Origin: Spirochaetia bacterium | GTDB lineage: Bacteria; Spirochaetota; Spirochaetia; UBA9216 | Direction: 5' to 3' | DNA length: 64,000 nt | NCBI GenBank assembly: GCA_963675665.1 | Contig: OY776510.1 | Location: 2,016,001 to 2,080,000, forward strand | Shown here: piece after piece, positions 1 through 64,000 of the stretch | Numbering within the stretch: position 1 is the stretch's first letter | Layout of the letters: each line of letters starts with the position of its first letter | Made by a program: the position numbers and the translations under genes | Notes under the pieces: generated by a model | Databases searched by the model: none | Told to the model about the DNA's origin: nothing | The model's input: the letters and a program-made list of their open reading frames with translations, nothing else

Positions 1-54
1 TGTTCCTGTAAAGTAAAACGTATCCTGTAGCGGCCATACAATTAAATTCAAATT

Positions 55-142
55 CGGAAGAGGCAGGAATCGAACCTGCCTCTGCTCAATTGCAGACAAC
101 GGTTTTGAAGACCGCGGAGACCACCAGATCCCATCTGCTTCC
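55..142 (-). tRNA. selC: tRNA-Sec (anticodon UCA)
   Basis: Reverse complement folds as GGAAGCAG-AT-GGGATC(TGGT)GGTCTC-C-GCGGT(CTTCAAA)ACCGT-TG-TCTGC(AATTGA)GCAGA-G-GCAGG(TTCGATT)CCTGC-CTCTTCC-G. It has a 6-bp D stem with 4-nt loop, UCA anticodon, long variable arm and G discriminator; no CCA is encoded. Confidence 0.95.
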
Positions 143-216
143 GGTATAATTATACCATAAAACAGATCCGATTCAATCCGGTTTTTTCAGGATGGTTAAC
201 GGAACGAGGGCAGCAA

Positions 217-1404
217 TCATTTTACGGATACATTTATTATATCTTCGACCGAGGCGATTTTTTTGAGCAGTTTCTCATCCGGGGTATCATCAAGTTTAAT
301 TGTACAGACGGCAGCCTTGTCTCCCTCAAATATGCTGTTCTGCATCTCTTCAATATTGATTCCTGCACTGCGGATTTCATCGAGAACCCCCGCCAGTATT
401 CCGACGCGGTTGAAATGCCTGACGACAAGATTAACATCAGTTTCCGGTTTTGCACGCAAATTCACCACGTTGGGCGGAGTGCCGGTCTTCCGGTATTCCC
501 GAATCACCCTGACTGTTTCAGTCGCTATGGCCTCAGCTGCCTGTTCGGTTGAGGCCCCTATGTGATGGGTTCCGGTTATTATTGAGGCAAGCCCTGTGTC
601 GGTAAATTCATTTGATGTTGCCGCAGGTTCATTTTCATAGACATCAAGAGCTGCTTTAATGCCCTTGCTGTTTACAGCCGCACGAAGGGCCTCCGTATCT
701 ACAATTTCGCCCCGGGATGTATTTATAAAAATGGCACTGTTTTTCATTTCATTGAAAAAATCAGCGTTGATAAAATGCCTGGTGCCGCTGCCTGCCGCAA
801 GGTGGACAGTTACTACATCCGCAGATCCGGCCGCCTCCAGCGGAGTTGAACAGAATTCGATTCCCAGTTCTTCAGCGTATTCCGGAGTCAGACTGCGGGA
901 CCATCCGCAGACTTTCATTTCGAAACCTTTTGCTCTTGCAGCAACAGCACGGCCGATTGCACCTAAACCTATAATGCCGAGGGTCCTGCCTTTTATGCCG
1001 TTTGCCTTGCTGTACAGTTTCTTGTTCCATATGCCTGCCCTGAGATCGGCAGTACATTCAGGAATTTTACGATCAGCAGCAATCATGAGTCCCATGACCA
1101 GTTCTGCTACTGCAGCAGTGTTTTTGCCGGGACAGTTCGCAACATGAATGCCCAGCATTGAAGCTGAGTCAAGATCAATCGTATTTACACCGGCGCCCGC
1201 CCTGACGATGAGCGAAAGTTTTTGCCCGTTCTCGATGGTTTCTTTGGTTACTTTTGTTGATCTGACTACCAGGATATCGTAGGGAGAAATAGCCTCGGGG
1301 AGTGTTTCGGCGGTTAGTTCAGGATCCATTAAAACTTCAAATCCGGATGCTTTCAGTTCGGTTACGGCAGTAACTGAAAGCTTGTCCGCTATCAGAATTT
1401 TCAT
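217..1404 (-). CDS. serA: D-3-phosphoglycerate dehydrogenase-like D-2-hydroxyacid dehydrogenase with C-terminal ACT domain
   Basis: RAGAGVNTID, GLGAIG Rossmann motif, NTSRG, DVYENEP, HIGAST and ACT-like tail. Start taken at MKILIAD after GGAG. Confidence 0.8.
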   Translation of the reverse strand: MKILIADKLSVTAVTELKASGFEVLMDPELTAETLPEAISPYDILVVRSTKVTKETIENGQKLSLIVRAGAGVNTIDLDSASMLGIHVANCPGKNTAAVAELVMGLMIAADRKIPECTADLRAGIWNKKLYSKANGIKGRTLGIIGLGAIGRAVAARAKGFEMKVCGWSRSLTPEYAEELGIEFCSTPLEAAGSADVVTVHLAAGSGTRHFINADFFNEMKNSAIFINTSRGEIVDTEALRAAVNSKGIKAALDVYENEPAATSNEFTDTGLASIITGTHHIGASTEQAAEAIATETVRVIREYRKTGTPPNVVNLRAKPETDVNLVVRHFNRVGILAGVLDEIRSAGINIEEMQNSIFEGDKAAVCTIKLDDTPDEKLLKKIASVEDIINVSVK

Positions 1405-1597
1405 ATTTCCATCTCCTTCAGACAAGTATAGGACAGTTTTATCTATTTCGCAAATAAATTAAGTATCAAGTATTTTGGGGAATTATAAATGATGTAATAC
1501 GCAAAAAAAAGAACTGTAATTGAGGTAAAATGAGCGTTGCCGTATAGAATAAGCCGTGTTAAACTGGATCAACATACAATGGAGGTGAGGGTGCCAG

Positions 1598-3064
1598 ATG
1601 AAGACAAAAGAGCAGGTTTTGCAGAATACCGTTGAAAGGTGCAGGGAGCGAAACATAATAATCCCTACGTATGCGCAGATGCGTAATCCGGAATTGATTC
1701 CCGACGGAATCAGGAATGCGCTTAAGGAAATTGCAATGCAGGAATTGAACTCTCTTAACCTGTTCAGAATTACCTGGAAAAACGAACCGGTAGAAAGCGG
1801 GGGCGGCTTCGGTGATGTGAACTACATAGAACTGCCGCAGGCGATAACTGGCGTATCGGCCAGGGTATTTATGCTGATTGGAAAGTTTTTTCCAACCGGC
1901 GCCCACAAGGTAGGCGCAACCTTCGGTCCGCTTGTTGAAAAGCTGGTTACCGGCCGTTTTGATCCGACAACCCAGAAGGCGCTATGGCCTTCTACGGGAA
2001 ATTACTGCCGCGGCGGCGTATACGACTCCTGTCTGCTCGGCTGCGATTCAATTGCCATATTGCCGGAAGAAATGTCCGAAGAACGTTTTAACTGGCTGCA
2101 CAAACTGGGCGCGGAGGTATTTGCCACTCCCGGCTGCGAAAGCAACGTAAAAGAGATTTATGATAAATGCAAGGAACTCGATGCCGAGCGGGGCGATAAA
2201 ATTGTCAACCTGAACCAGTTTTCAGAAATCGGCAACCCTATGTGGCATTATGCTGTTACCGGCCCTGCAATGGAAGAGGTATACAACGCCAATAAAAAGG
2301 ACGGCCAGCGTTTCAGCGCCCTGTTTTTAACCCAGGGGTCCGCCGGTACCCTCGGGTCGGGAGAATATCTGAAAACCGTATATCCCAACATGAAGCTTTG
2401 TGCCGGAGAAGCCCTGCAGTGCCCGACTCTTTTGTATAACGGTTACGGCGGGCACAGGATTGAAGGTATAGGCGACAAGCATGTACCGTGGGTCCATAAC
2501 CTGAAAAATATGGATATGGCCGCAGCTATTGATGATGAAGCGGTAATGAGAATAATGAGGCTTTTTAATGAGCCTTCCGGCCAGGATTACCTCAGGGAAC
2601 AGGGAGTTTCTGACGCCCTGATTGCAAAACTTCCGTATCTCGGAATAAGCTCAATAGCGAATATGCTGGGCGCCGTCAAGATGGCGAAATACTATGAAAT
2701 GAATGGAAACGATATTGTTTTTACACTGGCAACTGACTCCATGGAGATGTACGGATCAAGAGTTATTGAGTATCGTCAGAAGCATGGTGAGTACAACCAT
2801 GAAAAAGCTGCGGTTTGTTACGAACGGTACCTGATGGGGACCGGCATCGACGGCATGATCGAGACAACTTATTACGATAAACGCCGGATGCACAACCTGA
2901 AGTACTTTACCTGGGTTGAGCAGCAGGGTAAGACCGTCGAAGAACTTAACGCCCAGTGGTATGATGATAACTACTGGACGGATCAATTCTCAAAAGCCGA
3001 TGAATGGGACCGTGAAATTGACGAGTTCAACGCCAAGACAGGGCTGCTTGAGAAGTACCTGTAG
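1598..3064 (+). CDS. PLP-dependent enzyme, fold type II (cysteine synthase/threonine synthase-like), substrate unknown
   Basis: PTGAHK PLP-lysine motif, STGN, GSAGT phosphate loop, IEGIG; GGAGG RBS upstream. Confidence 0.8.
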   Translation: MKTKEQVLQNTVERCRERNIIIPTYAQMRNPELIPDGIRNALKEIAMQELNSLNLFRITWKNEPVESGGGFGDVNYIELPQAITGVSARVFMLIGKFFPTGAHKVGATFGPLVEKLVTGRFDPTTQKALWPSTGNYCRGGVYDSCLLGCDSIAILPEEMSEERFNWLHKLGAEVFATPGCESNVKEIYDKCKELDAERGDKIVNLNQFSEIGNPMWHYAVTGPAMEEVYNANKKDGQRFSALFLTQGSAGTLGSGEYLKTVYPNMKLCAGEALQCPTLLYNGYGGHRIEGIGDKHVPWVHNLKNMDMAAAIDDEAVMRIMRLFNEPSGQDYLREQGVSDALIAKLPYLGISSIANMLGAVKMAKYYEMNGNDIVFTLATDSMEMYGSRVIEYRQKHGEYNHEKAAVCYERYLMGTGIDGMIETTYYDKRRMHNLKYFTWVEQQGKTVEELNAQWYDDNYWTDQFSKADEWDREIDEFNAKTGLLEKYL

Positions 3065-3087
3065 AAAGATATTATTTCGTTATACAG

Positions 3088-3117
3088 GAGGCATTCCGTA
3101 CGGGATGCCTCTTTTTT
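3088..3117 (+). terminator. Rho-independent terminator
   Basis: GAGGCATTCC-GTAC-GGGATGCCTC followed by T6. Confidence 0.85.
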
Positions 3118-3246
3118 ATAGTCTGTCGTAAAGATTGATCTCTCCTTGGAATATCAGACCGTTTTAATTTCCTGTAGGAAGAAATGAAAGTCATGTAATC
3201 CGGTGATACATTATGTTTTAAACAGGAGATTACCGGGAGGAACGGC

Positions 3247-5310
3247 ATGAAAACAAAAAAGCAGCTTTTTTGGGTTTTTGTGATTTTGATACTGGCCGGT
3301 GTGACAAGCTGCAAAAACGTGGAAAGGTTGAATCAGCCGAAAGCTGTAAAAGGAATTCTGGACCTTTCTTCCTGGAATTTCACTGATAACGGATCGATCC
3401 CGCTTTCCGGGGAATGGTCTTTCAACTGGCATGAGTTTATTATCCCCGGAGCAGGTGACTTGCCCTCAACTGAGTTTATTGATGTACCGGGAATATGGAA
3501 CGGATTTGAATATGAGGACATTATCCTGGACAATAACGGATGGGCCACTTATGTTCTGAAAGTAATTCTTCCCGATGAGGCAGTCGGAAAGCAGCTGGGC
3601 TTTTTTATTGATTACATGTATACGGCCTATTCAATATGGATCAACGGAGACAATCTTGTGGGAAACGGGATTGTCGGCACAAGCAGGGATACAATGACCC
3701 CTCAGTACCTTCCCGAAAGGGTTTCTTTTGTCTCGGATCAAAAGGAGATAATACTTACTGTTCATGTTTCAAACTTTTATCACCGCAAGGGAGGGATGCC
3801 TGAACCGATAATTTTAGGGTTTTATGAAACTGTTCAGAAATCATGGGAAAAGAAGATTCTCTACGATACCGTGCTTATTTCAGCGCTTCTGATAATGGGC
3901 ATCTATCATACTTTTTTATACGCTTACCGAAAAAGTGACAGGGCGCCTATGTTTTTTGCCCTTTATTGTTTTTCAATAGCCTTTCGAACCTTGTTTATCG
4001 GTTCAAGGCTAATCTATTTTTTCTTTCCAGGTTTCCCGTGGCAAGTGGGAATACGTCTTGATTATCTGTCTATTTTTCTTACCTTTCCGCTGTTTATCTT
4101 TTTTGTTAAAACGGTTTTTACAAAAGAAATGCTCCCCTGGGTTACAGGAATTGTGGGAATCATAAGTCTTGTTTTCGGAGCCCTGGTAATTGTATTGCCT
4201 TCCCATATATTTACTCATCTTTTAAAGTACTATGAAATTATTATCCTACTGGCCGGACTTGCTGTTTTTACAATTGTACTGAAAGCGGTGAGAAACCGGA
4301 GAGAGGGGGCGGCTGTTCTTCTGGTAGGTGTGATACTGTTTTTTCTTACGGCTGTAAATGATGTACTTCACAATAATGAGATAATTCAGACTGTCTATCT
4401 TTCAAACCTTGGGCTTTTACTTTTTACTTTCTCTCAGATAATCCTTCTTGCTTTCAGATATGATAAGGCTTTTGAAACCATAGAGAATATAAACCGGTCT
4501 TTATGGCGTTTTGTACCAAAGGAGTTTCTTGATTCTTTGGGAAGAGAGGACATTATAACGGTGGAACTGGGAGATCAGGTATCAAGAAAGATTACAGTAC
4601 TTTTTTCCGATATCAGGAATTTTACTACTATTTCGGAGCAGATGACTCCTGTGGAGAACTTTACATTTATCAATACTATTCTTGAGAGGATCGGGCCGAT
4701 AATCAGGAAAAATAATGGTTTTATAGATAAATATATTGGCGATGCTGTGATGGCTCTTTTTCTTGGAGAGCCTGATAACGCTGTAAATGCGGCTGTAGAG
4801 ATGCAGAAAGCTCTGCAGGAATTGAATGAGGATTTCGGACGAAAAGGATTTCCGGAAGTTCGTATAGGTATCGGTATTAACTCAGGCAATTCAATGCTGG
4901 GAATCGTAGGCGAGCAGAAACGTCTGGAAAGCACGGTAATATCTGATGCAGTTAACGTTGCGTCCCGTCTTGAGGGTCTGACAAAAATTTATGGTTCGAC
5001 AATTATTATCTCCGGGGATGTTGCGGACAGTCTCTCTGACGGTAAGTTTCTTATGCGATCTCTCGGGACTTCCCGTGTCAAGGGAAGAGGTGAATCGGTC
5101 AGGATTTTTGAAGTTTTTAACACTGATGACGAGGTCCTCAAAACATTAAAAATAAGCACACAGGGAAAACTTCAGGAGGCTGTGGAAATTCTGGAGTCGG
5201 GAGAGCCTGAAAAAGCAGAGGCTATTCTACGCGGTATTGACAACCGAAATCATCCGGATGCTGCGGTTGAATATTTTCTTAAAGTATGTCGGGAAGATAA
5301 ACAGATTTAA
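3247..5310 (+). CDS. Membrane class III adenylate/guanylate cyclase with 7TM-DISM sensor
   Basis: Lipobox-like VTSC, beta-sandwich extracellular domain (LSGEWSF, VPGIWN), about 7 TM helices, cyclase motifs FSDIRNFT, DKYIGDAVM, DAVNVASRLE, VKGR. Confidence 0.88.
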   Translation: MKTKKQLFWVFVILILAGVTSCKNVERLNQPKAVKGILDLSSWNFTDNGSIPLSGEWSFNWHEFIIPGAGDLPSTEFIDVPGIWNGFEYEDIILDNNGWATYVLKVILPDEAVGKQLGFFIDYMYTAYSIWINGDNLVGNGIVGTSRDTMTPQYLPERVSFVSDQKEIILTVHVSNFYHRKGGMPEPIILGFYETVQKSWEKKILYDTVLISALLIMGIYHTFLYAYRKSDRAPMFFALYCFSIAFRTLFIGSRLIYFFFPGFPWQVGIRLDYLSIFLTFPLFIFFVKTVFTKEMLPWVTGIVGIISLVFGALVIVLPSHIFTHLLKYYEIIILLAGLAVFTIVLKAVRNRREGAAVLLVGVILFFLTAVNDVLHNNEIIQTVYLSNLGLLLFTFSQIILLAFRYDKAFETIENINRSLWRFVPKEFLDSLGREDIITVELGDQVSRKITVLFSDIRNFTTISEQMTPVENFTFINTILERIGPIIRKNNGFIDKYIGDAVMALFLGEPDNAVNAAVEMQKALQELNEDFGRKGFPEVRIGIGINSGNSMLGIVGEQKRLESTVISDAVNVASRLEGLTKIYGSTIIISGDVADSLSDGKFLMRSLGTSRVKGRGESVRIFEVFNTDDEVLKTLKISTQGKLQEAVEILESGEPEKAEAILRGIDNRNHPDAAVEYFLKVCREDKQI

Positions 5311-5318
5311 GGAATTTC

Positions 5319-6014
5319 CTATTCCAACTCCAACAAGTAATCTAACGTGGAGAAAGTCCCGCTGCCCGACAATACTTCAATACCGGATTGAATTCCTGTC
5401 AGGTAAGCAAAGCTATCTTTACTATTGTTTTGTATTTCCTTTATAAACTGATGTATATCCATTTTTACTTCAGTAGTATTTTCTTTTCTTATAAAAGAGA
5501 ATACAGGCCATTTAAATTCAGGGTGCAAACCAACCCATAATTCCCATATGGAACCCTGTATTATTAATTTTTTTTGTCTTTTCCCGATCGGCGGTACTTT
5601 TCCTTTTTTATATAACCATATCATTATTTCGCCGTCCGGGTTTTCGTTTTCGATTATTCTGTTTGAAAGCCATATATCATAAGTTATATTTAAATTCCCT
5701 TCAGCAATTTGAAATAATTCAAATTTCCATGAAGTTTCTATTTTCTTGATATCCTTAATTTCAATTGGTAATTTATTATCCCTGATTTTCCAGCCCCAGT
5801 GCCAACCGTATACAATTGATGCAAATGATTTTATGGAGGTCTTTGAGCCTTTCCAGTTCCAGCTTGTTTTCCATTTTAGACTTTCGGTATTGTCCGTATT
5901 CGGTCCTATCCAGCTGCACTGGGTTCCGGAGCCGGTGCTTTCTCCCCATAAATTATTATGGAGATATAATTTATCTATTACTATGGTGTCCCCGTTCCTG
6001 CATATTTTTTTCAT
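5319..6014 (-). CDS. Glycoside hydrolase family 12 (endo-beta-glucanase-like), no evident signal peptide
   Basis: NNLWG, YDIWL, EIMIWL (nucleophile Glu) and GIE (acid/base Glu) motifs. Confidence 0.8.
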   Translation of the reverse strand: MKKICRNGDTIVIDKLYLHNNLWGESTGSGTQCSWIGPNTDNTESLKWKTSWNWKGSKTSIKSFASIVYGWHWGWKIRDNKLPIEIKDIKKIETSWKFELFQIAEGNLNITYDIWLSNRIIENENPDGEIMIWLYKKGKVPPIGKRQKKLIIQGSIWELWVGLHPEFKWPVFSFIRKENTTEVKMDIHQFIKEIQNNSKDSFAYLTGIQSGIEVLSGSGTFSTLDYLLELE

Positions 6015-6055
6015 AGTAGTTTCCTGCCTGCATGTTTAATGTGCTCTAATATTTC

Positions 6056-6084
6056 TTGACAACTGCTAACATGTATTATATATT
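6056..6084 (+). promoter_or_regulatory. sigma70 promoter of first sugar ABC operon
   Basis: TTGACA-17 nt-TATATT directly upstream of the operator. Confidence 0.65.
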
Positions 6085-6086
6085 AT

Positions 6087-6110
6087 TAAAACGTTTTACG
6101 TCAATCGATT
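6087..6110. promoter_or_regulatory. Composite LacI-type operator (TAAAACGTTTTA + AATCGATT)
   Basis: CG-centred palindrome plus a second palindrome 14 bp away; recurs at 11137-11158 and 12684-12708. Confidence 0.8.
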
Positions 6111-6123
6111 AAATAGGTTAGTT

Positions 6124-7614
6124 ATGGAAGAATCAATATTAAAGTTAACGGGAATTGAAAAACAATTTCCCGGAGTAAAAGCACTTAACGGAGTAAGTCT
6201 GGAAGTTGAGCGTGGTTGTGTTCATGCATTAATGGGAGAAAATGGTGCCGGAAAGTCAACATTAATGAAGATTTTAACCGGTATTTATACTGCGGATAAG
6301 GGAAATATATTTTTTAAAGGGGAGCTGGTTCATGTGAATAATCCTCATCACGCTATGAGTCTCGGCATCTCTATGATACATCAGGAGCTGAATCCGGTAA
6401 CGGAGATGACAGTGGGTGACAATCTTTTTCTTGGCAGGGAACCTATAAACAAAATCACACGACTTGTTGATTCAAAACAGATATTTCAAAGTACAAAGAA
6501 TCTTTTGGCCAAACTGGGTGTTACAGGGATTGCTCCGGGCATGCGGATGAAGGATTTAAGTGTAGCCCAGATGCAGATGGTTGAGATTGTTAAAGCTGTT
6601 TCATTCAACGCGGAATTAATCATTATGGATGAGCCGACTTCAGCTATATCTGTCGCCGAAGTTGAAACATTGTTCAGGATTATAAGATCACTGAAAGAAA
6701 AAGAAATATCCATTATTTATATCTCCCATAAACTGGATGAGGTTTTTTCCATTTCGGATAAAGTGACTGTTTTAAGGGATGGGGCGTATATCGGAACCGA
6801 GGATACGGAGAAATTGAATAAGGACAAATTAATAAGGATGATGGTTGGAAGAGATCTTAGTGATTTATTTCATAAAGAAAAGATTATTACGAAAGAGGTT
6901 TTTTTTGAGCTTAAAGATTTCACCAACGAAAAATATTTCAAAAATATTAATCTGAAAGTTCATAGAGGAGAAATATTGGGTCTTGCCGGTCTTATGGGAG
7001 CAGGAAGAACTGAAATTGTAGAGACAATATTCGGAATGCGCGGACAATACCAGGGAGAGATTTATAAAAACGGTAAACAAATAAACATCTCTTCTCCCGG
7101 GGATGCAATCAGAAACAAGATTGCCCTTGTTCCTGAAGACAGAAAAACACTTGGACTGTTTTTAGGTTTGTCTATCAAAGAGAATATATCAATTGCGTGG
7201 TTAAAGAAATTTTCAAAATTGCTTTGGATAATAACTCGTCGGGAAAATGTGCAATGCAGGGAATTAGCCGGAAAGCTAAAGTTAAAAGTAACGGATTTGA
7301 ACAGAATAACAAATACCCTCAGCGGAGGGAATCAACAGAAAGTAGTATTGGCGAAATGGCTTATGACTGTTCCCGATGTCCTTATCTTTGATGAACCTAC
7401 CCGGGGTATCGATGTCGGTGCTAAAGCGGAATTTTACAATATCATGGTCGGCCTTGCCAGGGAGGGGAAAGCCATCATTATGATTTCCTCGGAAATGCGG
7501 GAACTGTTAGGGATGAGTGATCGAATTCTTGTTGTTCATGACGGAAGAATTACGGGTGAGCTGGCGAGCTGTGAGGCAACGCAAGAGAAAGTACTTGAAT
7601 TAGCATGTCAATAA
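6124..7614 (+). CDS. Monosaccharide ABC transporter ATP-binding protein (RbsA/MglA type)
   Basis: GENGAGKST, DEPT, LSGGNQQK, DEPTRGIDVGAK; two ABC domains. Confidence 0.95.
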   Translation: MEESILKLTGIEKQFPGVKALNGVSLEVERGCVHALMGENGAGKSTLMKILTGIYTADKGNIFFKGELVHVNNPHHAMSLGISMIHQELNPVTEMTVGDNLFLGREPINKITRLVDSKQIFQSTKNLLAKLGVTGIAPGMRMKDLSVAQMQMVEIVKAVSFNAELIIMDEPTSAISVAEVETLFRIIRSLKEKEISIIYISHKLDEVFSISDKVTVLRDGAYIGTEDTEKLNKDKLIRMMVGRDLSDLFHKEKIITKEVFFELKDFTNEKYFKNINLKVHRGEILGLAGLMGAGRTEIVETIFGMRGQYQGEIYKNGKQINISSPGDAIRNKIALVPEDRKTLGLFLGLSIKENISIAWLKKFSKLLWIITRRENVQCRELAGKLKLKVTDLNRITNTLSGGNQQKVVLAKWLMTVPDVLIFDEPTRGIDVGAKAEFYNIMVGLAREGKAIIMISSEMRELLGMSDRILVVHDGRITGELASCEATQEKVLELACQ

Positions 7615-7627
7615 AGGAGAAATCAAT

Positions 7628-8602
7628 ATGATTAAAAAATCTGATATCGGAGAATCAAAATCGCCCGGTGTAATTATTAAGGAGTTTACGAGCATATACG
7701 GAATTTATCTGGTATTTCTGTTTATGATTATCATATTGGCCGGGCTCACAGAATCCTTCTTTACCATGAAGAATGCACTCAATGTACTGAGGCAGGCTTC
7801 GATTTTCGGGATCCTCTCTGTAGGTATGACTTTGGTTATAATCACCGGCGGGATTGATTTGTCAATAGGTTCCATTCTGGCAGTGTCGGGAGTAGTGGCG
7901 ACAATGCTGGCGCATCCGGATCCAAAATATCCGACAATCCTGATAGTTATAGTCGGTATTTCTGTAGGAGGAGCTGCCGGGCTGATAAACGGTTTTCTGG
8001 CAGGATATTCAAAAGTTACTCCCTTTATAGTGACTTTGGGAATGATGACTGCAGCACGAGGATTTGCGCTGATTGTTTCAAAGGGAAGAGGAATAATTAA
8101 TCTGTCGAAAGATTTTCAAACCCTTGGGCAGGGGGTGTTTATGGGAATACCGATCCCTATTTTCTTTTTCGCCGGAATTGTCTTAATCGGCTATCTGATT
8201 CTGCATAAAACAAGAATAGGCAGATACATCTTTGCAGTAGGAGGAAATGAGGTAGCCGCAACAGTCTCAGGGATTAATGTGGCAAGGATTAAACTTTTTG
8301 TCTATTTATTCATGGGAATGCTCTGCGGTTTTTCCGGGGTCCTTCTCGCTTCCAGAACAAATGCCGGCGTCCCGAATGCAGGAGGCGGTTATGAATTAAA
8401 TGCGATTGCTGCTGTGGTTATCGGCGGCACAGGGCTGTCCGGCGGCAAGGGGACCATACTGGGAAGCGTTGCGGGAACTTTAATTCTATGCGTACTAACC
8501 AATGGTTTGGATATTCTTAATGTGTCTTCTTACATACAGCAGATATTGATTGGAGTTATTATTATCGGTTCTGTCTGGCTTGATCAAATCAATTCAAAAT
8601 AA
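7628..8602 (+). CDS. Monosaccharide ABC transporter permease (RbsC type)
   Basis: GGIDLSIG, GGNEVAA..SGI, IAAVVIGG; hydrophobic. Confidence 0.95.
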   Translation: MIKKSDIGESKSPGVIIKEFTSIYGIYLVFLFMIIILAGLTESFFTMKNALNVLRQASIFGILSVGMTLVIITGGIDLSIGSILAVSGVVATMLAHPDPKYPTILIVIVGISVGGAAGLINGFLAGYSKVTPFIVTLGMMTAARGFALIVSKGRGIINLSKDFQTLGQGVFMGIPIPIFFFAGIVLIGYLILHKTRIGRYIFAVGGNEVAATVSGINVARIKLFVYLFMGMLCGFSGVLLASRTNAGVPNAGGGYELNAIAAVVIGGTGLSGGKGTILGSVAGTLILCVLTNGLDILNVSSYIQQILIGVIIIGSVWLDQINSK

Positions 8603-8761
8603 AAGATGATGCGGTATGGGTATAAAAGGCAATAAGGAGGTCTTGTTATGATTTAGGAATAGTTACAATCTGTATTATATATCACTTATGCCAATGATTT
8701 AACCGCCATAAACCGCGTCTTTAAAAATTAACAAGAATTAAAACTATCAGGAGGACTTTTT

Positions 8762-9712
8762 ATGAAAAAAATTATTATGTTTTTATTAGTGTTAGCAATA
8801 ATGATTCCTGGGCTCTGGGCAAGCGGAGACCAGGAATCTGGCTCTGAGCATAAAATGAAGATTGGATTGTCTCTGTTCAGTCTGACTGCAGAATATCTGG
8901 CTACATTAAAGGATAATATGCTCAATTATTGGGAGGAACAGGGACTGGAAGATAAAGTTGAGATTATTATTCTTGATGCAGGCAGCGATTCCGCCAAGCA
9001 GATTAGTCAGATTGATAACCTGATAACACAGCAGGTTGATGCGATTATTATGGTCCCGTTTGACAGAGAACAACTTGCACCATCTGTAGTCAATACTGAA
9101 AATGCTGGAATTCCCATGGTTTTGCTGGCCGCAAAAACAGTAAATCTTGATAAAGCAACTTCCTATGTCGGGTCTGATGACATTGTTTCGGGAAGACTTC
9201 AAATGGAGGATTTGGCCCAGAGAATGGGAGGAAAGGGCAATCTTGTAATTCTTCATGGGCATCCAGGTACGAATGCCGAAGTTCTGCGCCATACAGGTGC
9301 TCATGAAATATTGGAAAAGTATCCGGATATCAAGATTGTCGCCGAGAAAATTTGCGAATGGGACCGTGCGCTGGCGCTTCAAGCTGTGGAGAATCTTCTT
9401 CAGTCGGACATGAAGATTGATGCAATCTTTGCCGAGAATGATGAAATGTCAATGGGAGCGGCAAAAGCGATCGAAGGTTCCGGAATAGACAGGGAAATTT
9501 TTATCGGGGGAGTTGATGCTATTCCTGATGCGCTGCAAGCTGTTAATGAAGGCATTTTGGTGAATACAGTTTTTCAGAACAACAGGGCTCAGGCGGAGAA
9601 AGCTTTACAGGTTGCAATCGATGCTGCAAAAGGAAAGTCTGTAGAGAAATTGTATGATATCCCTTATGAATTGGTCACATTGGAGAACGTTGATCTATAT
9701 CTTGATAAATAG
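8762..9712 (+). CDS. Sugar ABC transporter substrate-binding protein (RbsB-like)
   Basis: Signal peptide and Peripla_BP_4 pattern (YVGSDD, AENDEMSMGA). Confidence 0.92.
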   Translation: MKKIIMFLLVLAIMIPGLWASGDQESGSEHKMKIGLSLFSLTAEYLATLKDNMLNYWEEQGLEDKVEIIILDAGSDSAKQISQIDNLITQQVDAIIMVPFDREQLAPSVVNTENAGIPMVLLAAKTVNLDKATSYVGSDDIVSGRLQMEDLAQRMGGKGNLVILHGHPGTNAEVLRHTGAHEILEKYPDIKIVAEKICEWDRALALQAVENLLQSDMKIDAIFAENDEMSMGAAKAIEGSGIDREIFIGGVDAIPDALQAVNEGILVNTVFQNNRAQAEKALQVAIDAAKGKSVEKLYDIPYELVTLENVDLYLDK

Positions 9713-9736
9713 AATCTTCTTTTACCGAGTTTGTAA

Positions 9737-9765
9737 AATCAGGGCTGCCTTTCACAGCCCTGATT
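9737..9765. terminator. Hairpin/terminator between convergent genes
   Basis: AATCAGGGCTG-CCTTTCA-CAGCCCTGATT, 11-bp stem. Confidence 0.7.
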
Positions 9766-9768
9766 CCG

Positions 9769-11124
9769 TCATTGTTTAATTCCGTTATTGGCGATTAAAT
9801 CTCTGTACCAGTACCCGCTGTCTTTTATTTGGCGTCTGAGTGTTTTGTAATCTATATAAACAAGACCGAATCTCTGAGAATATCCATATGTCCATTCAAA
9901 ATTGTCCATAAGTGACCAAATATAATATCCCTTAATGTTAATTCCTTCCTGAATACTTTTGTGTACCTGGCTGATATGACGATGCAGGAAATCAATCCTT
10001 CGGTTGTCTTCGATCGAACCGTACCTGTTAATCAGATCGTTGAATGCTGCTCCGTTTTCAGTAATTATTATCTTTATATCGCCGTATTCCTTTACTAATT
10101 TTTTCAGTGATATGTATAGTCCTTCGGGAAATATTTCCCATCCGGTATCTGTATTCTGGTTATAAGGTCTCGATGTTGAAATCTCCGCTTCAAATGGCCA
10201 GGCATCGGAATTATAGGATACAAAATGAGGATAATAATAATTCACGCCTAGAAAATCGACAGGTTGCTGAATAAGATTGAGATCATCTGAATTCAGTTCA
10301 GGTATCATTGCTCCTTTGCTTCTGAAGAAATCCTCTAATCCAGCTGGAAATGAACCTTTAAAGATTGCATCCTGAAACCAGTTATTGAAGTATTTATCCA
10401 TCCTGTCCGATGCAATTATATCTTTTTGATTGTCGGATGCCGGAAATGTGGGATGCACATTCAGGGTTATTCCAATTTCACCTTTCAGGCCTGTCTGGCG
10501 AAATGTATTTACCGCCAGTCCGTGAGATAAAAGGATATTGTGGGTTGCAAGTATTGAGGCTGAAAAATCTCTGACCCCGGGGGCATGTATTCCCTTATAA
10601 TAGCCGAAATAACTTGTTCCTATGGGTTCATTATGGGTTATCCAGGTATGAACACGATCGCCAAGCTGTTTGAATATATATTCAACATATTCCCTGTAAT
10701 ATTCAGCTGTCTCCCTGTTTGTCCAGCCTCCAATATCCTGAAGTTTCTGCGGGAATCCCCAGTGGTGAAGAGTGATAATCGGAATAATATTGTTTTTTAA
10801 CAGTTCATCAATTACTTTATTATAAAAATCCATACCTGCATTGTTGGGGACTCCTTTCCCTTCAGGAAAAACTCTCGCCCACGAAATTGACATTCTGTAT
10901 GATTTTATTCCAAGCTCTTTCATAATCTGTATGTCTTCGACATATTTGTGATAATGGTCGCATGCTATTTCAGCGGAATCATTATTATTGATCCTTCCCG
11001 GTGTTCTTGAGAAACGATCCCAATATGTCTCGCCTTTTCCGTATTTACTGGCAGCTCCTTCGATTTGATAGTCGGAAGTTGATACTCCCCAAAGAAAATC
11101 TTTCGGAAATTGAAATAACGGCAT
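9769..11124 (-). CDS. GH1 beta-glucosidase
   Basis: YQIEGA, DHYH, SWARVFP, HNEP (acid/base), ITENG (nucleophile), DNFEW. Start at MPLFQ after GGAGG. Confidence 0.95.
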   Translation of the reverse strand: MPLFQFPKDFLWGVSTSDYQIEGAASKYGKGETYWDRFSRTPGRINNNDSAEIACDHYHKYVEDIQIMKELGIKSYRMSISWARVFPEGKGVPNNAGMDFYNKVIDELLKNNIIPIITLHHWGFPQKLQDIGGWTNRETAEYYREYVEYIFKQLGDRVHTWITHNEPIGTSYFGYYKGIHAPGVRDFSASILATHNILLSHGLAVNTFRQTGLKGEIGITLNVHPTFPASDNQKDIIASDRMDKYFNNWFQDAIFKGSFPAGLEDFFRSKGAMIPELNSDDLNLIQQPVDFLGVNYYYPHFVSYNSDAWPFEAEISTSRPYNQNTDTGWEIFPEGLYISLKKLVKEYGDIKIIITENGAAFNDLINRYGSIEDNRRIDFLHRHISQVHKSIQEGINIKGYYIWSLMDNFEWTYGYSQRFGLVYIDYKTLRRQIKDSGYWYRDLIANNGIKQ

Positions 11125-11136
11125 AGTTTCCTCCAG

Positions 11137-11158
11137 AAAACGTTTTACGTATATCGTA
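11137..11158. promoter_or_regulatory. Composite LacI-type operator upstream of GH1
   Basis: AAAACGTTTTAC-GTA-TATCGTAT; the two CG centres are 14 bp apart, as at the other two sites. Confidence 0.72.
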
Positions 11159-11302
11159 TTAATTATCAATTAATAATTACATAAGTCAATATCGTCTTTT
11201 GTTTTTACTGTCTTTTCCTTTAAAATCACTATTATTTTTATTTCAAACTATTTAAAAACGGCAGGAATAATTGGCAGAAGTTTTATCTAAGGCGAAGTGT
11301 TT

Positions 11303-12556
11303 TTATTTCCTCGGCGCAGCGCTGGATGATCTGATAATCAGTTCAGGCTCAATATTAATATTTACCGGTTTATATTCCATACCCTGCAGATTTATTTGTA
11401 TCTGGCGATTAAGTTCTTTTACAGCCTCAACAGCTGCCTGTTCGGACGGTTGACGCACAGTCGTCAGAGGGATATACAGCTCATGCAATTCGTTTGTTCC
11501 GTTATAGCCGGTTATGGTTATGTCTTCAGGTATTTTCCATCCGGCCTGAATTGCAACGTTTGCAGCCAATTGAGCAAAATCATCACTAGTGCATAGAATT
11601 GCTGTAGGTGGTTTTTCCAGGTTAAGGATATTCTTTACACATTGCACTGCTTCTGTGGTGTTTTTTGGAGTAAAAAATAGCGACTTGTCATCAGGTAATC
11701 CGGCTTCTCTCTGCAGATTGATAAATGTATGCATACGGTTTTGTACGCTGGTATGAAGAATGTTTCCTACAAAAGCTATTGAACGATGACCAAGATCATA
11801 CAGGTGGGCAAATAACTGTTTAATGCCAGATTCATCATCAAATGTTACCGTTGATACTTTTTCATGATTTCGACCTGCGAGAGATACTACAGGCAGGGAA
11901 TTATTAATTAATTCATTGTAAATAATGATGTCCTCAACCATATCTCCGACAATAATAAGTCCGTCAAACCAGTAATTAACAATATGTTTTATTTGTTGTA
12001 ACGCCATTCCCGCCTCATGCATTGCATGGCTCATTAGAATAACGCTGTCCTGCTTTTTATATTCAAGCTGAACATCCTGAACAAGTTGTCTTAAAAACGG
12101 ATCCCCAATATCCCTTACAACAGCGCCGATAATTCCTGATTGTCGGCTTCGCAGCGCACTTGCGATCGGGTTGGCTTTATAGCCCAGACGTGTTGCTGTT
12201 TCCTCAATTCGGTTTTTCGTTTCTTCACTGATTTTGATAGAATTATCACGCTTATTCAGAATTCTGGAAACAAGGCCGACAGAAACACCGGCTTCCATCG
12301 CAACATCGGAAATGGTTATATTACCTTTATTCTTGATTATCCTGTTTATTTTCTGTCTGATTTTCTCCTCCGGCAGTTTTTCTGATAAAGCATAAAGGAC
12401 TTTACGGAGAATGATATAGTCGTTTATAGAAATTTCCTGTGTCTCATCTTCAAGAGAAATAGACAGGTTATACTTTATTTTAATTTCCCTAAGTGCTTCT
12501 ACAGGCATCCCGCAGGCATCTACAATTTCATTTAAAAACATTTTTTTGTTCTTCAT
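11303..12556 (-). CDS. LacI-family regulator with ~78-aa N-terminal extra (MerR-like HTH?) domain
   Basis: LacI HTH ITISDVAMEAGVS, hinge YKANPIASAL and sugar-binding domain (LTTVRQP, LIIRSS), preceded by a helical extension. Confidence 0.9.
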   Translation of the reverse strand: MKNKKMFLNEIVDACGMPVEALREIKIKYNLSISLEDETQEISINDYIILRKVLYALSEKLPEEKIRQKINRIIKNKGNITISDVAMEAGVSVGLVSRILNKRDNSIKISEETKNRIEETATRLGYKANPIASALRSRQSGIIGAVVRDIGDPFLRQLVQDVQLEYKKQDSVILMSHAMHEAGMALQQIKHIVNYWFDGLIIVGDMVEDIIIYNELINNSLPVVSLAGRNHEKVSTVTFDDESGIKQLFAHLYDLGHRSIAFVGNILHTSVQNRMHTFINLQREAGLPDDKSLFFTPKNTTEAVQCVKNILNLEKPPTAILCTSDDFAQLAANVAIQAGWKIPEDITITGYNGTNELHELYIPLTTVRQPSEQAAVEAVKELNRQIQINLQGMEYKPVNINIEPELIIRSSSAAPRK

Positions 12557-12648
12557 CCTTAATTATATATCAAGATTTACCATTCTGGTCAATGAATATG
12601 TTTTTTTCGGAAACTAGGTGTTTACCTGATTTTTTTAAACTTTTTTTG

Positions 12649-12677
12649 TTGACAAGTATGGTCTCTGAGTATATTAT
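12649..12677 (+). promoter_or_regulatory. sigma70 promoter of second sugar ABC/catabolic operon
   Basis: TTGACA-17 nt-TATTAT. Confidence 0.7.
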
Positions 12678-12683
12678 CATATA

Positions 12684-12708
12684 AATCGATTGTGGTAAAA
12701 CGTTTTAC
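12684..12708. promoter_or_regulatory. Composite LacI-type operator
   Basis: AATCGATT-GTG-GTAAAACGTTTTAC (perfect 14-bp palindrome), just downstream of the -10 box. Confidence 0.85.
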
Positions 12709-12736
12709 TTACTAAAATTTTTTCAGGAGGAATTCT

Positions 12737-13762
12737 ATGAAACAAATTGCAATGTTTCTATTAGTGTTGGTTCTGGTAATTCCGGGCTTGTTTGCAAACG
12801 GAAACCAGGAATCTGTATCTGATGAAAGCGATGAAATTCTAATAGGAATTTCTATGCCCACCCAACGGGAGGATATTTGGGTAAGACACGAAAAGAACAT
12901 TCGTGAAGCGGCTGAAGCTCTTGGCGCAAAGGTACTGACTCAAATTTCCGATAACGATGCTTCAAAGCAGCAGTCACAGTGTGAAAATCTGCTTGCGCAG
13001 GGTATTGATGTTCTGGTAATTGGCGCTCACGATGCGGTTTCTGCCGGTACTATTGTTGAAATGGCACATCGCGAAGATGTTCCGGTTGTATCTTATGACC
13101 GATTAATTCTTGATTCAGATGTTGATATCTATGTTTCATTTGATAATGTGGCAGTTGGTGAGTGTATGGGTGAATGGTTTGTTGAAAACATTCCTGCAGG
13201 TAATATCGCAGTTCTTGCCGGCGATCCTCTCGATAATAATGCAAAACTTTTCCGCCAAGGTGCTATGAATATTATTCAACCGAAAGTGAATGACGGTACC
13301 TATAAGGTAGTAATGGATCAAAATGTTCTTGACTGGAAAGCAGAAAATGCAATGAGGTTGGCTGAAGACTGTCTTACAGCAAACAGCAATAATATTACAG
13401 GAATTGTAGCACCCAATGATAGTACCGCCGGCGGTATTATTCAGGCCCTTGCAGGTCAGGGACTGGACGGTAAAGTTCTGACTACAGGACAGGATTTTGA
13501 ACTTACAGCGCTGCAGCGCATATACGAAGGCACCCAGGGAATGACGGTATTTAAGGATACGGTTGTAGAAGGAAAGGCTGCAGCAAAAGCGGCTGTTGAA
13601 CTTGCCGGAAAACAGCAGGTTACAGGAATAAATGGTTCAACTGATAATGGTTACAAAGATGTTCCTTCCGTTCTTGCTACTCCGCAGGCAGTTACTAAGA
13701 ATAACCTCAAGCAAATTGTGGAAGTCAGCGGCCTTTATCCATGGACAGAAGTAGCTAAGTGA
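12737..13762 (+). CDS. Sugar ABC substrate-binding protein, XylF/ChvE family
   Basis: IGISMPT, VSYDRLI, YVSFDNVAVG, DNNAKLF, TGQD, QGMTVFKD. Confidence 0.9.
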   Translation: MKQIAMFLLVLVLVIPGLFANGNQESVSDESDEILIGISMPTQREDIWVRHEKNIREAAEALGAKVLTQISDNDASKQQSQCENLLAQGIDVLVIGAHDAVSAGTIVEMAHREDVPVVSYDRLILDSDVDIYVSFDNVAVGECMGEWFVENIPAGNIAVLAGDPLDNNAKLFRQGAMNIIQPKVNDGTYKVVMDQNVLDWKAENAMRLAEDCLTANSNNITGIVAPNDSTAGGIIQALAGQGLDGKVLTTGQDFELTALQRIYEGTQGMTVFKDTVVEGKAAAKAAVELAGKQQVTGINGSTDNGYKDVPSVLATPQAVTKNNLKQIVEVSGLYPWTEVAK

Positions 13763-13773
13763 GTTAATTAAAG

Positions 13774-13800
13774 CCCGCCTGGGAAAAACGTTCAGGCGGG
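13774..13800 (+). terminator. Intra-operon stem-loop after the binding-protein gene
   Basis: CCCGCCTG...CAGGCGGG with only a weak T tract. Confidence 0.55.
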
Positions 13801-13822
13801 AATTTTATCAAAAGGGTATGAC

Positions 13823-15355
13823 ATGAAAGAACAGTTTATTCTGCAAATGCAAAACATTACCAAGACTTTTCCGGGGGTCCAGGCTCTTTCCAATGTCAAT
13901 TTAGAGATAAATCCAGGCGAAATTCATTCGCTGGTTGGCGAGAACGGGGCGGGTAAATCTACGTTGATGAAAATACTTTCTGGTGTTTATCCTTACGGGA
14001 ATTATGAAGGTCAAATAATTATTAAGGGTGAAGAACAGAAATTTAACACAATAAACGACAGTATCAACGCCAAATTGGTAACTATCTATCAGGAACTTGC
14101 GTTGGTAAAATATCTGGACATTGTGGAAAACGTATTCCTGGGGCATGAAATACGTACAAAATCCGGGGGAATAGATTATCAGAAGGAATACTCAATTACA
14201 AAGAAAATACTTGATAAAATCGGCCTGTATGTCAGCCCTTCGGCGAAGATAATGCAGCTTGGCGTTGGTCAACAGCAGCTTGTTGAGATAGCCAAAGCAA
14301 TCGTAAAAAATGCAGAAATAATAATTTTTGATGAGCCCACTTCCGCTCTAACTGAGGAAGAATCCAACAATTTACTGAAACTGATTAAAGAATTCAAAGA
14401 GCAGGGCATTACCTGTATCTATATTTCACATAAGCTTGAAGAAGTATTTAAAATCTCGGATACCGTTTCCGTACTGCGGGACGGCAAGATGATAGGTACG
14501 TATCCTGCAGAGGAATTGAACGAAGGCAAGTTGATTTCACTTATGGTGGGTCGGGATATGTCGCATCGATATCCTGAACGTGATCATAATCCGGGCAGTG
14601 TTTTGTTTGAAGTGCGGGACTGGACTGTCGGAGATCCGGAACATGGCGGCAGGAATAAGCTGAAAAACATCAGTTTTTCTCTTCGTGAAGGAGAAATCCT
14701 GGGGATTGCCGGGCTTATGGGAGCCGGCAGGACTGAACTGGCTATGTCCATAATAGGCAGCTATGGGAACCATGTTGCCGGAGAACTCTATCTGAAAGGC
14801 AAACGTATTTTTAACAGACATCCCAAGGCTGCCATAAGAAACCACATTTGTTATTTAAGCGAGGACAGAAAGGGCAACGGACTTGTGTTGGGTATGAATA
14901 TTAAAGAAAACATTTCTTTACCGAATTTACAAAGTATTACCGAGCTTTTTTCCATAAATGAAAATGAGGAAATACACGCAGCAGAAAAATATGTAAAAGA
15001 ACTGCAGATTAAAACACCTTCCATAGAACAAAAGGTTAAAAACCTTTCAGGTGGAAACCAGCAAAAAGTAGTTGTTGGTAAATGGCTTATGGCCAGTCCG
15101 ACGGTGCTGATTCTTGATGAACCGACCCGTGGTATAGATGTCGGGGCAAAATATGAAATTTATTTGATTATGAAAGAACTGGTTAAATCGGGCATGGCTA
15201 TAATCATGATTTCATCCGAGCTTCCGGAAATCCTGGGTATGAGCGATCGTATCCTGGTTATGAGTGAAGGCGAGATAACCGCCGAATTCAATCACGGTGA
15301 AGCTACTTCGGAAGAAATAATGCATAACGCAATTGGGAGCAGCAGAAATGAATAG
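13823..15355 (+). CDS. Sugar ABC ATP-binding protein (XylG/GguA type)
   Basis: GENGAGKST, LSGVYPYGNYEG, LSGGNQQK, DEPTRGIDVGAK. Confidence 0.95.
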   Translation: MKEQFILQMQNITKTFPGVQALSNVNLEINPGEIHSLVGENGAGKSTLMKILSGVYPYGNYEGQIIIKGEEQKFNTINDSINAKLVTIYQELALVKYLDIVENVFLGHEIRTKSGGIDYQKEYSITKKILDKIGLYVSPSAKIMQLGVGQQQLVEIAKAIVKNAEIIIFDEPTSALTEEESNNLLKLIKEFKEQGITCIYISHKLEEVFKISDTVSVLRDGKMIGTYPAEELNEGKLISLMVGRDMSHRYPERDHNPGSVLFEVRDWTVGDPEHGGRNKLKNISFSLREGEILGIAGLMGAGRTELAMSIIGSYGNHVAGELYLKGKRIFNRHPKAAIRNHICYLSEDRKGNGLVLGMNIKENISLPNLQSITELFSINENEEIHAAEKYVKELQIKTPSIEQKVKNLSGGNQQKVVVGKWLMASPTVLILDEPTRGIDVGAKYEIYLIMKELVKSGMAIIMISSELPEILGMSDRILVMSEGEITAEFNHGEATSEEIMHNAIGSSRNE

Positions 15356-16538
15356 ACAGGCTTTATCATCATCATTAAAAAAGAAAGTTTTAAGCAATAT
15401 TACATCATATAAGATAAGACAGTATATGATGGTCGGCGTCTTGCTGGTGATCTGGTTGATTTTTTCGATACTTACCAACTCTCTTTTTACCTCATCAAGA
15501 AATTTATCAAATCTGTTTATGCAGATGTGTACAATAGGAATTTTATCCTGCGGCATGGTTTTTATTATGGTAACCGGTAATATTGATATCTCTGTCGGTT
15601 CGGTATTAGGCACCTTGGGAGCTCTTTTTGCCATTTTGACATTGAAACTTGGCCTGTCGCCCCTGGTTACGATCCCTATAACTCTTTTTGCCGGTATCTG
15701 TGTCGGGCTTTGGCATGGGTACTGGATCGCTTATCGACAGGTTCCCGCCATGATTGCGACCCTGGCAAGTATGACTGCTTTTAAGGGGCTTACACTTGGT
15801 CTGACCGGCGGTGTTACAATCGGCGGATTCAGCGTATTGGTAAAATTGATTGGACAGGGTTATCTTCCTCAGCTTTTTTTCAAGGGAGCTGCATTTAATG
15901 ATTTCAGTATTCTAATCGTATCAGCTTTTATAATAGGCTTTGTTATTCTGGATCAGTATAAACGTGCCACGAGGATAAAATATGGCTTTAAGGTTGCCGG
16001 GATAATGGCGACCGTGGCGAGAGAGGCCATTGTCGCTATCGCTATCGGTTCAGTAGGTTTTATCATGATTAGTTACAGGGGCATACCTTACGCAATTATT
16101 ATTCTGCTTGCTGTTGCTTTCGTCTGGACTTATGTCGGCAATTTTACTCCGTTCGGCCGTTCCATTTATGCAATCGGAGGCAATAAAGAGGCAGCCCGGC
16201 TTTCAGGAATAAATATTAAACAGAATCTTGTTTTTATCTACGGAATGATGGGTTTTCTAAATGCTGTAGCCGCTATAGTTTTTACAACCCGGCTGAACGC
16301 AGCAACTACAAGCGCCGGTACAAGTTTTGAAATGGATGCAATTGCCGCGGCGGTTATAGGAGGGACAAGTCCTGCCGGCGGAGTCGGCACTGTGTTCGGA
16401 GCGATAATAGGTGCGCTTATAATGGCAAGCCTTGATAACGGAATGAGTCTCTTGAATGTCAATATTATGTATCAGTATGTAATTAAAGGTTTGGTGCTGC
16501 TTGTAGCTGTTGCTGTAGATGCGGCTTCCAAGAAATAG
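15348..16538 (+). CDS. Sugar ABC permease (XylH/GguB type)
   Basis: GNIDISVGS, GGNKEAARLSGI, EMDAIAAAVIGG; overlaps the upstream stop. Confidence 0.93.
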   Translation: MNRQALSSSLKKKVLSNITSYKIRQYMMVGVLLVIWLIFSILTNSLFTSSRNLSNLFMQMCTIGILSCGMVFIMVTGNIDISVGSVLGTLGALFAILTLKLGLSPLVTIPITLFAGICVGLWHGYWIAYRQVPAMIATLASMTAFKGLTLGLTGGVTIGGFSVLVKLIGQGYLPQLFFKGAAFNDFSILIVSAFIIGFVILDQYKRATRIKYGFKVAGIMATVAREAIVAIAIGSVGFIMISYRGIPYAIIILLAVAFVWTYVGNFTPFGRSIYAIGGNKEAARLSGINIKQNLVFIYGMMGFLNAVAAIVFTTRLNAATTSAGTSFEMDAIAAAVIGGTSPAGGVGTVFGAIIGALIMASLDNGMSLLNVNIMYQYVIKGLVLLVAVAVDAASKK

Positions 16539-16548
16539 GAGAAGTTCC

Positions 16549-17043
16549 ATGTTTGTCCTCTCACCAAAATCCTTAAGCAGGGAAGCTTTCCGAAAATATG
16601 GAGATTATCAGAATATTGCAGATCCTGAAGAGGGTTTTGACCCTTCTAATCCGGAACAGTTTATTCCTGATTTAATGCCGGTTACTTTAGGGAGTAATTC
16701 ACTGTCGTTTTCAGTATTAAAAATCCGGCGAAGGGATGCTGTTTTAAAAAAGCTTGAATATCATGCTTATTGCGGCGAAGTTATTTTCCCGTTTGACGGT
16801 GATATAATTGGTATTTTTCTCCCGCCGACAAAGCCTGGGGAAAAAATTAATTTTAAATCAGCTGAAGCTTTTATTATTCCCCAGGCTACACTCGTATATT
16901 TACGTCCGGGGACCTGGCATCTTTCACCTTTTGTTCACAATACTGATGAGTGCACATTACTTTGCATGCTTCCGGAGCGTACCTACGCCAACGATGCTGT
17001 AATGATCGATATTCCAGAGATGAACTGGTTAAAACTCAAATAA
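16549..17043 (+). CDS. Ureidoglycolate lyase (AllA)-like cupin-fold protein
   Basis: LSREAFRKYG, LEYH...E, PGTWH..P, LPERTYAND. Confidence 0.65.
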   Translation: MFVLSPKSLSREAFRKYGDYQNIADPEEGFDPSNPEQFIPDLMPVTLGSNSLSFSVLKIRRRDAVLKKLEYHAYCGEVIFPFDGDIIGIFLPPTKPGEKINFKSAEAFIIPQATLVYLRPGTWHLSPFVHNTDECTLLCMLPERTYANDAVMIDIPEMNWLKLK

Positions 17044-17096
17044 AGCTCTGGTCCTCTGAGACATTATGCTTTTAATAAAACTAGGAGGTACTGTAT

Positions 17097-17579
17097 ATGG
17101 CAGTATTGGCTGATTACTTTAACAAATGGCCATGTCCACCGGACAAAAAAAGACCCTTTCATGTAACAAAAGACAAAATGGTGCATTACATTTATGTTCC
17201 CGAAGATCCGCATCATGCCGACTTGAACTGGATGTTCGTTTCTACAGAGAGTATGTTCAGCGGAAGATATCATCTTTCTCCGGGAGCAATGTTTACTCCC
17301 CCGGATGTTCACAACGGGGATGAATATTATTATATGCTTCATGGAACATTAACAATCATGAATCCTGTAACCGGTCAGGTTGTCGAACTGCAAAAAGGTG
17401 AATGTATCAACCTTCCAAAGGGTGCTCCTCATAAGGGCTATAACTTCACCAATGATACAGCAAAGATGTTATACCTTATAGTGCCGACTGTCTGGGCTGA
17501 AGGCGAAGCCGGCCCGCCTCCTTATCCGGAAAATGAAGATACGATGGCATTGTTGCGCACAAAAACGGAGGTTAAATAA
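17097..17579 (+). CDS. Cupin-domain protein
   Basis: DVHNGDE...G.L and PKGAPH cupin metal-site motifs. Confidence 0.75.
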   Translation: MAVLADYFNKWPCPPDKKRPFHVTKDKMVHYIYVPEDPHHADLNWMFVSTESMFSGRYHLSPGAMFTPPDVHNGDEYYYMLHGTLTIMNPVTGQVVELQKGECINLPKGAPHKGYNFTNDTAKMLYLIVPTVWAEGEAGPPPYPENEDTMALLRTKTEVK

Positions 17580-17581
17580 TT

Positions 17582-17986
17582 ATGATTAAACAGATAGGAC
17601 AATGGCCGTGTGATCCCGTGGTAGTTCGTGATACCGGCGAATTTGTAAAAGTGACAAATGATAATAAGCTCAGGACTATTCACGGATTGGAATACCCGGT
17701 GCCTGTAAATTTCTTCTTTAGTACGGATCTGGGGCACATGGGAGAAATAACATTGCCAGCCGGCGGAACAGGGCCGCGTGCGATGGAAAAACTCACCCTT
17801 AAAGGAGATGCTTCAGTTTATGTAGAAGATGGCCCAATCACTTTTTTCTTCCCTGACAACGAGGATACTTTCACAGTTGCCGAGGAAGAGGTTGTATTTA
17901 TTCCGGCAAATACACCTTTTATGCTCATTAACTATGAGGCAAAAATTGTACACGCTATTTTTTCGGTAGGAGGCCCGGATTTTTAA
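17582..17986 (+). CDS. Cupin-fold protein lacking metal ligands
   Basis: Resembles the preceding cupin (WPC motif, IPANTP) but has no His/Glu ligands; GGAGG RBS. Confidence 0.6.
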   Translation: MIKQIGQWPCDPVVVRDTGEFVKVTNDNKLRTIHGLEYPVPVNFFFSTDLGHMGEITLPAGGTGPRAMEKLTLKGDASVYVEDGPITFFFPDNEDTFTVAEEEVVFIPANTPFMLINYEAKIVHAIFSVGGPDF

Positions 17987-18937
17987 ATGAACGGCGGAAC
18001 TGATATTTTAAGCATCGGTGAAATAGTTATAGATTTTACGCCGGGTAGGGAGGATTCTTCTTATATACGCCATCCCGGAGGAGCGCCGGCAAATGTTGCT
18101 GTTTGTTTTGCCCGAATGGGAGGCTGTTCCGCTTTTTGCGGGAAAGTCGGTAACGACCTTTTCGGTGAATACTTAATGAATGTTCTGAGAGACAATGGAG
18201 TCCAGCTTAAATGCGGAGCGCCGACAAATGATGCAGTAACAACAATGACATTTGTTACCCTTGCTGATGACGGTAACCGTTCATTTACTTTTGCCCAGAA
18301 AACCGGTGCGCATTTGTTCTTAAAGGATTCAGATATAACTCCGGAAATAATTATTAATTCAAAACTTGTGCATACAGGTTCTTCAATGCTCGCCGGCGGG
18401 AGTTCCCCCGGCGCAGTATTGCGAGCGATGAAACTGGCTAAAAAGAACCGTATTCCCGTTAGTTTTGATCTTAATTTTCGTGCATTACAGTGGACGAAAC
18501 CTGAGCGCTGCCGTGAAGCTGTTTATAAAATTCTTCCGTATGTTGATTTATTAAAGGTTTCAGATGAAGAAGTTTTTTTATTGGGCGGTGAAGAAATGAT
18601 ATTTAAAGTTATGGAAAAGTATGATGTTTCTTTGACCGCGCTTACAAAGGGAGAAAAAGAAAATATAGTCTTTTGGAATGAGCAGGAAATACGAAGGCAT
18701 CCTGTTCCTCAGAAAGCAGTGGATTCAACCGGGGCCGGGGACGCATTCTGGGGTGTTTTTCTTTATTCTTTGCTTTCTCAAGGGTTTCGAACGCGGCGTG
18801 ATTTATCTGTAGTTATGCTGGAAAAGGCCTTAAAGTATGGCGTAGCGGCAGGTGGGCTTGCCGTCCAAAAACAGGGAGCGGTTAATTCAATGCCGTTAAA
18901 ATCCGAAATAGAGGAGGTCCTGCCGCTATATGGATAG
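17987..18937 (+). CDS. PfkB-family carbohydrate kinase (fructokinase-like)
   Basis: GGAPANVA, GKVGNDLFG, FDLNFR, DSTGAGDAF. Confidence 0.92.
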   Translation: MNGGTDILSIGEIVIDFTPGREDSSYIRHPGGAPANVAVCFARMGGCSAFCGKVGNDLFGEYLMNVLRDNGVQLKCGAPTNDAVTTMTFVTLADDGNRSFTFAQKTGAHLFLKDSDITPEIIINSKLVHTGSSMLAGGSSPGAVLRAMKLAKKNRIPVSFDLNFRALQWTKPERCREAVYKILPYVDLLKVSDEEVFLLGGEEMIFKVMEKYDVSLTALTKGEKENIVFWNEQEIRRHPVPQKAVDSTGAGDAFWGVFLYSLLSQGFRTRRDLSVVMLEKALKYGVAAGGLAVQKQGAVNSMPLKSEIEEVLPLYG

Positions 18938-19643
18938 GTCTGATAATTTCTGGGATAATAAGCTGATTTATTCACCTTCGCTAATTTGCCTTGATCCCTG
19001 TAACCTTGAATCGCAGGTTAGAGTGCTGGAAAGCTCCGGTGTTGAAGTCCTGCATATAGATATTATTGACGGGCATTTTAGTCCAAGTCTTCCATTGGGG
19101 CTGGATACTGTAAAAGCATTACGGAAGATAACAAATCTGAGTTTTGATGCTCATTTGATGACTGAACCTAACGGATATTTTATAGATGAATTGCTTGATA
19201 TAGGTGTTGATCAGCTTATTTTTCATTTCGAAACGGAAAAACATCCCAACGCACTGCTTTCCATGTTAAAGAACCGTGGTGTTCGGGCAGGAATAGCACT
19301 GAAACCTTCAACTCCGGTTTCGGCAATTGATTGTATTCTCGAATGTTGTGATACGGTGCTGCTTATGCTTATTAACCCGGGTTACGCAGGTTATTCCTGG
19401 GAGAAACAAATTCCATTTGCACAGCGTAAGATTGATGAATTGCATCGTATAATTTCAGAGCGTAAACTTCCGGTTAAGATGGAACTCGACGGAAGAATTT
19501 CAAAAGAAAGTATTAACACATTTGGTAAAGATGCTGCGGATATTTTTGTTATCGGAAGTACCTGCCTTTCTAAAAATAATCTTAAATCCGATATCGATGA
19601 ACTATATTCGTTAAGAGAAAAACTGATAGGAGAAACAGTCTGA
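18930..19643 (+). CDS. Ribulose-phosphate 3-epimerase family protein (AlsE-like)
   Basis: SPSLIC, HIDIIDGHFSP, DAHLM, NPGYAG, ELDG. Confidence 0.85.
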   Translation: MDRSDNFWDNKLIYSPSLICLDPCNLESQVRVLESSGVEVLHIDIIDGHFSPSLPLGLDTVKALRKITNLSFDAHLMTEPNGYFIDELLDIGVDQLIFHFETEKHPNALLSMLKNRGVRAGIALKPSTPVSAIDCILECCDTVLLMLINPGYAGYSWEKQIPFAQRKIDELHRIISERKLPVKMELDGRISKESINTFGKDAADIFVIGSTCLSKNNLKSDIDELYSLREKLIGETV

Positions 19644-20212
19644 TGAACAGTAAGGACTTGTTTATAACTGCCAGGAATACGGCACTTTTGGAAATTGATT
19701 TGGCCTTAAACAGTATAGATATAAATTCCGCAGAAAAATTTTGTACGGAAATATTGAATGCCCGGAAAGTCTTCTGTGTCGGTGTAGGCCGGGTTCTTCT
19801 TTCTCTGGAGGCTTTTACCAAAAGGTTGGCTCACCTTGGTGTTGACGCCCATTTTGTCGGGGAAATTACAGAGCCGGCCATCTCGCCGGGAGATCTTCTA
19901 ATTGTGGGATCCGGCAGCGGAGAAAGTTTGTTCCCTCTGGCAATTGCGGAGAAAGCAAAGACTTTGGGTGTACGAGTGGTTCATATCGGTTCGAATCCTG
20001 AAAGCAGTATGGCAAAATATGCTGATTATATGGTGCGCATACCTGTAAGGACCAGGCTTGCCCTGAAAGATGAAATAGATTCACAGCAGCCTATGACTTC
20101 TTTATTTGAACAATCCCTGCTTGTATTTGGAGATATTATTGCAAGTATGATTGTCGAAGAAAAAGCCCTGGATTTACATAAACTTTGGCAATATCACGCA
20201 AACCTGGAGTAG
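19643..20212 (+). CDS. hxlB: 6-phospho-3-hexuloisomerase-like SIS protein
   Basis: GVGR, HFVGEITEPAI, GSGSGES, QPMTSLFEQ, C-terminal HANLE. Confidence 0.8.
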   Translation: MNSKDLFITARNTALLEIDLALNSIDINSAEKFCTEILNARKVFCVGVGRVLLSLEAFTKRLAHLGVDAHFVGEITEPAISPGDLLIVGSGSGESLFPLAIAEKAKTLGVRVVHIGSNPESSMAKYADYMVRIPVRTRLALKDEIDSQQPMTSLFEQSLLVFGDIIASMIVEEKALDLHKLWQYHANLE

Positions 20213-20219
20213 ATGCATA

Positions 20220-21254
20220 ATGACAGATGAGGAAAATATTGCAGCTTATACCGGTAGTATTCAGCAAATTGCGAGCATCCGCCCGCTGGTTTATAGCGAG
20301 GGACGTTCTTCAGGAATGAAAGCCTATGAAATAAAATGCGGATTTTTACATTTCAATGTTATGGCTGATAAATGTCTTGATATAGCCGATTGCAGCTATA
20401 AAGGAATTAATTTGAATTTTCTTGCTAAACCGGGACTTATGGGGCGGAATCATTTTGATACGAATGGGCAAGAAGCCGGACGAAGTATTATGGGTGGGCT
20501 TTTTTTTACAAGCGGACTTGAAAACATCTGTCCGCCTTGTATTGACGATGGCATTGCTTATCCTATGCACGGGCGTCTGAGAACCACACCCGCCGAGCAT
20601 CTTGGTGCTGATGCTGAATGGGTTAACGGGAAATACTGCATTAGATTGTCCGGGGAAATGCGTGAGGCTGAGTTATACGGAGAAAATGTAATTCTGAGGC
20701 GGAGTATAACCACGGTACTTGGTGAAAACTCGATAATCTTGCACGATGAATTTAAAAACTACGGTTTTGAGGCTCAGCCTTTCATGCTGCTCTATCATTT
20801 CAATTTTGGTTATCCGTTTCTGCAGGAAGGGGTTCGTTTAGTTGTCCCGGCAGTTAAAACAGAAGCAAGAGATTCTGCAGGAGATCTTTCCAGGTGGCAA
20901 GTCATGGATCCTCCTGTGCCCGGAGCTCCGGAACAGGTCTTTATACATAAACTGCAGGCGGATTCTGATGAAAATACTTTTGCTGCAATTATTAACGAGA
21001 ATATTAATCTTGGAATAAAATTAAACTTTAATAAAAGTGTTCTGCCTCGTTTTATGGAGTGGAAGTCTATTGCTTCCGGAGATTACGTTATGGGTCTTGA
21101 ACCGGCCAACAGCAACGTTCTGGGGCGTCTCAAGCAAAAAGAAGAAGGCTTGCCGATGCTTCAGCCCCATGAATCAAAAACAGTTGAAATCAGAATAGAA
21201 ATATTGGATGGATCCGATGCAATAGTGGCTCTGAAAAAAGGAGATTTTAAATGA
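20220..21254 (+). CDS. Aldose 1-epimerase-like protein (DUF4432/DeoM type)
   Basis: LDIADCSYKG, YPMHGR, LLYHFNFGYP, YVMGLEP. Confidence 0.8.
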   Translation: MTDEENIAAYTGSIQQIASIRPLVYSEGRSSGMKAYEIKCGFLHFNVMADKCLDIADCSYKGINLNFLAKPGLMGRNHFDTNGQEAGRSIMGGLFFTSGLENICPPCIDDGIAYPMHGRLRTTPAEHLGADAEWVNGKYCIRLSGEMREAELYGENVILRRSITTVLGENSIILHDEFKNYGFEAQPFMLLYHFNFGYPFLQEGVRLVVPAVKTEARDSAGDLSRWQVMDPPVPGAPEQVFIHKLQADSDENTFAAIINENINLGIKLNFNKSVLPRFMEWKSIASGDYVMGLEPANSNVLGRLKQKEEGLPMLQPHESKTVEIRIEILDGSDAIVALKKGDFK

Positions 21255-21937
21255 AACGGTCAGAAATTAATGCACAGATTAAAATGGCGATAGCTTTTAC
21301 AGATAAATTAGGATTCAAACTCCCTCCCTTTACAGGCTGGACGCCTGATGAATGGGAAACGAAGGGTGTTGAATATGATGAAATCCGGGAGAATATGCTG
21401 GGATGGGATGTGACTGACTATGGTGAAGGTAAATTTGATGAGCTTGGTCTGGTTCTGGTAACTATTCGTAACGGCAATCAGAAAATGCCTGAAAAATATC
21501 CGAAGCCTTATGCGGAGAAAATATTCATACTCGGTCAGAACCAGGTATCGCCGATGCATTTTCACTGGGTTAAAATGGAAGATATTATCAACCGGGGCGG
21601 CGGTAATTTACTGGTTCAGTTGTACAATAAAACTGATGATAATAAACTGGACTCAACAGATGTAATGATCAAACAGGATGGAAGATGTTATTTTGTAGAA
21701 GCAGGTGTAAAAATTAAATTGACGCCTGGTGAAAGTATCTCCTTCGAAAAAGAAGTATATCATGAAATGACTGTAGAAGCCGGGACAGGAGCTGTTCTTG
21801 CCGGTGAGGTGAGTCAATGTAATGATGATACAACAGATAATTATTTTCTTAATCCTTTGGGGCGGTTCCCGGAAATTGATGAGGATGAACCGGCTTTCAG
21901 ATTACTTTGTAATGAATATCCGAGGGCGAAAGAATAG
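21251..21937 (+). CDS. D-lyxose/D-mannose family sugar isomerase
   Basis: MKRSEIN, LGWDVTDYG, YAEK, PMHFHWVKMEDIINRGGG, GEVS..NDD..DN.F. Confidence 0.9.
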   Translation: MKRSEINAQIKMAIAFTDKLGFKLPPFTGWTPDEWETKGVEYDEIRENMLGWDVTDYGEGKFDELGLVLVTIRNGNQKMPEKYPKPYAEKIFILGQNQVSPMHFHWVKMEDIINRGGGNLLVQLYNKTDDNKLDSTDVMIKQDGRCYFVEAGVKIKLTPGESISFEKEVYHEMTVEAGTGAVLAGEVSQCNDDTTDNYFLNPLGRFPEIDEDEPAFRLLCNEYPRAKE

Positions 21938-21995
21938 AAGAATGTCATTGAATTTTATTCTGAAAGACTGTTAAAATATTTATGAGTTTTTAATT

Positions 21996-22613
21996 ATGAA
22001 AAGAATAAAATGTGTAATTTTTGATTTTTGCGGTGTTATCAGCCTTCTTCAATCCATTAACGATTATGAAGAGACCAGAAAGTTGGCAGATTTGGACTCT
22101 TCCGTATTTAAGGAGCTTTATTTTCGTTATCGACCGGAATACGATTCCGGTCTGATAGATGGTCTGGAATATTGGGGAAAAGTTTTATCAAACAGGGATA
22201 TTCCCAATAAAAATATTTTAATAAAACAAATAATAAAACTGGACGTCGAGAGTTGGACAAGGATTAATAATTCCGTTATTCAATTAGTTTTCAGGTTCCA
22301 AGAAGTATCGGTTAAAATTGCGATTTTATCGAATATTCATTTTGACGCTCTCAAATATATTGAAGAAAAATACTTATGGTTAGAAAACATTGATTATAAA
22401 ATATATTCATGCAGAGAAAAATGTATAAAGCCTGATAAAAAAATATTTCTTAATTGTCTGTCAAAAATATCATATTTACCGGAGGAATGTCTTTTTATTG
22501 ACGATACAAACGAAAATATAATAACAGCTGAAAACCTTGGATTTAATACGATTCATTATACCGGATATGATGAGCTGATAAATGAAATAGAGTCAAGATA
22601 TACTTTTGATTAA
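21996..22613 (+). CDS. HAD-family phosphatase
   Basis: FDFCGV, LSN, KPD, FIDD motifs. Confidence 0.85.
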   Translation: MKRIKCVIFDFCGVISLLQSINDYEETRKLADLDSSVFKELYFRYRPEYDSGLIDGLEYWGKVLSNRDIPNKNILIKQIIKLDVESWTRINNSVIQLVFRFQEVSVKIAILSNIHFDALKYIEEKYLWLENIDYKIYSCREKCIKPDKKIFLNCLSKISYLPEECLFIDDTNENIITAENLGFNTIHYTGYDELINEIESRYTFD

Positions 22614-22630
22614 AGAACCGATTTTATAAA

Positions 22631-23899
22631 TTAAAAATCAGAGTGGGTGTGCTGGCGGTCGTCAAATTTGAAATTTGTTAACGGAATAAAAATTTCAACT
22701 GAAAAACAATTATTTTCCATATCATATATAACAGTGCTTTTAAGCTGATCTGCGGCTAACAGTTTAACCAGTTTCAGCCCCGTGTTTTGCAGTTCATCTA
22801 TATCAGCACGCGGATTTACGGAAGAGTTTGTGTTACGGATTTTAAGATATAAATTAAGATCATCCTGAAGTTTTGTTGTCAGGATCAATTCTGCAGCATG
22901 CCGACCGGTATCCGCATGAATAAAAACGTTTATCAGCAGTTCATTAATTATCAGACCAAGCGGTATTGAGAGTTCCAATGGTATTCTGTGATCTTCTATA
23001 TCTATATCAAAAATAAAATTATGTTTATCTACTTTTAAAAAGGTTACCAGATGTTCAAGAATATCTTCAATGAAGCTTTTCAATGAAATGAACCGGAGAT
23101 CTCCGGAAGAGTACAGCTTGTTATGGACAAGCGCCATTGAATCAAGCCTTGAGTAGGTTTTGAGTAATGAATTTTCTATTTCCGGAGTGAGAATTGAATC
23201 AAACTGAATATAAAGAAGGGAATTGATAAGCTGCATATTATTATTCGAGCGGTGATAAAGCTCTCTGATAAGAACATTCTTTTCTTCAAGACTCTGTTCC
23301 AGCTGCCGGGTTCTGTTGGCGACTTCCTTCTCAAGATTATCTTTCTGAAATATAAGCTGTTTTCTGTTATCGTCTATCACAATTCTAATTGATATATTGA
23401 CAAGGCAGAAGAATACATTGAAGAAACTCCATGAAATATACATGACAAGATTAATATTGGGGCTGATCCAGGCTATTGCCGCAATAAACAGATTCTCAAA
23501 TACGGTTAAAACAATTAATTGCTTTGTGTTGAGAAAAAGAGTTCCAATAAAAACAGTGACCAGAATCCATGTAAATGAAAGATAATTAAAACTGTTGTCT
23601 CTGTCAAAAATGAAAATAATCAATACTGCTATCAAATAGAGGATACCAATAATTATCAAACCGCCAATTCTATAATTGATATTTCTAGTTATCAAATATC
23701 CTGACAGAAGAACAGGAAGGCCGATTTCAAGAGGGAGCTGGACCTGTACCGGCGCATGGAAAATGCCTGTGTTAAAGGTGAGGATAAGTATAAGGTATAC
23801 TATCAACAGGCCCTTGATATTCTGGACGTCAATTTTTGTATCGTACTTTCGCTTCGATTTTAACAAAATTTCAAGCAAGTACGTAACGGCTTTTCTCAT
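22631..23899 (-). CDS. Membrane sensor histidine kinase, HisKA_2 type (degenerate ATP-binding boxes)
   Basis: About 6 TM helices, ELYHRSNNNMQ H-box, ALVH..LY, LGLIINELLIN..IHA. Confidence 0.8.
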   Translation of the reverse strand: MRKAVTYLLEILLKSKRKYDTKIDVQNIKGLLIVYLILILTFNTGIFHAPVQVQLPLEIGLPVLLSGYLITRNINYRIGGLIIIGILYLIAVLIIFIFDRDNSFNYLSFTWILVTVFIGTLFLNTKQLIVLTVFENLFIAAIAWISPNINLVMYISWSFFNVFFCLVNISIRIVIDDNRKQLIFQKDNLEKEVANRTRQLEQSLEEKNVLIRELYHRSNNNMQLINSLLYIQFDSILTPEIENSLLKTYSRLDSMALVHNKLYSSGDLRFISLKSFIEDILEHLVTFLKVDKHNFIFDIDIEDHRIPLELSIPLGLIINELLINVFIHADTGRHAAELILTTKLQDDLNLYLKIRNTNSSVNPRADIDELQNTGLKLVKLLAADQLKSTVIYDMENNCFSVEIFIPLTNFKFDDRQHTHSDF

Positions 23900-24003
23900 A
23901 ACGTAAAAATATCATATGCCCTAAGTTGCCGCAGATCAATATAAATAAAGATGCTTAAATCGTGATACATATAAATCATACAATCATGTAATTTGCGGTT
24001 TCT

Positions 24004-24481
24004 GAATGGAGAACTGTTTCAGTTTTTGCTGCTGCAGCCATAGTTCTTGAATTTAAAAGAAGAATCTTTAATATCAAGTCTCTGATTATTCTTTCGGTAA
24101 TTTACCGGGTCTATCATGGACCGGCAGCCGCAAAGAAGGCAAAAGTATATCGGACATACAGGAGAGCTTTATCATCTTCCCGGTCTCTGCGCTATTCTGC
24201 CTGTTAAGAGCAATTTTAACGGCTACAGGTACAGGTTCGGTTATATTAATTCTTGATGATAATCTAATAATCTCAATTACCTTTACGTATCTGATTGTAT
24301 ATAACCTGGTTTACCTTATAGGAAATGCGAATGTACCGGTCAGCTTGCCACTACGTTGGGTATAGGTATTGCAGAATTTTCAGAAAACCTCACCAGGGAT
24401 GAGGTAATAGTAAGGGCGGACAATGCACTTTATGCAGCAAAACGCAATGGTAATAACAGGGTTGAAGGTTTCAGCAATTAA
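24004..24481 (+). pseudogene. Degraded membrane diguanylate cyclase (GGDEF C-terminal remnant)
   Basis: 24356-24481 reads LGIGIAEFSENLTRDEVIVRADNALYAAKRNGNNRVEGFSN*, the GGDEF C-terminus. There is an in-frame TAA at 24302, no GGDEF motif, and broken hydrophobic frames upstream. 5' boundary approximate. Confidence 0.7.
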
Positions 24482-24525
24482 TAAACGGTGATATGCAGTG
24501 TTTAGAAGTTGACTGCAAATGTAAG

Positions 24526-25392
24526 CTATACCGACAGATGGTTGTTCTTGATATAGCTGCTGAGAGCTTCAGGCGTTTCTGAAAAGCTGATCCCGGATGA
24601 TTTAAGCCGGCCGGTATCCAGTCTGGCGTCTCTCGGGTTTTGTCGGTAAGTTTCTTCATCTTTTATAACAAGTTCCCCGGTCCTGTCCTGAAGTCCCAGC
24701 TCTTTAAAGATATGACAGACTGTTTCGTATCTGCTCATCGGGTTCTCCGAGCCTGTATGGTAAATCCCTGGCGCAAGGTTGAACAATGACGGAAACCTCG
24801 CAAGAAGTTCATCGATGCTGGTCATCCCTCTGTATTCATTCGCAGGAACATTGAACGGCTTTCCTGTCATGATCTTCCTGATGCTGTCCCACAGAATGTT
24901 TCCTGATACAGGTTTTGATTTCCCGGGGATACCGAAAAGCCACGTCAATCTTATGATAACGTAGTCGTTACAAATCTCTGTTATAAGCTTCTCGGCCTCA
25001 AGCTTGTTTTTGCCGTATTCGGTATCGGGGAGCGGCGTATCCGTTTCTTTATACGGCCCGCTTTCCTTATTGCCGTTGAATACCTGTTCAGTGCTGAGGA
25101 AAATCAGTTTGCTTCCGGTAATACGGCAGGCTGACGCAATATTCCCGGATCCGCTTATGTTTGTTAAACGGCATATTTCCGGGTTGCTGTTACAGTAGTC
25201 TGTAACAGCTATTGCCGCCGCATGAATGACATAATCAGGCCTGAATGATTCAATCGTTTCAACAACTCTTTCTCTGTCGGTTATGTCGAGCGTGTCCGAG
25301 TTGGTAGCAAGTATGTCAAACTGCCGCTTGTAGTCTTCAATAAATCGGCTTCCGAAGAATCCGCGGCTTCCGGTAAAAAGGATTTTTTCCAA
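24526..25392 (-). CDS. RmlD-like SDR oxidoreductase (sugar-nucleotide reductase family)
   Basis: TGSRGFFG, LDITD, IHAAA, STEQVF, YGKNK. Confidence 0.85.
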   Translation of the reverse strand: MEKILFTGSRGFFGSRFIEDYKRQFDILATNSDTLDITDRERVVETIESFRPDYVIHAAAIAVTDYCNSNPEICRLTNISGSGNIASACRITGSKLIFLSTEQVFNGNKESGPYKETDTPLPDTEYGKNKLEAEKLITEICNDYVIIRLTWLFGIPGKSKPVSGNILWDSIRKIMTGKPFNVPANEYRGMTSIDELLARFPSLFNLAPGIYHTGSENPMSRYETVCHIFKELGLQDRTGELVIKDEETYRQNPRDARLDTGRLKSSGISFSETPEALSSYIKNNHLSV

Positions 25393-25399
25393 AATAAAA

Positions 25400-26263
25400 C
25401 TACCCGATCACTTCCTGGTATGCTTTGGTCATTACTTCCTTGTCGGGATCTTTTCCGGTCCACATTTTTATATTGATTGCCGCCTGGTTTATCAGCATTC
25501 CCATGCCTGTATTCCATTTTGCCCCTCTTTTTTTGGCTTCATCCAGAAAAGGTGTGAATGCGGGATTGGGAATTACATCCTGGACAAATAAATCAGGGCG
25601 CAGTGTGTCGTAATCTATATTCGGTTTGTTGTCCACGTCCGGGTAAAGCCCTATAGGTGTGGCGTTTATCAGAATATTGCAGTTTTCGGGCACTTTATAA
25701 CTTTCGTTCCATGGAACGTATTCTGCTTCTGCCTTAGTTTCGGCTTTCAGTAGTTCTATCAGCGATAATGCCATTTTTTCATCCTGCGGTATATTTACAA
25801 TTGTAATATGTTCAGCTCCGGCCAGGGCCATTTCAATTGAAACCGCGCGGCCTGCTCCGCCTGCGCCCAAAATGACGATTCTTTTTCCTTTGGGATCTAT
25901 TCCGACAGTTTTTAACGATTCCATAAACCCCTTGCCGTCGGTGTTGTCTCCGTAAAGTCTGCCTTCATTGTTTACAATCATATTGACTGCGCCAATCAGT
26001 TTGGCGCTGGGAGATATTTCATCAAGATATTCAAGTACATCAATTTTATGCGGAAGCGTGCAGTTTATTCCCTTCATTTTCATCGCCTTAAGGCCGGCTA
26101 TTGCATCACCCAGTTTTCCGGGATCAACATCTATTGTAAGAAATCTCCATCTTTCAAGCCTAAGCGCTTTAAATGCTGCTTCCTGTATAATTACCCCCGG
26201 GTTCTCGGCTGCCGGATGACCAAATACGCCTACAAGATTATCCAGGAAATTCTGCTCTTTCAT
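25400..26263 (-). CDS. Shikimate/quinate dehydrogenase-like oxidoreductase (divergent substrate site)
   Basis: NCTLPHK, GAVN, NTDG, GAGGAG, NATPIG, GMLINQA. Confidence 0.85.
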   Translation of the reverse strand: MKEQNFLDNLVGVFGHPAAENPGVIIQEAAFKALRLERWRFLTIDVDPGKLGDAIAGLKAMKMKGINCTLPHKIDVLEYLDEISPSAKLIGAVNMIVNNEGRLYGDNTDGKGFMESLKTVGIDPKGKRIVILGAGGAGRAVSIEMALAGAEHITIVNIPQDEKMALSLIELLKAETKAEAEYVPWNESYKVPENCNILINATPIGLYPDVDNKPNIDYDTLRPDLFVQDVIPNPAFTPFLDEAKKRGAKWNTGMGMLINQAAINIKMWTGKDPDKEVMTKAYQEVIG

Positions 26264-26384
26264 AATAATTCTCCATTTATACCAATTTTATATTCGACTT
26301 CCAATTGTTCTTATATGAAACTGAAGATGTTGTGTAATGATAAACCACAAGATAAAACCTGTCAATCGAATATAAAAATAATTT

Positions 26385-26395
26385 CATATGAAAGT
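26385..26395. promoter_or_regulatory. Putative DeoR/YciT operator box CATATGAAAGT
   Basis: Same box at 27232, 39336 and 39683. Confidence 0.55.
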
Positions 26396-26452
26396 AAATA
26401 GGTGCTGTATGAGGATTTTATTTTGTTTTAAATCTTGAAGAGTATTACCCTG

Positions 26453-27196
26453 TCAGGCTGTAATGAGCTCAATTTCACTTAGGTTAAAATACTCCCGGTA
26501 TTCTTCATCAATATCTTCATCGGTTATCATGCAATTGATTTCATCCGGGCGGCAGATTGTACGAACGGCTGATATTCCCATTTTACCGGAATCCGACAGA
26601 AAATAAACCTGTCTGCCGCGATGTACAAATTCCGCCATGACTTCAGCCCTGTCGAGATCACGACACATTGCGCCCTGCTCCCGGGTAAACCCGTCCATTC
26701 CGAGAAAAACTTTGCTGAAATTATAATAAGACAGATATTCCTTGACCATTGAACCCACAAGGGTTTCACTTTCTTTCTGGTATATGCCGCCAATCAGAAT
26801 TACATTAATACCGTCAGAGTCTTTCATCTGCCTGGCAACAAAAGCATTATTGGTAATTATATTAATATTTTTTCTGGATGCCAAAATCTGTGCCAGAATG
26901 GCAACACAGGAGCCGGCTTCAAGAAGAACCGTTTCGCCTTCTTCAATCTGTTCTGCAGCTTTAACGGCAATTCTCTGTTTTGCCGAGTGGTTAATGCTCA
27001 GCCTGTGCGAGATGTCGTCTGTTGACGGCAGGCTTGCCCCTCCGTGATTACGGCAGATCAGCTTTTTATCTTCCAGAATTCTCAGGTCGCTTCGAATCGT
27101 TACAAGGGAAACATTCAGCAAATCAGAAAGCCGGTTTACTGTCACTTCATTTTCCCTGTTTATTATATTAAGGATTTGTTCATGCCTTTTGTTCAT
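26453..27196 (-). CDS. DeoR-family regulator (YciT-like)
   Basis: VSLVTIRSDL HTH, HGGA, GGIYQKESETLVG. Confidence 0.9.
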   Translation of the reverse strand: MNKRHEQILNIINRENEVTVNRLSDLLNVSLVTIRSDLRILEDKKLICRNHGGASLPSTDDISHRLSINHSAKQRIAVKAAEQIEEGETVLLEAGSCVAILAQILASRKNINIITNNAFVARQMKDSDGINVILIGGIYQKESETLVGSMVKEYLSYYNFSKVFLGMDGFTREQGAMCRDLDRAEVMAEFVHRGRQVYFLSDSGKMGISAVRTICRPDEINCMITDEDIDEEYREYFNLSEIELITA

Positions 27197-27231
27197 AGAA
27201 ACATTATAGTTTAAAAGATATTGAATGTACA

Positions 27232-27241
27232 CATACGAAAG
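27232..27241. promoter_or_regulatory. Putative DeoR/YciT operator box CATACGAAAG
   Basis: Lies in the divergent deoR/GRE intergenic region; further TACGAA-like half sites follow at about 27250 and 27281. Confidence 0.55.
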
Positions 27242-27347
27242 AAAAAATTTACGAAAAAAAGAATAAAATATTATAACACTTTCGTATTTACGTTATTGAT
27301 TTACGTAAGAAAATAAGTTAATATTTAATAGTACAACGGAGGAACGA

Positions 27348-29735
27348 ATGACCAAAAGGATACAGAAAGAGCGCGACAGGATTCTCAAGACAAAACCGGG
27401 AATCTGTACCGAAAGAGCGTTTTTTTATACTGAAGCATATAAAAAGTATGAAAGCAGCCCGGTAATCATCAGGAGAGCGTATGCTTTGAAAGATACTCTT
27501 GAAAGGATGAGCATCAGAATAGATCATGATGAACTGATAGTCGGAAACCATTCTTCAGCTGTATATTCAGCCCCGATCTTTCCGGAGTATGCTGTTGAAT
27601 GGATAAAAAACGAAATCGATGATTTTGAAAATCGTACTGGTGATGCATTTTATCCTGATGAAAAAACAAAAAAGGATTTACTGGAAATCTGCGAATACTG
27701 GACGAATAAAACCACCCTTGATAAGGGACATGCCCTAATGACTGAAGATTTGCAGGCAATCCATGAGTCGGGAATAATCCGGGCGGAGGGTAATCTGACT
27801 TCCGGTGATGCACATATTGCTGCAAATTTCAGAAAGATCCTGGACAAGGGGCTTGGCTGGTTTATTGAGCTCACCGGTAAAAAGCTGGAGCAGACAGGAT
27901 TTGTTACTGAAGAAGAAATAAAGAAACGGCAGTTCTACAGTTCTGTTCTGATAAGTCTGAAAGCTTTCAGTACCTTTATTACCAGGTTTGCCGTTTTGGC
28001 TGCCGAATTGAAAGAATCCGAGGCTGATTCAGCCAGAAAAGCCGAGCTGGAGCAGATTGAAAATATATGTGGACAGATTGCATGGGAAAAACCCCGGACC
28101 TTCTACCAGGCATTACAACTCAGCTACTTTGTCCAGCTTGTGCTTCAGATTGAAAGCAACGGGCATTCCCTGTCGCTTGGCAGGCTTGATCAGTATCTTT
28201 ATCCTTTTTACAGGGCGGACAGGGATAGCGGTCTGATAACCGATGAGTTCGTGATGGAGCTGCTGGAAAGTACCTGGCTGAAGCTTGTAAGTATGAAGAA
28301 AATCAGGTCATGGTCGCATACCAGGTTTTCAGCAGGCGGTCCGCTTTATCAGAATGTGACAATCGGGGGCCAGTTGAGAGACGGCAGCGATGCCGTAAAT
28401 GAATTGTCTTATCTCATCCTCCGCTCCGTAGGCGAAACAAAACTGACCCAGCCTAATCTTACAGTAAGATTTCATCCGGGAATCAGCAATGACTTTTTAA
28501 TGGAATGTGTAAAGGTTATCCAGCTTGGTTTCGGAATGCCGGCATTCAACAATGATTCTATTGTTATTCCGGCCTTTCATAACCTTGGGGTTGAAGAGGA
28601 AGATGCCTGGGACTATTCGGCAATCGGCTGTATCGAGGTTGCGGTCCCCGGAAAATGGGGATACCGCTGTACAGGAAAGCATTTCTTGAATTTCATGAGG
28701 GTTTTTCTTGCCGCGCTGAACGACGGAACTGATCCGGTAAGCGGCAGGCAGTTTCATAAAGGAAACGGGAAACTGACTGAATTTACCGATTTTTCACAGG
28801 TGCTTGAAGCCTGGGACCGGCAGGTGAGGTTTTATGCGAAAGCCGGTATTGCCATTGATACCGCTATAGATATTGTTCTGCGTGATGAAGCGCCTGATCT
28901 TCTCTGTTCCGCATTTACCGACGACTGTATTGAACGCGGGCTTACCGTTCACGAGGGCGGATGCAAGTACGATTTCGTTTCGGGGTTGCAGGTGGGTATT
29001 GCAAACCTGGCTAACTCTCTTGCAGCGGTAAAAAAGCTTGTTTTTGATGAAAAACGGATTACGGCCGACGAACTGCTTGGCGCCATGAATAATGATTTTT
29101 CAGGAACTGAGGGTGAAAAACTGCGGCAGGTTCTGCTGAATTTTGCTCCGAAATACGGAAATGATGATGATTATGTAGACAAACTGCTTGTGCAGGCGTA
29201 TGCATCGTATCTTGACGAGATAGAAAAATACCCCACCATTCGGGAAGGAAGCGGCGCTATCGGCTGCCGCTATTACGGCGGCACCTCAAGCATTTCGGGT
29301 AATGTCCCCGCCGGGGCGGTTGTTCCGGCAACGCCGGACGGCAGAAAAGCCTGGAAACCCCTTGCAGAAGGCGCATCCCCGTCGGCCGGATCGGATTTAA
29401 ACGGCCCGACTGCTGTTATGCGGAGTATCAGCAAGCTTCCTACCGAGAAAATTCTAGGCGGGGTTCTGCTGAATCAAAAACTGATTCCTTCTGTGCTTGA
29501 AACGGAAAGCAACAAGGAAAAACTTGCCTCAATGCTTCACGCATTTTTCGATAATATGAATGGCTGGCATATTCAGTACAATATTGTTGACCGGGAAACT
29601 CTGCTTGAAGCACAGGAAAAGCCTGAAGAATATCACGATCTGGTAGTCAGGGTAGCCGGGTACTCGGCATTTTATACCAACCTGTCGACTGAAACACAGA
29701 ATGATATTATTGCAAGGACTGAACAGACGATATAA
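27348..29735 (+). CDS. Glycyl radical enzyme, YbiW/PflF-like
   Basis: RVAGYSA glycyl motif, GCIE single-Cys loop followed by PGKWGYRCTG, EGNLTSGDAH, KIRSWSH, QIESNGHS. Confidence 0.9.
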   Translation: MTKRIQKERDRILKTKPGICTERAFFYTEAYKKYESSPVIIRRAYALKDTLERMSIRIDHDELIVGNHSSAVYSAPIFPEYAVEWIKNEIDDFENRTGDAFYPDEKTKKDLLEICEYWTNKTTLDKGHALMTEDLQAIHESGIIRAEGNLTSGDAHIAANFRKILDKGLGWFIELTGKKLEQTGFVTEEEIKKRQFYSSVLISLKAFSTFITRFAVLAAELKESEADSARKAELEQIENICGQIAWEKPRTFYQALQLSYFVQLVLQIESNGHSLSLGRLDQYLYPFYRADRDSGLITDEFVMELLESTWLKLVSMKKIRSWSHTRFSAGGPLYQNVTIGGQLRDGSDAVNELSYLILRSVGETKLTQPNLTVRFHPGISNDFLMECVKVIQLGFGMPAFNNDSIVIPAFHNLGVEEEDAWDYSAIGCIEVAVPGKWGYRCTGKHFLNFMRVFLAALNDGTDPVSGRQFHKGNGKLTEFTDFSQVLEAWDRQVRFYAKAGIAIDTAIDIVLRDEAPDLLCSAFTDDCIERGLTVHEGGCKYDFVSGLQVGIANLANSLAAVKKLVFDEKRITADELLGAMNNDFSGTEGEKLRQVLLNFAPKYGNDDDYVDKLLVQAYASYLDEIEKYPTIREGSGAIGCRYYGGTSSISGNVPAGAVVPATPDGRKAWKPLAEGASPSAGSDLNGPTAVMRSISKLPTEKILGGVLLNQKLIPSVLETESNKEKLASMLHAFFDNMNGWHIQYNIVDRETLLEAQEKPEEYHDLVVRVAGYSAFYTNLSTETQNDIIARTEQTI

Positions 29736-29761
29736 AAAGAGGCTGGTTTTCAGCCTCTTTT
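29734..29761. terminator. Bidirectional Rho-independent terminator
   Basis: AAAAAGAGGCTG-GTTTT-CAGCCTCTTTT between convergent genes. Confidence 0.85.
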
Positions 29762-29771
29762 ACATTGCCGG

Positions 29772-30218
29772 TCAATATCGGGCTTTTTCCGCCTGTATAT
29801 CATAAAAAGCCTCCGCACCCTTTTCTTTTATGATTCCCCCGTTTTCAAGCCATCGTTGATAGAGGTTTTCTTTAAGGCCGGATTTGTCACAGGGGAATTG
29901 CCGGCATTCACCGCAAAAATCCGCATCCTGTTTCACGAAACAGCTCTTTATTCCGCATCCAGGCAGGCAGTTTTTACCGCCGGCACGGCAGCCGTCGCAA
30001 CCGGCATTTGCAAAAAATGAGAGGATTTTCTCAAACGCTTCATACTGGGAAAAAGGTTCAAAAAAAGATGACATTTTTTCCGCCATCCTTTTATAGTTGC
30101 CGAGAGAAGATAACAGGGCCCGGCTCTGTTCCGATATTTCTCCATTGTTAAATGATGCGCACCTTGAACAGTCAAGTCCGCAGGGAGCAAGTTTTTCCAG
30201 AAGTTCATCTCTTGTCAT
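29772..30218 (-). CDS. Cys-rich DUF3795-like protein
   Basis: APCGLDCSRC, CDGCR, CGIKSC, FCGECRQFPC; AAGGAG RBS before MTRDE. Confidence 0.75.
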   Translation of the reverse strand: MTRDELLEKLAPCGLDCSRCASFNNGEISEQSRALLSSLGNYKRMAEKMSSFFEPFSQYEAFEKILSFFANAGCDGCRAGGKNCLPGCGIKSCFVKQDADFCGECRQFPCDKSGLKENLYQRWLENGGIIKEKGAEAFYDIQAEKARY

Positions 30219-30307
30219 GTTTGTTCTCCTTATAGGGCACCTCTGATATGATGTGACCCATGTCAAGTTAAAATATCCAGGTTTTATCTATAAGATCCCC
30301 CCCCTGT

Positions 30308-30506
30308 CCAGGACAGGAAGAAAGATAGAACAACGTTTATGCGGCGATAGACCACTCTGATATTCGCGGATTGGTTACCGCAGGTCAATGGGATCGTCGG
30401 GAGCTGCCTCTGTCTAAAACCGAGGATCAATATTATTATTGCCTCATAGAGGTGCCGAGGGTTCTCCTTTATCACTGTTGTTGTTCTATCCATCCTTCTG
30501 TCCTGG
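30308..30506 (-). ncRNA. Predicted bridge RNA (seekRNA) of the IS110 element
   Basis: Long closing stem (CCAGGACAG..GATAGAACAAC / GTTGTTCTATC..CTGTCCTGG) encloses two stem-internal-loop-stem arms whose loops match the target and donor/junction sequences. Confidence 0.8.
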
Positions 30507-30530
30507 TAGCTTATTAACCAACTATCGAAG

Positions 30531-31634
30531 TCATGCGACTTCTGTTCTACCTACCATCATTCCCCAAATAAATCCTGATAATTCTCTGGCAACTGCCGTA
30601 ACAGTTTTCTGAGGGCATACCCCTCTACGAATCATCCTGAAATATTTCTTACTCAACCTTCTGCCGGCTTTATCAGCATAAGCTATTGTTTCAGCAGATT
30701 GTCCTTTCCTTCTCGCTGTCAGTCGTTTCGATGGCGAATACCTTTGGTAATGCCAGCTTGATTCCACTAACAGCCGTCGTAGCCTGGAGTTGCCGGCCTT
30801 CGTAATCCCGCCAAGCTTCCGGCCCTCTCCGCTTGAGTATTCTGACGGCACAAGTCCAAGATACGCCATGAAGGATTCCGCTTTTTTAAATCTTCTGAAA
30901 TCTCCTATCTCGCATACAAATGTTAATGCTGTTAATGTCTCTATACCTTTGAAACATCGAAGCCGGGATACCCTTTCTTTATATCTGTCTTCAGCAGCAA
31001 TCTCTTCTATTTTTTCCTGCAACCGTTCAATCTTTTCCTCTAATTCCACAATCGCAAGATAATATTCTTTTAAAACTTCTTTATGCATTACCTGTTCAAA
31101 CTGCAAGTTTTTCAACCAGGTTCGATGCGCCCCTGTCCAGTACTTTTTCCCAATATCATATTTCTTCCCGTTCCTTAGCAGAAACTGTAAGAGCCTCTGT
31201 TTCTGTTTCCTCAAATCAATTTTCATATCGTTACACATCCTCATGTAATCACGAACTGATTCATCTGTGCGTGTCGGTATATTCACCGGTGTTATTTCCT
31301 GATTCCTTAATGCTCTGGCTAATTTGACTGCATCCCTCTTGTCTGTCTTTATTCGGTCTCCGGGTTTCCTCGGCAATAATGATGGTGCTGCTACGTAACA
31401 GATAATTCCCATATCTTCAAGTAATCTATAAAGTGTAAATCCTGTAGGGCCTGCTTCGTAACAACACAGAATATTTTCTCCATTCTCTTTAAGTCGCTTG
31501 AAGAATCTTTTAATATTTCCGGGTTCGTTCCTGAGCTCTCTTTCAAACTCAGGATTCTGATAATTATCTCTGAATACCGCTACTGCGATTGATTCCTTGT
31601 GGACATCCATCCCTACATAAATTACACTATTCAT
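30531..31634 (-). CDS. IS110-family recombinase/transposase
   Basis: RuvC-like DEDD residues (GMDVH, YEAG, KTDKRDA), coiled coil, Tnp20 domain with GLVPSEYSSG serine motif and ITKAGN; GGAGG RBS. Confidence 0.95.
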   Translation of the reverse strand: MNSVIYVGMDVHKESIAVAVFRDNYQNPEFERELRNEPGNIKRFFKRLKENGENILCCYEAGPTGFTLYRLLEDMGIICYVAAPSLLPRKPGDRIKTDKRDAVKLARALRNQEITPVNIPTRTDESVRDYMRMCNDMKIDLRKQKQRLLQFLLRNGKKYDIGKKYWTGAHRTWLKNLQFEQVMHKEVLKEYYLAIVELEEKIERLQEKIEEIAAEDRYKERVSRLRCFKGIETLTALTFVCEIGDFRRFKKAESFMAYLGLVPSEYSSGEGRKLGGITKAGNSRLRRLLVESSWHYQRYSPSKRLTARRKGQSAETIAYADKAGRRLSKKYFRMIRRGVCPQKTVTAVARELSGFIWGMMVGRTEVA

Positions 31635-31872
31635 AGTGGCCTCCGTTCCTTTGTATGTGGCGTGTCTGCGCTTTGCCATTAGCCATTGTGTAGGCTAATC
31701 CACGATTTTGCAAACACGGCGGTCACTTCATATTGTCTAATAACCCTAAATTGGGCTTATCAGAGGTGCCTTGGAGTTTACTTATTTCCTTATCAGTTAA
31801 TAAGTAAACATCCACAGTACGTCTAAGGAAGACTTCTAAAAACTGCAGTTTTTAGAAGTCCCCTATAATAAG

Positions 31873-31897
31873 GATGCATTAAAGAAGTTAAAGGTGC
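31873..31897 (-). promoter_or_regulatory. Possible ECF-sigma promoter (GCACC-15 nt-GCATC)
   Basis: Immediately downstream of the ECF gene; in the reconstructed pre-insertion allele it abuts the DUF3795 RBS. Confidence 0.4.
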
Positions 31898-31910
31898 GCA
31901 AAAAATTGGT

Positions 31911-32690
31911 TTATTCGGATTTTTTTAGCATGGAGCCTATGGCAAGAGCTGTCTTTTCATACCAGGAGATGTCGGGTTTTCTTTCCGGAAGATTTCTGAA
32001 AAGAGATATTACCTTCTGCATTGTTTCCGGATCGCTTTTTTCAGAGTAAGCAGGATCGGTAAAATCCGGCGGACCGCCATGTTTTCGACCTTCTTCACGC
32101 AGGGTTTCCCTGTGTCCGGAGAACTCAACCCAGGCCCTGCAACTGCAGGAATTTTCCGGTAGCACCCATTGGCAGTGATGCCCGAAGAAGGCATTGAGAT
32201 TCTTTCTTGCGCGAAAAAGAAGCGATTTCACTGATGAAAGGGATAGTTCCAGCAGGGCTGCTGCCTCTTCGATTGAAAGGTCGAGCATATCGACGAGAAT
32301 AAAAGCTGAACGCTGTGCCAGGGTGAGTCTGGAGGCCATTGCTATGAAGCATCCGTCCTGCAGTTCCCTTACGGACTCTTCAACCTCAACCTCATGATCC
32401 GGCAACGGCGAAATATCCGCAAATTTATCTTCAAAACCGTCTTCAGGTTGCATAATTCTCCCGGCTTTTCGCTGTGAAAGAAGATAGTGGTTAAGGCAGA
32501 TACTTCTGAGCCAGCCTGCAATTTTTTTCCTGTCTGCAAGCTGGCTGCGTTTCTCCCAGGCCGACAGAAGCGTCTGCTGGGCAAGGTCTTCAGCCTTGTG
32601 GACATCGGCACAGAACCTGAACGCTGTTGTATAGGTGTAGTTTATATACGCTGTAAGTAATTCTCTAAAGCTGTCGTCGTCAATTCCCAT
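31911..32690 (-). CDS. ECF sigma factor with Cys-containing C-terminal extension
   Basis: Region 2 (AEDLAQQTLL, GWLRSICLN), region 4 (QRSAFIL...SVKSLLFRAR), then CQWVLPENSCSC. Confidence 0.88.
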   Translation of the reverse strand: MGIDDDSFRELLTAYINYTYTTAFRFCADVHKAEDLAQQTLLSAWEKRSQLADRKKIAGWLRSICLNHYLLSQRKAGRIMQPEDGFEDKFADISPLPDHEVEVEESVRELQDGCFIAMASRLTLAQRSAFILVDMLDLSIEEAAALLELSLSSVKSLLFRARKNLNAFFGHHCQWVLPENSCSCRAWVEFSGHRETLREEGRKHGGPPDFTDPAYSEKSDPETMQKVISLFRNLPERKPDISWYEKTALAIGSMLKKSE

Positions 32691-32705
32691 AATATTTTCC
32701 TGTAT

Positions 32706-34022
32706 TTAATCGAAAAGATTCAGCTGCCGGTTATCATCATGTTTGTTGAAAGACGGCTTTGTTCGGGATTTCTTTTTTTCGGGAGATGCGAGTGGTTTTC
32801 TTGAAGAATGTTCAGCATAGGAATCTCCGGGAACGGCTCTTCTCATGACTGTCCGGCCTCCCCACAGATGAGAGTTTTCCCATTCCCGGGAGATTAGCTT
32901 GTCAACATCCGCCTGGGGTGAAGCTGTTTTTTCAAGCCAGCGGGTAAAACGGTCGAGTTTTTTCATTCCGTTGATTTTCTCCGTGTTGCCGGTTTTTGCA
33001 GTTTCAAGTGCACGCTTAACAACCGAGATGCTTTTATCATATACCTTCAGGGGGACCGGAGCAGGGTGTCCGTCTTTTCCCCCATGGGCAAATGAAAAAC
33101 GGGCGGGATCCGTAAAGCGGCTCGGCCCTCCGTAAATTACTTCGCTTACCAGCGCAAGGGACTGTACCGTACGCGGGCCTACACCCGGCATCAGAAGGGC
33201 TTCGCTGAAATTACTGAATTTCTCATCCCAGGCTGCGGCAAGGACCGCCCCGAGGCGTTTTGAAATCACGTCCTGTGGTTTTACTTCGTGATGAGAAGGG
33301 AGTATCAACCGGGGAGTCCTCATGAGCAAATCAACCTCGTGCTGTTGTCTGTCCGGATGTTCATTCATGAATTCAAGGATGCCTTCCCGGTTTCGGGCGG
33401 CCCGGCTGTCGCTGAGATTTATAAGATCTCCATCCTGAAACGGACCTACTACCGCAGTATGCGGATCGTCAAGGAATGATCGAAGGCCTTCAGATCGCCA
33501 GTGATAGCGCCTGGCCGTGCCTGTCTGCCGGTTCATTCCCTGCTGGATTACTGACCAGTTACCGTTTTCCGTTATCACAAAATTATGCAGATATATCTGA
33601 AAGCCGTCCTGAAGACAGGAGTTATCTATTTTTGCCGTAAGACGGCTTGCCCGGGTAAGATCGTCGCCGGAAAGACCTGTCTTCATTGAATATTCTATTA
33701 GTTCCCGGGGTGTCTGTCTGGAATATTTACCTCTCCCTCCGAAAACTGCGATCCCGAAATCTTTGCTTCTTGGATTTATTCCCCGTTGAATAGCTCTCAT
33801 GACCGAAGTCGTTATTCCTGATGAGTGCCAATCCATTCCAAGTACTGCTCCGAAAGCCTGAAACCAGTAAGGATCGGAAAGCCTTCGCAAGACTTCATCG
33901 GTTCCGCTGTCCATAATTACAGCCTCTATCATCGCTGTTCCGAGTTTCATCATCCTGTCGGCCAGCCATGAAGGAACTGTTCCGTAATGAAGAGGCAAAT
34001 CTGCGCTTCCGCTGCGTTTCAT
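32706..34022 (-). CDS. DUF763 family protein
   Basis: ADLPLHYG, LSDPYWFQAFG, GMDWHSSGITT, QDGFQIYLH, FSFAHGGKDGHP. Confidence 0.85.
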   Translation of the reverse strand: MKRSGSADLPLHYGTVPSWLADRMMKLGTAMIEAVIMDSGTDEVLRRLSDPYWFQAFGAVLGMDWHSSGITTSVMRAIQRGINPRSKDFGIAVFGGRGKYSRQTPRELIEYSMKTGLSGDDLTRASRLTAKIDNSCLQDGFQIYLHNFVITENGNWSVIQQGMNRQTGTARRYHWRSEGLRSFLDDPHTAVVGPFQDGDLINLSDSRAARNREGILEFMNEHPDRQQHEVDLLMRTPRLILPSHHEVKPQDVISKRLGAVLAAAWDEKFSNFSEALLMPGVGPRTVQSLALVSEVIYGGPSRFTDPARFSFAHGGKDGHPAPVPLKVYDKSISVVKRALETAKTGNTEKINGMKKLDRFTRWLEKTASPQADVDKLISREWENSHLWGGRTVMRRAVPGDSYAEHSSRKPLASPEKKKSRTKPSFNKHDDNRQLNLFD

Positions 34023-34059
34023 CAGAGAATTATAATATTCTTTTATGAAAATTAACAGG

Positions 34060-34080
34060 CTGCAGTTTTCAAAAGTCCCC
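34060..34080. repeat. Degenerate right end of the MITE-like repeat
   Basis: CTGCAGTTTTCAAAAGTCCCC versus CTGCAGTTTTTAGAAGTCCCC at 31843-31863. Confidence 0.55.
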
Positions 34081-34085
34081 GTATC

Positions 34086-35903
34086 TTACTGATTTACAAA
34101 ATAGGCTGCGCCGACAGCCTGGGCAAACTGCGCAACAGTAAAATGCGGATCGACTTCGAGCTGTCTCATCAGCACTGTATTTGCAATTGTGGAATCCGCA
34201 ACCTCAAATCTAATATCCTTTTTAATTGCTGCAGCTCCTTCGCACATCAGTTTAAAGCATTTCTTCCTCTTTACAAGCCTGCCGAAGAGAACCCTCGAAT
34301 CGGCGAGCGGGTTGAGGATTTTCTTTGTTTCAAGCCATGTCACGGCAAGAAATTCACCAATCTCTCTCCATATTCGGGCGTTTACCGTATCATTTTCCCT
34401 TTCGGGCAGTTTCATCATATGTTCAAGAAAGGGTTTTCTCATGTCCTTTGGCTCGGTCGGAACATAGAAGCCCCGTTTACCGTCTGTTGTTTTTTCTGCA
34501 ACAAAACCGAGCTCTTTCAGTTCTTCGAGAAGTTCAGGCGCTTCGGTCGGAAAATATTTCATTGCAAGCCTGAAAACCCCGCTCTGGCTTGTGTATTTCT
34601 GTAAGGTGCCGGGCAGCCAGGTATTGAAATTGTTTATGCTTCTAAGATCGTCAGGTTCGAATTCCCTTTCGGTATAGCTGCCGAGATCGATGATATAGTT
34701 ATATACTTCAAGCGGAATGTCCGGAATCTTTCCGTTCTCTGTTACCCAGCCGGTTCCAAGTTCAGTCCCGAGTGTATGCGCAAACACACCGTTTTTTATC
34801 ATTTCCGGCTTGTCTGAAGCGGCAATCTCCACTGCAGCGGTAAAAGACGCCATCGGCCCGTCATTTATTATCAGAACCTTCCCGTCTTTTTTGATCAATT
34901 CATGAATTCTGTCGTTAAGGTTCGTAAGCTGCAGGAAATCAGTTTCATAATCAATCTCCGGGTTGTTTCTTATCCCGCGGGTTTTGTAAACCTCTCCGCC
35001 TACAACTTTGTTGCGAACAACAACATCCGGAAAGCACATTCCGACGCCGTCTATTTCTACCATACTGTACTGAAGCAGTTTTTCCACTTCTGAGCAGGTC
35101 TCAGTCATTAGTTTTTCTGTGGCAGTTATATCAAGAGCCTTCAGCATTTTTTCTTCAAGTTTGAATTTTTCAGCAGAATCAGGTGCTGCATCCAGCGACG
35201 CTTTCGCTCTCATAAGCCTGACTATAAGACAGATTGGCTCAACAAGCTGAACGGACGTTGTGAATTTGGCCGGAAACCAGTCATATTCCTTATAGCAGTT
35301 AATTTCTCCGTTTTCAACAAGCACGATTTTTATATCCGTTCCGCCGACGTCTATGCCGCAGAAAAGCTTTCCGTCCATGTTTTCGGTTGCCTTTTTATAA
35401 ATATCAAGATCAGAAGCCTGTTCGGCAGCTTTGGCTTCAGGAACCGGGACTTTGTCGGTAACGTGAACATGAAACCTGAACCCCCCGCTTTCAGGGCTTA
35501 GCGTATCAAGCATCCGGTCGATTACATTTACACATCTTCCGTAACCTTTGCGTTCGGACCGCGATTTGTCTATACCGAATACGGTATTAAGTCCCTTTGC
35601 CGATTCCGCCAGTTCACCGGAATTTTCATTGATATAAATATCCATTTTTTTGCCGCCCAGGCTTGAAAGAATGTTGTAGATCTCCGCCCAGAGGTATTCA
35701 TTAATAAATTTTATTTCATCCTGATCTTTTCCGGGTAACGGTATTCTGATCGGGAAGTATCGCTGCGCTTCGTTTTCAAGGAGGGTCAGAATACAATGAA
35801 GAGTTCGACTCTCGTTATCCGGCAGGCTTTGGAAATAATCATAAACGCTGTTTATATATACCGGTTGGCCGGATTTTGCTTTTGATAATAATTCTGATAT
35901 CAT
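34086..35903 (-). CDS. Large divergent ROK/ASKHA-fold protein (putative sugar kinase) with unknown N-terminal domain
   Basis: GIDVGGTDIK, GMCFPD, INDG, TLGTELGTG, AQAVGAA; no ROK Zn-binding CxCGxxGC. Confidence 0.65.
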   Translation of the reverse strand: MISELLSKAKSGQPVYINSVYDYFQSLPDNESRTLHCILTLLENEAQRYFPIRIPLPGKDQDEIKFINEYLWAEIYNILSSLGGKKMDIYINENSGELAESAKGLNTVFGIDKSRSERKGYGRCVNVIDRMLDTLSPESGGFRFHVHVTDKVPVPEAKAAEQASDLDIYKKATENMDGKLFCGIDVGGTDIKIVLVENGEINCYKEYDWFPAKFTTSVQLVEPICLIVRLMRAKASLDAAPDSAEKFKLEEKMLKALDITATEKLMTETCSEVEKLLQYSMVEIDGVGMCFPDVVVRNKVVGGEVYKTRGIRNNPEIDYETDFLQLTNLNDRIHELIKKDGKVLIINDGPMASFTAAVEIAASDKPEMIKNGVFAHTLGTELGTGWVTENGKIPDIPLEVYNYIIDLGSYTEREFEPDDLRSINNFNTWLPGTLQKYTSQSGVFRLAMKYFPTEAPELLEELKELGFVAEKTTDGKRGFYVPTEPKDMRKPFLEHMMKLPERENDTVNARIWREIGEFLAVTWLETKKILNPLADSRVLFGRLVKRKKCFKLMCEGAAAIKKDIRFEVADSTIANTVLMRQLEVDPHFTVAQFAQAVGAAYFVNQ

Positions 35904-35904
35904 T

Positions 35905-36867
35905 TTAATATTCTCCTTTCGTTGTTTCTATTGCTGTTTCTATCATTGAGACGTTTGTTTCTCTTTTTGTTTTAATCCCCTGTTCCGATAAAATTGCGTA
36001 AAACCCGTCAAGTTCGTCCTCTGTGTAGGGTTTCATTACTGTCAGATACTCATGTTCTTTTCCCATAAGTCTGTACTTGTTTTCCGCCAGCGGGTTAAAA
36101 TTTATTAATTCAATCTCTGTTTCAGGCGAAAGGTTGTAAACAAATGATCCGATAGCTTTCAGGTTATCAGCGGTTGTTGTTATCTCAGGGATAAGCGGAA
36201 TTCTGACCAGCATGTTCTGTTTGGTTTCTATCAGTTTTTTAAAATTTGAATGAATCAGTTGGTTTCCGGTTCCCGTATATTCCCTGTGCTTTTCGTCGTT
36301 AAAAATTTTCAGATCGACGATGAAAAGATCCACCAGTCCAAAAAATGATTCAAATATTTCTTCTTTTGCGTACATTGAGGTTTCTATGGCAGTTTGAACG
36401 CCGGCGTCTTTACATTTTTTCAGAACAGCTTTACTGAATTCATGCTGCAGCATCGGGTCGCCGCCGGACAGGGTAATGCCTCCGCCGGATTTCTCATAGA
36501 AAAGCCTGTCCTGAAGCAGTTCTTTGACTGCTTCGTCTACGTCGATCTCCCAGCCGTCAAATGAAAGAGCATTTGTCGGGCAGATTTCTGTGCAGATGCC
36601 GCAATTATTGCATTTCTGATAATCAATAATAATTGAAGATTCACCCGGTTTCCCACGCGAAAGGGCGTTTTCCGGGCATGCTTCAATACAGCTTCCGCAG
36701 CCTATGCACTTGCTGTTGAAAAACCACAGGTTCATGCTGCTGCTTATTCCTTCGGGATTGTGGCACCATATGCAGTTTAACGGGCAGCCTTTCAGAAAAA
36801 GTGTTGTGCGGATGCCCGGGCCGTCATGGATTGCGAATTTTTTTATATCGAAGATTCTCCCTTTCAC
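35905..36867 (-). CDS. Glycyl-radical enzyme activating enzyme (radical SAM with ferredoxin insert)
   Basis: HDGPGIRT, GCPLNCIWCHNPE, two CxxCxxCxxxCP motifs, GGITLSGG; GTG start overlapping the upstream stop. Confidence 0.95.
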   Translation of the reverse strand: MKGRIFDIKKFAIHDGPGIRTTLFLKGCPLNCIWCHNPEGISSSMNLWFFNSKCIGCGSCIEACPENALSRGKPGESSIIIDYQKCNNCGICTEICPTNALSFDGWEIDVDEAVKELLQDRLFYEKSGGGITLSGGDPMLQHEFSKAVLKKCKDAGVQTAIETSMYAKEEIFESFFGLVDLFIVDLKIFNDEKHREYTGTGNQLIHSNFKKLIETKQNMLVRIPLIPEITTTADNLKAIGSFVYNLSPETEIELINFNPLAENKYRLMGKEHEYLTVMKPYTEDELDGFYAILSEQGIKTKRETNVSMIETAIETTKGEY

Positions 36868-39242
36868 ATTCCGCTCCCGTAGCTTGTTCTTGCTATAATT
36901 TCTTCCTGCAAATCGGTTGCCAGTTCGGTGAAATATGCTGTATAACCGGCAACTCTTACGGTAAGGCCCGCGTGTTTTTCAGGTTCCCGTCTGGCTTCTA
37001 TAAGATCCTCTTTTTTCAGGACATTGAACTGGATATGGTTAATTTTAAGATCTACAAATGTTCTGAGAAATGCGGAGAATTTTTTTATACCTTCAGTGGT
37101 ATTAAAGAAATCCGAGGTGAATTTCATATTTAAAAGGGTCCCGTTGCTGCCTATTTTTGAGTTAATCCTTGAAACTGATTTTAAAAGAGCAGTAGGCCCG
37201 GATGTGTCGCGTCCGTACATTGCCGACATTCCGCCGTCTGCAAGAGGGTCCTGTGCCTTGCGTCCGTCCGCCGACGCTCCTACATTGTGGCCCATGGGTA
37301 TATGCGCTGAAACAGTGTATAAGCCGGTATGATAGGGGCCGCCCCTCATGTTTGTGTATTCTTTCAGCTGGTTTGCAAAAAACTCAATCCACTGATTTCC
37401 AAGATTGTCTACCCATTCTACATCATTGCCGTATTTGGGAATTCTGTTGAGAACAAGCTGCCGTAAAGGCTCCATTCCCCTCCAGTTTGATTTCAGGGCG
37501 GTCAGAAGCGCATCGGCGGAGATTGTTTTATCTTCAAAAACCATTTTCTTTATTACCGCCAGGCTGTCGGCAAGATTTGCCACCTGAATAGCCTGTATTC
37601 CGGAATAATTATAGTATGCTCCGCCGGCGGTTACATCTATGCCTTTTTCAAGGCAGTTGTCTATTACGCCCGACAGGAATGCCGACGGCAGAACCTCCGC
37701 GTGAGTGGTTTCGACCACCTCGCAGCATTTTATCATTCTGTCAATATAGTGTTTCAGCTGCTTTGCAAAAGCTTCTTCAAGTTCGCTGTATGTTGCGTAA
37801 TCTTCCAGAGTCCCGGTTTTCAGTCCCATCTGTTTCCCGGTAAGAAGACAGACGCCGTCAGTCAGCGTAAGCTCAAGTGCTTTCTGAAGATTGAACATAG
37901 CAGCGTCGCTCCATCCCAGATTGTTTCCGTGGGTAGTCAGTTCGACGCATCCTACTATAGCATAGTTTCTTGCGTCCGGTTCGCTGATTCCGACATTTCT
38001 TAATGCGGGAACTACGCCTTCATCGTTGAAAATTTGCGGCATGCCGCTTCCCAGGCCGATAACGCGGCTGCATTCGTTCACAAATTCGTCGCTTGAACCG
38101 CTGTAAAGACGCGCGGACAGGTTCGGCTGGGGCATAAGGATGTGGCTCTGGGCTTTAAGAAAAAGGTATGACAATTCATTTGTGGCGTCCCGGCCGTCCG
38201 CAGTCTGTCCGCCGCAGGCAATGTTGAAGCCGATTGGAAAGCCCGCAAAGTATTTTGCACTGTGTGAATTCCGCAGATATACAACCTGGTTGAATTTCAG
38301 CCACAGCGCTTCAATAAGTTCCAGCGCATCCTGTTCATTTAATCGTCCGGCTTCAATATCGCGTTTATAATATGGATAAAGGTATTGATCCGCTCTTCCG
38401 GGTGAAAACGAGGATGCATTGGATTCCATTTGAAGTATCACATATAGAAACCACAGCGACTGAAGGGCTTCATGAAAACTTTCCGCCGGTTTTTCAGTAA
38501 GCTTCAGACAGATTCGGCTGACTTCCATAAGGCTGGCGCTGTTTTCCGAGTTTTCCGGCGCTTCGGCCATCTGTGCGGCTAAATCCGCATATCGTTTTAT
38601 GAAATTTATTGAAGCATCCTCTGCAATGATCACACATTCGTAAAAAAGTTTGCGGCTGTCGGAGGTTTCGGCAAGCTTTTTTTCTGCTTCCGCTTTCAGC
38701 CCGAACGGACCGGTTTTCAGCCATTTCTCGGTATCCGGACAGATGTGCCCCTGGGCATGATCTTTTTGGTTAATTTTGGCTACCTTTACAATATCGTTGA
38801 TTTCATCGCCCCGCTTTTCCCTGATTACATCTTCCAGACATTTTCCTTTCCAGAAGGGGTAGATTTCATTTCTGAAAGCGCTGATGTCCTCTTTTCTGAC
38901 GTTAAATCTGTCCTGGGGCCGTGTAGGAAGAGTTTCTATCTCTTCGTTTACCCATGAACTGCCTGCTTCGGGGAAAACGACCCCTCCGCGTACTCCCGGA
39001 GTCCTGTTTCCTACAATCAGTTCAGGCGGATCAATTCTGATGGTCATTTGATTGAGAGAGGCAGCCAGACTTTTAGCTCTCTGAAGAGCTTTGGGATCCT
39101 TGCTGTTTGCCCTGTAGCAGTCAGTAATAATCCTCGCCTGTTCCAGCGACATATATCTGGGCTCGTTGAGCATGTTCTTTTTCAGTTTCCGGATTTTTGC
39201 GCTGCAGAAAAGATTGTCGTACCTGTTCTTTAAATTCTCCAT
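36864..39242 (-). CDS. Glycyl radical enzyme, PflD-like
   Basis: RVAGYTA, GCVELTTHGNNLGWSDAAMFN, NQKDHAQGH, ESNASSFSPGR, YFAGFPIG, YTVSAH. Confidence 0.88.
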   Translation of the reverse strand: MENLKNRYDNLFCSAKIRKLKKNMLNEPRYMSLEQARIITDCYRANSKDPKALQRAKSLAASLNQMTIRIDPPELIVGNRTPGVRGGVVFPEAGSSWVNEEIETLPTRPQDRFNVRKEDISAFRNEIYPFWKGKCLEDVIREKRGDEINDIVKVAKINQKDHAQGHICPDTEKWLKTGPFGLKAEAEKKLAETSDSRKLFYECVIIAEDASINFIKRYADLAAQMAEAPENSENSASLMEVSRICLKLTEKPAESFHEALQSLWFLYVILQMESNASSFSPGRADQYLYPYYKRDIEAGRLNEQDALELIEALWLKFNQVVYLRNSHSAKYFAGFPIGFNIACGGQTADGRDATNELSYLFLKAQSHILMPQPNLSARLYSGSSDEFVNECSRVIGLGSGMPQIFNDEGVVPALRNVGISEPDARNYAIVGCVELTTHGNNLGWSDAAMFNLQKALELTLTDGVCLLTGKQMGLKTGTLEDYATYSELEEAFAKQLKHYIDRMIKCCEVVETTHAEVLPSAFLSGVIDNCLEKGIDVTAGGAYYNYSGIQAIQVANLADSLAVIKKMVFEDKTISADALLTALKSNWRGMEPLRQLVLNRIPKYGNDVEWVDNLGNQWIEFFANQLKEYTNMRGGPYHTGLYTVSAHIPMGHNVGASADGRKAQDPLADGGMSAMYGRDTSGPTALLKSVSRINSKIGSNGTLLNMKFTSDFFNTTEGIKKFSAFLRTFVDLKINHIQFNVLKKEDLIEARREPEKHAGLTVRVAGYTAYFTELATDLQEEIIARTSYGSGM

Positions 39243-39310
39243 TGTAAACACCCCTGTCATCGTTTTATCGGTTGAAAGTATATTATTATGTCTGTTCGAG
39301 AGTGTATAAT

Positions 39311-39347
39311 ATCACATATGACAAAAAAAAGCTATCATATGAAAGTA
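39311..39347. promoter_or_regulatory. Tandem DeoR/YciT-type operator upstream of PflD-like operon
   Basis: ATCACATATGA..CTATCATATGAAAGT with boxes 21 bp apart; near-identical unit at 39658-39694. Confidence 0.7.
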
Positions 39348-39455
39348 ATAAAAATGAGATCTATCAAAGTCGTATATAATCCTGAAGATGGGTATGTGAA
39401 TTATCAGCCCGGGAGTCACCGGAATATACTTTCTGACAATAAATCGCTTTTTGCC

Positions 39456-39483
39456 TTGACATATCGCCGGTATATGATATCAT
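39456..39483 (+). promoter_or_regulatory. Candidate upstream sigma70 promoter
   Basis: TTGACA-16 nt-TATCAT with TGn extension. Confidence 0.5.
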
Positions 39484-39488
39484 TTCTA

Positions 39489-39564
39489 TGTGTGCGGTCA
39501 CATTCTATGTCCGGCAGAGTAAGCAGGATGAATTTATTTGTAGAAGAATATGTGCGCGGTCACA
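39489..39564. promoter_or_regulatory. Pair of lacO-like 14-bp sites TGTGyGCGGTCACA, 62 bp apart
   Basis: 39489-39502 and 39551-39564; each matches the symmetric lac operator core TGTGAGCGCTCACA at 12/14. Confidence 0.55.
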
Positions 39565-39628
39565 ACACGATCTTGTATATAATGCGAACGGGTTACCGAA
39601 TGGAGCACGGAAGAAAGTAAAATTAAAT

Positions 39629-39694
39629 TTGACAATAGCTATATGATGGTGTATTGTATCACATACGATAGTTTTTTACTATCATACGAAAGTC
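39629..39694 (+). promoter_or_regulatory. sigma70 promoter followed by tandem DeoR/YciT-type operator
   Basis: TTGACA-17 nt-TATTGT, then ATCACATACGA..CTATCATACGAAAGT. Confidence 0.7.
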
Positions 39695-39709
39695 TTTTCG
39701 GGGAAATAT

Positions 39710-40192
39710 ATGATAATGAGCAGTGTTTTGAAAATCAGAGAGAATGAGCATGCGGAACTGCAGTTTAATTCATTTTCAAATGCCAAAGCCTATGAAATAG
39801 GATTAAGGCTGGTAGAGGTGGCCGGGCTTAACGGGTATCAGGTGACAATAGATATCTGTAAGCATGGACAGCAGATTTTTCATTATGCATGTGAAGGAAC
39901 TTCACGTGATAACGATCAATGGATTATCAGGAAAAACAAGGTTGTTGATTATTTTGGAAAGAGTTCAATTTATATAAAAGAAATGGTAAAAGAATCCGGG
40001 GTAACACTTGAAGAGCTCTTTTTTATAGACGGTATGAAATTTTCAGCATTCGGCGGAGCTTTTCCAATAATCATCAGGGATACCGGTGCTATCGGAACCG
40101 TTACTGTCAGCGGCCTGCCGGATGAGCAGGATCATGAACTTGTAGTGTCTGTCCTCAGGGAATTTGTTCTGCTGGAGACAGAAGAAAAATAG
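39710..40192 (+). CDS. UPF0303 / GlcG-HbpS heme-binding-domain protein
   Basis: DNDQWIIRKNKVV, FGGAFPI, TVSGLPDEQDH. Confidence 0.8.
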   Translation: MIMSSVLKIRENEHAELQFNSFSNAKAYEIGLRLVEVAGLNGYQVTIDICKHGQQIFHYACEGTSRDNDQWIIRKNKVVDYFGKSSIYIKEMVKESGVTLEELFFIDGMKFSAFGGAFPIIIRDTGAIGTVTVSGLPDEQDHELVVSVLREFVLLETEEK

Positions 40193-40300
40193 ATTTTAAA
40201 ATCAAGGAGGTTGAATTATACTGTATTTAAAAGGGCTAAGTAAGTTGAGGTTTTTCAATATTAAAATTTTAAAATTGACAGTTTTGTAATGGAGGAAACA

Positions 40301-41260
40301 ATGAAAAAAAGACTGATTGCACTCGTATGTGTAATGTTATTGATCGGAACCATGGCTTTCGCCGGTGGTCAGCAGGAAGCCGCGGCCGGAGGAATGGCCA
40401 AGGTTGCATTTATTCCGGGAGAAATAGCTAACCCGTCACAGGCCTTTGCCGCAAAGATGTTTGAAAAGCATGCCGCTGAATACAATTTTGATGTAACAAT
40501 TCTTGACGGTAAGGGTGATGCGCAGGTCGAGACACAGTTAATAAATAATGCAGTAGCCCAGAAATTTGCTGCAATCTTTGTTAACCCGAACGATATCAAT
40601 GCCGTAATACCGGCCCTGATGAAAGCCAAGAAAGCCGGCGTTATTGTTGGAATGTTCTCTTCAGACGTTCCCCCGGAGAGCAGGGCTGCTGCCCGTGACT
40701 TCTTCGTAGGTGTTAATGATTTGATGGCCGGAGAAGCTGCAGGTCAGGCTTTCCTGAACAAGTTCCCCAACGGCGCCAAGGTTGTTGAGATAGGCGGACA
40801 GTCCGGACACGATGCCCAGATAAAGAGGCACGACGGTTTTAACAAGCAAATTGCCGGTTCCAAAATTGACGTAATAGACTATAAAGCCTGTCAGCAGTGG
40901 GATACAAACCAGGCCATGATGATAATGGAAGACATGATCGTTAAACACGGTGATACAATTGAAGGTATCTTCTGTCACTGGGACGGCGGAGCCACAGGTA
41001 TCCTTAATGCACTGGAAGCTGCAGGAATGGAAGGCAAGTTTATCGTCGGTGTAGACGGAAACAGGGCCGGGTTCGACCAGGTACGCAGCGGAAAGCAGAG
41101 TGTTACAATTATGCAGAACTTTGAAAATATGGCAATGATTGAAATGCAGACTGCAAGAACAATCCTGGACGGCGGAAAACCTGCAAATGATACAAACTTT
41201 ATCCCGCTGGATATCGTAGATCTTTCTAATATTGATACTTTCACTCCTCCTGAGTGGTAG
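40301..41260 (+). CDS. Sugar ABC substrate-binding protein
   Basis: Signal peptide ending AFAGGQQE and Peripla_BP_4 pattern. Confidence 0.9.
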   Translation: MKKRLIALVCVMLLIGTMAFAGGQQEAAAGGMAKVAFIPGEIANPSQAFAAKMFEKHAAEYNFDVTILDGKGDAQVETQLINNAVAQKFAAIFVNPNDINAVIPALMKAKKAGVIVGMFSSDVPPESRAAARDFFVGVNDLMAGEAAGQAFLNKFPNGAKVVEIGGQSGHDAQIKRHDGFNKQIAGSKIDVIDYKACQQWDTNQAMMIMEDMIVKHGDTIEGIFCHWDGGATGILNALEAAGMEGKFIVGVDGNRAGFDQVRSGKQSVTIMQNFENMAMIEMQTARTILDGGKPANDTNFIPLDIVDLSNIDTFTPPEW

Positions 41261-41288
41261 AATTGATTTTTTAAATCGAAATTATAAA

Positions 41289-41323
41289 AGCTCGTTTATA
41301 CATAACCATGTTTAAACGAGCTT
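41289..41323 (+). terminator. Intra-operon stem-loop
   Basis: AAGCTCGTTTA...TAAACGAGCTT. Confidence 0.55.
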
Positions 41324-41375
41324 GTTGCACATTTATTTAAAAAACAGAAGTATACAAAGAAAGAGGTTATTGGAA

Positions 41376-42884
41376 ATGAATGATAAGATGCCGGAATACA
41401 TTCTTTCAGTTGATAAAATAAATAAGTCTTTTCCCGGAGTTAAAGCTCTGGATGAGGTGTCAATCAATGTTCGACGCGGAACCGTCCACGGAATCGTCGG
41501 AGAGAACGGCGCCGGTAAATCCACACTGATGAAAATACTATCCGGGGTACATTTAAAGGATTCCGGGACCATTACTTTTGACGGTGAAGATATAAAAAGC
41601 ACGACCCCTCATAAATCCATGGCAATGGGCTTGAGTATTATTTATCAGGAGCTGAATATTGTAAACACCATGACTGTGGGTGAGAATATTTTTCTCGGCC
41701 GTTTTAGAGAGCTGAAGGGAATGAGGGGAACCCATGCCAAGGCAAGAGAATTGCTTGACAGTATTGGGTCTACCATTGATACAAACACCCTGGTCGGTGA
41801 TTTGAGCGTTTCGGAAAAGCAGATGGTTGAAATTGCGAAAGCTCTGTCATTTGATTCCAAGCTTATTATTATGGATGAACCGAGCAGCAGTTTGACAGAT
41901 GATGAAATGAAACATCTGGCTAAAATAATTCAGCAGCTTAAAGAGCGCGGTATATCAATTATTTATATAAGTCATAAACTGGATGAAATATTTAATTTCT
42001 GTGACATTGTTACGGTCATGCGCGACGGTAAAGTAATAGATACAAAGCCTATTAAAGAAATCACACGAAGTGAAATGATTGCCAAGATGGTAGGCCGTTC
42101 AATTGAAAATGAATTCCCCGAGCGTCCCAGAAACGTGGGTGATACGCTGATGGAAGTGCGCTCAATAAATACAAAGAAGCTGAAAAATGTTTCGTTTAAG
42201 CTTAAGAAGGGAGAAATCCTTGGATTCGTGGGCCTCGTAGGTGCGGGAAGAACCGAGATAGTCAGGGCCATATTCGGCGCCGACAAGACCTACGGTCATG
42301 AGATTCTCATTGAAGGGAAACCGGTAAAGATTAAAGAGCCGATGGATGCAAAGGCAGTCGGGATTTCGTTTGTGCCTGAAGACCGGAAACTGCAGGGCCT
42401 GATTCTTCCGTTCAGTGTTGAATCGAATATATCCATGGCCAGCCTGGACAGGATGACTACGAAAATGGGTTTTCTTAAAAAGGGAAATGAAAGGGAAATA
42501 GCCGAAAGGCAGATAAAGGCTCTGGATATTAAAACACCTTCCGCAAAAACAAGGGCTGAAAGCCTGTCGGGCGGAAACCAGCAGAAATGCATTGTAGGCC
42601 GATGGATGGAACTTGAGCCGCGTATCCTGGTTATGGATGAGCCCACAAGAGGTATTGATGTCGGGGCAAAGTATGAAATTTATTTATTAATGAAGAAGAT
42701 TGTTAACAAGGGCGGTTCTGTAATTCTTATTTCTTCAGAGCTTCCCGAAGTTCTCAATATGAGCAACCGGGTGCTTACCATCTGTGATGGAAGAATTACG
42801 GGCGAGTTTGATCCCGAGAAAGCTTCCACCCATGAAATTATGGAAAAAGCATTTGAGTTTATTGATAAAGGAACAGAATCATGA
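41376..42884 (+). CDS. Sugar ABC ATP-binding protein
   Basis: GENGAGKST, LSGGNQQK, DEPTRGIDVGAK. Confidence 0.95.
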   Translation: MNDKMPEYILSVDKINKSFPGVKALDEVSINVRRGTVHGIVGENGAGKSTLMKILSGVHLKDSGTITFDGEDIKSTTPHKSMAMGLSIIYQELNIVNTMTVGENIFLGRFRELKGMRGTHAKARELLDSIGSTIDTNTLVGDLSVSEKQMVEIAKALSFDSKLIIMDEPSSSLTDDEMKHLAKIIQQLKERGISIIYISHKLDEIFNFCDIVTVMRDGKVIDTKPIKEITRSEMIAKMVGRSIENEFPERPRNVGDTLMEVRSINTKKLKNVSFKLKKGEILGFVGLVGAGRTEIVRAIFGADKTYGHEILIEGKPVKIKEPMDAKAVGISFVPEDRKLQGLILPFSVESNISMASLDRMTTKMGFLKKGNEREIAERQIKALDIKTPSAKTRAESLSGGNQQKCIVGRWMELEPRILVMDEPTRGIDVGAKYEIYLLMKKIVNKGGSVILISSELPEVLNMSNRVLTICDGRITGEFDPEKASTHEIMEKAFEFIDKGTES

Positions 42885-43888
42885 GCGAACAAAAAATGTC
42901 AGGGAAAACAATTACAATGGATAGCGCAAAGATTAGAGGAGCCGTTGCAGAGTTTTCAAAGGAATATATGGTACTGTTCGCTATTGCCATTCTTTCGATT
43001 GTAACAATAATTGTTGAACCGAAATTTGCAACCATAGCAAATATGACCAATATCATGCGTCAGTTCGGACCTCTGATTATGGTCTGTCTGGGTATGACCT
43101 TCGTTATCATTGGAGGGTTTATCGACCTGTCTGTTTCAGGCACTATCCCGCTGGTTGTTGTTATAACCCATTCTTTAATTGAACCCCTGGGAATGGTTCC
43201 CGCATTGATAATCGGACTTATAGCCGGAGCGGTATGCGGTTTTATAAACAGTGTACTTATTCTTGTCAGCGGTGCTATAACCCAGGCTGAGGCATTGTTT
43301 ATTACCTACGGTACGATGGTAGTATTCGGAGGGCTGGCAATGCTGTATACCGGAGGGGTAACCCACTATCTGACTTACATGGAAGCGGATTATTCATTGT
43401 TTACGGTAATCGGATCCGGCACAGTTGGAATGTTTTCAGTATCGTTTCTTATTTTTCTTTTTGTCTTTGCAATTCTTTATATTTTTCAAAATAAAACTTA
43501 TCTGGGTCGTACTATCAACCTGATCGGCGGAAATAAAACTGCGGCCAGGCTTGCCGGAATTCCTATAAAGAAAGGCATAATCGCGATGTTCACCATAAAC
43601 GGTTTTATGGCCGGATTAAGCGGAATTATTCTTTTTTCAAGAGTCACGCAGGCTTCTCCGACGTTGGGAAAGGGGTATGAAACCCAGGCTATCCTGGCTG
43701 TTGTAGTTGGAGGAACCTCCCTGCTTGGAGGAAAAGGAAGCGTAATCCGTACCGTTATCGGTACCTTGCTTGTAATCCTTTTAGGCAATTGTTTGAACCT
43801 GCTGGGAGTTGATGTTTATATGCAGTATGTCATGAGAGGACTTGTATTGGTTGCAGCTATCTGGCTTGATACCAAAAGGCAGCACTAG
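42881..43888 (+). CDS. Sugar ABC permease
   Basis: GFIDLSV, GGNKTAARLAGI, AVVVGGTSL. Confidence 0.92.
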   Translation: MSEQKMSGKTITMDSAKIRGAVAEFSKEYMVLFAIAILSIVTIIVEPKFATIANMTNIMRQFGPLIMVCLGMTFVIIGGFIDLSVSGTIPLVVVITHSLIEPLGMVPALIIGLIAGAVCGFINSVLILVSGAITQAEALFITYGTMVVFGGLAMLYTGGVTHYLTYMEADYSLFTVIGSGTVGMFSVSFLIFLFVFAILYIFQNKTYLGRTINLIGGNKTAARLAGIPIKKGIIAMFTINGFMAGLSGIILFSRVTQASPTLGKGYETQAILAVVVGGTSLLGGKGSVIRTVIGTLLVILLGNCLNLLGVDVYMQYVMRGLVLVAAIWLDTKRQH

Positions 43889-43900
43889 GAGGAGACTGTA

Positions 43901-44869
43901 ATGAGAAATTTTTCTAAAGGTAAGATAATTATAAAAAACCTGACAAGGCAGAAGGCTGTCATGGCTATTCTGGCTATGTTTGTTCTTATGATGTTTTTTC
44001 CTACTTATTTTTTCACAAGTTATAATTTGCTTGATGTGCTGAATTCAGCATCCATATACATAGTTTTAGCTTTTGGAATTACACTGGTAATTATCGGGGA
44101 AGGCATAGATCTTTCCATAGGCGGCACATTGTGCCTCGGCGGAATTGTCGCTATCATGGCCATGAACGCAGGAATGCCTATCTGGCTTTCAATAATCTGT
44201 GCAGTGCTTGTAGGCGCTTTGATCGGGGCCGTAAACGGTTTTCTGGTGGTTTATCAGAAATGTGCACCCTTCATCATTACGCTCGGAATGGGTATGGTTC
44301 TGACCGGTGTTGCTCAGCAGCTGACTGATGCACACCCTATAACCCCGGATAATTACGAATTTATGATGATAGGTAACGGAACACTCTTTGGAGTTATTCC
44401 AAATTCGATAGTTATCATGCTGGTTGTTTTTGTTATTACGCATATTCTTCTCAGGTATACCGAGTTCGGAAGGAATATTTATGCCATAGGCGGAGATTAT
44501 GAGGTTGCCGAGTACTCAGGTATCAGTGTACGGAAAATACAGGCCGCAACCTATGTAATCTGCGGGGCTGCAGCAGCCTTTTCCGGTGTATTGCTGTCTT
44601 CAACACTGAATACCGGACACTCAATATACGGCGACAGAATACCGCTTGTCGTTATCAGTGCTGTTGTAGTCGGAGGTACTTCACTTGCCGGCGGTGTCGG
44701 AAGTGCACCGCTTGCCATGGTAGGATATCTTGTTTTCGGTGTTATGGAAAACTCAATGAACATGCTGCGGATAAGCCCTTATATCCAGGAAGTTATCAGG
44801 GGCATAGTAGTTGTAACCATCCTCTGCCTCGACAGTTACAGCAGAAAAAGAAAGAGGGAAGCTGTTTAA
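43901..44869 (+). CDS. Sugar ABC permease (second subunit)
   Basis: GIDLSIG, GGDYEVAEYSGI, AVVVGGTSL. Confidence 0.92.
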   Translation: MRNFSKGKIIIKNLTRQKAVMAILAMFVLMMFFPTYFFTSYNLLDVLNSASIYIVLAFGITLVIIGEGIDLSIGGTLCLGGIVAIMAMNAGMPIWLSIICAVLVGALIGAVNGFLVVYQKCAPFIITLGMGMVLTGVAQQLTDAHPITPDNYEFMMIGNGTLFGVIPNSIVIMLVVFVITHILLRYTEFGRNIYAIGGDYEVAEYSGISVRKIQAATYVICGAAAAFSGVLLSSTLNTGHSIYGDRIPLVVISAVVVGGTSLAGGVGSAPLAMVGYLVFGVMENSMNMLRISPYIQEVIRGIVVVTILCLDSYSRKRKREAV

Positions 44870-45165
44870 TGGTCAGGCATGTAGTAATGTTCTCTTTTAA
44901 AAAGGACGCTGAAGATGCGGAAATCAAGGAGGTTGATGCTTTATTTAAAGAGTTGCCTTCGGTTATTTCTGAGATTCAGAGTTTTGAATCGGGTGTGAAT
45001 ATCAGCCCCGAGAATCTTGATAAAGGTTTCACACATATATATTTATTGTCTTTTGCAGATGAGAAAGCTCGGGATATTTATCTGTATCATAAGACGCATC
45101 AGGCTTTTTCTGCAAAGGCAGGCAAGATATTTGATGATGTTATGGTAATGGATTATTTGGTATAA
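44869..45165 (+). CDS. Dabb (stress-responsive alpha/beta barrel) protein
   Basis: VRHVVMFSFK, GFTH, YLYHKTHQ, DY C-terminus. Confidence 0.85.
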   Translation: MVRHVVMFSFKKDAEDAEIKEVDALFKELPSVISEIQSFESGVNISPENLDKGFTHIYLLSFADEKARDIYLYHKTHQAFSAKAGKIFDDVMVMDYLV

Positions 45166-45196
45166 TGTGTACGACTTTACAATTCGGGATTGATAA

Positions 45197-46156
45197 ATGA
45201 AAAAATATCTGTGCGGAGTTGATCTCGGCGGGACAAAACTCGCCGCAGGTCTTTTTCTGGACGACGGTACATTAATAGACAGGAGAACCGTTTTTGATCA
45301 TAAATGTCAGAGCTGCGACGGGATTGCCGAGAGTATTATTAATCTTGTGCGAGAACTTCTGAATGCAAATGATGTTGAAGATGAGTATCTGTATGGGATA
45401 GGAATAGGCGTTGCAGGGCATATTAATTCCAGAAAGGGATTGATAATTACATCAAGTAATTTCAAGGCCTGCTTTGATAATTATCCATTGAGAGAAAAGA
45501 TAGCAAGAAAGTTCAGCACAAGAGTCATTGTCGATAATGATGCCAACGCACAGGCTTACGGAGAATTTAAATTCGGCGCAGGTAAAAACTTTTCGGATAT
45601 TATTTTTATAACTGTAAGCACCGGTGTCGGTTGCGGAATTATAATTAACAAGCAGCTGGTCCGGGGAATGTCCGGAACCGCCGGCGAAATAGGGCATACC
45701 ATTGTTGACCCTCATTCCGATATACAGTGTTCATGTGGAAATTACGGATGCATAATGTCGATGTCCAGCGGCCAATACCTGCCCTCACTGTATCGGAAAT
45801 ACCTGAAACAGGGAATGGAATCCAGGCTTGGCCTTGATATTGATTCGGTTGATTCGCTTGACGGGTTGATGCTCAGGAATGGAATAAATCAGGGTGATGA
45901 AATCTGTATCAATGTTCTTCGGGATTCGGCTAATGCTATAGGAACCGGATTATATAATCTTTTTCAGGTTTTGAACCCGGAGATTTTTATTATCGGAGGC
46001 GGTCTGGTAAATATCGGGGAACAGTATATAGACCTGATTGAACAGAAGTATCTGTCATTGGTTAAGAAAATGATGTATGATAAAATTGAAATCAGGCCAT
46101 CATCTCTCGGTAAGGATGCCGGCTTGCTGGGCGCTGCTGCTTTAACACTGGAATAA
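45197..46156 (+). CDS. ROK-family sugar kinase
   Basis: GVDLGGTK, DNDANA, STGVGCG, GEIGH, CSCGNYGC. Confidence 0.92.
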   Translation: MKKYLCGVDLGGTKLAAGLFLDDGTLIDRRTVFDHKCQSCDGIAESIINLVRELLNANDVEDEYLYGIGIGVAGHINSRKGLIITSSNFKACFDNYPLREKIARKFSTRVIVDNDANAQAYGEFKFGAGKNFSDIIFITVSTGVGCGIIINKQLVRGMSGTAGEIGHTIVDPHSDIQCSCGNYGCIMSMSSGQYLPSLYRKYLKQGMESRLGLDIDSVDSLDGLMLRNGINQGDEICINVLRDSANAIGTGLYNLFQVLNPEIFIIGGGLVNIGEQYIDLIEQKYLSLVKKMMYDKIEIRPSSLGKDAGLLGAAALTLE

Positions 46157-46158
46157 AT

Positions 46159-46911
46159 ATGAATAAGAGACACAGACAAATATTAAGCATAATGTCGAAC
46201 GGGAAAAAAGTAGCTGTAAACAGGCTTTCCGAAAAGCTTGACGTATCACAGGCGACAATTCGACAGGATTTAACATTTCTTGAAGAGCAGGGCTTTCTGA
46301 AACGGGTGCATGGCGGCGCTGTGCTTGATGAAACAGATGACATCTCACACCGAATGGGAATTAACTATGAGCGGAAGCTTATGATCGCCAGAACAGCAGT
46401 AGGATTTGTGAAGGAAGGCGAAACAATTTATATTGAGTCCGGCTCGATAAACTCCCTTTTTGCACAGGAAATAATTAAAGAACGAAAAACTACTTCCATA
46501 ATAACGTCAAATGCGTTTATAGCCAGACAAATAGGGAAGAGCGCAGAAGGAAGGGTTATTCTGCTTGGGGGCATATACCAGCCGGAGAGCGAATGCCTGG
46601 TGGGCAACCTTGTAAAAGAATGTTTAAGTCATCTAAATTTCAGCAAGGCTTTCATAGGTGTTGACGGTTTTTCAAAAGAAACAGGCTTTACCGGTAGAGA
46701 TATGATGCGTGCGGATATAAACTCTGAAATTATCAGAAGAAGTCCCCAGTCTTTTGTTATGACAGACTCTTCCAAGTTCGGAAAAATTGCAATGTCAAAA
46801 TATTTTGACGCAAAGGATATCGATTATCTGATAACAGATAAAGATATTCCGGAAGAATATATAACATTCTTTAAAAATGAGAATGTTGAAGTTATCATTC
46901 CCGAAGGTTAA
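46159..46911 (+). CDS. DeoR-family regulator (YciT-like)
   Basis: VSQATIRQDL, FSKAFIGVDG, TGFTGRDMMRAD, TDSSKFG. Confidence 0.9.
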   Translation: MNKRHRQILSIMSNGKKVAVNRLSEKLDVSQATIRQDLTFLEEQGFLKRVHGGAVLDETDDISHRMGINYERKLMIARTAVGFVKEGETIYIESGSINSLFAQEIIKERKTTSIITSNAFIARQIGKSAEGRVILLGGIYQPESECLVGNLVKECLSHLNFSKAFIGVDGFSKETGFTGRDMMRADINSEIIRRSPQSFVMTDSSKFGKIAMSKYFDAKDIDYLITDKDIPEEYITFFKNENVEVIIPEG

Positions 46912-46931
46912 TTAAAGAATATTTTCAGTAT

Positions 46932-47909
46932 TCAGTACGCTACAATTGTTGTTCCGGCATTTCCGTCAAGTGCCGCTTCAAGGTTGTCAACGTCCGTGAT
47001 TATAACCTTGTGGTGCGGATTTGCCTGGATGAATTCTATAGAGGCCATTATTTTGGGGGCCATCGAGCCTACTCCGAAATGACCTTCGGTATAGTAATAC
47101 CGGGCTTCCGCAAGCGTTAACCGGGACAGTTTTACCTCGTCGGGTTTTCCGAAATTCAGACACACCTCAGGAACACTTGTAATGATTATGAAAGTTTTTG
47201 CCCCTACTGCAAGCGCAATTTTCATACTTGCAAGATCCTTGTCTATAACACAGTCGATACCTTCAAGGGTTTTGTCTTTCTCGTAAAATACCGGAATACC
47301 GCCGCCGCCGCCCGATATTACTACATAATTTCTTTCCAAAAGAAGTTTTATTGCGTCTTTTTCAACAATGTCGATTGGATAGGGCGAGGCCACAAATCTT
47401 CTCCAGCCGCGGCCGGAATCTTCCTTGAGCGTCCAGTCGGTTTCCCTGTTCAGCCTGGCAGCCTCTTCCTCGGTATAAAACGGACCGATTGGTTTTGTCG
47501 GGTTCTTCAGTGACGGATCGTTGTGATCAACAAGAATTTGTGTCGGTATGGTAACAACATTACGCCATACTCCGGCCCGGATCATCACATTCTGCAGACA
47601 CTGTTCTATCATATAACCCATTGATCCCTCGGTCATTGCATCGGCGACTCCAAGCGGTGTTTCAGGCACTGTGTCCTTTGCAGAATCAACCATAAGCATC
47701 AGGTTGCCTACCTGCGGGCCGTTTCCGTGTGTAAGTACGAAGTTGTATCCTTTTTCCAGAAGACTGACAACAGGTTTCATTGACGCCCTTGTGTTGGAAA
47801 ACTGCTGGTGGATATCTCCCTTTTCACCTTTTCTGATAATTGCGTTTCCTCCGAGTGCAATTACGGCGAGATCCTGTGAATCTTTTTTTTCAACCACTGC
47901 CTTTCTCAT
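46932..47909 (-). CDS. arcC: Carbamate kinase
   Basis: ALGGNA, THGNGPQVG, PTKPIGPFY, GGGGIPV, VIDKD, GSMAPK. Confidence 0.95.
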   Translation of the reverse strand: MRKAVVEKKDSQDLAVIALGGNAIIRKGEKGDIHQQFSNTRASMKPVVSLLEKGYNFVLTHGNGPQVGNLMLMVDSAKDTVPETPLGVADAMTEGSMGYMIEQCLQNVMIRAGVWRNVVTIPTQILVDHNDPSLKNPTKPIGPFYTEEEAARLNRETDWTLKEDSGRGWRRFVASPYPIDIVEKDAIKLLLERNYVVISGGGGGIPVFYEKDKTLEGIDCVIDKDLASMKIALAVGAKTFIIITSVPEVCLNFGKPDEVKLSRLTLAEARYYYTEGHFGVGSMAPKIMASIEFIQANPHHKVIITDVDNLEAALDGNAGTTIVAY

Positions 47910-48027
47910 TATCCCTCCAAAAAAGCCGCCAAGGCTGACGGTTAATGGTATTATAAGGCCGTCCAGGCTAATCCGCAACTTTAATTAATTGGCTTGACTT
48001 CATTCTTCATAAGCATGAAAATAGCCT

Positions 48028-48183
48028 ATGGATATGAAAATGGCGCTGAATCTGTTTCTTGTTATTGGAGCAATACTTGTCTGTACTGCAGTCGTTGTTA
48101 TGGGGATAATGATCTACCGTTATGTTACCGGTATGAGGGCTCAGGGCTTTTTCGGCGGAAAGAAGAAGGATGAACAGGAGTAA
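48028..48183 (+). CDS. Small single-TM protein (51 aa, below ORF-track cutoff)
   Basis: MDMKMALNLFLVIGAILVCTAVVVMGIMIYRYVTGMRAQGFFGGKKKDEQE. Confidence 0.55.
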   Translation: MDMKMALNLFLVIGAILVCTAVVVMGIMIYRYVTGMRAQGFFGGKKKDEQE

Positions 48184-48260
48184 CCGAATCTGGTGGGGAA
48201 CTTTTGCAGTATTTGTAATTGTTCTGCTTATTCTTCGTTTTTGTCAGTAAGGAAGTAATA

Positions 48261-48776
48261 ATGAAGAAAATGATAATAACAGCGGTATTTTTTATGGTCG
48301 TCTCATTTTTGGGGGCGGACTCTGCTCTGGATAAATTGTCCGGAGAATGGTATACCGAACCTTTTCTGATGGAGCAGGATTCCGGTTTGCTTACTGCGTC
48401 CGGGGCGGATTATGCTTTCCCGTACCGTGGTATTGAAAAAATAAATTTTCTGGACAGCGGATTTGTTGTTTTTACCGTTTCAGGAATAGAATACAGGGCT
48501 TTTTATGAGGTAGAGGTTCTGGATTTTGATAATTTCCATATACTCTGTAATTTTAAAAATGGTGAAGAGTTTATTCTAAAACTTGTAGAAACCGACCGGA
48601 ATGACTGGATGTATCTGTATCGGATATCCGGAAATTCAATTTTGCGAGGATCTTCGGAACCGGGTGAAGATATAGAGACGCCGGAGGAAGTTATGGAAGA
48701 AGTAACGTTTGAAGAAGAAGCGGTTGAAGAAAAAGTTCCGGAAAGTTTGTATCTGGGAATATTGAAAAGGAAATAA
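48261..48776 (+). CDS. Hypothetical secreted protein with acidic C-terminus
   Basis: MKK + hydrophobic signal peptide; AAGGA RBS. Confidence 0.7.
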   Translation: MKKMIITAVFFMVVSFLGADSALDKLSGEWYTEPFLMEQDSGLLTASGADYAFPYRGIEKINFLDSGFVVFTVSGIEYRAFYEVEVLDFDNFHILCNFKNGEEFILKLVETDRNDWMYLYRISGNSILRGSSEPGEDIETPEEVMEEVTFEEEAVEEKVPESLYLGILKRK

Positions 48777-48778
48777 AT

Positions 48779-48952
48779 ATGGATTTGGGAAGAATAGGTC
48801 TTTTTATAGTAATAGGCGGCGTAAGTATTTATTACGGGCTGTCACAGGGCCGGATCTCCATGATGATTCTCGGAATTGTGATAGCCGTTGTCGGCATTCT
48901 TACTGTAGTGGTAATGGGAAGAAAGAACAGGGATGACAACAAAAATAAATGA
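48779..48952 (+). CDS. Small two-TM protein (57 aa, below ORF-track cutoff)
   Basis: Fills the gap exactly, has two hydrophobic segments, and its stop overlaps the sppA start (ATGA). Confidence 0.6.
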   Translation: MDLGRIGLFIVIGGVSIYYGLSQGRISMMILGIVIAVVGILTVVVMGRKNRDDNKNK

Positions 48953-50559
48953 ATTATGCCGTGCTTGTACTTACAGGAACATACCGTGAAACAGAAATTC
49001 AGACAAGAGGATTAACTTCAGCGTCTGTCGGCCGGAGATTCAGATTTGATGTTTTCTATCTGAAGGTAGAATCGTTAATAAACAGAAAAAACGTACGAAA
49101 AATACTCATCGACTGCCGGAATGACTTTTCGACCGGAATATTCGCCGGGCTTGAAGAGATTCGAGAACGAATTGAAGCATTGAAGACTGCCGGGAAAGAA
49201 GTATTTTTTTATTCTGATTCTTATTCCGGGCCGCAGCTCTATCTCGCTTCAGCGTGTTCTTACCGGCTTCTGCATCCAATGGGGACGTTGAGATTTTTCG
49301 GTTTGTCTCAATCTTTTACTTTTATGAAAGGACTGATGCGAAAATTGGGTATTGATACTGAAATTATTCGCCGCGGACGTTATAAAAGTGCAGGTGACAG
49401 TTTCGGAAAAGACAAACTTGAAGATCCCAATCGCGAACAATATGAACATTTCCTTTCTACCGTAATGGAAACGATCAGCAGCGGAATAAAATCGGGGTTT
49501 GAAAAGAACGATGATGATTTGGCCGAGCTTCTTGACGGAAGGGTTCTTTCGGCGGAAGAGGCTGCTGATGCAAGCTGGATAGACGAGATTGTAAATATAG
49601 GCAGTTTCAGGGAACGCTGGAAATCCGAAGGCGACAAGGAGATTAAATTCAGGAAGACTCCGGTAAGGTCCGGAAAACGCTTTGTGTTTGGAACAGGAGA
49701 AGTTGCTGTCCTTGTTTTTGAAGGAGCTGTAATTGACGGTCATTCACGTCGCGACCCTGTTCTTGGGCAGGCAATAGGTTCTGATTCCTTTATTCCCCAG
49801 ATTATCAAGCTGAAAGAAGATAAAAAAGTAAAAGCAGTTGTTTTTCGAATAAACTCCGGTGGAGGTTCAGCATTTGCTTCGGAAAATATAACCAGCGAAC
49901 TGCGCCTTCTTGCAGAGAAGAAACCCCTGATTGTTTCAATGTCGGAAGTAGCCGGTTCGGGCGGATACTGGATGTCCTGCTGCGGCCGGAAAACATATGC
50001 TCTGCCGACAACGCTTACCGGCTCTATCGGCGTGATAAGCATCTATCCGTCGTGGCCCCGCCTGCTGGAAAGGCTGGGCATTAACCATGAAACTTTGAGA
50101 AACGGTGAACATGCCGATGCAGGATCGCCGCTTCGCGGGCTGTCTGTTAAAGAAAAAAGTATCGTCGATTCGGAAATTGACAATATGTATAAGGGTTTTA
50201 TTAACATGGTTGCCGAATTCAGGCAACTCCCGGTTGATGCCGTTGACTCAATTGCACAGGGAAGAATCTGGCCGGGCGTAACGGCAACCCGGCATAAACT
50301 TGTTGACGAGTCCGGGGGGCTGACCGATTCAATCAGAATCGCTGCTTCGGAGGCAGGTGTAAAAAACCCGGTTTTAAAATTTTATCCACAGGTAAAACAC
50401 AGCCTGGTAGAACGGTTGATAATGAATGTATCAAAGGAAGATGAGGAGACGATTGAGGCAGCATCTTTGATAAAATCGCTTTCGAAATTAATCGGAAAAT
50501 CTACTGTTAAAACAGGTCCTGTAGCGTTAATGGAAGAGGAATTATTCAGATGGATTTAG
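48949..50559 (+). CDS. sppA: Signal peptide peptidase SppA (S49, two-domain)
   Basis: YLASA, YKSAG, RINSGGGS, AGSGGYW, TGSIGV, QGRIW. Confidence 0.9.
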   Translation: MNYAVLVLTGTYRETEIQTRGLTSASVGRRFRFDVFYLKVESLINRKNVRKILIDCRNDFSTGIFAGLEEIRERIEALKTAGKEVFFYSDSYSGPQLYLASACSYRLLHPMGTLRFFGLSQSFTFMKGLMRKLGIDTEIIRRGRYKSAGDSFGKDKLEDPNREQYEHFLSTVMETISSGIKSGFEKNDDDLAELLDGRVLSAEEAADASWIDEIVNIGSFRERWKSEGDKEIKFRKTPVRSGKRFVFGTGEVAVLVFEGAVIDGHSRRDPVLGQAIGSDSFIPQIIKLKEDKKVKAVVFRINSGGGSAFASENITSELRLLAEKKPLIVSMSEVAGSGGYWMSCCGRKTYALPTTLTGSIGVISIYPSWPRLLERLGINHETLRNGEHADAGSPLRGLSVKEKSIVDSEIDNMYKGFINMVAEFRQLPVDAVDSIAQGRIWPGVTATRHKLVDESGGLTDSIRIAASEAGVKNPVLKFYPQVKHSLVERLIMNVSKEDEETIEAASLIKSLSKLIGKSTVKTGPVALMEEELFRWI

Positions 50560-51854
50560 ATGAGTTTTTTGTAAAAGCACTTTCAGCTGCAGAACATTAC
50601 TCAATATCAACCGGAATCCAGTGCTATGTAATTGATACTGAAGGCAAACGGATAGGTCCTGATGATTTTGAAGAATACGGTAATAAATTCTGTGTTGAGC
50701 TTGAAAAGATTTTTCCCTGTGGTGAGCTGAACTGTAATCAGGTACATCGGTACGGCAGCTACCAGGCAGAGCGGTTCGGTGGAAAGTATATGTTTTTCTG
50801 TCCGATGTCCCTGCTGCACTGGACCTCTCCGCTATACATGAAAGGCCGTCTGGTCGGATCCATCATTTGCGGACCCGCTCTTATAATAGATTCTGAAGAT
50901 TTTATACGCAATGATTTAATTTCCGGTAAAAACCTGCCTGCATCTGAAGTATTTAAATTAATGAAGCTTGCCTCAGATATACCCTCAATCACCACCGAAA
51001 GATCCCGCAGTCTTTCTGAATTGCTGTATCTTGCCGCCGCGGGACTGTCAGAGCTGGATAATCTTGAATATCAGCTTCACCAGGAGAATACAGAGCAGCA
51101 GAAAGAGATTTCGGAATATATTCAGTATATCAAGATGATGGAGACCTCCGAAGCGGAATTCTCACGTTACCCGTTCGAGAAAGAAACGGATCTTATTGAC
51201 TATATCGAAAACGGAGAATCCAGGCGCGCCCGTGCTGTGCTGAATGAGATTCTCGGTAATGTATTCTTTTCTTCAGGCGGCGATATAAATGTTATCCGTG
51301 CGAGGGTTCTGGAGCTTGTAGTTCTGCTTTCCAGGGCTGCGGTCAGGGGCGGGGCTGATGCCGAGCAGATTTTCGGAATGAATTATCAGTATATTAATCT
51401 TATAAATTCCTTCACCAGTGTTGATTTAATAGCGTCATGGCTGTCCCGGGTTATTATCAAGTTTTCTGAACTTGTTTTTGATATGAGAGATATCAAGCAT
51501 GCCGACGCTATTCAGGGAGCCATGCAGTATGTGAGGGAAAATTTTCAGAAAAAGATTTCTCTTGATGACGCTGCTGCTCATGTAAACCTTTCTCCGTCCT
51601 ATTTGAGCAAACTTTTTAAAAAAGAACTGGACCAGAATTTTAATAATTATCTTAACCTTGTCAGGGTTGAGAAGAGCAAGAATTATCTTGTAAATACCGA
51701 GGTTCCGCTTATCGATATCGCCGGAATGTGCGGGTTTGAAGATCAGAGCTACTTTTCCAAGGTTTTTAAGAAATTTACCGGCAGTTCTCCCGGAAAATTC
51801 CGTGAAAACAGGGGGCGAAAACCAATGGACAATCAGGAAATTCACAGCTTGTAA
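50550..51854 (+). CDS. PocR-sensor-domain AraC-family regulator
   Basis: Cys-containing PocR domain (FC...C...FFCPMSL) and AraC HTH (SPSYLSKLFKK, GFEDQSYFSKVFKK). Confidence 0.9.
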   Translation: MDLDEFFVKALSAAEHYSISTGIQCYVIDTEGKRIGPDDFEEYGNKFCVELEKIFPCGELNCNQVHRYGSYQAERFGGKYMFFCPMSLLHWTSPLYMKGRLVGSIICGPALIIDSEDFIRNDLISGKNLPASEVFKLMKLASDIPSITTERSRSLSELLYLAAAGLSELDNLEYQLHQENTEQQKEISEYIQYIKMMETSEAEFSRYPFEKETDLIDYIENGESRRARAVLNEILGNVFFSSGGDINVIRARVLELVVLLSRAAVRGGADAEQIFGMNYQYINLINSFTSVDLIASWLSRVIIKFSELVFDMRDIKHADAIQGAMQYVRENFQKKISLDDAAAHVNLSPSYLSKLFKKELDQNFNNYLNLVRVEKSKNYLVNTEVPLIDIAGMCGFEDQSYFSKVFKKFTGSSPGKFRENRGRKPMDNQEIHSL

Positions 51855-51945
51855 AAGCCATTTAAGCCGGGAATTTGCAAAAGTTGACAAAATAATTCAA
51901 TACGGCACCATTTTTTCAAGAGATAATCATAGTACAAAATTAAAA

Positions 51946-52046
51946 CAGCATAATTAAGAGGGAAGCGGAGTGAAAATCTCCCACGAGCGCGTCACTGTAA
52001 AGGGTAAGTTAAAGCTGTCCAAAGTCAGGTCACTCTTATTTTGCTG
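51946..52046 (+). ncRNA. Cobalamin riboswitch (compact form)
   Basis: AGGGAA, GGAGTGAAAATCTCC T-loop hairpin, CACTGTAA and AAGTCAG B12 box, closed by CAGCA..TAAGAG / CTCTTA..TGCTG. Confidence 0.8.
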
Positions 52047-52098
52047 AATGTCATACTCGAACTCGCGAACAGGGAGAGTTGAAGGAGAGATGGAACGT

Positions 52099-52734
52099 AT
52101 GGCAGATTTTGAAAAAATTTCCGAATTAATGCAAAAAGGCAAGGCCGATGATGTAAAACAGCTCTGTGCCGAGGCGCTGGAAGAGGGTGTAGCTCCGAAA
52201 GAAGTACTTGAAAAGGGATTGCTTTCGGCAATGAACATTGTAGGTGAAAAATTCAAGAATAATGAAGTATTTGTCCCTGAAGTTCTGATTGCCGCACGCG
52301 CAATGAATTTCGGCCTTGAGGTTTTAAAGCCGGCCATGGTAGACGGTGATATAGAAGAAATCGGCAAGGTGGTTATTGGAACGGTAAAGGGTGATCTGCA
52401 TGACATAGGTAAAAACCTTGTTAAGATCATGCTTGAAGGCAAAGGCCTTACAGTAATTGATCTTGGAGCTGATGTTTCTGCCGAGAAGTTTATTGAAACG
52501 GCTACCAATGAAAATGCTGATATTATTGCATGTTCTGCGCTGCTTACAACAACCATGACCCAGATGGAATCAATTGTTAAAGCTGCCGGCGATGCGGGAA
52601 TAAGGGATAAGGTAACAATCATGGTAGGCGGAGCCCCTGTTACACAGAAGTTCTGTGAAAGTATCGGTGCTGATATATATGCAGCTGATGCTGCAACAGC
52701 TTCTGAAAAAGCACTTGAAGTTTGTACAAAATAG
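52099..52734 (+). CDS. Corrinoid (B12-binding) protein, MtaC/MttC-like
   Basis: Cap domain FVPEVL, GDLHDIGKNLV, SALLTTT, VGGAP. Confidence 0.95.
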   Translation: MADFEKISELMQKGKADDVKQLCAEALEEGVAPKEVLEKGLLSAMNIVGEKFKNNEVFVPEVLIAARAMNFGLEVLKPAMVDGDIEEIGKVVIGTVKGDLHDIGKNLVKIMLEGKGLTVIDLGADVSAEKFIETATNENADIIACSALLTTTMTQMESIVKAAGDAGIRDKVTIMVGGAPVTQKFCESIGADIYAADAATASEKALEVCTK

Positions 52735-52761
52735 TACAAAATAGTCGGATTCAGACAGATG

Positions 52762-52792
52762 CCGCCCAGTTTACGGGCGGTTTTTTGTTTTT
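52762..52792 (+). terminator. Rho-independent terminator
   Basis: CCGCCC-AGTTTAC-GGGCGG followed by TTTTTTGTTTTT. Confidence 0.8.
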
Positions 52793-52873
52793 CAGGCATG
52801 TGGAGAGCGGCTATAAAATGCAAAAATTAGTTAATAAATACAATATATATCATTTTTTGAGGCATAAACTATA

Positions 52874-52984
52874 GGTTAATTGGAGTTTGCTTATTACATT
52901 ATCAGTCAATAAGTAAACATCCATTACATCCGGGGTAGTCTTCAAAACTAAAGTTTTATAAAACTGCAGTTTTTAGAAGTACCC
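52874..52984. repeat. Second copy of the MITE-like element, TATA-flanked, lacking the first hairpin
   Basis: 52880-52923 matches 31771-31814 at 40/44; ends AAAACTGCAGTTTTTAGAAGTACCC-TATA; TATA also at 52870-73. Confidence 0.8.
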
Positions 52985-53014
52985 TATAATTATTCTTTAA
53001 GATTGGAGAGTATT

Positions 53015-54364
53015 ATGACAGGTAGAGAAAAGGTACTTGCCGTACTGAATAAAGAAAAAACCGATTCCATCCCCTGGCTTCCGTTTGCCGGAGTGCATGC
53101 AGGAAAGTTGAAAGGATATACCGCCAGAGAGGTTTCTACCGAAGCGGATAAACTGATTGAATCGCTTCGTGAAGTAAATAAATTATATAAACCGGATGGT
53201 CAGCCGGTTATGTTCGACCTTCAGATAGAGGCCGAGATCCTCGGATGCGATCTCGTCTGGTCTGATGATGCCCCTCCTACGGTTGCAAGTCATCCGCTGT
53301 CCGAGACAACCGATATTCCCGAAAGACTTCCCGGCAAAGATGACGGACGTATTCCCCTGGCTTTGAAAGCAATGACGGCGATGAAAGAGGAATTCGGCGG
53401 TACAACAGCACTGTATGGATTGATTACAGGGCCTTTTACGTTGGCATCGCATCTTCGCGGAACCAACATTTTTATGGATATGATTATGAATCCTTCTTAT
53501 GTTGCCGAATTGCTTGAATATTGTGTAAAGGTAGCTAAAGAAGTAACTACTTTTTATATTGAAACAGGCATGGATGTAATTGCAGTAGTAGATCCTCTTA
53601 TTTCGCAGATTTCACCGGATCATTTTGCAGAGTTCATGGATAAACCTTTTACCGAGGTTTTTAACCATATCAGAGCAGGCGGAGCCAAATCGTCATTCTT
53701 TGTATGCGGTAACGCCACAGCCAATATTGAACCGATGTGTAAAACAAAGCCTGACAGTATATCAGTCGATGAGAATGTTAATCTTGCTGCAGCTAAAAAG
53801 GTGACCGATGCTTACAACATTGTGATAGGCGGTAATATTCCGCTGACATCCGTGATGCTGTTCGGAACCCAGCAGGATAATATGAAAAATACTGTCGATC
53901 TGATCGACAGCGTAGATAATACCGATCTTTTGATAATAGCTCCGGGTTGCGATATGCCTTATGATATCCCGGTTGAGAATACTATCGGGGTTCAGCAGGC
54001 CGTTCATCAGACCGGGCAGATCCGGGAGATGGTGAAAAATTACGAGGGCACTGAAATAGTATTTGAAGGAGAACTTCCTGATTATGCCAATCTGGAAAAA
54101 CCTCTTATCGAGGTGTTTACGCTTGATTCGATAACATGTGCCGCATGTACATATATGAAGGCCTCTGCTGTAGACATTAAGGAGCATTTCGGAGACAAGG
54201 TTGATATGGTTGAATATAAATATACCGAACCTCAGAACATTGCAAGATGCAAGGTGATGGAGGTTAAACAGTTGCCGAGTATTTATATAAACGGCGAACT
54301 CAAGTATTCTTCCATTATTCCGAACCGAAGCGAATTTATCGCCGAGGTTGAGAAATGTCTGTAG
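53015..54364 (+). CDS. UroD/MtaA-family methyltransferase-like protein fused to a C-terminal thioredoxin-like CxxC domain
   Basis: FDLQIEAEILG, GPFTLA, VVDP, FVCG, GGNI, APGCD, then TCAAC...LPSIYING. Confidence 0.8.
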   Translation: MTGREKVLAVLNKEKTDSIPWLPFAGVHAGKLKGYTAREVSTEADKLIESLREVNKLYKPDGQPVMFDLQIEAEILGCDLVWSDDAPPTVASHPLSETTDIPERLPGKDDGRIPLALKAMTAMKEEFGGTTALYGLITGPFTLASHLRGTNIFMDMIMNPSYVAELLEYCVKVAKEVTTFYIETGMDVIAVVDPLISQISPDHFAEFMDKPFTEVFNHIRAGGAKSSFFVCGNATANIEPMCKTKPDSISVDENVNLAAAKKVTDAYNIVIGGNIPLTSVMLFGTQQDNMKNTVDLIDSVDNTDLLIIAPGCDMPYDIPVENTIGVQQAVHQTGQIREMVKNYEGTEIVFEGELPDYANLEKPLIEVFTLDSITCAACTYMKASAVDIKEHFGDKVDMVEYKYTEPQNIARCKVMEVKQLPSIYINGELKYSSIIPNRSEFIAEVEKCL

Positions 54365-55329
54365 AAAAAATGTCCGGAGAGCAAATGTCTTTCGGACATA
54401 AAATTCCGCTTGTTCTTGTATCGGGTTTTTTGGGTTCGGGCAAGACAACCTTTCTGAATAATCTTTTCAATCTTTTCCCGGACAAGAAGTTCGGGATTAT
54501 CATAAATGATTTCGGTGCAATAGGTGTTGACGCGGCAGTAATAAAATCTCCAAAAGGCGCAATAATAGAAGAATTGAATAACGGACAGATCTTCTGTTCC
54601 TGCCTTGCCGGTTCGTTTATCAAGTCTGTTTCAGCGTATGCAGATCTGGATATTGACTATCTGCTGGTAGAAACCTCGGGACTGGCAAAACCTTCGCCGA
54701 TGCTTGAAATAATCGAAGCAATAAAAAAAATTAATGGAAACAGGTTCAGCTATTTCGGTATGGTAAGCCTTGTTGATTGCGGGACATACCTGGCTTTGTC
54801 GAATGTTCTGAAAGCGGTTGATGAGCAGATTCATTACAGCGATCTTGTAGTAATGAATAAAACAGATACTGTCGATACGGGAACCCTCAAAAAAGTTGAA
54901 ATGAAGATCCTTTCAGTGAATCCCGATGCTGATATTATCAGGACCGAGTACGGAAGACTTCAGGAAGAAGATTTTTTAAAGCTGAATGAGAAAAAGAATA
55001 TAACAGCGCCCGACGGGCGCTTTGCCGGATGGGGCGGGCAGGGAAGGCCTGTTCCGATATTGCTGCAGAGCAAATCTCCGGTCAGCCTTTCAGCCCTGCA
55101 GGCTTTTGTTGATGATCCCGGCGGAGATTTTTACAGGATGAAAGGACGGCTGAGTACCGATTCCGGAATGGTTTATGTAGACTGTACTACCGGGCAAAAA
55201 GAAATGAGAAAAGATGAATCAAGCGCGGAAAACAGGTCGGAGGGGCTTGTTATTATCCTTCCGGCAGATGAGAATATTGTCAGTGAGGTGAAACAGCGGG
55301 CGTCTGTAATCTTTGGCCCGTTGGAATAA
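54355..55329 (+). CDS. CobW/COG0523-family GTPase (metallochaperone)
   Basis: GFLGSGKTT, NDFG, FCSC, ETSG, NKTD, RMKG. Confidence 0.88.
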   Translation: MSVEKMSGEQMSFGHKIPLVLVSGFLGSGKTTFLNNLFNLFPDKKFGIIINDFGAIGVDAAVIKSPKGAIIEELNNGQIFCSCLAGSFIKSVSAYADLDIDYLLVETSGLAKPSPMLEIIEAIKKINGNRFSYFGMVSLVDCGTYLALSNVLKAVDEQIHYSDLVVMNKTDTVDTGTLKKVEMKILSVNPDADIIRTEYGRLQEEDFLKLNEKKNITAPDGRFAGWGGQGRPVPILLQSKSPVSLSALQAFVDDPGGDFYRMKGRLSTDSGMVYVDCTTGQKEMRKDESSAENRSEGLVIILPADENIVSEVKQRASVIFGPLE

Positions 55330-55331
55330 AA

Positions 55332-57188
55332 ATGATAATTACTATAAATTCAGGCAGTAAAACTGTTAAAAGCAAAATAGGAATGGGCGAATCACTTCTC
55401 GATGCAATAAACAGGGCCGGTATTGAAGGTTTTGACGCTCCCTGCGGCGGAAAAGGCACATGCGGTAAATGCCGGGTGTCGGTAAGTGCCGATGAGCTGA
55501 AAAATCTCCCGGAGGCAGACAGCACTGAATTAAAGTTGCTGTCTGTTAATGAACTGAACGAAGGCACAAGGCTTGCCTGCAGGGTTTTTCCTTCTACGGA
55601 TGTCTGTATAGCTGTTTCGGCAGCCGGCAGAGAAGCGGTAATTCAGTCTGCCTTTGAAGGTGAGATTGCCGCTGAAATAGCAGCTGACAAACCTGTAGTT
55701 GTCAAACGCTTTATTTCCCTGCCTGAGCCGTCGATAGATGATCAGCGATCTGATCTGAAAAGGCTCTCCGATGAATTATCCCCCGTCACTGTTGGTTTGC
55801 CGATAGACGAACTGCGCCGGCTTCCTTCAGTTCTGAGGAAAAACGGGTACCGGATTACGGTAACTGAAATTCTTGGAAATGCTGTATCGTTTGAAGGCGG
55901 TAATACAACCGAAGAGTCCTGGGCTGTTTCAGTTGATATCGGTACAACGACAGTTGTTGCTTACCTGGTACGACTTGCAGGTGCCGGACGGGGAAAGATT
56001 ATTGATCTTGTCTCGTCTCTGAACAGTCAGAAGGGATACGGCGGGGATGTAATCTCAAGAATCGAGTTTTGCATGCAGAATGAAAAAAATCTTGATGAAT
56101 TGCAGCGGCGTATTACGGGGCAGGTTGCCGAAATGGTCAGAAAACTGTCCGTAAAAAATAATATAAATTTAAAAGACATTAACCTGGTCACTGTCGCCGG
56201 AAACACAACCATGACCCATCTTTTTACCGGGCTGGATCCGTCCGGAATAGCAGCCGCTCCGTTTATCCCGGTTGATACGGGCCTCCTTATTACCGGAGCT
56301 GATGAATTCGGGCTTGGCTTGCCGAACAGCTGCCGTTGTGCTGTTCTTCCGGGAATTGCTTCTTATGTCGGTTCAGACATCACCTCGGGGATTGCCGCTA
56401 CCGGCATGAACAAATCGGATGAACTTTCGCTTTTAATTGATATAGGCACTAACGGAGAGATTGTCCTGGGGGATAAATTCGGGATGACGGCATGTTCAAC
56501 AGCTGCAGGGCCGGCTCTTGAGGGCGCTAACATCAGCTGCGGTATGGGCGGTGTTCCGGGAGCTATAAACAGTCTTTCTGCAACGGAGCAGGGTGATCAG
56601 GAAGTGTTCAGTTTCAGCGTCATCGGTGATGTGTCGCCTTCGGGCATATGCGGTTCGGGTATTGTTGATGCTGTAGCATTGTTTGTGAAAGCCGGTGTTA
56701 TTGATGAAACTGGCCGGATTCTTAAAGATAGTGAACTGCATGATGCAGGGGTGAGTCAGAGCTGGATTAACTGTATTACGGAAAAGGATGACAGCGTTGC
56801 CTTGAAGATCTCTGAAAATATTTTTCTTACCCAGAAGGATATCCGTGAAATTCAGATGGCCAAAGCTGCAATTTCAGCCGGCGTAAAAACTCTTCTCGCC
56901 GAAACCGGAAAGACTGCGGCTGATGTCGGCAAACTTTATATCGCCGGGGGGTTCGGCGCTGCTATGAACAGGAATTCTGCAGCGGTAATAGGGCTGTTTC
57001 CCCCGGAACTTGAAAGTTCAGTCGTAATTTCAGGAAATACAGCAGGTAAGGGGGCAGTACTGGCAGCCCTGTCGGCTGAGGTTATGAATGATATGAAAGA
57101 TATTGCTGAACAGGTCAAGTATATTGAACTTTCAACATCGGTTCTGTTTCAGCAGGAATATATGACGGAGATGTATTTTCATTCGTGA
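55332..57188 (+). CDS. ASKHA-type reductive activator of corrinoid proteins (2Fe-2S + DUF4445, RACo-like)
   Basis: CGGKGTCGKC...RLAC, DIGTTT, YGGDVISRI, DIGTNGE, AAGPALEG, GICGSG, AGGFG. Confidence 0.92.
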   Translation: MIITINSGSKTVKSKIGMGESLLDAINRAGIEGFDAPCGGKGTCGKCRVSVSADELKNLPEADSTELKLLSVNELNEGTRLACRVFPSTDVCIAVSAAGREAVIQSAFEGEIAAEIAADKPVVVKRFISLPEPSIDDQRSDLKRLSDELSPVTVGLPIDELRRLPSVLRKNGYRITVTEILGNAVSFEGGNTTEESWAVSVDIGTTTVVAYLVRLAGAGRGKIIDLVSSLNSQKGYGGDVISRIEFCMQNEKNLDELQRRITGQVAEMVRKLSVKNNINLKDINLVTVAGNTTMTHLFTGLDPSGIAAAPFIPVDTGLLITGADEFGLGLPNSCRCAVLPGIASYVGSDITSGIAATGMNKSDELSLLIDIGTNGEIVLGDKFGMTACSTAAGPALEGANISCGMGGVPGAINSLSATEQGDQEVFSFSVIGDVSPSGICGSGIVDAVALFVKAGVIDETGRILKDSELHDAGVSQSWINCITEKDDSVALKISENIFLTQKDIREIQMAKAAISAGVKTLLAETGKTAADVGKLYIAGGFGAAMNRNSAAVIGLFPPELESSVVISGNTAGKGAVLAALSAEVMNDMKDIAEQVKYIELSTSVLFQQEYMTEMYFHS

Positions 57189-57281
57189 TTTATGTCGTAT
57201 AAAAAAGGGGCTGTCTGATGACAACCCCTGAATATTCAAAAAATTGCAGTCTATGGATGCTGTTTATTGTTTGATTAGCAG

Positions 57282-58376
57282 TTATCTGATTCTTTCTTCG
57301 GTTTCCTTGTTAAAGAAATAGATTTTCTCGGGATTAGGTTTGAAGAAAACTTCCTGATCTACTTTAAAACTTAAGGTAGGAGCTACCTTCGCTATTATAC
57401 TGCTTTGATCTGTTATAAGATGTAGCTGTATTTCCTCTCCAAGCTGTTCAATAACCTCAACCTTTGCCGCAATAGAATTGCTTTTGTTTCCGTCGGGATT
57501 CACTTCAAGATCCTCCGGTCTGACACCCATTATCAGCTGTTTGCCTTCCAGATCCTTAAGGGCGCCCTTGTTTCCTTCAGGAACGTCAATTCTGAACTCA
57601 CCCTCATCGGCAATAAGCTTTCCGCCTTCGTTTTTAATTGTGACGGGCATGAAATTCATCGGAGGAGATCCGATAAAACCGGCAACAAAAAGGTTGTCAG
57701 GATTGTTATATAGCGTTAAGGGACTTCCGATCTGCTTGATGTAACCGTCCTTCATTACTACGATTTTGTCGGCCATGGTCATGGCTTCAATCTGATCATG
57801 GGTAACATATACCATTGTGGCTTTAAGCTTGTTGTGTAGGCCGGATATTTCAGCTCTCATCTGGACTCTCAGTTTGGCATCAAGATTGGACAACGGCTCA
57901 TCAAAGAGAAAAACCTTGGGATGCCGGACAATCGCGCGCCCTACAGCAACACGTTGTCTCTGCCCGCCCGAAAGGGCTTTGGGTTTTCTGTCAAGCAGGT
58001 TTTCTATGCCGAGAATGTCGGCAGCTTCCTTAACCAGTTTGTCAATTTCATCCTTCGGGAATTTTCTGATTTTGAGACCGAAAGCCATATTGTCGTATAC
58101 GGACATATGGGGATAGAGCGCATAGTTTTGAAAAACCATCGCAATATCGCGGTCCTTCGGCGGTACATCGTTGACAATCTTTCCGTCAATTGAAAGTGTT
58201 CCGTCGGAAATCTCTTCAAGTCCGGCAATCATTCTGAGGGTGGTTGATTTTCCGCAGCCTGAAGGCCCGACAAGAACAACAAATTCCTCATCATGAATAT
58301 CGATATTTACACTGTCGACGGCTTTTACATCGCCCGGGTATATCTTTGTAATGTTTTCAAGCTTAACTGTAGCCAT
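57282..58376 (-). CDS. Multiple-sugar ABC ATPase (MsmX/MsmK/UgpC type)
   Basis: GPSGCGKST, FQNYALYPHM, LSGGQRQR, FIGSPPMN, TOBE tail. Confidence 0.95.
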   Translation of the reverse strand: MATVKLENITKIYPGDVKAVDSVNIDIHDEEFVVLVGPSGCGKSTTLRMIAGLEEISDGTLSIDGKIVNDVPPKDRDIAMVFQNYALYPHMSVYDNMAFGLKIRKFPKDEIDKLVKEAADILGIENLLDRKPKALSGGQRQRVAVGRAIVRHPKVFLFDEPLSNLDAKLRVQMRAEISGLHNKLKATMVYVTHDQIEAMTMADKIVVMKDGYIKQIGSPLTLYNNPDNLFVAGFIGSPPMNFMPVTIKNEGGKLIADEGEFRIDVPEGNKGALKDLEGKQLIMGVRPEDLEVNPDGNKSNSIAAKVEVIEQLGEEIQLHLITDQSSIIAKVAPTLSFKVDQEVFFKPNPEKIYFFNKETEERIR

Positions 58377-58547
58377 TTATTCCTCCTGTTATTTTCTAAG
58401 GATAACATTGTTTAATTCACATGTCAAACAAAAATGATACAATGCTGCAACAAAAGTAAAACAATCCAGATTTTATCTTGAAACAAGTTCAAGTCAATTT
58501 ACTTGCGTGCAGAGCTTCAATAATATATTATTGGTAGCGGAGCAAAG

Positions 58548-59651
58548 ATGAAAGAACTTCTTTATTTGAAGATATTTAACAGTATTCGTGAGGATATTGA
58601 AAAAGGAACTCTTCCTGAGGAAAGCAGGCTTGACGGTGTACGAGAGCTGGCCAAACACTGGGATACAAGTCCGAACACTGTGCTTAAAGCCCTTGATGAG
58701 CTTGAAGCCCGGGGGTATATAAGAAAAACCAGGGGGCAGGGCATATTTGTTAAACAGTTGAAGAAACTTTCCGGTTCCGGGCAAGACGTCCGGATGCTTG
58801 ATCTTGTTCTGTATGATCTTGATGTCCCCTTCAACAGAATGCTGGTCGCAGCCGTCGAAAAAGCTGCGGCTGATTTTGGATTTACAATTACTGTTAAAAC
58901 TAAACCTTCATCCGGAATGCTGCCCGGAGATTCTCCGGCTATCTTTGTGCCGGCCGCCGCTCCTGATTTTTACAGCCCTGATCTGAATTTGTCCGCCGGT
59001 AACGGGCGTGCTGTTCCCGTGATTTATACGGGAGAGTTCAATCCTCCGGGAGATTTCCCGTTTAGTTATGCGGTTGCCGACACATACGGCGGTTTTTACA
59101 GGGCGGCTGAAATTCTGCTGGCCGGCAAACGTGAGCGAATTGCCTATATCGGAGCCTCGGATGATCTGAAAAAAGAAGCCGGATGGAATGCGTGCCGGGA
59201 TGTCCTCGCAGGCAGCCGGGCCGGATTTAACCGTGAGTATGCGGTTTCAGCGAGAGGATGGGATGCGGACAAGGGCCGTGAGGCAATGGAGAAAATTCTT
59301 CTTAACGGAGAATTTCCCGACGGCCTGGTATGCTGTAATGATAATCTGGCTGCCGGCGCTTTAAAAGCCTGCAGGTTAGCAGGCCTGGCGGTTCCAGATG
59401 ATATTGCAGTAATAGGCGCAGGTGACGGTGAACTGGCATCCCTGCTTTCGCCGCCGCTGACCAGCCTGAAACTGCCTGCCTTGTCCCTGGGATTCACTGC
59501 TGTCAGTTATATCGACGCAGTTCTCTCAGGGAGGGTGAGCGAACCGTTCCGTATGAGGCTGGATATGGAGCTTGTTGTCCGCGAATCAAGCTCTTCATCA
59601 GATGATACAGAAGATGTTGCAGGGTTAAACGGCGCCGGTATCTGGCTTTAG
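58548..59651 (+). CDS. GntR-HTH / LacI-sensor regulator (AraR-like architecture)
   Basis: N-terminal wHTH (RELA...SPNTVLKAL...GQGIFV) and C-terminal VPDDIAVIG, PPLTS, LVVRES. Confidence 0.85.
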   Translation: MKELLYLKIFNSIREDIEKGTLPEESRLDGVRELAKHWDTSPNTVLKALDELEARGYIRKTRGQGIFVKQLKKLSGSGQDVRMLDLVLYDLDVPFNRMLVAAVEKAAADFGFTITVKTKPSSGMLPGDSPAIFVPAAAPDFYSPDLNLSAGNGRAVPVIYTGEFNPPGDFPFSYAVADTYGGFYRAAEILLAGKRERIAYIGASDDLKKEAGWNACRDVLAGSRAGFNREYAVSARGWDADKGREAMEKILLNGEFPDGLVCCNDNLAAGALKACRLAGLAVPDDIAVIGAGDGELASLLSPPLTSLKLPALSLGFTAVSYIDAVLSGRVSEPFRMRLDMELVVRESSSSSDDTEDVAGLNGAGIWL

Positions 59652-59658
59652 GTATTAT

Positions 59659-60201
59659 TTACTGCTGCAGTGCCGCCAGCGGATTATGGGAATGAACCCT
59701 GTCTTTTACGGCAAGAACGGTAAATGGTTTCTCGATGTATTTATGAAAAAGGATATCATGTCCGAGGCATAACCCCATTTCAATAACAAGTTCGGCACGG
59801 CTTTTATTTACTGCTCCGGCCTGGCCTATCGGGTTGCAGTTAACTCCGCCTTTCATTGAATCACTGATATCGGTTTCCCTGATGCCGTTTACCGTGCACC
59901 TGAATGAAAGAACCTTGAACCCGGCTTCAGTAAGCATTTTTTTCAGTATAACAGCTTCTTTTTCCATGGAAAAACAATAAGCAATACCGATGTATTTGTA
60001 ACCCTGAAGCTTTGAAAACTCGATCACTTCATCAACTCTGGAAAGTGTACCCGCTCGGCCTCCTGCAACAAGCTTGTCTGCGTTTTCATAGAGCGGAACT
60101 GCCCCGCTTGCCTTGTATTCGGCTGCAACGGCATCATGCGCGCCGTTGCAGTCCTTTCCGCTCAGTTTACAGTCCTTGTTAATACAGTTCAGGCAATTCA
60201 A
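59659..60201 (-). CDS. DUF1847-like Cys-rich metal-binding protein
   Basis: CLNC...C, IGIAYC, CNPIGQA, GLCLGHD, KDRV..HNP. Confidence 0.8.
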   Translation of the reverse strand: MNCLNCINKDCKLSGKDCNGAHDAVAAEYKASGAVPLYENADKLVAGGRAGTLSRVDEVIEFSKLQGYKYIGIAYCFSMEKEAVILKKMLTEAGFKVLSFRCTVNGIRETDISDSMKGGVNCNPIGQAGAVNKSRAELVIEMGLCLGHDILFHKYIEKPFTVLAVKDRVHSHNPLAALQQ

Positions 60202-61991
60202 AGCAGCTTCTCCAACTCCGCCGTAAGCTCACGGAAACGCTTTATTGCGGCTTTAACCGGTTCGGGGGTGCTCATGTCGACGCCGGCGGCGGCAAGCGAT
60301 TCAAGCGGATATTTTGACCCGCCCGATTTAAGGAACTCAAGGTATCTGTCACGATCCTTTTCTGTTCCGTTTAAAACCCCGGAGGAAAGCGCTATTGCGG
60401 CGGCCAGGCCTGTAGAATACTTGTAAACATAAAAGGCCCTGTAAAAATGCGGTATCCTCAAACCTTCAAGATCGCTTTCTTCAAAAAGCTCAACATTCGG
60501 TCCGAAGTATTTTTCAAGAAGCCCCCGGTACAGTTTTCGTATTGATTCGACAGACAGCGGCCTGCCTTCTTCAACCATTTTATGAGAAAGATGTTCAAAT
60601 TCTGCAAACATCGTCTGCCTGAAGATCGTGGCGATTATATCATCAACCTGTTTGCCGATTAAATAAGCCTTCATTGAATTTGTCCCGGCATTTTCAAAAA
60701 GATATTTTGCCAGAAGCTGTTCATTGAAGGTCGACGCCACCTCAGCTTCAAATATAGTATAGTTATAATGCTGGAAGGGATTATTTCGCACGGAGAACCA
60801 TGAGTGCATGGAATGCCCGCCTTCATGCGCCAGAGTGAAAACATCACGGAGTACATCTTCCTTATAATTCATGAGAATGTACGGGTTCCCTGCATAACTG
60901 CCCGCAGAGAAAGCTCCCGAACGTTTGCCTTTATTTTCGTAACGGTCTACCCACCCTCCTGTAAGACCTTCACGCAGGGTTGAGCAGTAGGCAGCACCTA
61001 GAGGTTTGAGAGCATTCAGTATTACCTCTACTGCTTCATTGTATGTATGCTTAACCTTTACATCCTTTACAAGCGGGGCATAGACGTCATAGTGTGCAAG
61101 TTTATCAACCCCGAGGGCTTTTCGTCTCAGTTCATAGTAATCATGCAGCGCCGGAAGGTTTTCTCCTATAGTGTTAATAAGATTGTCATAAACATTTTCT
61201 TCAACTTTGTCGGAAAAGAGCGCTGCTGCCCGCGACGACTCGTATTTTCGTACTTTCGACTTATAAACATCAAGGTGGACGCTTCCGGCGTAAAGAGACG
61301 CCAGAGTGTTCTTGTGAGATTCAAATCCGGCGTAAAACTTCAGGTACGCCTTTTTCCGGATTTCACGGTCGGGATTAATCAGAAAAGAGGCGAAGGTGGA
61401 TTGTGTAAGGGGCATTTCACCGTCGGGTGTTTGTATCATACCGAAATCCAGGTCGACATTCGTCAATGCGGAAAATGTTTTATTCGCTGTCTGGTTGGCT
61501 TCGGCCTGCATTGCAAGCAGCCTTTCTTCGTTTTCCGACAGTATGTGGGGCTTGAAACGGAGAATTTTTCGAAGCATTATTCCGTATTCCGACAGTGTTT
61601 CATCAGCGAGAAATTCTTTCATTGTTTCATCAGCGATTGCCTGGATCTCCGGAGTCTGCCAGCTTGATTCAGCCGAAACTTTTGTCGCTGTCGACATGTA
61701 GCGGGCAAAACGTTCCTGGCCTGATGGGTTTCCTTCATCTTCATTTAATCGAAGATGAGCGTAGTACCCAAGCCTCTCGTCAAGAAGTTCTATTTCAATC
61801 ATATAATCAAGACAGGCTTTCAGCGAAGCTGCCGATTCACCGAGAGTGCCCTTGAATTTTGCAATTCCGGATATTTTTGATTCAAGATCTTTCAGCCCCT
61901 TCTCCCATGCTTCTTCAGCGGGATAAAGTCCGGACAGGTCCCATTTGTCCTCAGGTTTAACGTCCCTGCGTTCCGGTATTTTATTCATCAA
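60198..61991 (-). CDS. pepF: Oligoendopeptidase F
   Basis: KWDLS, GKRSGAFS, HEGGHSMH, AEVAS, HFY..FYVYKY. Confidence 0.95.
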   Translation of the reverse strand: MMNKIPERRDVKPEDKWDLSGLYPAEEAWEKGLKDLESKISGIAKFKGTLGESAASLKACLDYMIEIELLDERLGYYAHLRLNEDEGNPSGQERFARYMSTATKVSAESSWQTPEIQAIADETMKEFLADETLSEYGIMLRKILRFKPHILSENEERLLAMQAEANQTANKTFSALTNVDLDFGMIQTPDGEMPLTQSTFASFLINPDREIRKKAYLKFYAGFESHKNTLASLYAGSVHLDVYKSKVRKYESSRAAALFSDKVEENVYDNLINTIGENLPALHDYYELRRKALGVDKLAHYDVYAPLVKDVKVKHTYNEAVEVILNALKPLGAAYCSTLREGLTGGWVDRYENKGKRSGAFSAGSYAGNPYILMNYKEDVLRDVFTLAHEGGHSMHSWFSVRNNPFQHYNYTIFEAEVASTFNEQLLAKYLFENAGTNSMKAYLIGKQVDDIIATIFRQTMFAEFEHLSHKMVEEGRPLSVESIRKLYRGLLEKYFGPNVELFEESDLEGLRIPHFYRAFYVYKYSTGLAAAIALSSGVLNGTEKDRDRYLEFLKSGGSKYPLESLAAAGVDMSTPEPVKAAIKRFRELTAELEKLL

Positions 61992-62595
61992 GTGCTCCTT
62001 TCAGCAGAAGGCCCATTCTTGCGGCAGCCCTGCCTCTGTGTGATATCAGGTTTTTTTCTTCATCCGACAGTTCTGCGACTGTTTTACCATATTCAGGCAG
62101 GAAGAAGACAGGATCGTAACCGAACCCCCCGGCTCCGAACGGTTCTTCAGCGATGTATCCTTTCATTGTCTCCTGTACAGTGTACACCCTGTAGTCATCG
62201 ACTATTACCGACATGCAGCATACAAACATTGCTACCCGTTCTTCGGGTCCTGAAAGGTGTTTCATGTTAGACAGCAGAAAGCTGTTGCGCTCGCCGCTTT
62301 CAAGGTCAGGTCCCGAACCGTTACTGCCGTAGCGGGCTGAAAAGATCCCGGGCGCGCCGTCAAGCCCTGTGACGCAGAGCCCTGAATCATCTGCAATTAC
62401 TGCTTTTCCCGTCTGGCCGTACAGGGTGCGCGCTTTAAGCAGCGAGTTTTCAAGAAAGGTGCTGCCGTTTTCTTCGCAGTCGAAATCAATGCCCAGATCA
62501 GCGGGTGTCAGCAGATTGACTTCCTTAAGGATCTGCTGCAGTTCAATTTTTTTATGCTGGTTGTTTGTGGCAAGTACGAATTCAGGTTTGTTCAT
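61981..62595 (-). CDS. rdgB: Non-canonical purine NTP pyrophosphatase (RdgB/HAM1)
   Basis: ATNNQHK, ADDSGL, PGIFSAR, GFGYDPVF, KNLISHR. Confidence 0.95.
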   Translation of the reverse strand: MNKPEFVLATNNQHKKIELQQILKEVNLLTPADLGIDFDCEENGSTFLENSLLKARTLYGQTGKAVIADDSGLCVTGLDGAPGIFSARYGSNGSGPDLESGERNSFLLSNMKHLSGPEERVAMFVCCMSVIVDDYRVYTVQETMKGYIAEEPFGAGGFGYDPVFFLPEYGKTVAELSDEEKNLISHRGRAAARMGLLLKGALDE

Positions 62596-62675
62596 AGGCT
62601 CTATTATTCCAGTAAACCCGACTTGATTCAATAGTCTCGTTGACAGCAAAGCGGTGTTATTGGTATGATCGGCGC

Positions 62676-63122
62676 ATGACTGATAAAGATTGTATATTCT
62701 GCAAAATATTGAGAAAAGAAATCCCGTCTACCGTTATCTATGAAGATGAACTTGTTATGGCGTTTATGGATGTGATGCCGGTGAACCCCGGGCATGTGCT
62801 GATAATACCCAAAGAACATCAGCAGTATATTTCAGACGTGAGCCCTGAAGCTGCAGCCCGTATGTTTGAGGTAGCGAGAAATATAAATACGGCAACCCGG
62901 AAAAGCGCCGCCGAAAACGGGATAAAATGCGACGCATTGAATTTTCTGCTGTCCGACGGCCCCGCTGCTTCACAGGAAGTGTTTCACAGTCATCTTCACA
63001 GTATTCCCAGGTATGAAGGCGACGGCGTCCGTTTTCATTATCCGAACAAAACCGGAAAAATGGCGCCTGCTGAAGAGCTTGCCGCTGCGGCGGAAGAGAT
63101 AATGAAGTATCTTCAAATCTGA
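62676..63122 (+). CDS. HIT-family hydrolase
   Basis: DCIFCKI, PGHVLIIPKEH, QEVFHSHLH. Confidence 0.92.
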   Translation: MTDKDCIFCKILRKEIPSTVIYEDELVMAFMDVMPVNPGHVLIIPKEHQQYISDVSPEAAARMFEVARNINTATRKSAAENGIKCDALNFLLSDGPAASQEVFHSHLHSIPRYEGDGVRFHYPNKTGKMAPAEELAAAAEEIMKYLQI

Positions 63123-64000
63123 AATACTTCGGCAAAGATGTTTTTCAGCTTTTCTGCAATTTCATGACGGCTTCCCTGCCATTCAAGTCCTGCCGCCCTT
63201 GTATGGCCGCCTCCGCCGAAGGTCGCGGCTATTCTGCCTACGTCTATATCATGAAGGCTGCGAAGGCTGACCGAGCATGTGCTTTCGGTTTCCTCCCTGA
63301 TAAAAATGACGGCTTCACAGTTTTTTACCGCCAGAAGCTGGCTGTAGATTGTGTCCGAGTCGCGGTTTTCGGGCCCGAACCTTTCTTTTTCCTCAAGAGA
63401 TTCATATATAAGGATGCAACGGCCTTCGAACAGAGGTTCGGCACGGGACAGCACTCTTCCGGTAAGGATTTTGCTGTCAAGAGCCCTTCCTCCGTACATC
63501 CTGTAATAAAGATCTTTCAGGGATATTCCGTATCTTAGCAGTTCAGAGGCGAGCTGCATGCTCATGCTGTTGCTGCTGTCGAGATGACGGAAATAGCCCG
63601 TGTCAGTCAGAAAGCCGAACATTAGATCTTCGGCCTGTGCAGGTGTCGGTTCGATGCCGAGTTTCTTGAAAAGCTGGTAAATCATTATTGTAGTTGAAGG
63701 TGCTGCGCCGTTGATGAACGAAACATCTCCGAAAGGCTGGCCTGATGCATGATGATCAATTACTGCAACGGGCAGTCCCTTAATCCCGGAGGCAAAGGTT
63801 TCTCCGATGCGTTCCGGGGTGGAACAGTCAACAATAATGACTGCGGTTGCCGCTGAATACCTGCCTGATGAAGGTTCCCCTGTTTCTGAAATGGATTTGA
63901 TAAAAAGATGTTCAATTTCCTTTGTTTCAGGTCTTATAAAAGGACCTGGAGAGCAAAGCGTTGTGTTTTTCCCGATTTGCACAAGCATGGAGGCCAGGGC
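63113..64000 (-). CDS. nrnA: DHH/DHHA1 phosphoesterase (NrnA-like), 5' end outside the window
   Basis: IDHH, TDTG.F, SLRS, GGGGH..AAG; the N-terminal DxD motif is missing because the frame runs off the edge. Confidence 0.85.
   Translation of the reverse strand, partial: ALASMLVQIGKNTTLCSPGPFIRPETKEIEHLFIKSISETGEPSSGRYSAATAVIIVDCSTPERIGETFASGIKGLPVAVIDHHASGQPFGDVSFINGAAPSTTIMIYQLFKKLGIEPTPAQAEDLMFGFLTDTGYFRHLDSSNSMSMQLASELLRYGISLKDLYYRMYGGRALDSKILTGRVLSRAEPLFEGRCILIYESLEEKERFGPENRDSDTIYSQLLAVKNCEAVIFIREETESTCSVSLRSLHDIDVGRIAATFGGGGHTRAAGLEWQGSRHEIAEKLKNIFAEVFQI

Follow-up and report, generated by a model that had tools for sequence, protein, structure and literature searches.

Our results indicate that the window (i.e., the whole 64,000-nt stretch of spirochaete DNA analysed here) very probably carries an IS1111-type element of the IS110 family that moves by RNA-guided, site-specific recombination. 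The decisive support for its guide RNA comes from the other copies of the element and from its relatives. An initial annotation of this DNA had called the element probably uncharacterised, which is right for the element itself but not for its kind: bridge RNAs and seekRNAs have been on record for IS1111 elements since 2024 (Siddiquee et al., PMC11187229; Durrant et al., PMC11208160), and the protein passes the NCBI model for IS110 family RNA-guided transposases. The element, its ends and its insertion site are placed as follows.

30245..31738 (minus): IS110-family, IS1111-type insertion sequence, 1494 bp including one of the two CT copies
30236..30244 (plus): left target half GGCACCT and CT core, also the left arm of a REP-like palindrome
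30236-42, 30243-44 and 30245-49 (plus): left junction, GGCACCT, CT and GATAT
31730-36, 31737-38 and 31739-44 (plus): right junction, ATATTGT, CT and AATAAC
31737..31772 (plus): second CT core, right target half AATAAC and the remainder of the palindrome to AGAGGTGCC
30246..30258 (plus): subterminal inverted repeat at the RNA-side (3') end, separated from the core by one base
31721..31733 (plus): subterminal inverted repeat of the 5' end; TGT (31734-36), a 3-nt extension, separates it from the core

The boundaries can be set in two ways 2 bp apart, 30243-31736 being equally possible. The genome of origin holds seven copies of the element with a common 1492-bp body and a single SNP in one of them; CT flanks each copy on both sides, as the initial annotation had proposed for the core and boundaries, and all seven read ACCT-CT, element, CT-AA, the duplication at the junctions going no further than the dinucleotide. 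One copy (L007) lies in a different palindrome with the same short motif, and target position -5 is C only in the window copy, being A in the other 6 of 7. Versions of the REP-like repeat free of the insertion occur elsewhere in the genome (L009-L015), and in an unoccupied paralogous palindrome both flanks are contiguous around one CT (38/42 identical). The 13-bp subterminal repeats are complementary at 12 of 13 positions and lie 1 nt and 3 nt away from the core, their length falling within the 7-17 bp given for the IS1111 group (PMC11208160). In contigs from four DNA runs of a single study, depth inside the element was 6-9 times that beside it and loose contig ends led into the flanks of other copies, while no contig of these runs bridged the empty site. 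The presence of seven near-identical copies points to recent activity of the element. The seven copies and one paralogue (L008) are all co-oriented on the chromosome (8/8); a tie between orientation and replication direction was rejected, since the eight occupy both replichores (by GC skew, the origin is at about 0.8 Mb and the terminus at about 3.5 Mb).

The element carries a transposase gene, whose frame is intact, with the catalytic D, E, D, D and S-G conserved.

30531..31634 (minus): transposase/recombinase gene, 367 aa, by Pfam, NCBIfam and IS621 structure matches

An alternative longer frame from 31679 would yield 382 aa. The protein matched Pfam DEDD_Tnp_IS110 (PF01548, E = 2.7e-13) and Transposase_20 (PF02371, E = 3.5e-22), and reached 240.2 bits against a cut-off of 140 with NCBIfam NF033542 ('IS110 family RNA-guided transposase'); the match to the IS621 structure 8wt6 was weak (E = 2e-10) and covered the C-terminal domain. 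Residues D25, E75, D113, D116 and S283 align with the IS621 catalytic residues, S283 standing opposite IS621 S241. Among 29 relatives, D10, E60 and D101 (367-aa numbering) are invariant and D98 nearly so, S268 and G269 are likewise invariant, and the window protein carries GLVPSEYSSG, an instance of the GL-P----SG motif. The nearest relative bears the name Spirochaetales, but among relatives at 66-74% identity there are also names from other phyla. Non-coding sequence amounts to 286 nt after the stop codon vs. 102 nt ahead of the start codon (57 nt if the upstream ATG is used). These comparisons support a predicted DEDD/Ser recombinase of the IS110 family, and together with the subterminal repeats and the long 3' non-coding region they uphold the earlier assignment to the IS110/IS1111 type.

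Downstream of the gene, the 3' region has the features of a bispecific guide RNA.

30308..30506 (minus): bridge RNA (seekRNA) gene, ~200 nt, downstream of the transposase gene
30481-30505 paired with 30309-30333 (minus): closing stem, enclosing two arms
30400..30467 (minus): target-binding arm, with stems 30464-67/30400-03, 30457-60/30407-10 and 30442-46/30421-25
30447-56 (minus): 5' loop side of the target arm, GGCACCTCTA
30411-20 (minus): 3' loop side of the target arm, GTTTTAGACA
30350..30398 (minus): donor-binding arm, with stems 30394-98/30350-54 and 30378-82/30365-69
30383-93 (minus): 5' loop side of the donor arm, TCCCATTGACC
30355-64 (minus): 3' loop side of the donor arm, AATATCAGAG, equal to the last 5 nt of the element plus the core

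The minimum free energy fold of 30300-30510 (minus) reached -72.8 kcal/mol (z = -3.9; 0/200 shuffles as good) and contained both the closing stem and the first arm, including the symmetric internal loop of the latter. Relatives were gathered from a single-protein genome contig scan (6 loci), a phylum sample of 401 genomes, 13 of which (own genome counted) gave a match at E <= 1e-60, and 80 metagenome loci. A consensus fold of 9 relatives had 49 pairs, 18 of them with compensatory changes, and the covariance model built from 9 sequences (R1) matched 86 of 98 sources at E <= 0.01 (77/89 among non-seeds); in those rows that were compared with gene coordinates, the match lies on the gene strand and 3' of the gene. 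The R1 search left out own copies L001-L007, L022, L035, L039 and L043, as well as L009-L015 (repeat flanks only), L023 (the same sequence as L018), L027 (a contig ending before the RNA), and L036-L038, L040-L042, L044 and L045 (extra copies from genomes already represented). Across the 86 relatives, 90.4% of cells were paired vs. 26-50% with slid partners, and 24 of 27 base pairs showed compensatory changes on both sides, in an alignment that had been fitted to the model structure and among related elements that are not independent, several having a common target loop. In the own genome, all eight R1 matches fell within the seven copies and L008. The closing stem and two arms read in the initial annotation are borne out by these folds, and every coordinate and string it gave is present in the sequence.

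While the target-arm stems are 88-97% paired in the 86 relatives, the loop sides are hypervariable and track the flanks of each element. Over 57 elements, agreement of the 5' side with the element's own flank was 82-91% at positions -1 to -4, vs. 26-29% with the flanks of other elements, and over 42 elements that of the 3' side was 95-98% at its first two positions, vs. 45% and 32%; for either side, 0/10000 permutations reached the total agreement. The search for further copies and the loop/target comparison that the initial annotation had suggested both speak for its reading of a guide RNA at the 3' end. The alignment of the family further reveals which loop positions carry specificity: in the 57 relatives the signal was found only at -1 to -4, in part also at -5, and at +1 to +2, in part also at +3, and was absent at -6/-7 and +4/+5. 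The earlier proposal that the RNA is programmed for GGCACCT-CT-AA(AAC) consequently stands for ACCT-CT-AA, present at all seven copies, and is too long in its outer positions; a 7-nt left target guide was rejected, since only -1 to -4 (partly -5) track the flank. Further, at -5 the loop C faces a mismatch at 6 of the 7 own insertion sites, and the 3' side of the target loop fits 3 of 5 non-core positions in the window copy. Judged from these patterns, the real target code is shorter, about (A/C)ACCT-CT-AA(A/T). Agreement is not universal, as 5 of the 57 elements match their own flank at no more than 1 of 6 positions, and in L019 the 5' target loop lacks any match to its own flank.

The paralogue L008 of the same genome is 68% identical to the element, keeps its donor loop and ends, and has a different target loop. 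This loop reads GTAAAAAG-CT and, as reverse complement, TGT-CT-ACGGA, and the L008 flanks read ..TAAAAAAG-CT and CT-ACGGG. By sequence comparison, L008 is a natural re-direction, with the same donor loop and another target loop matching its own flanks; the genome holds a 'reprogramming experiment' of its own, i.e., a paralogue with an unchanged donor loop, a different target loop and a different target.

The donor loop, in turn, corresponds to the ends of the element. Its right side matches the element end at 7 of 7 positions, and CTCTGATAT is present twice, at 30355-63 and 30241-49. In 61 of 84 relatives, this donor 7-mer is found again within the stretch of up to 330 nt read downstream of the RNA, where the element ends, with at least ten co-changing variants, including ATATAAG, ATGTCAG, ATACTAG and ATATGAG. 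The left donor side matches the other end of the window element at 5 of 7 positions, and tracks that end in relatives (e.g., ATGGTC, ACGGTC, TAACT, GATAA); what had been described as a bulge in this loop corresponds to two mismatches, the loop having the same length as in relatives. In most of 47 listed relatives, the base facing the core T is unpaired by inspection. Regarding the handshake guides, in the window ACA fits the donor TGT, and AG fits the target CT in 7/7 copies, in agreement with the initial annotation. In the family, the handshake values on the target-loop side were 0.98 vs. 0.79, 0.62 vs. 0.51 and 0.45 vs. 0.41, and those on the donor-loop side 0.40 vs. 0.23 at the first position and 0.24 vs. 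0.23 at the second, so that pairing barely co-varies on the donor-loop side, where the support for a handshake is weak.

One alternative bears on this second arm, namely that only the first arm guides, as a short seekRNA, with the second serving in processing, excision or stability and the ends being recognised by the protein through the subterminal inverted repeats. For ISEc11, 42% movement of a mini-IS was reached with an RNA of 82 nt containing just the target matches, and the authors leave the role of the long RNA open (PMC11187229); the sufficiency of this short RNA means that the necessity of the donor arm in IS1111-type elements is not settled. The long subterminal repeats of these elements are possible protein sites (PMC11208160), and the two mismatches in the left donor side of the window, as well as one mismatch between the right donor side of L008 and its own end, also accord with a donor arm free of guide duty. 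Against this, changes in the right donor 7-mer go along with changes in the element end, the left donor side follows the other end in relatives, and the donor-arm stems are conserved with compensatory changes, and we regard guidance by the first arm alone as improbable. The window element could help to decide if IS1111-type elements require their donor arm.

A far weaker case can be made for the 3' region being a structured 3' UTR, a terminator or a 69-aa frame whose junction matches are chance or leftovers of the ends. A 69-aa open frame does overlap the region (30284-30493, minus), and a search of 30100-31900 against Rfam at E <= 10 matched no family, with just three chance matches on the neighbouring palindrome. 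Moreover, among 2000 dinucleotide-preserving shuffles of 30308-30506, 44 had a word of at least 9 nt in common with the left junction, and 10 had such a word together with at least 7 nt of the right junction; the window matches taken alone are just moderately beyond chance. None of the permutations, however, reproduced the loop-to-flank agreement seen in the 57 and 42 relatives, hypervariable loops with persistent stem pairing are the opposite of what coding or terminator constraint would leave, and no run of T follows the structure; we consider this explanation very unlikely. Equally hard to credit is that the hairpins act as single-stranded DNA in a replication or copy-out intermediate, since, although base-pair covariation is the same for RNA and same-strand DNA and one IS110 element has been suggested to follow a copy-out pathway (bioRxiv 10.1101/2025.10.25.684509), the corresponding region of the relatives tested is described as an RNA that co-purifies with the transposase (PMC11187229, PMC11208160), and the frequent G-U pairs (e.g., 71/86 and 77/86 at two positions) fit the transposase-sense strand only, i.e., a transcribed sense.

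Returning to RNA-guided recombination as the preferred reading, we propose that the element would be excised as a circle, the joined ends of which would form a promoter from the following hexamer.

30261..30266 (minus): outward-facing -35 hexamer, TTGACA, near the 3' end

This hexamer would meet GACAAT (31732-37, minus) only once the ends are joined; in silico, the joint reads TTGACA-N17-GACAAT and scores 10/12, vs. 7/12 for the integrated end, and the integrated element yielded no promoter-like site on the minus strand. The joint was absent from the contigs of the four DNA runs, which could not be expected to show circles. Such a promoter would drive the transposase gene and the ~200-nt RNA as one transcript. 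The 5' side of the target loop would then pair with one strand of (A/C)ACCT-CT-A and the 3' side with CT-AA(A) on the opposite strand, the donor loop would pair likewise, one side per strand, with the joined ends ..ATTGT-CT-GATAT.., and the DEDD/Ser recombinase would exchange strands at the CT core, the predicted outcome being insertion, always in the same orientation, within the left arm of REP-like palindromes. Transcription of the RNA, its binding by the protein, circle formation and strand exchange are all presumed here by analogy with the relatives IS621 and ISEc11.

The closest described counterparts are ISEc11, ISPa11, ISKpn4 and ISPst6, reported to have the same downstream non-coding region, subterminal repeats and GL-P----SG motif (PMC11187229). 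In the seekRNAs of IS1111 elements as presented there, the gene-sense target match likewise lies 5' of the other-strand match, the two overlap at the insertion point as in the window RNA, and the pair ISEc11/ISXne4 offers a natural re-direction that parallels the window element and L008. In addition, the window element has a donor-binding loop supported by covariation, at the point which the ISEc11 report leaves open for its long RNA (PMC11187229). The window protein, with 367 aa, exceeds the 330-350 aa quoted for the IS1111 group.

IS621 is described as having the same two-loop bispecific RNA, CT core and DEDD plus Ser residues (PMC11208160, PMC11208158, PDB 8wt6). As in IS621, with CT on top, the 5' side of the loop copies the top strand of the left half-site and the 3' side complements that strand in the right half-site; as in its handshake guides, the 3' side also has 2-3 nt past the core that are able to pair with the other substrate. 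In contrast to IS621, where the RNA lies 5' of the gene, the window RNA lies 3', the CT-defined orientation runs opposite to that of gene and RNA, and the subterminal repeats are long; the effective guides here comprise ~4-5 + CT + 2-3, vs. 7 + CT + 4-5 quoted for IS621. Residence in palindromes also has a parallel in ISPpu9/ISPpu10 of Pseudomonas putida, reported as IS110-family elements with seven copies in REP palindromes, the circles of ISPpu10 forming a strong hybrid promoter (Pares-Guillen et al., 2025, PMC12288879). The small RNA downstream of ISPpu9 is described as dispensable for transposition and as moving as a separate module (PMC12288879), whereas the R1 search of the own genome found no solo RNA copy.

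The element leaves existing knowledge of the family unchanged; its interest is that of a clean natural case of RNA-guided recombination beyond the proteobacterial models, and of a possible further orthologue for the engineering of bridge recombinases. We also consider, as a tentative and rather doubtful proposition when taken as a whole, that this clade uses a guide code more compact than that of IS621 and partly fixed. Under such a code, a near-invariant CUA/UAG trinucleotide may run across the two target-loop sides, the programmable bases may be only 4-5 on one side and 1-2 on the other, and a conserved base of the left donor guide (mostly A, and C in the subgroup of the window) may not pair with the second core position. 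If so, the non-pairing base could be an asymmetry that biases strand or direction (insertion vs. excision), and recognition of only ~9-10 bp would explain why the element resides on a repeated palindrome family.

Among plasmid-borne sequences, the best protein matches came from Leptospira IS110-family plasmid elements (47% identity over 98%). We take these Leptospira elements to be of the IS1533 type. Their end sequences are different (..GGCGCCATATC-AG). The relatives L025/L026, at 47% identity, have the same RNA; by inspection, their 5' target loop has CA instead of CT at the core, and the arm includes a longer hairpin.

The element is an IS1111-type insertion sequence of the IS110 family (30245-31738, minus strand), and every string and coordinate that the initial annotation had given for it was found in the sequence. 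Its features are as follows.

30236-30242, 30243-30244 and 30245-30249, plus strand: left junction, GGCACCT, CT and GATAT, read from the sequence
31730-31736, 31737-31738 and 31739-31744, plus strand: right junction, ATATTGT, CT and AATAAC, read from the sequence
30531-31679, minus strand: open frame, with the RNA segments lying downstream
30447-30456, minus strand: loop of the first-arm 5' segment, CCTC-GGCACCTCTA-TGAGG, read from the sequence
30411-30420, minus strand: loop of the first-arm 3' segment, CCTCG-GTTTTAGACA-GAGG, read from the sequence
Minus strand: second-arm 5' segment, GATCC-CATTGACCT-GCGG, read from the sequence
30355-30364, minus strand: second-arm 3' segment, CCGC-GAATATCAGAG, read from the sequence

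The transposase (367 aa in the database gene call) contains the Pfam domains DEDD_Tnp_IS110 and Transposase_20, passes the NCBI model NF033542 'IS110 family RNA-guided transposase' (240 bits, cut-off 140) and is matched by the solved IS621 recombinase 8wt6 (E = 2e-10), the catalytic residues named in IS621 aligning with D25, E75, D113, D116 and S283 (382-aa numbering). The ends bear subterminal inverted repeats of 13 bp, ATATGATGTGACC at 30246-30258 and its near-complement at 31721-31733 (12/13), inset by 1 nt and 3 nt, and the non-coding stretches measure 286 nt 3' of the gene versus 102 nt 5' of it; in published descriptions, the IS1111 group is marked by long subterminal repeats and by an extended non-coding end downstream (PMC11208160; PMC11187229). 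Since an empty repeat site has a contiguous junction with a single CT, the element length is 1494 bp with one CT, with a 2-bp ambiguity.

The region 30300-30510 (minus strand) folds at -72.8 kcal/mol (z = -3.9; 0/200 shuffles as good), recovering the long closing stem and first arm that had been proposed from the sequence alone. Relatives were drawn from genome contigs, a 401-genome phylum sample and metagenome contigs; nine 3' regions (51-100% protein identity) aligned well, and their RNAalifold consensus, with 49 pairs of which 18 show compensatory changes, reproduced the proposed RNA architecture. With a cut-off of E <= 0.01, a covariance model of both arms (135 positions and 27 pairs, structure supplied by hand) gave matches in 86 of the 98 sources, including 77/89 non-seeds; in the rows compared with gene coordinates, the match was on the strand of the gene and 3' of it. 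The alignment had been fitted to the model, a step that biases it towards the structure; in it, 90.4% of cells were paired versus 26-50% with partners slid by 1-3 columns, 24 of the 27 pairs displayed changes on both sides, and none of five pairing measures was reached by any of 500 shuffles. Despite this bias, the structure is borne out by the slid controls together with the number of different pair types. Several positions have frequent G-U pairs, which are compatible only with the transposase-sense strand. In its own genome the model matched exactly eight sites, namely the seven copies of the element and one paralogue, and this search returned no free-standing RNA modules.

Taken alone, the junction matches are only moderately unlikely: when the non-coding region was shuffled 2000 times with dinucleotides preserved, 44 shuffles shared at least 9 nt with the left junction, and 10 shared this together with at least 7 nt of the right one. 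In 86 aligned RNAs, both sides of the first internal loop (the target loop) are hypervariable within a fixed frame, which in most rows reads G-N6-CTA on the 5' side and N4-TAG-A(C/G)N on the 3' side. For the comparison of loops with flanks, the exact 7-mer of the element's own donor loop was used to locate the 3' junction, and the inverted repeat at the 5' end to locate the 5' junction, both independently of the target loop.

Table. Agreement of the target loop with the element's own flank and with the flanks of others (5' side, the 57 elements whose flank was long enough; 3' side, 42 elements)
5' side, position -1: own 91%, others 26-29%
5' side, position -2: own 82%, others 26-29%
5' side, position -3: own 86%, others 26-29%
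5' side, position -4: own 84%, others 26-29%
5' side, position -5: own 49%, others 24%
5' side, position -6: own 28%, others 26%
5' side, position -7: own 21%, others 21%
3' side, 1st beyond core: own 95%, others 45%
3' side, 2nd beyond core: own 98%, others 32%
3' side, 3rd beyond core: own 55%, others 24%
3' side, 4th beyond core: own 29%, others 21%
3' side, 5th beyond core: own 24%, others 22%

The loop/target covariation across homologues that the initial annotation had suggested examining was thus borne out, as 0/10000 permutations reached the observed totals in the 5'-side and 3'-side tests alike, in which rows are not independent because some loops are common to several relatives. In five of the 57 elements no more than 1/6 positions matched, and in one relative (L019) the 5' target side had no fit to its own flank and the 3' side fitted at 4/5 by reading.

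The genome, a single contig of 5.15 Mb, holds seven copies of the element, which over 1492 nt differ only by a single SNP, found in one of them. Their left flanks are GGCACCT (one), GGAACCT (four), GTAACCT (one) and TAAACCT (one), each followed by CT, and their right flanks start with CT-AATAA (three), CT-AAAAA (two), CT-AAAAC (one) and CT-AAAGT (one); all seven therefore lie at an invariant ACCT-CT-AA. At position -5 six copies have A and only the window copy has C; at position +3, 4/7 have A and 3/7 have T. The target of six of the seven is the left arm of a REP-like palindrome, and that of the remaining one (L007) is another palindrome with the same short motif. Repeat members without the element were also found (L009-L015), one of which is 38/42 identical to the joined flanks of the window copy, contiguous and with a single CT. 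REP palindromes are also reported as insertion sites of the IS110-family element ISPpu9, present in seven copies per genome (PMC12288879).

The paralogue (L008, C1:4456572-4458051 on the single contig) is 68% identical in DNA to the window element and keeps both ends and the donor arm, the right side of which differs by one base, its right donor guide having one mismatch to its own end. Its target loop is GTAAAAAGCT(G) and TCCGTAGACA, and its flanks are ..GTAAAAAAG-CT and CT-ACGGG, so that the two elements represent a natural re-direction within one genome, parallel to the ISEc11/ISXne4 pair, termed natural reprogramming in PMC11187229. The transposase frame of this paralogue (1771-2875 in L008) is interrupted near the C-terminus into frames of 330 aa and 49 aa, and it is probably a decayed or decaying single copy.

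The donor loop carries on its 3' side (AATATCAGAG in the window copy) a repeat of the element's final five bases and the core, and in 61/84 relatives the donor 7-mer recurs within the DNA read up to 330 nt past the RNA, with co-changing versions that include ATATAAG, ATGTCAG, ATACTAG, ATACGAG, ATAAGAG, ATGAGAG, ATAACAG, ATATGAG, ATAGCAG and ATATTAG. The 5' side follows the other end (ATGGTC, ACGGTC, AGTC, TAACT and GATAA, with matching ends). The bulge previously described in the left donor loop is instead two mismatches, ATTGACC versus ATTGTCT, because the 5' side in the window has the length of the family. By inspection, the base facing the core T is unpaired in most of 47 listed relatives, being A in most and C in the subgroup of the window element. 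The covariation argues for use of the donor arm in this clade; the arm may be dispensable, since ISEc11 was reported to move with a short RNA without a donor arm (PMC11187229).

In IS621, two core-adjacent bases on the 3' side of each loop are described as pairing, once strands have been exchanged, with the other substrate (PMC11208158). The handshake guides proposed for our element both fit in the window, where ACA after the core of the target loop fits the donor TGT, and AG after the core of the donor loop fits the CT ending the left target in 7/7 copies. Across relatives the signal was weak: own versus others was 0.98 versus 0.79, 0.62 versus 0.51 and 0.45 versus 0.41 for the first to third bases of the target loop, and 0.40 versus 0.23 and 0.24 versus 0.23 for the first and second bases of the donor loop (the third is not applicable). 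It is plausible that these guides operate in this element.

With CT on the top strand (the plus strand of the window), the element follows the same logic as IS621, the 5' side of each loop copying the top strand of the left half-site and the 3' side complementing that of the right half-site; unlike in IS621, the gene and RNA are inverted in this frame. This inversion is the same fact that has been described as a 'reverse order' of strand matches in IS1111 seekRNAs (PMC11187229). Anatomy, common target, conserved RNA structure and the covariation of loops with flanks and ends are observations made here; following IS621 and ISEc11, the element would circularise and its joined ends would create a promoter. 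Joined in silico, the ends read TTGACA-N17-GACAAT (10/12, versus 7/12 at the integrated end), and a search of the integrated element turned up no promoter-like site on the minus strand. Gene and RNA would share one transcript, the RNA perhaps being trimmed, and the RNA would bind the recombinase and pair with both strands of the target and donor junction, the DEDD/Ser active site carrying out strand exchange at CT.

Bridge RNAs were predicted at the right end in 93% of catalogued IS1111 elements (PMC11208160), seekRNAs were shown by experiment for four IS1111 members (PMC11187229), and the element cycle has been studied further since (PMC13626964; bioRxiv 10.1101/2025.10.25.684509). That our element is a further example of this published kind is well supported on computational grounds. 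More than 7900 database proteins match its transposase at E <= 1e-40; those closest to it (72-77% identity) lie mostly on contigs of IS size, and the best plasmid-borne relatives are Leptospira elements (47%). The nearest locus (76% protein identity) is recorded under Spirochaetales and the next (71%) under Vulcanimicrobiota; at 66-74% identity, the database relatives with names are recorded under Bacteroidales, Mesoflavibacter, Eremiobacteraeota and Spirochaetales. The clade is therefore spread across phyla. Mildly new at the family level are the short effective guide code, the near-invariant CTA/TAG at the insertion point and the conserved non-pairing base of the left donor guide.

Regarding the chromosomal setting, the seven copies and the paralogue, at about 0.55, 2.05, 2.62, 2.82, 3.73, 4.46, 4.98 and 5.03 Mb, share one absolute orientation (8/8, about 1 in 128 by chance). 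From GC skew, the origin is placed at about 0.8 Mb and the terminus at about 3.5 Mb, so the copies occupy both replichores and their bias does not follow replication. A further 38 unoccupied ACCTCTAA sites occur in the genome (both strands), some of them being the second arm of palindromes whose first arm holds a copy. A second, near-perfect palindrome (GGGGACTTCTAAAAACTG/CAGTTTTTAGAAGTC.., 31822-31868), with weak chance matches to microRNA models, adjoins the target palindrome, and similar repeats stand beside other copies; the element therefore lives in intergenic palindrome clusters. The right arm of the target palindrome (31758-31772), read backwards, is GGCACCTCTGATAAG, whose first 13 bases are common with the occupied left junction GGCACCTCTGATAT (30236-30249), so that in this repeat variant the other arm resembles the recombinant junction, possibly by chance since other repeat members have A, not G, after CT. 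The element sits between the gene for a sigma-70 family factor containing regions 2 and 4 (31911-32690, minus strand), upstream of it, and a DUF3795 gene (minus strand), about 25 nt upstream of whose likely ATG (30219) it lies; the listed 164-aa frame (29772-30266) reaches into the element only via an upstream TTG. The element end and flank form a promoter-like GTCACA-N17-TATAAG (9/12) pointing out to the DUF3795 gene.

Follow-up and report, generated by a model that had tools for sequence, protein, structure and literature searches.

In the 64,000-nt stretch of spirochaete DNA analysed here (the window), we identified an IS1111-type insertion sequence, termed ISa, nested in the end of an older miniature inverted-repeat transposable element (MITE), which in turn lies between a promoter-like motif and the ribosome-binding site (RBS) of a DUF3795 gene. 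Very probably, ISa recognises the terminal repeat of an IS5-family lineage and its MITE derivatives with an RNA guide of its own, and the locus was built by the MITE and then by ISa. The first-pass annotation had described an IS in the end of a TATA-flanked MITE of about 135 bp, and this nested arrangement was borne out with small coordinate corrections (MITE, 135 bp; IS, 30245-31738). The features of the locus are as follows:

29772..30221, minus strand: DUF3795 gene (Pfam DUF3795, 6.6e-15; ATG at 30221-30219; RBS AGGAG at 30230-26)
30231..30234, no strand assigned: TATA target-site duplication of the MITE, left copy, read from the sequence
30235-30244, plus strand: outer 10 bp of the MITE left terminal inverted repeat, GGGCACCTCT, severed from the MITE remainder by the IS
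30245..31738, equivalently 30243-31736, minus strand: ISa, IS1111-type insertion sequence of 1494 bp including one CT core, delimited by seven copies with identical ends (GATATG...TTGTCT) and by a natural allele that skips 1494 bp
31739..31863, plus strand: MITE remainder, comprising the remaining part of hairpin 1, then hairpin 2, then hairpin 3, which includes the right terminal repeat ...TTTTTAGAAGTCCCC
31864..31867, no strand assigned: TATA duplication, right copy, read from the sequence
31873..31898, minus strand: bipartite promoter-like motif CGCACCTTT-N11-TGCATC upstream of DUF3795 (boxes at 31898-31890 and 31878-31873)
31911..32690, minus strand: ECF-type sigma factor gene (Pfam Sigma70_r2 and Sigma70_r4_2), whose product has a Cys-rich C-terminal extension; it immediately precedes the promoter motif

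The CT core was present at both ISa junctions of the locus (30243-44 and 31737-38). The MITE spans 30235-31863, measures 135 bp without the IS, and is placed 7 nt downstream of the bipartite motif and immediately upstream of the DUF3795 RBS; DUF3795 now lies 1.63 kb further from its promoter-like motif.

In public assemblies, this locus occurs in each of its three states: empty, with the MITE alone, and with MITE plus IS. The MITE-only allele was found on a contig of run X9 (organism B), which joins position 30241 to 31736 and skips exactly 1494 bases (22 differing letters in 542, with three ambiguous bases at the joint). Removal of the IS had been predicted to restore the MITE arm GGGCACCTCT+AATAACCC..., and this contig is a natural IS-less allele; the uninterrupted arm also reads GGGCACCTCTAATAACCCTAAATTGGG in copies elsewhere in the genome from which the window comes, for example at genome positions 2935002-2935169. 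The empty allele, with neither MITE nor IS, was found on one contig of run X4, a marine metagenome, which joins 30234 to 31865 and skips 1630 bases, i.e., 30235-31864 (depth 2.9; short side 42 nt; 16 differing letters in 329 and 4 in 42). Furthermore, the sigma and DUF3795 genes were adjacent in five other genomes, with spacers from 54 nt (G002) to about 160 nt (G022) where both ends could be read, and neither MITE nor IS was found in the sigma-DUF3795 spacer of these five. An empty junction with a single TATA had been expected in relatives; the empty state was recovered in X4 and in the five spacers, whereas the X4 joint carries three extra bases (ATA) compared with precise excision of the MITE and one TATA. 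Because natural MITE-only and empty alleles exist, the MITE inserted first and the IS later. This order also fits the identities, as the IS copies are reported to be 100% identical and the MITE copies are 73-88% identical to the one at the locus. In the first step, the 135-bp MITE inserted into the short 5' leader of DUF3795, some 7 nt past the -10 box, and duplicated TATA; in the second, ISa entered the MITE left terminal repeat later, recently, and in the same orientation as DUF3795.

Once both elements are removed, the motif is joined to the DUF3795 RBS, an arrangement that had been proposed from the window sequence and that comparison with relatives upheld. The motif was present before DUF3795 in the five other genomes with the sigma-DUF3795 pair (G002, G022, G049, G078, and G101), with a first box of CGCATC in G078 and G101, a second box of TGTGTC in G002, and one extra spacer base in G022. 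Its consensus, CGCA(C/T)CTTT-N11-12-T(G/C)(C/T/A)(A/G/T)TC, was conserved at fixed spacing, 46-48 nt before the DUF3795 start, in 6/6 genomes with the gene pair. We regard this conserved bipartite -35/-10 arrangement next to a sigma gene as a candidate ECF-sigma-type promoter. Ahead of the sigma gene, no copy of the motif was found in either the genome under study (G000) or G002. The 10-mer GCGCACCTTT occurred seven times in the genome; a stricter bipartite regular expression was too narrow, returning no matches and missing the site at this locus as well.

A second promoter-like sequence lies within the IS:

30261..30266, minus strand: outward-facing TTGACA, 16 nt from the IS end; 5/6 related elements keep TTGACA

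The hexamer was found where the first-pass annotation had placed it (30266-30261, minus strand), with the suggestion that it may alter DUF3795 expression. It is better read as the putative -35 half of a circle-junction promoter than as a DUF3795 promoter: joining of the ISa ends in a circle would give TTGACA-17 nt-GACAAT across the junction, as read from the sequence, and the predicted junction reads ...CATATC-AG-ACAATATG.... We consider it unlikely that the insertion is regulatory and selected, with the IS driving or re-wiring DUF3795 through TTGACA or transcript read-through. The IS is indeed co-oriented with DUF3795, TTGACA points at this gene from 41 nt before the start codon, and the minus-strand calls between the two included no terminator-like site. 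However, the hexamer 17 nt downstream of TTGACA at the chromosomal site is GAGGTG, a poor -10, and promoter calling on the minus strand at the locus gave no sigma-70-like site. Relatives at unrelated sites keep TTGACA, which fits the IS's own circle-junction promoter, and the other six ISa copies have no common gene context.

Searching the genome with nhmmer (E<=0.01) revealed 34 loci of the repeat into which ISa had inserted. Family members are non-coding and 135-170 bp long, and the termini GGGCACCTCTAATAAC and GGGGACTTCTAAAAAC match at 13/16 positions. A perfect 4-bp duplication (TATA, ATAA, ATTG, TAAA, ATCC, TTAA, or ATAT) flanked 7/9 complete copies, the two others being those at genome positions 4993751 and 2818569. 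The family was present in 6/12 related genomes searched. Terminal-repeat variants included GGGAACC, CTAATAAC, and, at the right end, GGGGACTTCT, alongside the canonical GGGCACCTCTAAAAAC.

A congener, G003 (C10), carries a 1200-bp IS5-family element whose 18-bp terminal repeat is perfect (GGGCACCTCTAAAAACTA); it is flanked by a TTAA duplication and contains ORFs matching DUF772 and DDE_Tnp_1. Four further termini were found at contig ends. Because it shows the same terminal repeat and a 4-bp duplication, it is likely the autonomous relative of the MITE, with which it has only the termini, and no internal sequence, in common. In G000, the N-terminal ORF of the G003 transposase as query returned no autonomous partner at E<=1e-5. 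Inverted pairs of terminal-repeat-like 16-mers within 4 kb in the same genome comprised only MITEs, 36-bp palindromes, and two long pairs (2253 and 2936 bp). The 2936-bp pair was rejected as an autonomous partner, the enclosed ORFs being without a transposase domain (no Pfam match, DUF6320, and RF-1).

On the strength of these termini and duplications, we classify the repeat as a MITE, a non-autonomous derivative of a DDE transposon. It is very unlikely that the repeat is instead a REP/REPIN-like or regulatory palindrome family that spread by a non-DDE route. Such a reading would suit the modular, hairpin-built structure of the family, the many loci that consist of a lone, perfect 36-bp palindrome and lack a clear duplication, and the failure of the G003 transposase query to find a partner in the same genome. 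It is at odds with perfect 4-bp duplications of varied sequence in most complete copies, with the match of the termini to the 18-bp repeats of an IS5-family element that also has a 4-bp duplication, and with the empty and filled alleles at the locus.

ISa itself is present in seven copies in the genome, over 1494 bp at a blastn identity of 100% (rounded; one copy scores slightly lower), and has a single relative there, the sister element ISb (68% identity). It was absent from 11 of the 12 related genomes searched, most of which are fragmented assemblies in which repeats may be unassembled; in the remaining one, G004, a fragment of 66% identity was found where a contig begins. The closest relatives of the ISa transposase are in Spirochaetota MAGs. 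The seven copies are co-oriented and split 3 and 4 between the replichores (GC skew places the origin at about 0.84 Mb and the terminus at about 3.54 Mb), and a replication-linked orientation was rejected. The protein and end features of the copy at the locus are:

30246..30258, no strand assigned: subterminal inverted repeat ATATGATGTGACC, right end in transposase-gene sense
30531..31679, minus strand: transposase ORF, 382 aa as listed (Pfam DEDD_Tnp_IS110 and Transposase_20)
31721..31733, no strand assigned: subterminal inverted repeat ATATGAAGTGACC, left end in transposase-gene sense

The transposase matched DEDD_Tnp_IS110 (PF01548) at 2.7e-13 and Transposase_20 (PF02371) at 3.5e-22, as well as the IS621 and ISCro4 transposase structures. 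The true start is likely M16, whose ATG at 31634-31632 is preceded by GGAGG, giving a protein of 367 aa. Alignment to IS621 (8wt6) showed identity at the GxDxxK aspartate, the xEA glutamate, KTDxxDA, and the YxSG serine, corresponding to D25, E75, D113, D116, and S283, which we take to be the catalytic positions of the ISa transposase.

Judged by its transposase, ends, and RNA layout, ISa is an IS1111-type member of the IS110 superfamily. Its 13-bp subterminal repeats, ATATGATGTGACC and ATATGAAGTGACC, match at 12/13 positions, and its terminal extensions are ACA plus the core on the left and C plus the core on the right, i.e., 5 and 3 when the core is counted at both ends. In excerpts of PMC11187229, the IS1111 group is characterised by subterminal inverted repeats of 11-13 bp with short asymmetric extensions quoted as 7 and 3 bp; the ISa repeats fall within this range, and the extensions do not match the quoted lengths exactly. 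The same excerpts describe a long non-coding region downstream of the transposase gene and a loop complementary to the top strand that precedes the matching loop (PMC11187229). ISa shows both: 286 nt of non-coding sequence follow the transposase stop (30530 to 30245), compared with 59-104 nt before the start, and, relative to the IS-sense top strand, the 5' loop is complementary and the 3' loop identical. CT (possibly TCT) was present at both junctions of 7/7 copies, with no conventional target duplication.

Fold predictions for the 3' non-coding region of ISa revealed a putative guide RNA with the following parts:

30309..30506, minus strand: predicted bridge/seekRNA core, a long closing stem around target- and donor-binding internal loops
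30340..30400, minus strand: predicted donor-binding loop region, in which AUAUCAG equals the IS right end plus core
30411..30421, minus strand: target loop, 3' strand, RNA GGUUUUAGACA, complementary to plus-strand CTAAAACC
30446..30456, minus strand: target loop, 5' strand, RNA GGCACCUCUAU, in the same sense as the plus-strand left flank plus CT core

The single-sequence fold had z = -2.39, and the consensus fold of six related sequences contained 52 pairs, 16 of them with compensatory changes. An Rfam scan of 29500-32500 returned no family for the IS non-coding region; the sole match, BASRCI414 (E = 0.052, far under the gathering score), was dismissed, as it fell on a terminator-like hairpin after a glycyl-radical enzyme gene. 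Written as DNA, the 5' target loop is GGCACCTCTAT (reverse complement of 30446-30456) and the 3' target loop is GGTTTTAGACA (reverse complement of 30411-30421), and the target loop reading GGCACCUCU / GGUUUUAG matches the insertion site. The 3 nt directly after the 3' target loop, ACA, are those with which the IS left end begins. The donor loop 5' strand, CAUUGACCU, is close to the complement of the IS left end when shifted by 1 nt; no colinear pairing between the two was found.

The guide GGCACCTCT/AAAACC showed 0 mismatches on the left and 2 on the right with its own site, compared with 0 and 1 with the canonical terminal repeat GGGCACCTCTAAAAAC; it is closer to the repeat-family arm than to the exact site, as had been noticed at first reading. 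A bridge/seekRNA from the 3' non-coding region would recognise GGCACCTCT^AAAACC, with recombination at the CT core, and from the IS family we infer that this RNA-guided recombination would proceed via a circular intermediate.

Related elements differed at the same positions of the RNA. ISb has ends identical to those of ISa and a donor loop that differs by one base, and its distinct target loops (GTAAAAAGCTG / GTCCGTAGACA) agree with the ISb flanks over 8 and 6 nt, measured from the core; it is present in a single copy, at a target without repetition. Four relatives from other genomes each had different loops, and in the three with both flanks available the loop-flank matches were 6/4, 7/5, and (5 of 9)/6 nt. 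The fits were weak for one target loop of L007 (5 of 9 positions) and for the 3' loop of L004 (4 nt only). Taken together, the loop sequences co-vary with the flanks, and the predicted RNA fold is conserved across relatives.

Mapping of the seven ISa copies showed that six lie in the same arm of the MITE family, the first hairpin arm. The junctions of 7/7 copies have ACCTCT|AA in common, and over the seven sites the guide showed 0-3 mismatches on either side; the copy outside the MITE has 9 contiguous guide matches, ACCTCTAAA. The proposal of the first-pass annotation that a multicopy repeat is the preferred target of the IS agrees with these six insertions and the 34 repeat loci, and the count of occupied and empty sites that it called for gave 6 occupied and 3 empty among nine repeat copies with the left arm ACCTCT-AA. 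Several right-arm or right-end sites with 2-3 mismatches were also unoccupied. Since three good left arms and these right-side sites are empty, guide match alone does not predict occupancy. With the terminal inverted repeat of an IS5-family lineage and its MITE derivatives as guide target, ISa would accumulate in MITE left ends; the 'safe harbour' role that the first-pass annotation ascribed to the repeat is a putative one.

That the target is chosen by a protein sensing hairpin or cruciform DNA, with the loop-target matches incidental, appears highly improbable. All seven targets lie in palindromic DNA, including the non-MITE one (genome 2621209), and the three well-matched left arms that stay empty would also agree with such sensing; however, the loops change along with the flanks in ISb and three relatives, whose targets are not the MITE hairpin, and they are situated within a conserved internal-loop scaffold. 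Moreover, excerpts of PMC11187229 describe experimental reprogramming of the seekRNA of IS1111-type elements. The idea that IS and MITE move as one composite unit, the association arising by copying of a pre-formed IS-in-MITE, has almost no chance of being correct and is already contradicted: the position and orientation of the IS relative to the repeat are the same in 6/7 copies, but the host repeats differ in modules (some with an extra TTTGAAACAC hairpin, some hairpin-only stubs), in 4-bp duplications, and in flanks, they are 73-83% identical to the present copy while the IS is reported at 100%, organism B carries the same MITE at the same locus without the IS, and one IS copy lies outside any repeat.

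Target recognition by the RNA guide leads to a wider reading, which we offer tentatively: ISa may be a specialised parasite of another transposon lineage that arrived from a host with the autonomous IS5-family element. The autonomous terminal repeat in G003 reads GGGCACC..., and the commoner GGGAACC MITE variant of the present host gives one guide mismatch; because the guide fits the former and mismatches the latter, arrival by transfer from a host of the autonomous element is suggested. If so, each ISa insertion would split a terminal repeat and disable that transposon copy. The ISa transposase and guide RNA would also end up downstream of whichever promoter preceded the MITE insertion site, here one of stress-sigma type, which could couple their activity to a regulon. 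More broadly, the locus illustrates that transposon-on-transposon insertion can move a gene 1.6 kb from its promoter. With six of its seven copies in one MITE arm and a sister with swapped loops in the same genome, ISa provides a complete natural example of RNA-guided IS targeting; the IS5-family terminal repeat that is its likely ancestral target is found in a congener, and three allelic states of one locus are found in public data. The bridge/seekRNA recombinases, which are of genome-engineering interest, thereby gain a spirochaete-associated IS1111 lineage whose guide and donor loops can be read.

No new mechanism is revealed by ISa; what is new is the spirochaete-associated IS1111 lineage. 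The behaviour is already known from IS1111 in QMITE2, IS4321/IS5075 in Tn21 ends, and IS621 in REP sequences. IS4321 and IS5075 are reportedly IS1111-family elements with subterminal repeats that insert at one fixed position and orientation in the Tn21 terminal repeat; their target is a Tn3-family transposon, whereas ISa targets an IS5-family IS/MITE lineage. As far as the excerpted sources describe IS621 and ISPpu9/ISPpu10, which target REP sequences, ISa shares with them a DEDD transposase, a CT core, a structured RNA that contains both target and donor loops, and multicopy extragenic palindromes as targets. IS621, however, has its RNA upstream of the transposase gene and lacks subterminal repeats, while ISa has a downstream RNA and a 13-bp repeat, and the protein match between the two is weak (E = 2e-10 overall; 9.2 bits for the N-terminal stretch).

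According to excerpts of PMC5896051, IS1111 of Coxiella burnetii inserts at a GTAG REP-like palindrome inside QMITE2, which has duplications of 7-11 nt. As in the excerpted account of that system, a multicopy MITE is a hot-spot for an IS1111-family element, bases 'missing' from the MITE are found across the IS, and MITE-only and MITE-plus-IS alleles occur between strains (PMC5896051). ISa differs from the system so described in that its target is the MITE terminal inverted repeat, in the 4-bp length of the duplication, and in its unrelated host (PMC5896051). Excerpts of PMC11187229 report that ISEc11 and ISXne4 keep the stems and donor part of the seekRNA while the target-matching stretches are swapped, giving different targets. 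Compared with that pair as excerpted, ISa and ISb belong to a separate lineage, and ISb is single copy with a non-repeated target; as in that pair, ISa and ISb show a natural target-loop swap, here within one genome (PMC11187229).

The intergenic region between the ECF-type sigma gene and the DUF3795 gene contains two mobile elements, one nested in the other. The first-pass annotation had described an IS nested in a MITE and interpreted a multicopy repeat as its target, and both the observation and this main interpretation proved correct. The features are as follows:

29772-30221, minus strand: DUF3795 gene
30231-34 and 31864-67: TATA bounding the outer element
30235-31863: outer element (MITE), 135 bp with the IS removed
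30243-44 and 31737-38: CT dinucleotides at the junctions of the inner element
30245-31738: inner element (ISa), 1494 bp, one of the two CT dinucleotides included
31911-32690, minus strand: ECF-type sigma gene

The 382-aa minus-strand ORF of ISa carries the Pfam domains DEDD_Tnp_IS110 and Transposase_20; the true transposase start is likely M16, which is preceded by GGAGG. The protein matched the solved IS621 and ISCro4 transposases, with identical residues aligned at the acidic positions and at the SG serine. The element has a 13-bp subterminal inverted repeat (ends agreeing at 12/13 positions) and a long non-coding stretch of 286 nt downstream of the transposase gene. Traits of this kind distinguish the IS1111 group from IS110 proper in the consulted portion of Siddiquee et al. 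2024 (PMC11187229), and ISa shares the subterminal repeats and downstream long non-coding region of the IS1111 group.

The termini of the MITE (GGGCACCTCTAATAAC versus the reverse complement GGGGACTTCTAAAAAC) agree at 13/16 positions. When four uninterrupted copies were used to build a profile, it detected 34 loci in the 5.15-Mb genome (E<=0.01), bearing out the earlier proposal that the repeat is multicopy, and the family was found in 6 of the 12 related genomes searched. It is modular. Hairpin 1, where the IS inserts, comes first, with or without a short hairpin after it; hairpin 2 follows, and hairpin 3 supplies the right end. Many loci are fragments or solo 36-bp palindromes. Seven of nine complete copies are flanked by perfect 4-bp direct duplications (TATA, ATAA, ATTG, TAAA, ATCC, TTAA, and ATAT), which are absent in the other two. 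A pattern search with the terminal repeat recovered a 1200-bp IS in the congener G003. Its terminal repeat is perfect over 18 bp (GGGCACCTCTAAAAACTA), the duplication beside it is TTAA, and it has DUF772 and DDE_Tnp_1 ORFs, which place it in the IS5 family. Four more termini were located at contig ends, the pattern expected of a multicopy IS. This element is likely the autonomous relative of the MITE; a search with its protein found no IS of this type in the window's genome.

Other family sequences occur nearby and elsewhere. A second copy in the window, at 52855-52984, matches the profile at positions 36-154 (E = 1.9e-20); it lacks hairpin 1 and thus offers no left-arm target for ISa. A solo piece of the repeat terminus (minus strand, GGGGACTTTTGAAAACTGCAG) is present at 34057-34080, in the gap that follows the upstream gene's stop codon and precedes the DUF763 gene. 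Perfect or near-perfect solo 36-bp palindromes of the form GGGAATCTCTAAAAACTGCAGTTTTTAGAGATTCCC (genome 241322-241357, 1885873-1885908, 4557416-4557451, and others) resemble back-to-back pairs of terminal repeats that have neither internal sequence nor clear duplication, and may be minimal MITE derivatives or a separate palindrome class.

ISa is present in seven genome copies (553746, 2046245 in the window, 2621209, 2818569, 3725159, 4981509, and 5030463) that are 100% identical over 1494 bp (blastn, rounded; one scores slightly lower). All seven share the junction ACCTCT|IS|AA. Six interrupt hairpin 1 of a family member, always at the same position, and the remaining copy is in an unrelated palindrome, where ACCTCTAAA is nonetheless available. 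The suggested count of sites gave 6 occupied and 15 empty among the 21 loci carrying hairpin 1 (read from profile coordinates), and ISa occupies 6 of the 9 left arms reading ACCTCT-AA. The host repeats are 73-83% identical to the window copy and vary in module content, duplications, and flanks, which indicates independent insertions and led us to reject the copying of a single IS-in-MITE composite. All seven copies share one absolute chromosomal orientation (chance approximately 1 in 64) while falling 3 + 4 across the replichores defined by GC skew; the host MITEs are all in + orientation (6/6), whereas two of the three good targets left empty have - orientation. The guide scan also found the word GTCTCCGCTAAAACCGTGACAATAG six times within 20 kb (genome 4493626-4513644), probably a repeated coding module unrelated to ISa.

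The 3' non-coding region of ISa is predicted to fold into a long closing stem around two internal loops (z = -2.39). A consensus fold was computed from ISa, the 68%-identical sister element ISb, and four relatives found in other genomes (51-76% protein identity); of its 52 pairs, 16 show compensatory changes. The first internal loop of the ISa RNA has 11 + 11 nt between CCUC/GAGG stems, with strands GGCACCUCUAU and GGUUUUAGACA; strand 1 equals the + strand left flank and core, and strand 2 is the complement of CTAAAACC followed by ACA, with which the left end of the IS begins. One strand of the donor loop contains AUAUCAG, which corresponds to the right end and core; the opposite strand must be shifted by 1 nt to fit the left end. 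Guide mismatches were 0-3 and 0-3 across the seven ISa targets, 0 and 2 at the window site, and 0 and 1 at the G003 terminal repeat, which explains the remark in the first-pass annotation that the guide is closer to the CTAAAAAC version than to the window site.

As read from sequence, the best test of guiding is one supplied by nature, the comparison of ISa with its sister ISb in this genome (4456574-4458050, outside the window; L011 and L030). The two have identical ends and differ by one base in the second (donor) loop. The first loop of ISb (GTAAAAAGCTG / GTCCGTAGACA) differs from that of ISa and matches its own single-copy site GTAAAAAAGCT|ACGGGACG, with flanks reading ...TAAAAAAGCT|IS|ACGGGAC...; the predicted loops thus make ISa and ISb a natural reprogramming pair inside one genome. 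Among the relatives from other genomes, the loops of L004, L006, and L007 fit their own flanks over 4-7 nt counted outward from the core, L007 being a weak case (5 of 9), and L005 reaches a contig edge.

Contigs from four public runs, compared over 29700-32700, revealed natural alleles of this locus that give the order of events, the MITE first and the IS later. The X9 contig (organism B; 22 differing letters in 542 of flank) connects 30241 with 31736. The stretch it skips is exactly 1494 bases, the joint is ambiguous by 3 bases, and GGGCACC+TCTAATAACCC is restored; this allele is the MITE without the IS. The X4 contig (marine metagenome), which differs at 16 of 329 letters, connects 30234 with 31865, skipping 1630 bases, and its junction ...CCTTATA+ATAATAAGG... 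contains three more bases than precise excision would leave; this allele, seen in a single contig at depth 2.9, is the site with neither element. X4 contains ISa as well, with loose ends matching the flanks of genome copy 2818569. The empty junction anticipated in relatives was likewise found in the more distant genomes G002, G022, G049, G078, and G101, where the sigma and DUF3795 genes are adjacent with neither MITE nor IS between them; where both spacer ends were read, the spacer ranged from 54 nt (G002) to ~160 nt (G022).

In all six genomes with the gene pair, the motif CGCA(C/T)CTTT, 11-12 nt, T(G/C)xxTC lies 46-48 nt before the DUF3795 start codon. Its retention while the remaining spacer and GC content diverge supports a conserved promoter of the alternative-sigma type, which the adjacent ECF sigma would read. 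Counted downstream from the second box, the MITE TATA occupies nt 5-8, close to where transcription would be expected to start, and the motif is now 1633 bp away from the RBS. Since ISa and DUF3795 are co-oriented and the DUF3795 strand has no called terminator-like site, read-through across ISa into DUF3795 is possible. The C-terminal extension of the ECF sigma is rich in Cys and His (31911-32690; with 29772-30221, L002, L003, and L035-L037), and its matches in L036 (G101) and L037 (G078) are each reported with one in-frame TAG. In all six sigma-bearing genomes of the 401-genome class sample, the window's own included, the conserved motif and then a Cys-rich DUF3795 gene come after the sigma gene, and the two genes may form a conserved sigma/target or sigma/partner pair.

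An outward TTGACA lies 16 nt from the ISa end and is kept in 5/6 related elements. Joined ISa ends would yield TTGACA-17-GACAAT, and the corresponding hexamer at the window site is GAGGTG. Circle-junction promoters are known for the IS110 superfamily, and we read this TTGACA as the putative -35 half of one.

IS4321 and IS5075 reportedly target the terminal repeats of the Tn21 family. REP sequences are occupied by IS621, ISPpu9, and ISPpu10 according to the portions of the literature consulted, and natural loop swapping has been published for ISEc11/ISXne4 (PMC11187229, consulted portion). Among the papers returned by full-text searches of open-access literature, judged by titles and abstract openings, none appears to report an IS1111-type element that targets the terminal repeat of an IS5-family element or a MITE. 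The present case is well documented, and its mechanism is not new. It resembles IS1111 in Coxiella, for which the consulted portion of PMC5896051 describes QMITE2 as a hot-spot whose alleles differ between strains, being MITE-only in some and MITE-plus-IS in others; as with ISa, a MITE is the target and both kinds of allele occur.
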